Positions 1 to 26,270 of a stretch of DNA of 26,270 nt are shown here, in pieces (position 1 is the first letter of the stretch; each line of letters opens with the position of its first letter). The DNA is from a virus. Taxonomy: Duplodnaviria > Caudoviricetes. The notes beneath the pieces are model-generated. The model was not told the origin of the DNA, made no database searches, and worked only from the letters and a program-made list of their open reading frames with translations. The translations under genes and the position numbers were made by a program. The stretch is from positions 1 to 26,270 of IMG/VR virus record IMGVR_UViG_3300048611_000148. One strand, given 5' to 3'.

Positions 1-1
1 C

Positions 2-274
2 TGCCCTGGGTGTAGGCAGCAGCACAAGCTTTTTGTGCAAAGCATTCGGGGGCCGGCCCAGATCGCCGTATCGCTAGCGGTTCAGGCTGGAGTTCTGCCC
101 AAGCTGGACGGGAACGTTAAATGCGTGGACTGCGGTATACCGGCGAAGGCATACGACCATCGTGAATATGCTAAGCCGCTAGAGGTGCAGCCGGTCTGTA
201 ACTCATGCAACTTCAGGCGGGGGCCAGCAAAAGAACTGCTCCCGCATATTCTGAAGCGCTGGAATGTCAATTAG
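2..274 (+). CDS. Small HNH-like zinc-binding phage protein, 5'-truncated by window edge
   Basis: Frame is open to the window start (CPGCRQQHKLF precedes the GTG at 35). CVDCG..AYDHREYAKPLEVQPVCNSCN fits the CxxC..H..CxxC pattern of small phage HNH proteins. Confidence 0.6.
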   Translation, partial: CPGCRQQHKLFVQSIRGPAQIAVSLAVQAGVLPKLDGNVKCVDCGIPAKAYDHREYAKPLEVQPVCNSCNFRRGPAKELLPHILKRWNVN

Positions 275-283
275 CGCCGGCTA

Positions 284-658
284 CTATGCGCGCCGGCGAC
301 GGCGGCCTTGAATCTTACGGATGAGGGACAGGGCCTCTAATTTTTCTTCGTGACTGAGATCTTCGATTGCGGAAAGCAGCTCTTCCCCAGCTCGGCGCTG
401 GCGTGAGTCATCAAAGAGCAAGGGGCTAGTGGGGATATCCAGTTGACCGCTTCGCAAGCCTACGCGCTCTTCAATCTTTCTTGCGACTTTCTCGCCAAAT
501 GACTTCCCGCTCGACTGACGGAGCAGGTCGCTAAAGTACTGTGGCTTGGGATTCTCAGGGTCGTAGGCACGCGCAATCTCAGACCGATTTCCCCGAAAGT
601 CCCGCTCAATCAATCGGATGAGATTGCGCCGACGCACGTCCGGGATAGAGCTTTCCAT
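284..658 (-). CDS. CI-like phage repressor (HTH only, no S24 peptidase domain), 124 aa
   Basis: RRRNLIRLIE..NRSEIAR..QYFSDLL..KSFGEKVARKIE resembles phage repressor N-domains. Divergent from a Cro-like gene. Start placed at ATG 658 because the longer ORF overlaps cro. Confidence 0.85.
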   Translation of the reverse strand: MESSIPDVRRRNLIRLIERDFRGNRSEIARAYDPENPKPQYFSDLLRQSSGKSFGEKVARKIEERVGLRSGQLDIPTSPLLFDDSRQRRAGEELLSAIEDLSHEEKLEALSLIRKIQGRRRRRA

Positions 659-664
659 GAGCGC

Positions 665-738
665 ATTGTCGGTCGATTTACACCGAATGGTGAATTCCAC
701 AGACGGTGTTGATTTTCTATACACCGTATGGTGATAAT
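665..738. promoter_or_regulatory. OR-like control region: three operator-like sites plus divergent PR/PRM-like promoters
   Basis: ACACCGAATGGTGA (680-693), ACACCGTATGGTGA (721-734) and degenerate TCCACAGACGGTGT (696-709). Rightward TTGATT(709)-18-GATAAT(733). Leftward -10 GACAAT (670-665). Confidence 0.8.
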
Positions 739-743
739 GGGTC

Positions 744-1004
744 ATGGGTCTGCGCGAATACTGGAAATCTCTATCCCCGGATGGCCGCAACGCTCTTGCC
801 GAGCGGTGCGAAACCACAACTGGACATCTCACCAACGTCGCATATGGCACGCGATCGTGCTCCGTGAAGCTCGCCGTTGCCCTCGAAAGAGAGACCAACG
901 GTAAATTTTCCTGTGAATCGCTCCGTCCTAATTTTGATTGGGCATACCTGCGCGGATCTCTGACCGCTACACCACCCACCGTGGCTAAGCGCAAACGCGC
1001 CTGA
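744..1004 (+). CDS. Cro-like repressor (YdaS/Cro family)
   Basis: ALAERCETTTGHLTNVAYGTRSCSVKLAVALERETNG..CESLRPNFDWAYLR is a typical YdaS/Cro pattern; divergent from cI. Confidence 0.88.
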   Translation: MGLREYWKSLSPDGRNALAERCETTTGHLTNVAYGTRSCSVKLAVALERETNGKFSCESLRPNFDWAYLRGSLTATPPTVAKRKRA

Positions 1005-1367
1005 TTGTTCTTGACCATGCCGCATGACCCCCGGTTGTCCGCATTGGTCACGCAATGGCGCGCACATGCGAGCTGTATTGATGGTGGGATCGCGAGGGTA
1101 GGCACGTAGGGCTATGTGCGGTATCGGACATAACCAAGATTGACAAGTGGGATTTGCGCGGATTTCCAGCGGAACGTTTTGTTGACTTCGCATCGATATT
1201 TTCACCCTCACAGCAACGCAAGAAATATCCAAACCGTGAGCGCCGCCACAAAAGTTGTAAGCCGAGGGGATGGGTTGCTGCGAGCAACTGGCGCTCGCAA
1301 ATTGATGTTTGTAGTTACTACCAAGCATGACCGCACTGTGCTGGCCGCTTTCAAAAAAGCCTAGACC

Positions 1368-1820
1368 ATGGACAGACAATCACGTTCAAAAAAATTGTCT
1401 AGCCCCGATCAGGCCACGCTTGATCTGCCTGTGCCGCGCCGTAATCCGCGCCCGTTCACGCTCGCCGAAGTCCGTGATTTGAAGAGTGAAAGCGAGGCCA
1501 TTCGCTTCAGCGTCTCGTGCTCTGGATACGAGACTAAAGAGATTCCGATGCTGTTCGGCATCGACGGCGGGCAGTGGTCGAACATCATCAACGGCAAGAA
1601 ACATTTCCCGCACGAGCGGCGCAACGAGTTCATGGACTTCGTCGGCAACGAGATTTTGTTGATGTATGCGTGCGAGTCGCGGCACTACAACTTCGAAACA
1701 CTGCGCCCACATCGGTCAAGCGTCGAAATTGAACTGGAAGCGTCCCGGCGGCGCGAGGCTGAGTTGGAACAGAAGCTCGCCATCCAGGAAGAGTTCGTTC
1801 GCAAGGTGATGGGCAAGTGA
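1368..1820 (+). CDS. CII-like phage transcriptional regulator
   Basis: HTH (GIDGGQWSNIINGKKHFP), FMDFVGNEILLMY motif and C-terminal coiled coil; located downstream of cro. Confidence 0.65.
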   Translation: MDRQSRSKKLSSPDQATLDLPVPRRNPRPFTLAEVRDLKSESEAIRFSVSCSGYETKEIPMLFGIDGGQWSNIINGKKHFPHERRNEFMDFVGNEILLMYACESRHYNFETLRPHRSSVEIELEASRRREAELEQKLAIQEEFVRKVMGK

Positions 1821-2185
1821 ATCAACAAACCAGAGGCCAGCATATGTCACAGCGCACCGACCCGATGTACTACGAATTCGATATCCGCGAGAACAAAACC
1901 AAGGAGGTCGTTCGCACTCGCATTTTCTGCTGGTGGACCGGCGAGCATTCCATTGCTGAGCGCAGGCGGATGTGTGATTGCCAACTCGGCGCGTTCTTCG
2001 ATACGCCCATCGAGCGAGCCCAAACCTGGGCAGACTTTTTGCGCTACGGACCAAGTAACAACCACGTTCACGAAAAGCAGTTGCGGTATTTGGAAGGTCA
2101 CACCTGCGACCACAAGCCCTCGCGCAAATACACCGTGACCAACGCCTACCTGCCCGGCGGTGATGTGATCGAGGTCGCCGCGTGA
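1817..2185 (+). CDS. Hypothetical phage protein
   Basis: GTGA overlap with the previous gene (an internal ATG start after GAGG is also possible); no family recognised. Confidence 0.6.
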   Translation: MNQQTRGQHMSQRTDPMYYEFDIRENKTKEVVRTRIFCWWTGEHSIAERRRMCDCQLGAFFDTPIERAQTWADFLRYGPSNNHVHEKQLRYLEGHTCDHKPSRKYTVTNAYLPGGDVIEVAA

Positions 2186-2255
2186 TTTCCCCGGGCTCCC
2201 GCGAACGAGCATCACAGAGGGCCGAGGGGCGGGCTGTGCTGTCGGCGGTGCGGGG

Positions 2256-2699
2256 ATGAGGTGCTGGATTCCATGGCGGCGTCCACCTGATTTCATTATT
2301 GGGTCAGCAGACAATCCATATCTACTGCGGTGGTGGCTACTTCCGCGCAACCACCTGTTCAACGTCTACTTGCACCACATCAAGCGCGACGATGACGACC
2401 GCGCGCTCCACGACCACCCGTGGTGGAACATCAGCATCATCCTGAAGGGTGGCTACGACGAGATCACACCAACAGGCCGGAAGCTTCGGCGTGCTGGCTC
2501 TGTTGTGTTTCGCCGAGCGACCACAGCCCATCGTCTTGCACTTCCTGTGATCAACGGCGGCATCACCTATTGCTGGTCGCTATTCATCACCGGCCCACGC
2601 ATTCGCGAGTGGGGATTTCATTGCCCACAAGGGTGGCGAGTGTGGCACGAGTTTGTTGATTCAAAGAAGAGGGGACAGGTTGGTCGAGGATGTGAGTGA
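2256..2699 (+). CDS. Conserved phage cupin-like protein (HDHPW motif)
   Basis: YLLRWWLLPRN..NVYLHHI..DDDRALHDHPW..SIILKGGY.E..HRL..WSLFITGP..REWGF. Confidence 0.8.
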   Translation: MRCWIPWRRPPDFIIGSADNPYLLRWWLLPRNHLFNVYLHHIKRDDDDRALHDHPWWNISIILKGGYDEITPTGRKLRRAGSVVFRRATTAHRLALPVINGGITYCWSLFITGPRIREWGFHCPQGWRVWHEFVDSKKRGQVGRGCE

Positions 2700-2750
2700 G
2701 TCGCGCATCGGCATAGCGCAGGCGCCGGGATAGCTCGGCAGACCAGTTAC

Positions 2751-2779
2751 AAAAAAGCCCGCGGTTTTTACGCGCGGGC
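2751..2779 (-). terminator. Intrinsic terminator for antisense (leftward) transcription
   Basis: GCCCGCG/CGCGGGC hairpin (2757-2779) preceded by A6, i.e. hairpin plus U6 on the minus strand. Confidence 0.6.
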
Positions 2780-3022
2780 GAGGTTCATAGCAATGGCCGC
2801 TGGCGGAATAGCAACCGGTAGTGAAACGCCTGTAAAGGCGTGCGGTTCCGTGGACGTCGAACGCGAGTGTGGGCGGGGAAAGCGGCTGGGACTCGGTGGC
2901 CTAGCCGGCCCAGCCGCTTCGCCCTTGGGCTCACAAACGTCGGCGGCCCAAATTGAAAAACGCCTGGTGGGCGAGAACCAACCAGGCGTCTTGAGCAAAC
3001 TCAAAGCTTCAGTAACGGCTTA

Positions 3023-3051
3023 AGTATCGCTCAAGTTCGATCGGGACTCAA
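3023..3051 (-). promoter_or_regulatory. Putative sigma70 antisense promoter
   Basis: Minus strand reads TTGAGT-17 nt-GATACT, pointing at the terminator at 2751-2779. Confidence 0.45.
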
Positions 3052-3316
3052 GGCCCTTCCGCCAGGCCGGAATTGGAGGTGGAAATGCCGATGACGGCCG
3101 TTTCAGAAATCAGGCGCTGCTTGCCACGGCAACCTGGACCCGTGATGCCCCGAAAGGGGGGTCTACAAGCTTTGGAGGCTTGGATGGGGGAACGACAAGT
3201 ACCGCGGTTTAGGCCGCCTCGGGTCCTGAAGGGGATTCCGGACGTGAATCCAGGAGGGAAGGATCACGGGGGAAAGTGGCGGAACTTTGTCCGATAGAAA
3301 CGCGAGGTGTGTCGAA

Positions 3317-3631
3317 ATGAGCGTTGCACGCATGTTCTGCCAACAATGCAATGGAGAGACGCTGCATACAGGAATGACCTGTGTGCACTGTGGTAGTGGT
3401 TCAGTCGTCCCGATCAATCCAGTACGAAAGCGTGGATATAACAACGCCGCCGTCCGTCGGCCGTACACCGTCGAATGGCGCGGCGAGCTGCTATCGCTGA
3501 AGCAGATTGCGAGGCGGGAAGGCGTCGCTTACTCAACGCTGACGGAGCGTTTCAGAAACGACCTTCGCGGCGACAAGTTGGTGGCGAAGGTGCCGCCGAT
3601 GCGGGCGAGACCGAAGGCGAGGGCAGCGTGA
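3317..3631 (+). CDS. Zn-ribbon plus HTH DNA-binding protein
   Basis: GAGGT SD. CQQC..CVHC, then VEWRGELLSLKQIARREGVAYSTLTERF (HTH of the type appended to phage HNH proteins). Confidence 0.7.
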   Translation: MSVARMFCQQCNGETLHTGMTCVHCGSGSVVPINPVRKRGYNNAAVRRPYTVEWRGELLSLKQIARREGVAYSTLTERFRNDLRGDKLVAKVPPMRARPKARAA

Positions 3632-3660
3632 CCATCATGGCTAAGGTTCCACGTGGAGAG

Positions 3661-3669
3661 TTATCCACA
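3661..3669 (+). promoter_or_regulatory. Perfect DnaA box (TTATCCACA)
   Basis: Exact consensus and the only perfect copy noticed in the window; function unproven. Confidence 0.35.
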
Positions 3670-3703
3670 GCGCGTCCCAAGCCGCCGGAGCGTCACTCGT
3701 GAC

Positions 3704-3904
3704 ATGCGCTGGCGAAAATACCAGCACTACTGGCGTCGCGCCGACGGCAAATATTTCATCTGCCGCTCCCCCTGCCCAATACGCCACGCCGACGTCTACC
3801 TGGCTTGGTACGGCAGCACCAGCATCAGCGAGCGCGCACGTGATTCGTTCGAGTCCGCAGTGGCGGATTGCACTGCGCACATACAGCAAACATTGAAGGG
3901 GTGA
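3704..3904 (+). CDS. Hypothetical protein
   Basis: ATG 3704 after GGAG; fits the tightly packed operon. Confidence 0.55.
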   Translation: MRWRKYQHYWRRADGKYFICRSPCPIRHADVYLAWYGSTSISERARDSFESAVADCTAHIQQTLKG

Positions 3905-3909
3905 CGACC

Positions 3910-4383
3910 ATGAAAACCGAAATCAACACCACCGCCGAGATAGGCAAGTCCGTGAACATCAAGCGCGAGAAGGACGGCGATACCGAAGTCGTCGTTGCGC
4001 ACCTGAAGTTCGACGCCGCGCTCGTGCCGCGCGAAACCATCGACGACTTGGTGGGCCAGCCAATCGGCTGGGCGCAAGGTTGTTTGTTCGACGAACTCGG
4101 CGCACCCATTGGCCACGTTGAGATTCACCTGCCACGCCTCACGTTGACCGCGACGGGAAAAATTCGCGGCATCAAGAGCCACGAAGAAATCACACTGCGG
4201 CAGGCGCGCCTCGACGACATCGCGTTGCGACTCACCGACAACGGTGCGCTGCTGTCGGGGTCGCTGGCGTGGAAGATTGCCGGCGATGAGGCGAGTGACT
4301 TGGAGCCCTTGCTTGGCCGCACTTGCATCCTGCACGTCATCGCGCAGGACAGCGGCCAGCAGGACATGCTGCAAGCAGCGTAG
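3910..4383 (+). CDS. Hypothetical phage protein (157 aa)
   Basis: AGGGGTG SD before ATG 3910; globular protein-like composition. Confidence 0.75.
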   Translation: MKTEINTTAEIGKSVNIKREKDGDTEVVVAHLKFDAALVPRETIDDLVGQPIGWAQGCLFDELGAPIGHVEIHLPRLTLTATGKIRGIKSHEEITLRQARLDDIALRLTDNGALLSGSLAWKIAGDEASDLEPLLGRTCILHVIAQDSGQQDMLQAA

Positions 4384-4388
4384 CAGCC

Positions 4389-4568
4389 ATGAAGCCCATC
4401 ACCCCCGGCAAGCTGCTATCCCCCGGCGAAAGCGTGCGCCTGGCCATCAAGGACAGCGCCGAGCGGCAAGTCCTGATCGAGCACATCGCCGCCCAGCTGC
4501 GCAAGGCCGAGCGGAATAAGGAAACATCAGAGCTATCGCCGCTGCAGTGGTATCGGAGGATGCGGTGA
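4389..4568 (+). CDS. Hypothetical protein
   Basis: Fills the gap between genes; GTGA coupling to the next gene. Confidence 0.55.
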   Translation: MKPITPGKLLSPGESVRLAIKDSAERQVLIEHIAAQLRKAERNKETSELSPLQWYRRMR

Positions 4569-4753
4569 CCGCTGACCAACTCACCGCCGCCGAAGCAATG
4601 CACGCCGCATTGAATAACCTGCCGTGTCGCTGCGAGTGGAATGTGCCGTACTCAGATTCGAAGGTGCCGCGAGTGGTGACGAATCAATGCGCCCGCTGCC
4701 GTTCGATGGCTGCGTGGCGGTTGGCGGCGGAAGGGGAGGCGAAGGCGTCATGA
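4565..4753 (+). CDS. Small Cys-containing hypothetical protein
   Basis: GGAGG SD, CRC..CARC motif, ATGA overlap with the next gene. Confidence 0.55.
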   Translation: MTADQLTAAEAMHAALNNLPCRCEWNVPYSDSKVPRVVTNQCARCRSMAAWRLAAEGEAKAS

Positions 4754-5133
4754 GTGAGCAAGTGCCGTCGAAGGAGCTGTTGCCGTGTCCGTTCTGCGGC
4801 TTCGTTGTTCGGTTCTGTAGCGACCCGACTCACGAATGTCACTATATCGTCTGCAGCGGGTGCCAAGCGGTCGTCGACATGACGCTGGGTACCGATGATG
4901 ATATTGAGTTGCTGGACGACCTGAGGGTGGCTTGCGCCGAGAAATGGAATAAGCGAGCCGACCGCGAGCCGCCAGCTAAGCGCAGCAAGTTCGACCTTGC
5001 CTTCGAGATCATGCGCCAACTACAAGCCGAAGACATGGATACGATGCAATCGTGCCAGTTCGGCTATGTGATGCGAGTCACCCGAGAGCGAGCGTCACAA
5101 CCTCCGGGAGATGACCATGCCAACGATGGTTGA
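4750..5133 (+). CDS. Lar-family restriction alleviation-like protein
   Basis: ELLPCPFCG..YIVCSGC..AEKWNKRA signature. Confidence 0.7.
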   Translation: MSEQVPSKELLPCPFCGFVVRFCSDPTHECHYIVCSGCQAVVDMTLGTDDDIELLDDLRVACAEKWNKRADREPPAKRSKFDLAFEIMRQLQAEDMDTMQSCQFGYVMRVTRERASQPPGDDHANDG

Positions 5134-5314
5134 GATCACGAAGGCATCTCGTGCGCGCGCTGCCAAAGCGCTTGCCTTGCGTCGCCAGGGAAAGCTGCTG
5201 AAAGAGATTGGCGCAGAGCTTGGCGTTGGTGTGGACCGAGCGCGGTGCCTAGTAGCGAAAGGCGAGCGTTTGGAAGCTCGATCGAAGTTGCCGAGGGATG
5301 GCCAATGCGCCTAA
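5111..5314 (+). CDS. Small HTH protein (sigma70 region-4-like)
   Basis: LRRQGKLLKEIGAELGVGVDRARCLV; exact start uncertain. Confidence 0.6.
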   Translation: MTMPTMVEITKASRARAAKALALRRQGKLLKEIGAELGVGVDRARCLVAKGERLEARSKLPRDGQCA

Positions 5315-5697
5315 CCGAACAGCAGTACGCCGAAATGCAGCGCGTCGCGACAGCAGTCAAGGCAGCGAAGAAGTCGAAGTATCGGAACGTGCGCTGCGAA
5401 TCTGCGGACGGGAAGAAGTTCGATTCGAAATGGGAAGCCAAGCGCTTTGAGCAATTGAAGCTGATGGAGGCGTCCGGGGAGATTCGCGACCTGCGTGACC
5501 ATGTGAGTTTCCCGCTGATGGTCGGTGATGAACTAATCGGCTCGTACGAGGCCGACGCCGTGTACTTCGACGTGAAGTCCGGGCGAAAGGTCGTGGAAGA
5601 TTCAAAGGGCGGTGCGCCGACGCGGCTATTCCGTTGGAAGGCAAAACATTTCAAAGCACAATATGGCTTCGAGATTACCGAGGTGAGAAAAACGTGA
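5305..5697 (+). CDS. DUF1064 family protein (putative PD-(D/E)XK endonuclease/resolvase)
   Basis: SKYRNV..DGKKFDSKWEAKRF..LKL..GEIRDL..YEADAVY..VVEDSKG. Confidence 0.88.
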   Translation: MRLTEQQYAEMQRVATAVKAAKKSKYRNVRCESADGKKFDSKWEAKRFEQLKLMEASGEIRDLRDHVSFPLMVGDELIGSYEADAVYFDVKSGRKVVEDSKGGAPTRLFRWKAKHFKAQYGFEITEVRKT

Positions 5698-6128
5698 TCC
5701 CCCGCCTCATCACCTACAACGGTGCCCGCCTCACCCTGCGCCAACTCTCAAAAGCCACCGGCCTCACCTACCCCTGCCTAGCCGGCCGCTATCGCAAAGG
5801 CGACCGCGAGCCGAGGTTATGGCGTCCACCGGATTGCATGGGCGGCTATCGCAAGCCCAAGTCGCCGCATTCACTGCGCGGCGAAGGCGCAACCGCACGT
5901 GCTCGCGAGGAAGAGGCAGTGAAACGCGAGGACCAGCGTAAGCGCGTGAGCGACAGGGCAGGGCGTGTCGCTGAAATGCGGGCCGAACATGCAGCGGCCA
6001 TGTCCGCCCCGCTGATCGACGCGTCGCTGCTCACAGCGGCTGAGCGTGTGGCGAATGCGAGGCGTGTGAGGAATTCAGGGCAGCGAAGTTGGCGGGTTAG
6101 TGGGGCATCAATGGGAGCAGCACTGTGA
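5694..6128 (+). CDS. HTH-containing hypothetical protein
   Basis: GTGA overlap; ITYNGARLTLRQLSKATGLTYPCLAGRYRKG is similar to the HTH of 3317-3631. Confidence 0.65.
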   Translation: MIPRLITYNGARLTLRQLSKATGLTYPCLAGRYRKGDREPRLWRPPDCMGGYRKPKSPHSLRGEGATARAREEEAVKREDQRKRVSDRAGRVAEMRAEHAAAMSAPLIDASLLTAAERVANARRVRNSGQRSWRVSGASMGAAL

Positions 6129-6805
6129 GCGAAGAAACATCAAAAGAGAAAATCGCCAGAGCAGTGACGGACTTGGAGTCCATTGCCGAGTACGCATACT
6201 CGAATGGCCTGCATGAGTTTGGCTACACGCCCCACGAGACGCTGCTGGCTGAGATTCAGCGCCTACACACTCTGCTTGGGAGTATCGCGTTACCTGACAC
6301 AAATCCGATGGGGCGCGATGCTGACTGGGTGCTTTTTCGTAAGCGAAAAGAGGAGCGAGCGCTCGCGAATCACGGGGCGGATTTGATTGCCGGCCGAACC
6401 TACGCGGATACAGCTGGTACGTACGCCGCGCCATCACCATTCGCAACGCAAATGGACACCTCCGACAGTTCGCCGGTGCCGCAGCAAGAGATTGTGAGCG
6501 CCATTCACCATCACGCACGCGAGATTGCCCGACTGACTGAGGCGTGGCCGGCACCAAGCGACTCAGATGATGACGGAATAGGTGCTGGCATACCACCTGA
6601 CGGGGTACCGCGTCTGCCGAGACTCCTGAAACGATGCGAGGAAGCCATTGCCGATCTGTTCGAGTTCGAAAAGGTCGAGCGCGACAAATACGTTGGGTAC
6701 CCATTGTGGGATCGCCACAACCTGCGCGTGGTTGAAGTCGGCGAGTTGCTGGCCGATGTGCGAGCCGCGTTACCGCCGGATGATTTAGCAAAGGCGGGCA
6801 CGTGA
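6125..6805 (+). CDS. Hypothetical phage protein
   Basis: 226 aa ORF coupled at both ends by GTGA overlaps. Confidence 0.65.
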   Translation: MSEETSKEKIARAVTDLESIAEYAYSNGLHEFGYTPHETLLAEIQRLHTLLGSIALPDTNPMGRDADWVLFRKRKEERALANHGADLIAGRTYADTAGTYAAPSPFATQMDTSDSSPVPQQEIVSAIHHHAREIARLTEAWPAPSDSDDDGIGAGIPPDGVPRLPRLLKRCEEAIADLFEFEKVERDKYVGYPLWDRHNLRVVEVGELLADVRAALPPDDLAKAGT

Positions 6806-7242
6806 GCGCCAACACCCTGGACCGCTTCGCGCGGCAGGAGATCGACGCCGAACTCAACAGTTGGGGCCGGTGGATTGAGCGGCACGCGGACTACACCGGT
6901 CACCCCAGCGTGAATTTTCTTGTCGCGCAGTTCTACGGCGCCGGCGGCAGCACCCCAGGGCATCGTGTGCTTTGCCTGGACATGCCGGACCACATCTACG
7001 CCACGCACGCCCGGGTCCTCAGGCTCAATGAGCGCGAACGCGAGGCCGTCTACCTGTTTTTCGCGGTGAAACTCAAAGCGGATGGCACGCTGTGGACGGT
7101 GGCCGAGAAGAGCCGAATCTATGGCATCAAGGAAGAATCACTGCGCCGCAGGCTCGCCCGAGCACGATATCGAATCCTCGGTCTGCCGGTTCCCGACGCT
7201 TTAACTGGCAAACGAGTTGCTAACTTGTCCGCTGTGGGATAA
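6802..7242 (+). CDS. Late-gene antiterminator Q-like protein
   Basis: IDAELNSWGRW N-terminus and C-terminal sigma-R4-like HTH (LRRRLARARYRI). Last gene of the early operon, followed by a promoter and terminator. Confidence 0.75.
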   Translation: MSANTLDRFARQEIDAELNSWGRWIERHADYTGHPSVNFLVAQFYGAGGSTPGHRVLCLDMPDHIYATHARVLRLNEREREAVYLFFAVKLKADGTLWTVAEKSRIYGIKEESLRRRLARARYRILGLPVPDALTGKRVANLSAVG

Positions 7243-7245
7243 TTT
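7217..7245 (+). promoter_or_regulatory. Putative late promoter pR'
   Basis: TTGCTA-17-TAATTT overlapping the end of Q; canonical position. Confidence 0.45.
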
Positions 7246-7270
7246 TAGGCTATTGTCAAAAATAGTCACT

Positions 7271-7299
7271 GAGGCCCGCCAAGCGGGTCTTTTCGTTTT
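7271..7299 (+). terminator. tR'-like intrinsic terminator
   Basis: AGGCCCGC-CAA-GCGGGTCT followed by TTTCGTTTT. Confidence 0.8.
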
Positions 7300-7361
7300 C
7301 GCGCTCGCCGAGTCGCCACCTCATCCCCTTCCGGCACTCGGCCAGCGCGGTCCGCTCTCGG

Positions 7362-7586
7362 TCATCGCGCACGCGACCGGTCCAGCAGACCCCAGTCATG
7401 CACTCGGTACTGGCCGTCCTCACAGGCCACATCAGCGGCCAGCTGCTCGCGCAGGTCGATGAGAGTGCGATACAGGGTGGCCCGAGACATCTTCGTCGCG
7501 CGCAGCAACTCCCCGGCCGTCCTGGGGCGCTTGTCGCACGCCCGCAGGATGGCGAGGCAGTTGGTCAGGTCGAGTTTAGAGCGCAT
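7362..7586 (-). CDS. Small winged-HTH protein
   Basis: TAGELLRATKMSRATLYRTLIDLRE..GQYRV. Confidence 0.7.
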   Translation of the reverse strand: MRSKLDLTNCLAILRACDKRPRTAGELLRATKMSRATLYRTLIDLREQLAADVACEDGQYRVHDWGLLDRSRAR

Positions 7587-7957
7587 GGGCTATCTCTGGT
7601 CGCCCGTGTACATCCGCACGATGCCGACGCGCCGCGCCGTAAAAACGAGCCATACGTGATGATTTCTTTGCCGCAGTCGCATTTGCACCGCCATTTGAGA
7701 CCGTGTCTCGTAGCGCCCGCTCGACCGAGGGCAACGAGCATGCCAAATCTTTTTCCCTTGATGTCTTTGATTCTGCGTTCGCTGAGGGCGCACCCGCAGG
7801 ATGTGTTGCCGCCGCTCTGAAGCGCGGCGGTAGTGGACACTCGCGTACCGCCACAATCACAGCGGCAAAGCCAAAGATAGTGACCGCCTGCGTTCTTGCC
7901 GCGACCGTCAGTTACCGTCAGCAATCCGAATCTCTTGCCGACGAGATCGGAACGCAT
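7565..7957 (-). CDS. Tandem Cys-rich domains of HNH/AP2-endonuclease N-terminal type, no nuclease domain
   Basis: Two copies of D(L/I)xGKRFGxL..WxCxCDCG..SCGC. Confidence 0.8.
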   Translation of the reverse strand: MRSDLVGKRFGLLTVTDGRGKNAGGHYLWLCRCDCGGTRVSTTAALQSGGNTSCGCALSERRIKDIKGKRFGMLVALGRAGATRHGLKWRCKCDCGKEIITYGSFLRRGASASCGCTRATRDSPCALNST

Positions 7958-7960
7958 GGC

Positions 7961-8182
7961 TTACTCGACATCCACTCGATATTCCGAGTCGCCGACTTCG
8001 CGCGCATACGAGCCCGGAACGACCGCGCCGTCGCGGTATTCGATCGCTCCCTCAAGGGCACCGTACACGTCGTCGCCGATATCTGCGGCGCAATCGACGA
8101 TCCGGTTGCCCTGGAGTTCGCCGGTGCCGACCTGGGCCCAACGGCCGTCATTGATTCGCTCGTGGATGCTGACCTTGTTCAT
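7961..8182 (-). CDS. Small acidic hypothetical protein
   Basis: AGGAG SD; first gene of the leftward unit. Confidence 0.7.
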   Translation of the reverse strand: MNKVSIHERINDGRWAQVGTGELQGNRIVDCAADIGDDVYGALEGAIEYRDGAVVPGSYAREVGDSEYRVDVE

Positions 8183-8230
8183 CGTTCTTCTCCTCGAAAG
8201 GGGCCACTACCTCAGCGACCATGTGGCTAC

Positions 8231-8258
8231 AGTATCATAATCTGCGACGGTGTGTCAA
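8231..8258 (-). promoter_or_regulatory. Sigma70 promoter for the leftward 3-gene unit
   Basis: Minus strand TTGACA-16-GATACT. Confidence 0.6.
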
Positions 8259-8261
8259 CAA

Positions 8262-9440
8262 ATGAGACTTACGGGATACGCGTATACATTCGCTGCGGCG
8301 ACACTGCTGTGCGCGGCTATTGCGTATGCCGACGGCACGACCGAGCACCAGACCGCCGTCAAACTCTACCGCGGCAGCACGATCATCGCGGCCAGCGATC
8401 CCAATCACCGCGAGTACCAACCCGATTTCACGATGCCGGTGTGCTTGGGCCTGAAAACCAAGTTGGGCGACGCGGAGAAATTGGCCAGGGATGACGGCAA
8501 GTCAACGTACAAGTGCCAACTGGAAGATCGGGACATCATTGCGTTCCATCCGGCGCCAACCGCGACCTGCGGCACCAAGCCCGCCGACGAACAGCGCCAA
8601 CAGACCTGCCCAGCCGGCACCGTGGGCACCTGGCTCCAGGATAGCGTCTACACCCTGCAACCTTACCCCGACTGCTGGGTACAGGGCGACTGGTCACCGA
8701 GCTCGCCGCCAGCCGGCATGTGCGCCCCAATCACGCCCGCGTTGACACTCAAAATCAACGCCGGCGGCCCCGCCATCAGTGACTACGTGGCGGATCGCCA
8801 CTACGTCAACGGGTTGACCACCAACAACTGCAACCGCACGTGGTCCGGCATCTTTGCCACGCGCCGCTACGTTCCAGCCCCAGGCACGCTGCGCTATCGC
8901 ATCCCGGTAGCCAATGGCCAATATACCGTCCGCTTGCTGTGGCGTGAGTGCTGGAATTCGGTGGCCGGCAAACGCGTGCTGTCGGCAACCATTGAAGGCG
9001 CGCAGATCGCAGCCCTGGACACGTACCGGCCCGCTGGCGACGTCATCGTCGAAGAGCGTGTGGTGAGCGTCACCGATGGCGCGATCGACGTTGCTGTGAC
9101 ATCTGTGACCGGCGACGCCATGATCAATGGCATCGATGTGGTGGCGGGCGGGTCTGTGCCAACGCCTGAGCCGCAGCCGGCGACGGGCACTGCCGCGCTC
9201 ACCTGGACGTCACCGACGCAGAACACCGATAACTCGGCGCTCACCGATCTCGCGGGCTATCGAATCTCCTACGGCACGACGCCCGATCTTGCCCAGGTTG
9301 TGCAACTCTCGAATCCCGCGTTGAGCGGCTACACCATCGAGCGGTTGTCGCCGGGTACGTGGTATTTCAGCATCAAGGCTTACACAGCCAAGGGCAACGA
9401 GAGCGTGTCGTCGGGCACCGTTTCCAAGGTCGTCAAATGA
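8262..9440 (+). CDS. Exported protein: signal peptide, Cys-rich region, malectin-like domain and fibronectin type III domain
   Basis: MRLTGYAYTFAAATLLCAAIAYA signal. KINAGG..YVADRHY..YRIPVANGQYTVRL.. (malectin). LTWTSPTQNTDNSALTDLAGYRISYG..PGTWYFSIKAY (FN3). Confidence 0.82.
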   Translation: MRLTGYAYTFAAATLLCAAIAYADGTTEHQTAVKLYRGSTIIAASDPNHREYQPDFTMPVCLGLKTKLGDAEKLARDDGKSTYKCQLEDRDIIAFHPAPTATCGTKPADEQRQQTCPAGTVGTWLQDSVYTLQPYPDCWVQGDWSPSSPPAGMCAPITPALTLKINAGGPAISDYVADRHYVNGLTTNNCNRTWSGIFATRRYVPAPGTLRYRIPVANGQYTVRLLWRECWNSVAGKRVLSATIEGAQIAALDTYRPAGDVIVEERVVSVTDGAIDVAVTSVTGDAMINGIDVVAGGSVPTPEPQPATGTAALTWTSPTQNTDNSALTDLAGYRISYGTTPDLAQVVQLSNPALSGYTIERLSPGTWYFSIKAYTAKGNESVSSGTVSKVVK

Positions 9441-9658
9441 CTTGGCGTGAAGCGATGGACGCCGCCGCCAAGGCGTATCTCACCGACCTGCTCGAGCACA
9501 CCGGCTGGAACGTCGCCGCTGCCGCGAGAATCGCCGGGCTCAATCGCACGGACATGTTCAAGCGCTTGCGGCGTCATGGTGTGCGCAGGCCGCAACCTTA
9601 TGCAGTACGGGGAGCCTTGAGCCTGCGGACAAACCGCTGCGCCGCCGTGCCATCGTAA
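9437..9658 (+). CDS. Stand-alone Fis-family HTH protein
   Basis: AYLTDLLEHTGWNVAAAARIAGLNRTDMFKRLRRHGV; ATGA-coupled to the upstream gene. Confidence 0.8.
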   Translation: MTWREAMDAAAKAYLTDLLEHTGWNVAAAARIAGLNRTDMFKRLRRHGVRRPQPYAVRGALSLRTNRCAAVPS

Positions 9659-10341
9659 GCGGTCCAGGCCGCATCGAAGATTCGGTTATAGACCGCTTCG
9701 ATTCGCCACCGCGGCGGCCACATGGTGCGCGCCCAGGTGTATTCGAGTTGCTCAGCCCACGTCGTCGCCGGGAAGAACTGACGTAGCCAGTCATTGACCT
9801 TGAGGTCGAGGACGAGGTGATAGCGCGCCTCGTCGCCGTCGTTGCGGACGAAGTGCCATTTGGAAAAATTGACGTAGTAGAAGCGCCCCGGCCGCATCGT
9901 GATCACCTCACCGCCGACGTGAAACGTGACTTTCGGATTAGTGATGATTGGCACATGCAAGCGGACTTGGTTGAACGCCAAGCAACCCACCTCGGCGTTG
10001 ACGTCTCGGTGCAAACCGATGCCAGCGCCGGGCGCGAGTTTCAGGATGCGGACTCGGCCCTGCGGGCACTTGAAGTAGTCGAGGATTTCGCGGAAGTACG
10101 GCAGCTGATCGACCAGTGGCGTACGTACGAACTCGCTGAAATCCCATGACGGGCGCTGTGACTCGCGGCCTGACATTTCGCCGTGCTTGGAGACCAGTAA
10201 TGCGGCGCGCCAACCGCGGTCAAGGGTCGGGTCGTAGTGGTCGAGCAGCTTGTTTTCGTCGATCTTCTTCAGGTCAGCTTTCATGCGATCGACGTCGAAT
10301 TTGAACGGGAACGCGTCGGTTAGATCGATCCAGGTTTTCAT
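9598..10341 (-). CDS. Aspartyl/asparaginyl beta-hydroxylase-like 2OG-Fe(II) oxygenase
   Basis: RVRILKLAPGAGIGLHRD..RLHVPIITNP..HFVRNDG..RYHLVLD gives the HxD..H facial triad and 2OG-binding Arg. Confidence 0.88.
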   Translation of the reverse strand: MKTWIDLTDAFPFKFDVDRMKADLKKIDENKLLDHYDPTLDRGWRAALLVSKHGEMSGRESQRPSWDFSEFVRTPLVDQLPYFREILDYFKCPQGRVRILKLAPGAGIGLHRDVNAEVGCLAFNQVRLHVPIITNPKVTFHVGGEVITMRPGRFYYVNFSKWHFVRNDGDEARYHLVLDLKVNDWLRQFFPATTWAEQLEYTWARTMWPPRWRIEAVYNRIFDAAWTAYDGTAAQRFVRRLKAPRTA

Positions 10342-10440
10342 TGCTATACCCCTATCCATTTGTCCCCCGGATCGTAGAGGAAATCGCCGGCAAAAACCCG
10401 GCCGAGTTCACTTAACGCCACCGTCGGATTCTTTAACACG

Positions 10441-11454
10441 ATGAGCTTTTTCCTAACTCGCTCGACAGCTGCGCAGGGCGGTGGGGGCGGCGGTGATCTG
10501 GTCGACGGGCAGGCATTCACCATTACTGGATCGGGGTTGGGGACACGCGCTGACAACAATGACGGCGACTACACCTTTGCCGGTGTGCGCCACATCCACA
10601 AGCGCTTCACGCGATTCGAGAATGCGTTCCCCGCGAATGGCTCTTCTCGGGCAACGTTCGAGAGTGATTCAAACGGCAAGGGGTTCGCTCCTTGCGGAGC
10701 GGCATTCGCGTTTGCGGACACCCCAAGCACTGAGGGGGTATCCATCGAGACGGGCGGCCCGTCAACGAGCGGGAAGTTCCTGCGGAAGGTGGGGAACTCC
10801 TTCGCCGACGAAGGCGGCATTATCGTTGACGTAACGCTTCCGACTCCGGCTGAAGCATATGTTTGCTATAAGGCGCGAGGTGGCACGGACGGGTCGAAGA
10901 TTTTTCGTTATTGGATCGCCAGTGACGATGGTAATTTCTTCCTAGGCACTGGCGGCATACAAAGAGACGACCCGCAGGGAAGCTGGCCGTTCGATTCGAC
11001 CGCATTCACCAGCGGCTCTTCGACCGGATGGCAGGACAGCACTACAGATTGGAACCGTCATGAGCTGATTCTGCATGTAGCGAACGAATCGAAGCTCCGC
11101 GTCAGCGGCACTGCGGTCACGTTCGAGTGTTACACGGGCGGCAATCCCAGCAACGAAAGCACGCTCCCGATGATCACCTCGACCGACAACGGCGAGCAGG
11201 TTCATCTCACTTGGCCCAACTCAGTCAACGACGGTCTCGTGCGCGACTATGCGGACGTCTACGTTGATTTCACAGCGGCACGCGTCGAGGTAACCGACGG
11301 GAGCAAGACGGAGATTCAGGTGCTTACCTCATGGGCGGACACAGAGATCAATGGCGTGTTCAACAAAGGCGAACTCTCATCTGGTGCGGGAACTCGGTAC
11401 ACCTACAACGCCAGTGATGCTGTGATCAAAACCGAAAGCGTGACGATCGCGTAA
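10441..11454 (+). CDS. Hypothetical beta-rich protein (possible lectin-like virion appendage)
   Basis: 337 aa, G/S/T/D-rich; TAATG-coupled to the next gene. Confidence 0.65.
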   Translation: MSFFLTRSTAAQGGGGGGDLVDGQAFTITGSGLGTRADNNDGDYTFAGVRHIHKRFTRFENAFPANGSSRATFESDSNGKGFAPCGAAFAFADTPSTEGVSIETGGPSTSGKFLRKVGNSFADEGGIIVDVTLPTPAEAYVCYKARGGTDGSKIFRYWIASDDGNFFLGTGGIQRDDPQGSWPFDSTAFTSGSSTGWQDSTTDWNRHELILHVANESKLRVSGTAVTFECYTGGNPSNESTLPMITSTDNGEQVHLTWPNSVNDGLVRDYADVYVDFTAARVEVTDGSKTEIQVLTSWADTEINGVFNKGELSSGAGTRYTYNASDAVIKTESVTIA

Positions 11455-12080
11455 TGGCCGTCTACTCGAAAACCTTTGTCGGCACTGACGGCACCGATCT
11501 TCCGTCACACGATGCCGATTGGGTCGCCACATCCGGGGCACCGCCCAATCTTGAGATTCAAGGCAACACTGCCACGGGTACGGATTCAGGCGGTTCGTTT
11601 AACTCGAACCGCCTGAATCAAGCGGTCACCACGGCTCACTACGTCAAGTGCACGCCGCATGCTTCGTATGCGGAGTACGTCGGCGGCACCGTGCGCCACC
11701 AGGCAGGTGCAAATAGCTATTTCTACCTTATCCGCCGCAATGACGGTGTGGTCTTTTGCGGCGAATTGATCGCAGGCAGCGCCACCGATTGGGACGCCGG
11801 GACGGCAGGATTTACGACAAGCGACACGTACGAACTACACGCCGATGCCAGCACGAGCACGACCTTTTACTTAAAAAAGAACGGAACGACTGTCACGACA
11901 TTCACTAGCAAGAGCGCGCTGTCAGGCGGCAGTGTCGGTATTTGCGCGGTCAACGTCCTGGCTTCCCAGGGATTGAGTGCATGGGAGGGTGGTGATGTTG
12001 CTGGCGGTGGCAGTACAGGCCGAGGGAGATTAGTTGGCGGTAAATTGGTTGGTGGCAATCTCCTTGGGAGAGCGGCATGA
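11454..12080 (+). CDS. Putative ConA-like beta-sandwich virion protein
   Basis: Beta-strand pattern ending LSGGSVGI..LSAWEGGD; operon coupling. Confidence 0.6.
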   Translation: MAVYSKTFVGTDGTDLPSHDADWVATSGAPPNLEIQGNTATGTDSGGSFNSNRLNQAVTTAHYVKCTPHASYAEYVGGTVRHQAGANSYFYLIRRNDGVVFCGELIAGSATDWDAGTAGFTTSDTYELHADASTSTTFYLKKNGTTVTTFTSKSALSGGSVGICAVNVLASQGLSAWEGGDVAGGGSTGRGRLVGGKLVGGNLLGRAA

Positions 12081-13582
12081 GAGATATCGCGCTGGAAGAC
12101 ACCTTTGACTCTAAATTTACGACGGCGGAACCCGACACCGGCGCGCCGGCAACACTATCGGGAACGCCTGTCGTCTCGGCCTATGTGGGCAACTCAGCGA
12201 CTCAGATCACCGCGGGGATTACGCTCAGCGCGGACTTCGATGGCGTTACCGGGTTTAACAACGTGCGCGTTGTGGCTACGGCCGCCAACGGCTACGCGGA
12301 CAACACAGACGTGTCGCTCGTGATTACTACGGGCACTGTCGACGGCAACAGCGCCGTTGGCTATGTCATCGAGCAGTTCACGATCGGGCGCGGCGCGGCG
12401 TACAGGCGACTCGGTGCCCCGGCTGGCGCTTCGGTCTCGGCAGACATCGCAGCAGTTGAGGCACAGACAGACGATATTGGAGCGGCGGGCGCTGGATTGA
12501 CGGCGATTCCTTGGAACGCCGCGTGGGATGCCGAGGTGCAGAGCGAATGCGCTGATGCACTGACGGCATACGACCCGCCAACCAACACGGAGCTTATCGC
12601 AGAGATCGACGCGGTACAGTCCGACATCGCCGGTATCACGGCTGGCACATCGCCCGACGTGCTTGTTGATACAACCATTGCGACGCTGGCCACGCAAACG
12701 AGCTTTACGCTGACGGCCGGCAGCGCTGACGACGACGCCTACAACGGCATGGCGGTGATTTTCACCGATCAGGCGACCGCGGATCAAAAGTGGGTGTGCT
12801 TCGTCAGCGACTACACGGGCAGCACGAAGACGGTCACGCTTGAAAGCGCTCCAGGCTTCACCATTGCCACGGGCGATGAGGTGGCGATCATGGCAGCCGG
12901 TGGCTCAACGAGCGTGCCAGTAACGGCGGCGTTGGCCGATGGTGGCATTACCGCCGCAAAGATTGGAGCCAATGCGTTCAACGCCTCTAAGTTCGACCCG
13001 GATGTGACGACCGAACTCCAGAGCGGACTAGCCACGGCCGCCGCGTTGGCGACAGTGGACAGCAATGTTGACGCGATTCTGCTCGACACCGCAGAGATCG
13101 GCACTGCAGGTGCTGGCCTGACCAACATCAACCTCCCGAATCAGACAATGGATATCGTCGGCAACATCACCGGCAACCTGTCGGGGTCGGTGGGATCAGT
13201 CACTGGCGCGGTAGGTTCAGTTACGGGCGCTGTCGGAAGCGTCACGGGCAACGTTGACGGAAACGTTACTGGAACCATTGGCGGCCTCGCGACTCAGGCC
13301 AAGGCCGATGTCAATGCCGAGGTCGATGCCGCTGTCGCCGATCTTGTGTCTGGAATCATCACTGGCGCAGCCGCAACGGGAACGCTGTCCACGACCCAGG
13401 CCACCACGGACCTGACCGGTTATGCAGATGATCAATTTATCGGCCGCATCGTTATCTGGCTGAGCGGAGCCTGCGAGGGCGAGGCGAGCGATATCACGGA
13501 CTATGCCAATGCCAGCGGGCTGCTGACGTTCACCGCTCTGACGACAGCGCCCGGTAACGGCGATTTGTTTAAAATCGTGTAG
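12077..13582 (+). CDS. Acidic Ala/Thr/Gly-rich putative virion fibre protein with internal repeats
   Basis: 501 aa; VGSVTGA repeats; two copies of a DD..G..(V/I)..(S/T)DY..GD domain. Confidence 0.7.
   Translation: MRDIALEDTFDSKFTTAEPDTGAPATLSGTPVVSAYVGNSATQITAGITLSADFDGVTGFNNVRVVATAANGYADNTDVSLVITTGTVDGNSAVGYVIEQFTIGRGAAYRRLGAPAGASVSADIAAVEAQTDDIGAAGAGLTAIPWNAAWDAEVQSECADALTAYDPPTNTELIAEIDAVQSDIAGITAGTSPDVLVDTTIATLATQTSFTLTAGSADDDAYNGMAVIFTDQATADQKWVCFVSDYTGSTKTVTLESAPGFTIATGDEVAIMAAGGSTSVPVTAALADGGITAAKIGANAFNASKFDPDVTTELQSGLATAAALATVDSNVDAILLDTAEIGTAGAGLTNINLPNQTMDIVGNITGNLSGSVGSVTGAVGSVTGAVGSVTGNVDGNVTGTIGGLATQAKADVNAEVDAAVADLVSGIITGAAATGTLSTTQATTDLTGYADDQFIGRIVIWLSGACEGEASDITDYANASGLLTFTALTTAPGNGDLFKIV
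13190..13252 (+). repeat. Three 21-nt in-frame units encoding VGSVTG(A/N)
   Basis: Units at 13190, 13211 and 13232, synonymously diverged. Confidence 0.8.
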
Positions 13583-13584
13583 CA

Positions 13585-14040
13585 ATGTCGCTTTCCGGCG
13601 CTCAAGTCACCCGGCTGTGGCCCTATGGCGGGCCAGGCCATAACTATGGCTCATTCGCTGGGAAGACCGAGGGCGGCGACACCACCCCCGATCAGTTCAG
13701 CTTCACCGATCAGTCAGGCGTTGCACTGTCGAGCACGATCACCAGCGCACCGATCACGGTTACTGGTATCGATGCAGCTGCTGACATCACGGTCAGCGGG
13801 GATGCGTCGAGCCTTTACGACATCAACGAGAGCGGCACGTTCACGGCTGATCCGGGCACGGTCGAAAACGGGGATACGGTCAGGGCGCGACACACGAGCA
13901 GTGCGAGCTATCTCACCGCTACGAATACGGTGGTCACGATTGGCGGGGTGGCGGATACGTTCCGAAGCATTACCGAGGGCGATCCAGCCCAAGCCGCCTA
14001 CATCAAGCGGCCATTCAGTCTCAACTGGTGGAGTCATTAA
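13585..14040 (+). CDS. Ig-like/beta-sandwich putative virion protein
   Basis: DTTPDQFSFTDQ..ITVTGI..GTVENGDTV..VTIGGV.DTF module. Confidence 0.65.
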   Translation: MSLSGAQVTRLWPYGGPGHNYGSFAGKTEGGDTTPDQFSFTDQSGVALSSTITSAPITVTGIDAAADITVSGDASSLYDINESGTFTADPGTVENGDTVRARHTSSASYLTATNTVVTIGGVADTFRSITEGDPAQAAYIKRPFSLNWWSH

Positions 14041-14369
14041 TGGGTACGCCTGTTCTCAAGCGTTTAGGCGCGACTGATGCTGACAATGCGGCTGTGTTCG
14101 AGATCACCTCAAACGGCGATCAGTACGACACGTGGCAGTTGGGTTCAAGCGCTGGCGCCATGGATGTGTTCGTCGCTGGCGATGGGACCAATTACCTGTC
14201 AGCCGCTGTTGCCCTGATCGACCTGGGCTCTACCGCGCCATCGACCGCCGTCGTTGAAACCACGGCCGGTGGTCACTACGGCATTCGCGGGCGCTGGCCG
14301 AAGATCATCGTACGGCAGAAGGGCGCAACCGCGGTGGTTGGGGCTTATCTGATCGGGTATGAAAGCTAG
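14040..14369 (+). CDS. Small beta-rich hypothetical virion protein
   Basis: TAATG coupling; GGAG SD. Confidence 0.65.
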   Translation: MGTPVLKRLGATDADNAAVFEITSNGDQYDTWQLGSSAGAMDVFVAGDGTNYLSAAVALIDLGSTAPSTAVVETTAGGHYGIRGRWPKIIVRQKGATAVVGAYLIGYES

Positions 14370-14378
14370 GAGAATATC

Positions 14379-14882
14379 GTGAGTGAGGCGCAGGAGACTT
14401 CGCCTGGGAGACCGACCAAGTACAAGTCCGAGTACGTGGACTTGGCCTACAAGTTCTGCCTGATGGGCGCTACCAACGAAAAGCTGGCCGAATTCTTCGA
14501 TGTTGCTACTGCTACGGTCAGCAATTGGATGAATGAGCACGCTGATTTTTTGGACGCCGTAAAAAGGGGCCGAGTCCAGGCTGACGGTGAAATCGCTCAC
14601 GCGCTGTATCACCGCGCCAAGGGCTACTCACACAAGGCCGTGAAAATATTCGCTGACGTGAAGACTGGCGATGAGAAGATCGTCGAGTACACCGAGCACT
14701 ATCCACCGGACACCGCCGCAGCCTTCATCTGGCTGAAGAATCGGGCGGGCTGGAGAGATCGCCAAGAGCACACCGGCGCCGACGGCAAAGACCTAATCCC
14801 CGAAATGAACGAGACGGAGATAGCCCGTCGCATTGCCTTTGCGCTTCAGCAAGGCGCGCAGGCGCAGGAGCAGCAGAAGTGA
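14379..14882 (+). CDS. Terminase small subunit
   Basis: GRPTKY..CLMGAT..LAEFFDV..PPDTAAAFIWLKNR..WRD..EHTGADG; AGGAG SD. Confidence 0.92.
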   Translation: MSEAQETSPGRPTKYKSEYVDLAYKFCLMGATNEKLAEFFDVATATVSNWMNEHADFLDAVKRGRVQADGEIAHALYHRAKGYSHKAVKIFADVKTGDEKIVEYTEHYPPDTAAAFIWLKNRAGWRDRQEHTGADGKDLIPEMNETEIARRIAFALQQGAQAQEQQK

Positions 14883-15038
14883 TGCGGAAGGATGGTGGGC
14901 CTAGGTCCTCATTTATTCCCCCGGCTGTGAGGACTCCGCGGCGTGCCGGGACAGATGCTGCCGTGTCAGCCCACCCGGGCAGCCAACGGACTTTAATAGT
15001 AACCCATGAGCATCACGCAATACGCACCAGGAGCCGAA

Positions 15039-15176
15039 ATGAAAACACACAGGTTCGAGGAGTTCGACCGCAGCGCGCGAGTAGTACGTGTATTCACGCG
15101 CGTCAGGTGGCAATCGGCCAATCGGCTGTCGCAATACGACAAGCATCTGCTGAATCGGAAGCCGCCAAGGCGATAA
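15039..15176 (+). CDS. Putative 45-aa basic small protein (MKTHRFEEFDRSARVVRVF...)
   Basis: AGGAG 5 nt before the ATG; below the ORF-track length cutoff. Confidence 0.4.
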   Translation: MKTHRFEEFDRSARVVRVFTRVRWQSANRLSQYDKHLLNRKPPRR

Positions 15177-15323
15177 GTGGGATTTTCGGATTATCCGACT
15201 CGGTGCCATTTCTGACGAAGTGGGAAAACCCAGCGCTCGGGCGATAGGGCGCACAGCAGCCGACAGGACGCGGCACAAGCAGAGTTTCGACTCACAAGCA
15301 GTTTCACTACTGAGGATATCGTT

Positions 15324-15908
15324 ATGGGTGTTCAGATTCTCACGGAGCTGCATGGGCGGCTGATCGGACTGGATAGCGAAGGGCGACTGGTTGTCCCGGC
15401 CGGGATTGTCTCAGGCGACGGCCTTTCGGCTGGCGCAGGCATTACCGACGGCGATGGCGCGGTGTACCGGTCTGTCGTCGTCAAGCAAGACGGCCTCATC
15501 AAGACGCAAATCTACGTCGACCTGACTGGCTTGTCGTCCTCAACTACCGATCTCGACATCATCGGCGTTGGCACAGCGGTGGCGCACCTCGGGCAACACA
15601 CGGTCGCTCGGAATGGGATTCTGTTTGCCGGCAGAGTGATCTGTCTCGAACTGCCAGCCGGGGGCGTGACCGACATCGATCTCTACGCCGCAACCGAGGG
15701 CACTGGGGCATTCGACACTGGCATCGCTACCCTGACGGAGACAGCTCTGCTGACGAAGGGTGGGGCTTGGTCAGCGCGTACGGTGTCGGCGCTCACGGCG
15801 CTGCCGGCCGCAAATCAGTATCTGTATCTGACGGGCGGCGCGGCGGGAACGGCGGCCCCCTACACGGCTGGCCAGTTCCTGATCGAACTCGAGGGCTACG
15901 AGGCCTAA
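15324..15908 (+). CDS. Hypothetical protein, probable capsid decoration/jelly-roll protein
   Basis: GAGGA SD; ILTELHGRLIGLD N-terminus and YLYLT..YTAGQFLIELEGY C-terminus. Confidence 0.65.
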   Translation: MGVQILTELHGRLIGLDSEGRLVVPAGIVSGDGLSAGAGITDGDGAVYRSVVVKQDGLIKTQIYVDLTGLSSSTTDLDIIGVGTAVAHLGQHTVARNGILFAGRVICLELPAGGVTDIDLYAATEGTGAFDTGIATLTETALLTKGGAWSARTVSALTALPAANQYLYLTGGAAGTAAPYTAGQFLIELEGYEA

Positions 15909-17504
15909 GTGGCACAGCTTCTCGATGACCTGCTCGGCCGGCTGAATTCGCTGCCGGCCAAGACGAAGGAACAGGTTGTCAGGGACGCGCTCGCGGCCAC
16001 GCAGGGCATGAAGTGGATTCCCTCGCCCGGCCCGCAAACCGATGCGTACTTCAGCAAGGCGGATTGCCTGCTGTTCGGTGGTGAACCGGGCGGTGGAAAG
16101 AGTCAACTGATACTGGGCCTCGCATTCAACGAGCATGAGCGCTCGCTGATCATGCGGCGCCAGTACGGTGATCTGAATCGACTGGTGGATGACGCGCTGA
16201 AGATTCACGGGTCACGTGATGGCTTCAACGGCTCACCACCCCCAAAGCTGAGAATCAGCGACACACAGATCATCGACTTTGCCGCCGCTCACCGTGTGGG
16301 TGATGAGCAAGGCCAGATGGGCAAAGGCCGTGACCTGCTGGGCATCGACGAAGCCACGCACTTCGCCGAGCAGCAGATTCGCTTCTTGATGGGCTGGAAT
16401 CGCACGGACACACCCGGGCAGCGCGTTCGTACGGTACTGGCCACCAATCCGCCGCTCACAGCCGAGGGCCTGTGGGTGAACAAGATGTTCGCGCCCTGGC
16501 TGGACCCAAAGTATCCGTATCCCGCCAAGCCCGGTGAATTGCGCTGGGTGATCTCGGATGCCGATGGGGATGACCTGTGGGTCGAAGGGCCAGGAGATCA
16601 CCGCGAGATCAACGGCAAGATTCATCGCCCCACGTCACGGACGTATATCCCGTCCAAGGTCAGCGACAACCCGTATTACGCGGCGACGGACTACGAGCGG
16701 CAGTTGGATGCGATGCCAGAGCCGTATCGCTCGCTGCTCATGGGTGGATTTAGGACCACGTTCAAGGATGCCGAGAACCAGGTCATCCCCACGGCTTGGA
16801 TTGAGATGGCCAAGACCCGATGGGCGGCGGGCCGGGCATCCATCGTCCCGATGTGCACCATGGGCGTCGATGCCTCCGGTGGTGGTGCCGACCCGATGAT
16901 CATCGCCAATCGGTATGACGGCTGGTACGACACGCTCATTGAGGTGCCCGGCAAGGAAATACCAGTCGATCGTATCGGCCCGTATTGCGCGGGAATCGTG
17001 GTTGGACATCGACGCGATGGCGCCCTGGTAATTGTGGATATGGGCGGTGGCTACGGCGGCTCACTGCATGATCACCTCAAGGGCAATGACGTCGAGGTGT
17101 TCGGCTACAAAGGCGCGGAGAGGTGCACGCGTCGCAGTCGCGACGGGCGGTACAAATTCACGAACACGCGCTCAGCCGCTCATTGGACGTTTCGAGAGGC
17201 GCTTGATCCCGCGCAAGAAGGTGGGTCGCCCATTGCCTTGCCCGATGACCCAAAGCTCGTGGCTGATTTGACGGCAGCTACTTTCGAGGTGGTCGCCAAC
17301 GGCATCAAGGTCGAATCGAAAGAGGATGTTTGTGATCGCCTGGGCCGCTCCACGGATCGCGGTGACGCCGTGATTATGGCGTGGTGGGCCGGAGCAAGAG
17401 CGCTGACCCACGCGCAAATCTGGACCAAAGAGCAGGGCCGTGGTCAACGCACCCCGCAAGTGAACTACGGGCCGCGTCGGCCCAATGGAATGAGGAAGCA
17501 TTGA
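15909..17504 (+). CDS. Terminase large subunit
   Basis: Walker A GGEPGGGKS, Walker B LGIDEATHF, motif III ATNPP, nuclease GVDASGGGAD and STDRGDA. Confidence 0.95.
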   Translation: MAQLLDDLLGRLNSLPAKTKEQVVRDALAATQGMKWIPSPGPQTDAYFSKADCLLFGGEPGGGKSQLILGLAFNEHERSLIMRRQYGDLNRLVDDALKIHGSRDGFNGSPPPKLRISDTQIIDFAAAHRVGDEQGQMGKGRDLLGIDEATHFAEQQIRFLMGWNRTDTPGQRVRTVLATNPPLTAEGLWVNKMFAPWLDPKYPYPAKPGELRWVISDADGDDLWVEGPGDHREINGKIHRPTSRTYIPSKVSDNPYYAATDYERQLDAMPEPYRSLLMGGFRTTFKDAENQVIPTAWIEMAKTRWAAGRASIVPMCTMGVDASGGGADPMIIANRYDGWYDTLIEVPGKEIPVDRIGPYCAGIVVGHRRDGALVIVDMGGGYGGSLHDHLKGNDVEVFGYKGAERCTRRSRDGRYKFTNTRSAAHWTFREALDPAQEGGSPIALPDDPKLVADLTAATFEVVANGIKVESKEDVCDRLGRSTDRGDAVIMAWWAGARALTHAQIWTKEQGRGQRTPQVNYGPRRPNGMRKH

Positions 17505-17764
17505 TGACCGGTATCCACAAGACGATCAAGAAAATCATTCCGAAAGAGGCACGCACGCCGCTCGACCGCAAGATTGGCGAAGAGAACATTAAGACGCATG
17601 AGAGCCTGAGCCGGTCCCTCAGCCCCGAAATGCCCGAGGCTGATCCTGTCATGCCAATGGCGGATGAGGAAGAGATCAAGCGCAACAAGCGCCGCACAGC
17701 ATCGGCTCGTGGCGGCGGGAGAGCATCGACGATCTTCACTGACAGTGACAGATTGGGCCCCTAA
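17504..17764 (+). CDS. Small protein preceding the portal
   Basis: TGATG coupling; GGRASTIFT..LG C-terminus typical of pre-portal podovirus genes. Confidence 0.7.
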   Translation: MTGIHKTIKKIIPKEARTPLDRKIGEENIKTHESLSRSLSPEMPEADPVMPMADEEEIKRNKRRTASARGGGRASTIFTDSDRLGP

Positions 17765-17780
17765 TGGAGTTCGCGCCATC

Positions 17781-19406
17781 ATGCTCGACGTAAAGAAGCT
17801 GATCGGCCAGGGAGATCAGCTGTTCCAAAGCCGCGGCACGCTCATGTTGCTCTGGCAGGACATCGCCGAGAATTTCTACCCGGAGCGCGCGGACTTTACC
17901 GTCAAGCGTGATATCGGCGATGACTACGCGGGCAACCTGACGACGAGCTATCCCTTGCTCGTACGTCGTGAACTGGGTGATTCGATCTCCTCCATGCTCC
18001 GTCCGCGTGGCCAAGAGTGGTTCAGCATCACGATTGATGGCCAGGACGAGGTGGATAACTCCGGCAAGGAATGGCTGCAGTGGGCATCTGGCGTGCAGAA
18101 GCGCGCGATGTACGACAAGATTTCTCAGTTCGTGCGCGCCACGAAAGAGGGCGACCACGACTTCGCCGCCTTCGGTCAGCCCGTGCTGACCGTGGAAGTG
18201 GACTGGTCCACAACCGCCTTGCTCTACCGCTGTTGGCACCTGCGCGATGTCGCGTGGTGCGAGAAATACAACGGCTCCATCGGCGACATCCATCGCAACT
18301 GGTGCCCGGATGTTCGAACTTTGGTGGCGATCTTTGGCAAGGACAAGCTGCATGCGAACGTCGCCAAGCAGCTCGAAAAGACGCCGTATAACACGATCAA
18401 GTGTCGGCACGTCGTCATTCCCAGCGACACCTACGATGGCGACAGGAAGCATCGAACGCCGTGGGTGTCGATCTACATCGACCTGGAGAACAATCACCTC
18501 ATCAGCGAGGTGGCCTCGTGGAGCCAGATTTACTGCATTCCCCGCTGGCAGACCGTCTCGGGTTCTCAGTACGCCTATTCCCCGGCGGCTGTGGCTGGAC
18601 TGCCCGACGCCCGTTTGCTTCAGGCCATGACGTTGACCTTGCTTGAGGCCGGTGAGATGGCCGTTCGTCCGCCACTACTTGCCACGAAAGAGGCGATCCG
18701 CGGTGATCTCGCCGTCTACGCGGGTGGCATCACCTGGGTGGATGCGCAGTACGACGAGCGTCTTGGTGAGGCGTTGCGACCCATTACGCAGGACAAGGCC
18801 GGACTGCCCTTTGGATTGGACGTGTCCGAAGAGAAAAAGGCCATGCTCCAGCAGGCGTTCTACCTCAACAAACTGAGCCTGCCGCCACCGGAGCGCGAAA
18901 TGACCGCGTACGAGACGGGCCAGCGCATCCAGGAGTACATCCGCAATGCGCTCCCGTTGTTCGAACCCATGGAGAACGAATACAACGGCGCGCTGTGCGA
19001 AATGACATTCGATGCGCTGATGCGCGTGAGGGCCTTTGGCCCGCCCGAGGAATTCCCGCAGTCACTCCGAGGTGAAGACGTGCGCTTCAAGTTCGAGTCC
19101 CCACTGCACCAGGCGATCGAACGGCAGAAGGGCCAGAAGTTCCTGGAGGCCAAGGGCTTGCTGCGTGAGGCAGCCGAGATTGATCCGGCATCGACAGCGA
19201 TTGTCGATGCGCGTATCGCCCTTCGTGACGCCCTCTCGGGTATCGGAATCGACGCCAAGTGGATGCGCTCCGAGGAAGCCGTGGAGGCTCAGGCACAGAA
19301 GATGGCGCAGCAGCAGGAAGCCGAGCAGGCATTGGCCATGGCTCAGCAGGGCGCGGATGTGGCGGAGACGGCGGGTAAGGCTGAACAAACGATGGTGGCA
19401 GCATGA
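17781..19406 (+). CDS. Head-to-tail connector (portal), T7/BPP-1 type
   Basis: LWQDIAE..RPRGQEWF..PRWQTVSG..YAYSP..EMTAYE..FESPL; GGAG SD before ATG 17781. Confidence 0.93.
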   Translation: MLDVKKLIGQGDQLFQSRGTLMLLWQDIAENFYPERADFTVKRDIGDDYAGNLTTSYPLLVRRELGDSISSMLRPRGQEWFSITIDGQDEVDNSGKEWLQWASGVQKRAMYDKISQFVRATKEGDHDFAAFGQPVLTVEVDWSTTALLYRCWHLRDVAWCEKYNGSIGDIHRNWCPDVRTLVAIFGKDKLHANVAKQLEKTPYNTIKCRHVVIPSDTYDGDRKHRTPWVSIYIDLENNHLISEVASWSQIYCIPRWQTVSGSQYAYSPAAVAGLPDARLLQAMTLTLLEAGEMAVRPPLLATKEAIRGDLAVYAGGITWVDAQYDERLGEALRPITQDKAGLPFGLDVSEEKKAMLQQAFYLNKLSLPPPEREMTAYETGQRIQEYIRNALPLFEPMENEYNGALCEMTFDALMRVRAFGPPEEFPQSLRGEDVRFKFESPLHQAIERQKGQKFLEAKGLLREAAEIDPASTAIVDARIALRDALSGIGIDAKWMRSEEAVEAQAQKMAQQQEAEQALAMAQQGADVAETAGKAEQTMVAA

Positions 19407-19591
19407 GCCGAGTAGTTATGGTAACCGCCATAGAGGTTGTGACCCTGCGCATTCCAAAAACGAGCCTTCGGTTCCGCGACAATCACCCGTACTACGAAGA
19501 CTGGGCGCTGGTTGATGCTAGAAGGCTGAAGCGTCAGGAGCGTCGGTACACCGCGCGATTGCGAATGCCGCGGCCTAAGCTCTTAGCATGA
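19403..19591 (+). CDS. Small hypothetical protein
   Basis: Four-base overlap upstream (ATGA) and overlap with the next start. Confidence 0.45.
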   Translation: MSRVVMVTAIEVVTLRIPKTSLRFRDNHPYYEDWALVDARRLKRQERRYTARLRMPRPKLLA

Positions 19592-19878
19592 AGAAGCCTG
19601 ACGCCTCCCCCTGGAAGCCCTTCGACTGGGAGCCCGCTGACGCTGCCGCGATTCAGGCGCTTGCCCGTGGCGAGGCGACGCCTGATCAGCAGAAGCGCGC
19701 ACTCGATTGGATCATCACCTCGGCAGGCACCTATGACCTGTCGTATCGACCGAGCAGTGACCGCGACACATGCTTTGCCGAAGGCCGGCGCTTTGTTGGC
19801 CTGCAGATTGTGACGAAATTGAAACTCAACCTTGCCGCCATCCGGCAAGCCAAATCAACACAGGAGACTGGCAAGTGA
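19588..19878 (+). CDS. Bbp19-like protein
   Basis: QQKRALDWII..DRDTCFAEGRRFVGLQI, located between portal and scaffold. Confidence 0.82.
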   Translation: MKKPDASPWKPFDWEPADAAAIQALARGEATPDQQKRALDWIITSAGTYDLSYRPSSDRDTCFAEGRRFVGLQIVTKLKLNLAAIRQAKSTQETGK

Positions 19879-20813
19879 GCGAACCGAATCCCGCACCCCC
19901 GGCTGATCCCGCAGCGAATCCCAATCCAGGCGCACCGCCGGCAGCACCGCCCGCTGTTCCGCCCAACAGCGACCCAGCCGTACCGCCACCACAAGACCCA
20001 AGCAAGCCGAGCGGCCCGACCTTCGCATCGACATGGCGCGCTGACATTTCAGGCGGTGACGAGAAGGCCACAAAGCTGCTGGAGCGGTATTCGACGCCGC
20101 AGGACTTCACCAAGGCGTATCTGGAGGCGGTCAAAAAGATCAGCTCCGGCGAACTGGCCAAACCACTGGCAAAGGACGCAACACCCGAGCAGGTCGCAGA
20201 GTGGCGCAAGGGCAATGGCATTCCCGAGAAGCCCGAAGGCTACTTCGAGAAGCTGCCGAATGGCTTGGTGATTGGCGAGGACGACAAGCCGCTGTTCGAT
20301 GCCGTCGCTCAGAAGCTGCACGCGCGCAACGTTCAGCCCGAGGTCATTCACGATCTCGCTGAGTGGTACTACGGCATGCAGAACCAGCAGATTCAGACGC
20401 AGCAGGCCGCCGATGCCGAGGCAAAGCCTGCGCTTGAGGCTTCGCTGCGCGAAGCATGGGGCGCCGACTTCAAGGCGAACGCCAATGTCTACGCGAGCTA
20501 CCTGGAGGCCGCGCCGAAGGAAGTGCAGGACGTGCTGAAGTCGGCTCGCGATGCCGAGGGCAACTTCATTCTGTACCGGCCCGAGGTTGTCTCGTGGCTC
20601 GTCTCCCAGGCACGCGAGATCAATCCGGCTGGGCACATCACGCCAGCTGGCAACGAAGGGACGGTGCAGTCGGTGCAGGCCGAGATCGACACCATTGAGA
20701 AGTTCATGCGGACCAACCGCACGGAATACAACAAGGATGAAAAGATGCAGGCGCGGGCTCGTCAGCTGTATGAAGCACGAGCCAAGCTGCAAGCCCGTGG
20801 GAGAGCGGCATAA
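19875..20813 (+). CDS. Capsid scaffolding protein
   Basis: Pro/Ala-rich N-terminus, GIPEKPEGY and LREAWGADF motifs; directly upstream of the capsid gene. Confidence 0.82.
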   Translation: MSEPNPAPPADPAANPNPGAPPAAPPAVPPNSDPAVPPPQDPSKPSGPTFASTWRADISGGDEKATKLLERYSTPQDFTKAYLEAVKKISSGELAKPLAKDATPEQVAEWRKGNGIPEKPEGYFEKLPNGLVIGEDDKPLFDAVAQKLHARNVQPEVIHDLAEWYYGMQNQQIQTQQAADAEAKPALEASLREAWGADFKANANVYASYLEAAPKEVQDVLKSARDAEGNFILYRPEVVSWLVSQAREINPAGHITPAGNEGTVQSVQAEIDTIEKFMRTNRTEYNKDEKMQARARQLYEARAKLQARGRAA

Positions 20814-20830
20814 TCAACGCCTATCGTAGG

Positions 20831-20858
20831 TTGACATTTGATAGACGTTGTGAATAAT
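20831..20858 (+). promoter_or_regulatory. Putative capsid promoter
   Basis: TTGACA-16-AATAAT. Confidence 0.5.
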
Positions 20859-20866
20859 CGAATCTG

Positions 20867-21010
20867 AGCCAAACACCGGACACCCCGAAAGGCCCCGGTC
20901 GAATGGCTAACTTGCTGTAGCAAGGCTCCGCCTCGAACAGGTAGGCCCGGCGCAACGCCGACACCCCGATCCTGATCAGCCAGCGGCAACCCCAAGCGAA
21001 GGCTTCAAAC
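20867..21010 (+). promoter_or_regulatory. Structured 5' leader of the major capsid gene
   Basis: Two hairpins share the same GACACCCC/GGCCC internal loop; GAAA tetraloop at 20887-20890. Confidence 0.6.
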
Positions 21011-21033
21011 CCTTTTGTTTTGGAGTTACCACC

Positions 21034-21879
21034 ATGGCTGTTGATGCAGCACAGGTCCAATACCGGCAAGAGTTCATTGCCGCGTTCGAACAACGTCAGT
21101 CCTTGCTGCGCGATGCAGTCACGACTGAATCCGTCATTAAAGGCAATCAGGCGACGTTCCTTGTCGCGGGCAGCGGTACCGACACCGCGGTGACTCGCGG
21201 CGTGAACGGCTTGATTCCGGCCAAAGCCGATACCGAATCGCAACTCACTGCGACCCTGGCCGAATGGCATGACTTGCGGCGCAAGACGAACTTCAACGTC
21301 TTCGCGTCCCAGGGCAACCAGCGCGCCATCATGCAGATGAACACGATGGCCGTGATCAATCGCAAGATCGACAGCGAGATTCTGACCGAACTTGCGACGG
21401 GAACGATCACCACCGGCGCAGCCGTGACAGCGTCAATGAACTTGGTCACGAAGGCCAAGACAAAGCTGGGCAATGCTGGCGTTCCCTGGGATTCGAATAT
21501 CTTTGCGGTGATCTCACCGGGCTTCGAAGGCTACTTGATGCAGATCAAGGAGTTCGCGAGCCGCGAGTACATCGGCAAGGCGCCCATGGACAACGCCGAC
21601 CCTGCATGGCGTGACCGCCCGATGATGTACTTCTGGCTGGGCATTAACTGGATCGTGCATCCCAGCGTGGCCGGCGTCGGCACGGCAAGCGAGTCGTGCT
21701 TCATGTTCCACAAGTCTGCGATCGGTCACGCAGTCGATTCGGCGGGTCTGGAATCCCCGATCGGCTACGACGACGAGCAGGCGTACTCGTGGGCGCGCTG
21801 CACGGTTCACATGGGCTCGAAACTGCTGCAAAACAGTGGCATCGTCGAGATGGTTCACGACGCTTCGGCGATCTCGTAA
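21034..21879 (+). CDS. Major capsid protein
   Basis: QYRQEFIAAFEQRQSLLR..INRKID..WLGINWIVH..FHKSAIGHA; position after the scaffold; GGAG SD. Confidence 0.92.
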   Translation: MAVDAAQVQYRQEFIAAFEQRQSLLRDAVTTESVIKGNQATFLVAGSGTDTAVTRGVNGLIPAKADTESQLTATLAEWHDLRRKTNFNVFASQGNQRAIMQMNTMAVINRKIDSEILTELATGTITTGAAVTASMNLVTKAKTKLGNAGVPWDSNIFAVISPGFEGYLMQIKEFASREYIGKAPMDNADPAWRDRPMMYFWLGINWIVHPSVAGVGTASESCFMFHKSAIGHAVDSAGLESPIGYDDEQAYSWARCTVHMGSKLLQNSGIVEMVHDASAIS

Positions 21880-21892
21880 GGAGGAATGAGAC

Positions 21893-22177
21893 ATGGCTTA
21901 TTCAACTGACAATCCTCCGGCATTGCTGGTTGGCAGCTTGCAGGGCTTGGCTCCGCAGATCTGGATCTACCGATCCACGGATGCTGCGGCGACGGTCGAC
22001 GCTGCGAACTACATCACCAACGGCGGCTCCCTTGGCTTGAAGGTGGGTGATCTGGTGTATGTCGTCGATACTGACGCATCACCGGTCATCACGACCTTGC
22101 ATCAGGTGAGCGCAACCGGCGATGGCACGACCGACTTGAACGACCTGACGACCATTACCCAGACCGATTCGGACTAA
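21893..22177 (+). CDS. Capsid cement/decoration protein
   Basis: Strong AAGGAGG SD; lies between the capsid gene and a terminator; DAAATVDAANYITNG..LGLKVGDLV. Confidence 0.7.
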   Translation: MAYSTDNPPALLVGSLQGLAPQIWIYRSTDAAATVDAANYITNGGSLGLKVGDLVYVVDTDASPVITTLHQVSATGDGTTDLNDLTTITQTDSD

Positions 22178-22199
22178 CGAACGTTTGGGGATCAACCGG

Positions 22200-22230
22200 A
22201 AAGGGCTGCACAAGGCAGCCCTTTTCATTT
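22200..22230 (+). terminator. Intrinsic terminator after the capsid genes
   Basis: AAAGGGCTGC-ACAAG-GCAGCCCTTT followed by TCATTT. Confidence 0.85.
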
Positions 22231-22251
22231 CTGCAACACAGGAGACTGGCA

Positions 22252-22677
22252 ATGACGCAACTCGCAACCGATCGAATTCAGCTCGCGGAACACATGCGCA
22301 ATGTTTGGTATGTGACGCCGGAGTACGGTACGCCCGTCGAGGCGTTGCTCGAGCCGCAGTTCTGGGCGCACGTGTCGGCGAAGATGAGGCCGCGCGATCG
22401 AATCGAAGTGGACGCCGAGGACGGCAGTTACTTTGTCGAACTGCGGGTGGAAGACGCGGGCCGGCTGTTTGCCAAGGTCGTGGTTTTGCGTCGCGTTGAT
22501 CTTGTCGTCGCTGAGGCTGTCGAGCAACTGCCTGACTACAAAGTCATGTGGGCGGGCCCGCATGCCAAGTGGCGCATTGTGCGCGCAGTGGATAAGGGAC
22601 TGGTCAAGGATGGGCTTGAGACACGCCAGGCGGCCGAACTGTATCTGACCAGCCATGTGAAGGCGATGGCTGCCTGA
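22252..22677 (+). CDS. Conserved hypothetical podovirus protein
   Basis: AGGAG SD; PQFWAHV..DRIEV..WAGPHAKW. Confidence 0.75.
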   Translation: MTQLATDRIQLAEHMRNVWYVTPEYGTPVEALLEPQFWAHVSAKMRPRDRIEVDAEDGSYFVELRVEDAGRLFAKVVVLRRVDLVVAEAVEQLPDYKVMWAGPHAKWRIVRAVDKGLVKDGLETRQAAELYLTSHVKAMAA

Positions 22678-23201
22678 TGTCGCCATTCTACAAGAGCGTT
22701 CTCGATGCCCTTGGCGTCGAGGCGCTTCTCAATGATCTGCTGCTGAGCGGTGAGCTAAGGAAGTGTTTTGCCGCCAAGCCATGGGCGTTTGCGGTCCGTG
22801 GGGGCGAGATCAATAGCGATCCGCGGTGGGCGCCAGAATTCGGGTATCGCTACGTTCTCAAGAAGCCCAAGGACTGGGTGACGACGGTTAGCCTATCGAG
22901 CAACGGCGAACCGGTCCGTCACTTCAATGACGAGCCGGAGTTCATCTACTGCGATGTCTCCGTGCTGGATGCCGAGTGGATCTCTGAGGATGCGGCCTGG
23001 ACGCCAGAGTTCACGAACTACGTTCACGCGTACTTCGCCGCAAAGGTGTCCGTCGCGCTCTCTGCAAAGACTGCCACGCTGCAAACTAAGCTGGGTCCGA
23101 TTGCGGCCAGTGCTCCCACGGTCGCGGCCCAGACACCAGTACAGCAGCGCGCTGGCACATTTCGAAGTGACGGCGGTAGTGGAGCGAGGCTGATCGGATG
23201 A
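22677..23201 (+). CDS. Diverged tail tubular protein A paralog
   Basis: PWAFA..PEFGYRY..KPKDWV..FTNYV..AAKV..RLIG aligns with 25342-25980. Confidence 0.75.
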   Translation: MSPFYKSVLDALGVEALLNDLLLSGELRKCFAAKPWAFAVRGGEINSDPRWAPEFGYRYVLKKPKDWVTTVSLSSNGEPVRHFNDEPEFIYCDVSVLDAEWISEDAAWTPEFTNYVHAYFAAKVSVALSAKTATLQTKLGPIAASAPTVAAQTPVQQRAGTFRSDGGSGARLIG

Positions 23202-25312
23202 TCCCCACACGCCACCACCTAATGCTTCCGGATGATGCCTCGCATGAAGTGAGGCACGTTCTGCGATACGGCTCTAACACTGTTCCAGGTGTCACTGACA
23301 TGACTGCAGCCGCTCAGGCTGCTATCGATGCGTTGCCCACCGGTGGCGGGGAAGTCGTCGTTCCGAACGAAACGCTTCTGGTGACAAGCGTTAATCTCGC
23401 TGGCTCTGACAATGACAAGAGCAATGTCACCCTGAGAGGCGAGGGTCTGTCGAGTTGGATTAAGCAGGCCGGCACTGCCCGCGCGAGCAATGTCCCAGGC
23501 GGGGACACGACGCAATCACCGAACGTGCTGTATGCGTATTACGGCAGCGGCTTCCGTGTTGCCAGCCTGCGCCTCAGCGGCAACAAAGATACTGGCGGAG
23601 TCAAGCCGACGCAGGCCGCGGCTTGGGCGGGAAACACGGTATACACCTATGATGCGGGATCTCCGACATACCGCCAAACGCAGGAAGGCGGGACGGCCAT
23701 TGTCAGCGAGGCGGCCACGGACAAGGTGTGGCGACTGTTGGTCAGTCACACGTCGGACGCTACCGATATCGATGTCGATGTCGCGCTTGGCCGCTGGGAG
23801 CAAGTGACGAACTTTGCGGCCCTGAACGGCTACTACTACGACGAGTCATTCAATCGCGGCATGTGTGTGTACTTCGGCGGCCCCAATGGTGGTTCGGAAG
23901 TCACGGATGTCACGATTGAAAGCTGCCGGATAGAGGGCGCGTACTACGCCAATGTTCTGTGCGGGAGCGGGCCGGAGAAGACCGGATTGGTCGGGGCAGG
24001 CTGTCGCAATGGCCGCGTGATCGGCTGTTCGATAGACAATTCAAGCGCGGGTATCGGTGGGCTACTACGCCATGACTTCGAGATTACCGGCAACACGATT
24101 ACTGGCGTGACGGGCAACGGCATCAACTGTGACCGAGACGGATCCAATCAGGTCATCTCGGCCAACACGATCATAGGTCACGCGACGGAAGCCGGTCGAA
24201 ATGGCATCAGTTCGTATCGCTCCGATCACATCGTCGTCACCGGGAATTACATTGCCAACTTCGGCAATGCTGGCATCAATTTCCAGGATCAGAGCAATGC
24301 CGCCGACCTGGCAGGCATCATCTCCAGCAATACGATTGTGGATTGCGGCCAGGTCGCCACGGACTCTGGTCAAGGCAATACCGGGATCGTGGTGGGCTCC
24401 AGCGACCACGTACCGATCACCGGCAATCACATCCGAAACCCGCACTTCAACGGCATCAAGGTTAGCGACTCGAATGGTGTCAGTGTCGTTGGTAACACGG
24501 TGTACGAGGCCGGGGCTTTCGGCATCAACTTTGAGGACTGCGTGGGATTTACCTGCACCGGTAACACGGCGCGGTTATCCGGTCGCGACAACTTCTATTT
24601 CGAGGGCGCGCGACTCGGTACGATCAGCGGCAACGTCGGCATCGATGGCAACACCGATGACAGTGCAACGCTGTACAGCGGCTTTCGTATCGGTCCATTC
24701 GGGGCTACCGAGAGCAACAACATTACGGTTGTTGGAAATTTCGCCTCGGATACGCGCACACCCAAACAGCAGCATTACGGGCTGAACATCGAGAGCGCGA
24801 GCGTTGGTATCACGGTACTCGGGAATGACTTCACGACAAACCTCACCGGTGACATTCTCAGCAATGGTACGAACTGCCAGATTGGCTTCAACAATCAGGG
24901 CGGCACGGGGAGCTGGAGAACCCGGTCCAGCATCACGCCATACAGCGATCTGGGTCAGACGCTTGGCGCGAGCACGCTGCGCTGGGCGAATATCTTTGGG
25001 AACAAGCTGACGGTGGCGGAGGGAATTTCACTGCCATCCGCCATCACCGGTCACTCGCAATTGTTCTATCACACGGCAGGGGCCGAGCTTTCCATGATGC
25101 TCGCCTCCGGTATCGTGAAGCGCCTGAGCGGGCATGAGTCGGACACCGCCGCCAACATCGCGTCCGTTGCCGCGACAATCAATACGGCGAACAAGTACGC
25201 GAACAAGCTCGCGTGGGACGCCACGAATAACCGGATGCTTCGAGCGAGCGGATCAGCGGCCGCCGATCCTTGGCATGTCGTGGACGGCTCGGCCACGGTG
25301 ACGCCGGCATGA
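23198..25312 (+). CDS. Tailspike/depolymerase with right-handed parallel beta-helix
   Basis: DMTAAAQAAIDAL..GGEVVVP cap; many (I/V)xGNxI..GI repeats. Confidence 0.85.
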   Translation: MIPTRHHLMLPDDASHEVRHVLRYGSNTVPGVTDMTAAAQAAIDALPTGGGEVVVPNETLLVTSVNLAGSDNDKSNVTLRGEGLSSWIKQAGTARASNVPGGDTTQSPNVLYAYYGSGFRVASLRLSGNKDTGGVKPTQAAAWAGNTVYTYDAGSPTYRQTQEGGTAIVSEAATDKVWRLLVSHTSDATDIDVDVALGRWEQVTNFAALNGYYYDESFNRGMCVYFGGPNGGSEVTDVTIESCRIEGAYYANVLCGSGPEKTGLVGAGCRNGRVIGCSIDNSSAGIGGLLRHDFEITGNTITGVTGNGINCDRDGSNQVISANTIIGHATEAGRNGISSYRSDHIVVTGNYIANFGNAGINFQDQSNAADLAGIISSNTIVDCGQVATDSGQGNTGIVVGSSDHVPITGNHIRNPHFNGIKVSDSNGVSVVGNTVYEAGAFGINFEDCVGFTCTGNTARLSGRDNFYFEGARLGTISGNVGIDGNTDDSATLYSGFRIGPFGATESNNITVVGNFASDTRTPKQQHYGLNIESASVGITVLGNDFTTNLTGDILSNGTNCQIGFNNQGGTGSWRTRSSITPYSDLGQTLGASTLRWANIFGNKLTVAEGISLPSAITGHSQLFYHTAGAELSMMLASGIVKRLSGHESDTAANIASVAATINTANKYANKLAWDATNNRMLRASGSAAADPWHVVDGSATVTPA

Positions 25313-25341
25313 TCCCGGAACGCAGCCAACTGAGCAGGTAG

Positions 25342-25980
25342 ATGCCTAGCAAACTGTCGATATACAACGGTGCTTTGAGAGAGGTCGGCGAACGCAAGCT
25401 CGCCTCCCTCTCCGAAAACCGCGAGCCGCGCCGCGTGCTCGATTCCATCTGGGATGATGATGCACTGAAGACCTGCCTGGCTGCAGGTCAGTGGAACTTC
25501 GCCTCCAACACGATCGAACTGACACACTCGCCGTCTATCGATCCCGCGTTCGGCCTCTCCTACGCCTTCGACAAGCCGGATGACTGGGTGCGAACCACGG
25601 GCGTGTTTTCTGACGAAGGCCTCACCTCTCCGCTTCTGCACTACAAGGACGAAGGTGATTATTGGTACGCCGATCTGGACACCATCTACGTGTCCTATGT
25701 CGACAGCGGCACGTCTTACGGTGGGGATTACGGCAAGTGGCCGGCGAACTTCACGAGGTACGTCGAGACGTGGCTTGCCGCGCGAATCTGTATGTCACTG
25801 ACGCAGAATCAATCGAAGCGCGACAACCTGGAGCGTGACGCCGAGGTGTGGTTGGTCAAGGCCAAGTCGACCGACGCCATGGATGAGTCGACGAAGTTTC
25901 TACCCGAAGGCACCTGGAGCCGGGCGAGACGGGGCCGCGGGAATCGTGAGCGTGGCATCAGAAGTCGGCTGATCGGCTAA
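25342..25980 (+). CDS. Tail tubular protein A (T7 gp11-like adaptor)
   Basis: SKLSIYNGALREVGE..WNFA..FGLSYAFDKPDDWVR..LAARIC..AKSTDA. Confidence 0.88.
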   Translation: MPSKLSIYNGALREVGERKLASLSENREPRRVLDSIWDDDALKTCLAAGQWNFASNTIELTHSPSIDPAFGLSYAFDKPDDWVRTTGVFSDEGLTSPLLHYKDEGDYWYADLDTIYVSYVDSGTSYGGDYGKWPANFTRYVETWLAARICMSLTQNQSKRDNLERDAEVWLVKAKSTDAMDESTKFLPEGTWSRARRGRGNRERGIRSRLIG

Positions 25981-26270
25981 TGCCCAAGACCACGCAGGCG
26001 CTGCTCAGTTTCAACCGTGGAATTCTGAGCAGGCTCGGCCTTGCGCGCATCGATCTGAACCGCACACCGCTGTCCGCGGAGATCATGACGAACTGGATGC
26101 CGCGCGTGCTCGGCTCCATGATGCTGCGGCCCGGCTGGCAGTACATCAGCGATACACGTAGCGATGCGGTGGCAAAGCTGTTCCCGTTCGTATTCGCGAC
26201 AGACGACACAGCCCAGCTTGAGATCACCGAAGGCGTTCTGCGTATCCGCATCGATGACGTGCTTCTGACT
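25980..26270 (+). CDS. Tail tubular protein B / nozzle, 3'-truncated
   Basis: TAATG coupling; MPKTTQALLSFNRGILS..ARIDL..NWMPRVLGSMMLRPG. Absent from the ORF track because there is no stop in the window. Confidence 0.85.
   Translation, partial: MPKTTQALLSFNRGILSRLGLARIDLNRTPLSAEIMTNWMPRVLGSMMLRPGWQYISDTRSDAVAKLFPFVFATDDTAQLEITEGVLRIRIDDVLLT

Follow-up and report, generated by a model that had tools for sequence, protein, structure and literature searches.

Gene layout and the replication slot

The window, meaning the whole stretch of DNA analysed here, is a linear virus record of 26,270 nt that is ~50% complete and lacks the left early operon as well as the last part of the tail region. PHROGs matches gave the gene order cI-like, cro, cII-position gene, nin-type genes and Q-like, followed by terminase, portal-type, major head and tail genes. 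The interval of interest, 2700-3316, lies in the early operon, and we infer that the rightward early transcript that would cross it starts just upstream of cro. The landmarks are as follows.

284-691 (-): cI-like repressor (PHROG 5736 and 12107, E 2e-8 and 9e-8)
709-738: promoter-like site before cro, 9/12
744-1004 (+): cro-like gene (PHROG 35, E 6e-12)
1368-1820 (+): cII-position gene, named by position, with no family match
2256-2699 (+): cysteine-dioxygenase-like gene, 5' neighbour of the element (PHROG 4786, E 9e-56)
3317-3631 (+): zinc-finger plus HTH-like gene, 3' neighbour of the element (family searches)
6802-7242 (+): Q-like antiterminator, end of the early operon (PHROG 79, E 0.005; Pfam PF06530, E 0.012)

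Only one sequencing run containing this DNA was found, possibly the source of the window, and one of its contigs spans 2209-3884 with zero differences, making an assembly frameshift unlikely. No RNA run was listed among the sequencing runs holding this DNA. Between Q and terminase, a 396-aa ORF (8250-9440) has malectin and fibronectin-III domain matches in Pfam, and a 253-aa ORF on the minus strand (9598-10359), opposing the late direction, has no PHROG match; by eye we take the latter to resemble an aspartyl/asparaginyl hydroxylase.

The ORFs of the window were compared with initiator, helicase, primase and polymerase families using PHROGs (24 + 22 ORFs), Pfam (26) and NCBIfam (16), and no match was obtained. 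The three collections thus agree with an earlier note on this DNA that no replication gene is recognisable between cro and Q, and the same holds for the rest of the window; specifically, none of them placed a lambda-type O/P module between cII and nin. An ESM Atlas search with ORF 6125 gave no lead. An unrecognised initiator could be hidden among the many family-less early ORFs of the window, and replication genes may lie in the missing part of the genome.

The neighbourhoods of cII relatives indicate what would be expected at this position. One relative, 73% identical in cII (L001), has an initiator, a primase zinc finger ORF and a DnaB-like helicase in the slot, and in L131, a more distant cII match (one among the 400 scored genomes), the gene immediately behind cII is DnaD/O-like and 325 aa long. 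Since both relatives with retrievable surroundings have O-like initiators there, the interval occupies the position of the replication module, as the earlier note had proposed. Scans of viral contigs with the downstream protein or a cII alignment yielded nothing further. The element was absent beside all 14 of 14 related loci of the cysteine-dioxygenase-like gene.

Structure and conservation of the interval

The interval is a real, uncatalogued, bipartite non-coding element in the replication slot. Its predicted features, several of them shared with a homologous locus (L021) described below, are:

2751-2779 (-): hairpin followed by six U, predicted leftward terminator from sequence and fold; not in L021 and not in the terminator scan
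2793-3023: 76-aa ORF called by gene finders
2826-2841: 6-bp hairpin with GTAA loop, from the fold; no homologue found
2875-2924: hairpin 1, with an invariant 21-of-22-nt core (2889-2910) carried by a stem that covaries freely; also present in unrelated phages
2925-2951: hairpin 2, with a conserved ACAAAC loop motif shared with L021
2953-3017 (-): predicted antisense RNA of ~65 nt, based on two features that L021 retains, hairpin 3 and the promoter-like site
2957-2992 (-): hairpin 3 and U-run, the U-run being on the minus strand in the window and L021
3023-3051 (-): predicted leftward sigma-70-like promoter, TTGAGT-17-GATACT, 8/12
3054-3300 (+): G-rich 3' half, candidate primer-precursor region, with modest fold and three G5-6 runs; no homologue found
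3085-3297: 70-aa ORF behind GGAGGT

The motifs quoted in the earlier note were all located where it had placed them, including the hairpin at 2826-2841, the stem 2880-2890/2909-2919, the stem at 2960-2989, CCCC-GAAA-GGGG at 3148-3159, the segments 3136-3146, 3220-3226 and 3263-3270, and the G-runs at 3156, 3186 and 3268. On both strands the fold of the complete 617 nt beat every one of 20 shuffles (plus, z -4.92; minus, z -5.78). The description of the interval as almost fully base-paired was an overstatement, the folding signal being uneven and concentrated in 2750-3100. For 150-nt windows of the plus strand, z ranged from -2.8 to -5.0 over 2751-3100, was near zero over 3001-3250 and reached -3.2 at 3151-3300, against a background in which 2 of 85 windows fell below -3. 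The segment 3054-3300 as a whole gave z -1.80, with 9 of 200 shuffles equally good, and the minus strand of 2745-3020 gave z -4.83. The only strongly folding background windows were 601-750 (z -5.7), which covers operator-like inverted repeats between cI and cro, and 7201-7350 (z -5.9), the region directly after Q.

A single large ornate RNA of ~600 nt, as first described, therefore does not match a fold confined mainly to 2750-3100, and the interval is better divided in two. When large ornate phage RNAs of the GOLLD, ROOL and OLE type were taken as the yardstick, homology extended over 2878-3053 only and covariation over hairpin 1 only. The large domain said to be closed by 2795-2805/2938-2948 could not be upheld: the two segments are only 82% complementary, are unpaired with each other in the minimum-energy fold, and if paired would exclude the hairpin at 2925-2951 that L021 conserves. 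The alternative pairings described as switch-like for 3136-3146 are lopsided in the model, at ~0.82 with 3220-3226 versus ~0.1 with 3263-3270. Three of the nine plus-strand G5+ runs of the window do lie at 3156-3272, but local shuffles match this count (P 0.18). Two copies of TGGCGGAA, at 2800-2808 (upstream) and 3277-3284 (downstream), are complementary to the loop sequence at 3057-3065, a layout that we take to recall the P4 CI RNA system.

Comparison of the interval with Rfam, one of the checks suggested earlier, returned no match at cut-off and five chance-level matches at E 1-10. Searches by blastn against 50,697 phage records and plasmid records gave short chance pieces only. Pattern scans for the element gave chance matches only (5/5, 4/4 and 6/6, the last in GTDB genomes, where five of the six were inspected and the sixth scored weakly on a two-sequence profile).

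L021 was reached by a metagenome search with the zinc-finger/HTH-like 3' neighbour gene, which found three loci. Its gene order is cI, cro, a cII-position gene, a 78-aa gene and then ~480 non-coding bases, with no O/P. It aligns with window positions 2878-3053 (E 4.7e-9), and the match holds outside hairpin 1 (score 35, versus a highest score of 24 among 300 shuffles); positions 2700-2870 and 3054-3316 could not be aligned to it (P 0.32 and 0.93). Between the window and L021, hairpin 1 shows a G-C to A-T pair swap and the loss of one base from each arm, and hairpin 2 a G-U to A-U change. One-base indels in L021 break the frame of the 76-aa ORF across 2879-2967. Together, these pairing-consistent and frame-breaking changes indicate that the 5' half is non-coding: L021 keeps the three hairpins and breaks the ORF.

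The interval had been said to contain no credible ORF. Two ORFs are in fact present. Comparison with 1.84 billion representatives, which gave repetitive proteins only, and a word search found no homologue of either one. A pair of small orphan genes (2793-3023 and 3085-3297), or a decayed gene, with folding that is a terminator by-product, is a very improbable account of the interval. The gene-finder call for 2793-3023, the GGAGGT before 3085 and the weak folding of the 3' half speak for such genes, yet they have no homologues, the 5' ORF is largely refuted by the broken frame in L021, and in codon-bias score 3085-3297 ranks second from the bottom among 20 ORFs and last among those on the plus strand.

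The layout shared with L021 points to the minus strand. At the same offset as the leftward promoter-like site of the window, L021 has TTGAGT-17-CAATAT (7/12); both sites fall under the 9/12 cut of the promoter scan, which lists neither this promoter nor the terminator at hairpin 3. Judged from this arrangement, the conserved half probably acts as a short antisense RNA, a feature missed in the earlier note, and read-through to 2751 is predicted to lengthen the RNA to ~265 nt.

Hairpin 1 has a distribution of its own. Its core was detected in 18 viral contigs, 7 of which carry the long stem (three of them copies of one phage); the remaining 11 were taken as chance matches. Across seven distinct examples, 17 cells were changed on both sides of the stem, a value reached by 0 of 500 shuffles and falling away in slid controls; this set includes the window and L021 and was picked by eye for the stem, which inflates the result. 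The minus strand folds better in 5 of the 7, and the invariant loop suggests a partner that binds it. Hairpin 1 precedes a full O-like initiator in L036, lies in an early operon with no replication match among 14 ORFs in L039, and occurs in late operons in L024, L026 and L034. Its presence beside a full initiator and in late operons marks it as a portable element and not an origin marker. The late copies (L026:3976-4036, L034:3977-4038 and L024:3983-4036) lie directly after a probable major capsid gene and in a late leader. A hairpin-1 model searched over 77 sources recovered only its own source loci and copies, and nothing in 14 genomes. L021 and L039 gave only short chance pieces by blastn against phage records.

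These observations bear on the main rival to an origin, a purely regulatory locus comprising an OOP-like antisense RNA, terminators and an attenuator-like leader for the nin-type genes, with the replication genes located in the half of the genome that is missing. We judge it rather unlikely. It would account for the conserved, strongly folded part being the antisense-like half, and for leftward promoter-like sites following hairpin 1 both in L036 (10/12), which has a normal initiator, and in L039 (11/12); a contig only 50% complete also leaves room for it. It does not account for an O/P slot left empty in the window, L021 and L039 alike.

Betaproteobacteria-1 RNA in the homologous locus

Directly after the shared hairpins, 290 nt of L021 gave a weak match to the Rfam family Betaproteobacteria-1 (RF02932; 27.2 bits versus a cut-off of 49.4). 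A search pattern drawn from this match retrieved 58 viral contigs, divided by eye into 32 distinct members, 11 near-copies and 15 chance matches. The Rfam cut-off was passed by 5 of 18 tested, the others being longer forms of 200-330 nt. Ten short-form members have 42 predicted pairs, 17 with double changes, and a covariance model built from them recovers L021 (25.4 bits, E 1e-6), a recovery made partly circular by the shared search pattern. On these sequence comparisons we assign the 290 nt of L021 to a long form of the family. Among L056-L113, loci such as L062:164-461 and L079:2860-3057 show a phage RNA of 200-330 nt of which the 120-nt Rfam model takes in the 5' part alone, and within the long RNA a GTGGG could pair with the terminal YYCAC.

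Members of the family contain an internal repeat. The first copy, X1, follows an invariant GGCTCC, and the second, X2, follows the terminal YCACC 49-96 nt further on. With wobble allowed, X1 and X2 match at 7.2 of 8 positions within a phage and at 3.9 of 8 between phages. Where they differ, 33 cases have G in X1 and A in X2 and two cases the opposite, both of the latter coming from two loci in which the wrong downstream partner was taken; these counts rest on 26 loci, of which L061 and L094 have a wrong partner and L067 and L100 match poorly. By hand count, 20 of the 33 G-for-A differences are one conserved position, and the other 13 come from about six lineages, none reversed. The best helix of X2 within the RNA is 5-7 bp in most loci. 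A comparable repeat in L021 is exact over 14 nt (P 0.01), and the repeats of several true family members are not individually significant. An rG-dT pair is tolerated and an rA-dC pair is not, so the direction of the G-for-A differences is the one expected if X1 in the RNA paired with the template strand of X2. We therefore read X1, from the repeat pattern, as a putative guide for R-loop formation; the asymmetry would be the same if the partner were an antisense RNA or single-stranded DNA.

Among 25 annotated loci, several of them from related phages, a helicase, primase, loader or initiator lay among the three nearest ORFs per side in 13 and in none of the other 12. The initiator matches near the RNA cover C-terminal parts of the profiles only. 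In L065, L101, L111, L067 and the near-complete genome G182 (L123:2306-2683), short ORFs match O-like initiators over the C-terminal part alone, as if in those carriers the RNA had replaced the origin-binding half of the initiator. Directly 3' of the RNA, L110 has tandem 9-nt and 8-nt iteron-like repeats.

Five near-complete carriers (94-100% complete) were scanned for replication genes, using ORFs of at least 60 aa for G162, G174 and G182, 100-700 aa for G172 and 95-900 aa for G176; nine ORFs that were small or overlapping were set aside. Among the ORFs scanned in G162 and G174, no initiator, primase, helicase or polymerase was found. G182 encodes a 126-aa C-terminal part of an initiator and an SSB; G176 encodes a primase, a helicase and a clamp, with no initiator match; and G172 encodes DnaB as well as a probable full initiator, at a distance of 16 kb from the RNA. 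Scanning of 5 and 151 genomes with RF02932 gave no match, and was uninformative because the control matched nowhere either. A purely regulatory locus leaves unexplained both the replication-associated RNA right behind the shared hairpins of L021 and the two near-complete carriers of the L021-type RNA in which the scan shows no replication gene.

Rfam lists Betaproteobacteria-1 as an sRNA and states no function; the family presumably comes from the study of the plasmid-associated motifs ARRPOF, GEBRO and PAGEV. No literature linking Betaproteobacteria-1 or the window element to phage replication was found in a search largely limited to open-access journals. The main text on the plasmid motifs, in the part available, does not name Betaproteobacteria-1 (PMC5737381). 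The sRNA label, and the roughly half of annotated loci with no replication neighbour, would suit a trans-acting phage non-coding RNA, making up the 3' half or the whole element, whose task lies outside replication and whose place in the early operon is fortuitous; this seems quite improbable, as it accounts neither for the missing O/P genes nor for the G-for-A asymmetry of the sister family.

The 3' half of the window is not itself a Betaproteobacteria-1 member. RF02932 gave no match to it at E 10 (cut-off 49.4 bits), nhmmer with profiles from 27 and 10 long-form members found nothing in the interval better than E 7, and the covariance model, run on the interval with filters off, reached at best 2.1 bits, compared with 25.4 for L021. 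The 3' half could be aligned neither to the 3' part of L021 (P 0.93) nor to L039 (P 0.49). Its composition over 3054-3316 is 96 G versus 62 C. Its best repeat, a 9-nt candidate at 3184/3266 with copies 82 nt apart, was not above shuffles, and the best wobble-aware repeats were at chance level (P 0.54-0.66). What relates it to the Betaproteobacteria-1 RNA is location, that RNA lying behind the shared hairpins in L021 and within phage replication modules; it differs in having neither the invariant motifs of the family nor a significant X1/X2 repeat.

A candidate RNA-primed origin

The position of the interval, the missing replication genes and the sister cassette behind the same hairpins in L021 together lead to an origin reading for this phage. 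We tentatively propose, with somewhat less than even confidence and largely by analogy, that the two-part cassette may work as an RNA-primed replication origin under antisense control. A transcript begun at the cro promoter would run across the element, and its G-rich 3' half, while still being made, would re-anneal to the template around 3268 to form an R-loop. RNase H would cut the hybrid, host DNA polymerase I would extend the primer, and host restart proteins would load the helicase, as in ColE1. Read-through, or the making of the primer, would be adjusted by the predicted short antisense RNA from the conserved 5' hairpins. What speaks for priming is the RNA at the same position in L021, and not the window's own 3' half.

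A close parallel in design is ColE1 RNA II, which is of similar size, with 555 nt to the origin in ColE1 according to the accessible portion of PMC11012335. Common to both are a short antisense RNA (predicted here; compare RNA I) within a long transcript, separated G-runs and a slot without an initiator gene. In the ColE1 record, 247 nt separate two G6 runs, and the available text of one study describes pairing of an rG stretch with a template dC stretch as essential for a persistent hybrid (PMC4412123). The two differ in that the predicted antisense unit of the window lies mid-element and not at the 5' end, and in that no dedicated rightward promoter was found at the start of the interval. 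Kinship in sequence, as opposed to design, was not borne out (local score 25 versus a null mean of 21.4, P 0.10), and no plasmid in PLSDB matched over 6% of the query. A likeness of window 2951-2965 to the ColE1 origin (14/15 nt, after the second G6 run; blastn E 0.07) was rejected as not significant.

The predicted antisense RNA also resembles lambda OOP (pO-oop-tO) in being short and self-terminating and in its place between cII and the replication slot; its length would be ~65 nt, compared with the 77 nt given for OOP in the part of PMC3349717 available. In the window, however, the predicted RNA ends at 2953 or 2751 and the cII-position gene at 1820, so that the two do not overlap and lie >1 kb apart, and no O gene follows the RNA.

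RNA-based origins in phages have a precedent in the cluster A mycobacteriophages Alma, LadyBird and RedRock, for which the accessible text describes a rep-less region of 400-500 bp with an expressed non-coding RNA needed for replication (PMC7157519). Those origins adjoin parABS and serve a plasmid prophage, their deletion leaving lytic growth normal (same partial source, PMC7157519), and the interval has no blastn similarity to any of the 50,697 phage records. ARRPOF, GEBRO and PAGEV are likewise structured elements, of 223-349 nt, in plasmid replication regions, as far as the available text of PMC5737381 describes them; the window differs in having no Rfam match at cut-off or at E up to 1.

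The same source, in the part available, makes the point for plasmid motifs that covariation and G-T tolerance fit RNA and single-stranded DNA alike (PMC5737381). The interval might accordingly be an origin acting with no RNA primer, as single-stranded DNA hairpins or as protein-binding DNA for primosome or primase loading or for a small unrecognised initiator, and early ORFs with no family do exist. We consider this improbable, as the conserved promoter-and-terminator layout points to a transcript, and neither an iteron array nor an AT-rich unwinding region was found in the interval.

The RNA-primed reading can be extended beyond this phage. Lambdoid phages might exchange the O initiator gene for interchangeable RNA origin cassettes, one being the long Betaproteobacteria-1 RNA, whose phage-specific internal guide would invade the template strand 50-95 nt downstream and so seed an R-loop primer, and the window having a second, uncatalogued cassette with the same antisense module; we regard this generalisation as possible but doubtful. 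Many environmental temperate phages show no replication gene, and their replication would be explained if structured RNAs in the O/P slot were origins. RNA-primed origins would then reach beyond ColE1 plasmids and the plasmid prophages of mycobacteria into lambdoid phages, the orphan Rfam family Betaproteobacteria-1 would gain a testable job, and small protein-free origins would be useful vector parts for uncultured soil bacteria.

Apart from these, ~450 structured non-coding bases with hairpin 1 lie in an early operon at L039:3975-4420 (z -2.46), possibly a third type of cassette. The phage of L039 also encodes a CsrA-like regulator (L052:2536-3006, minus strand).
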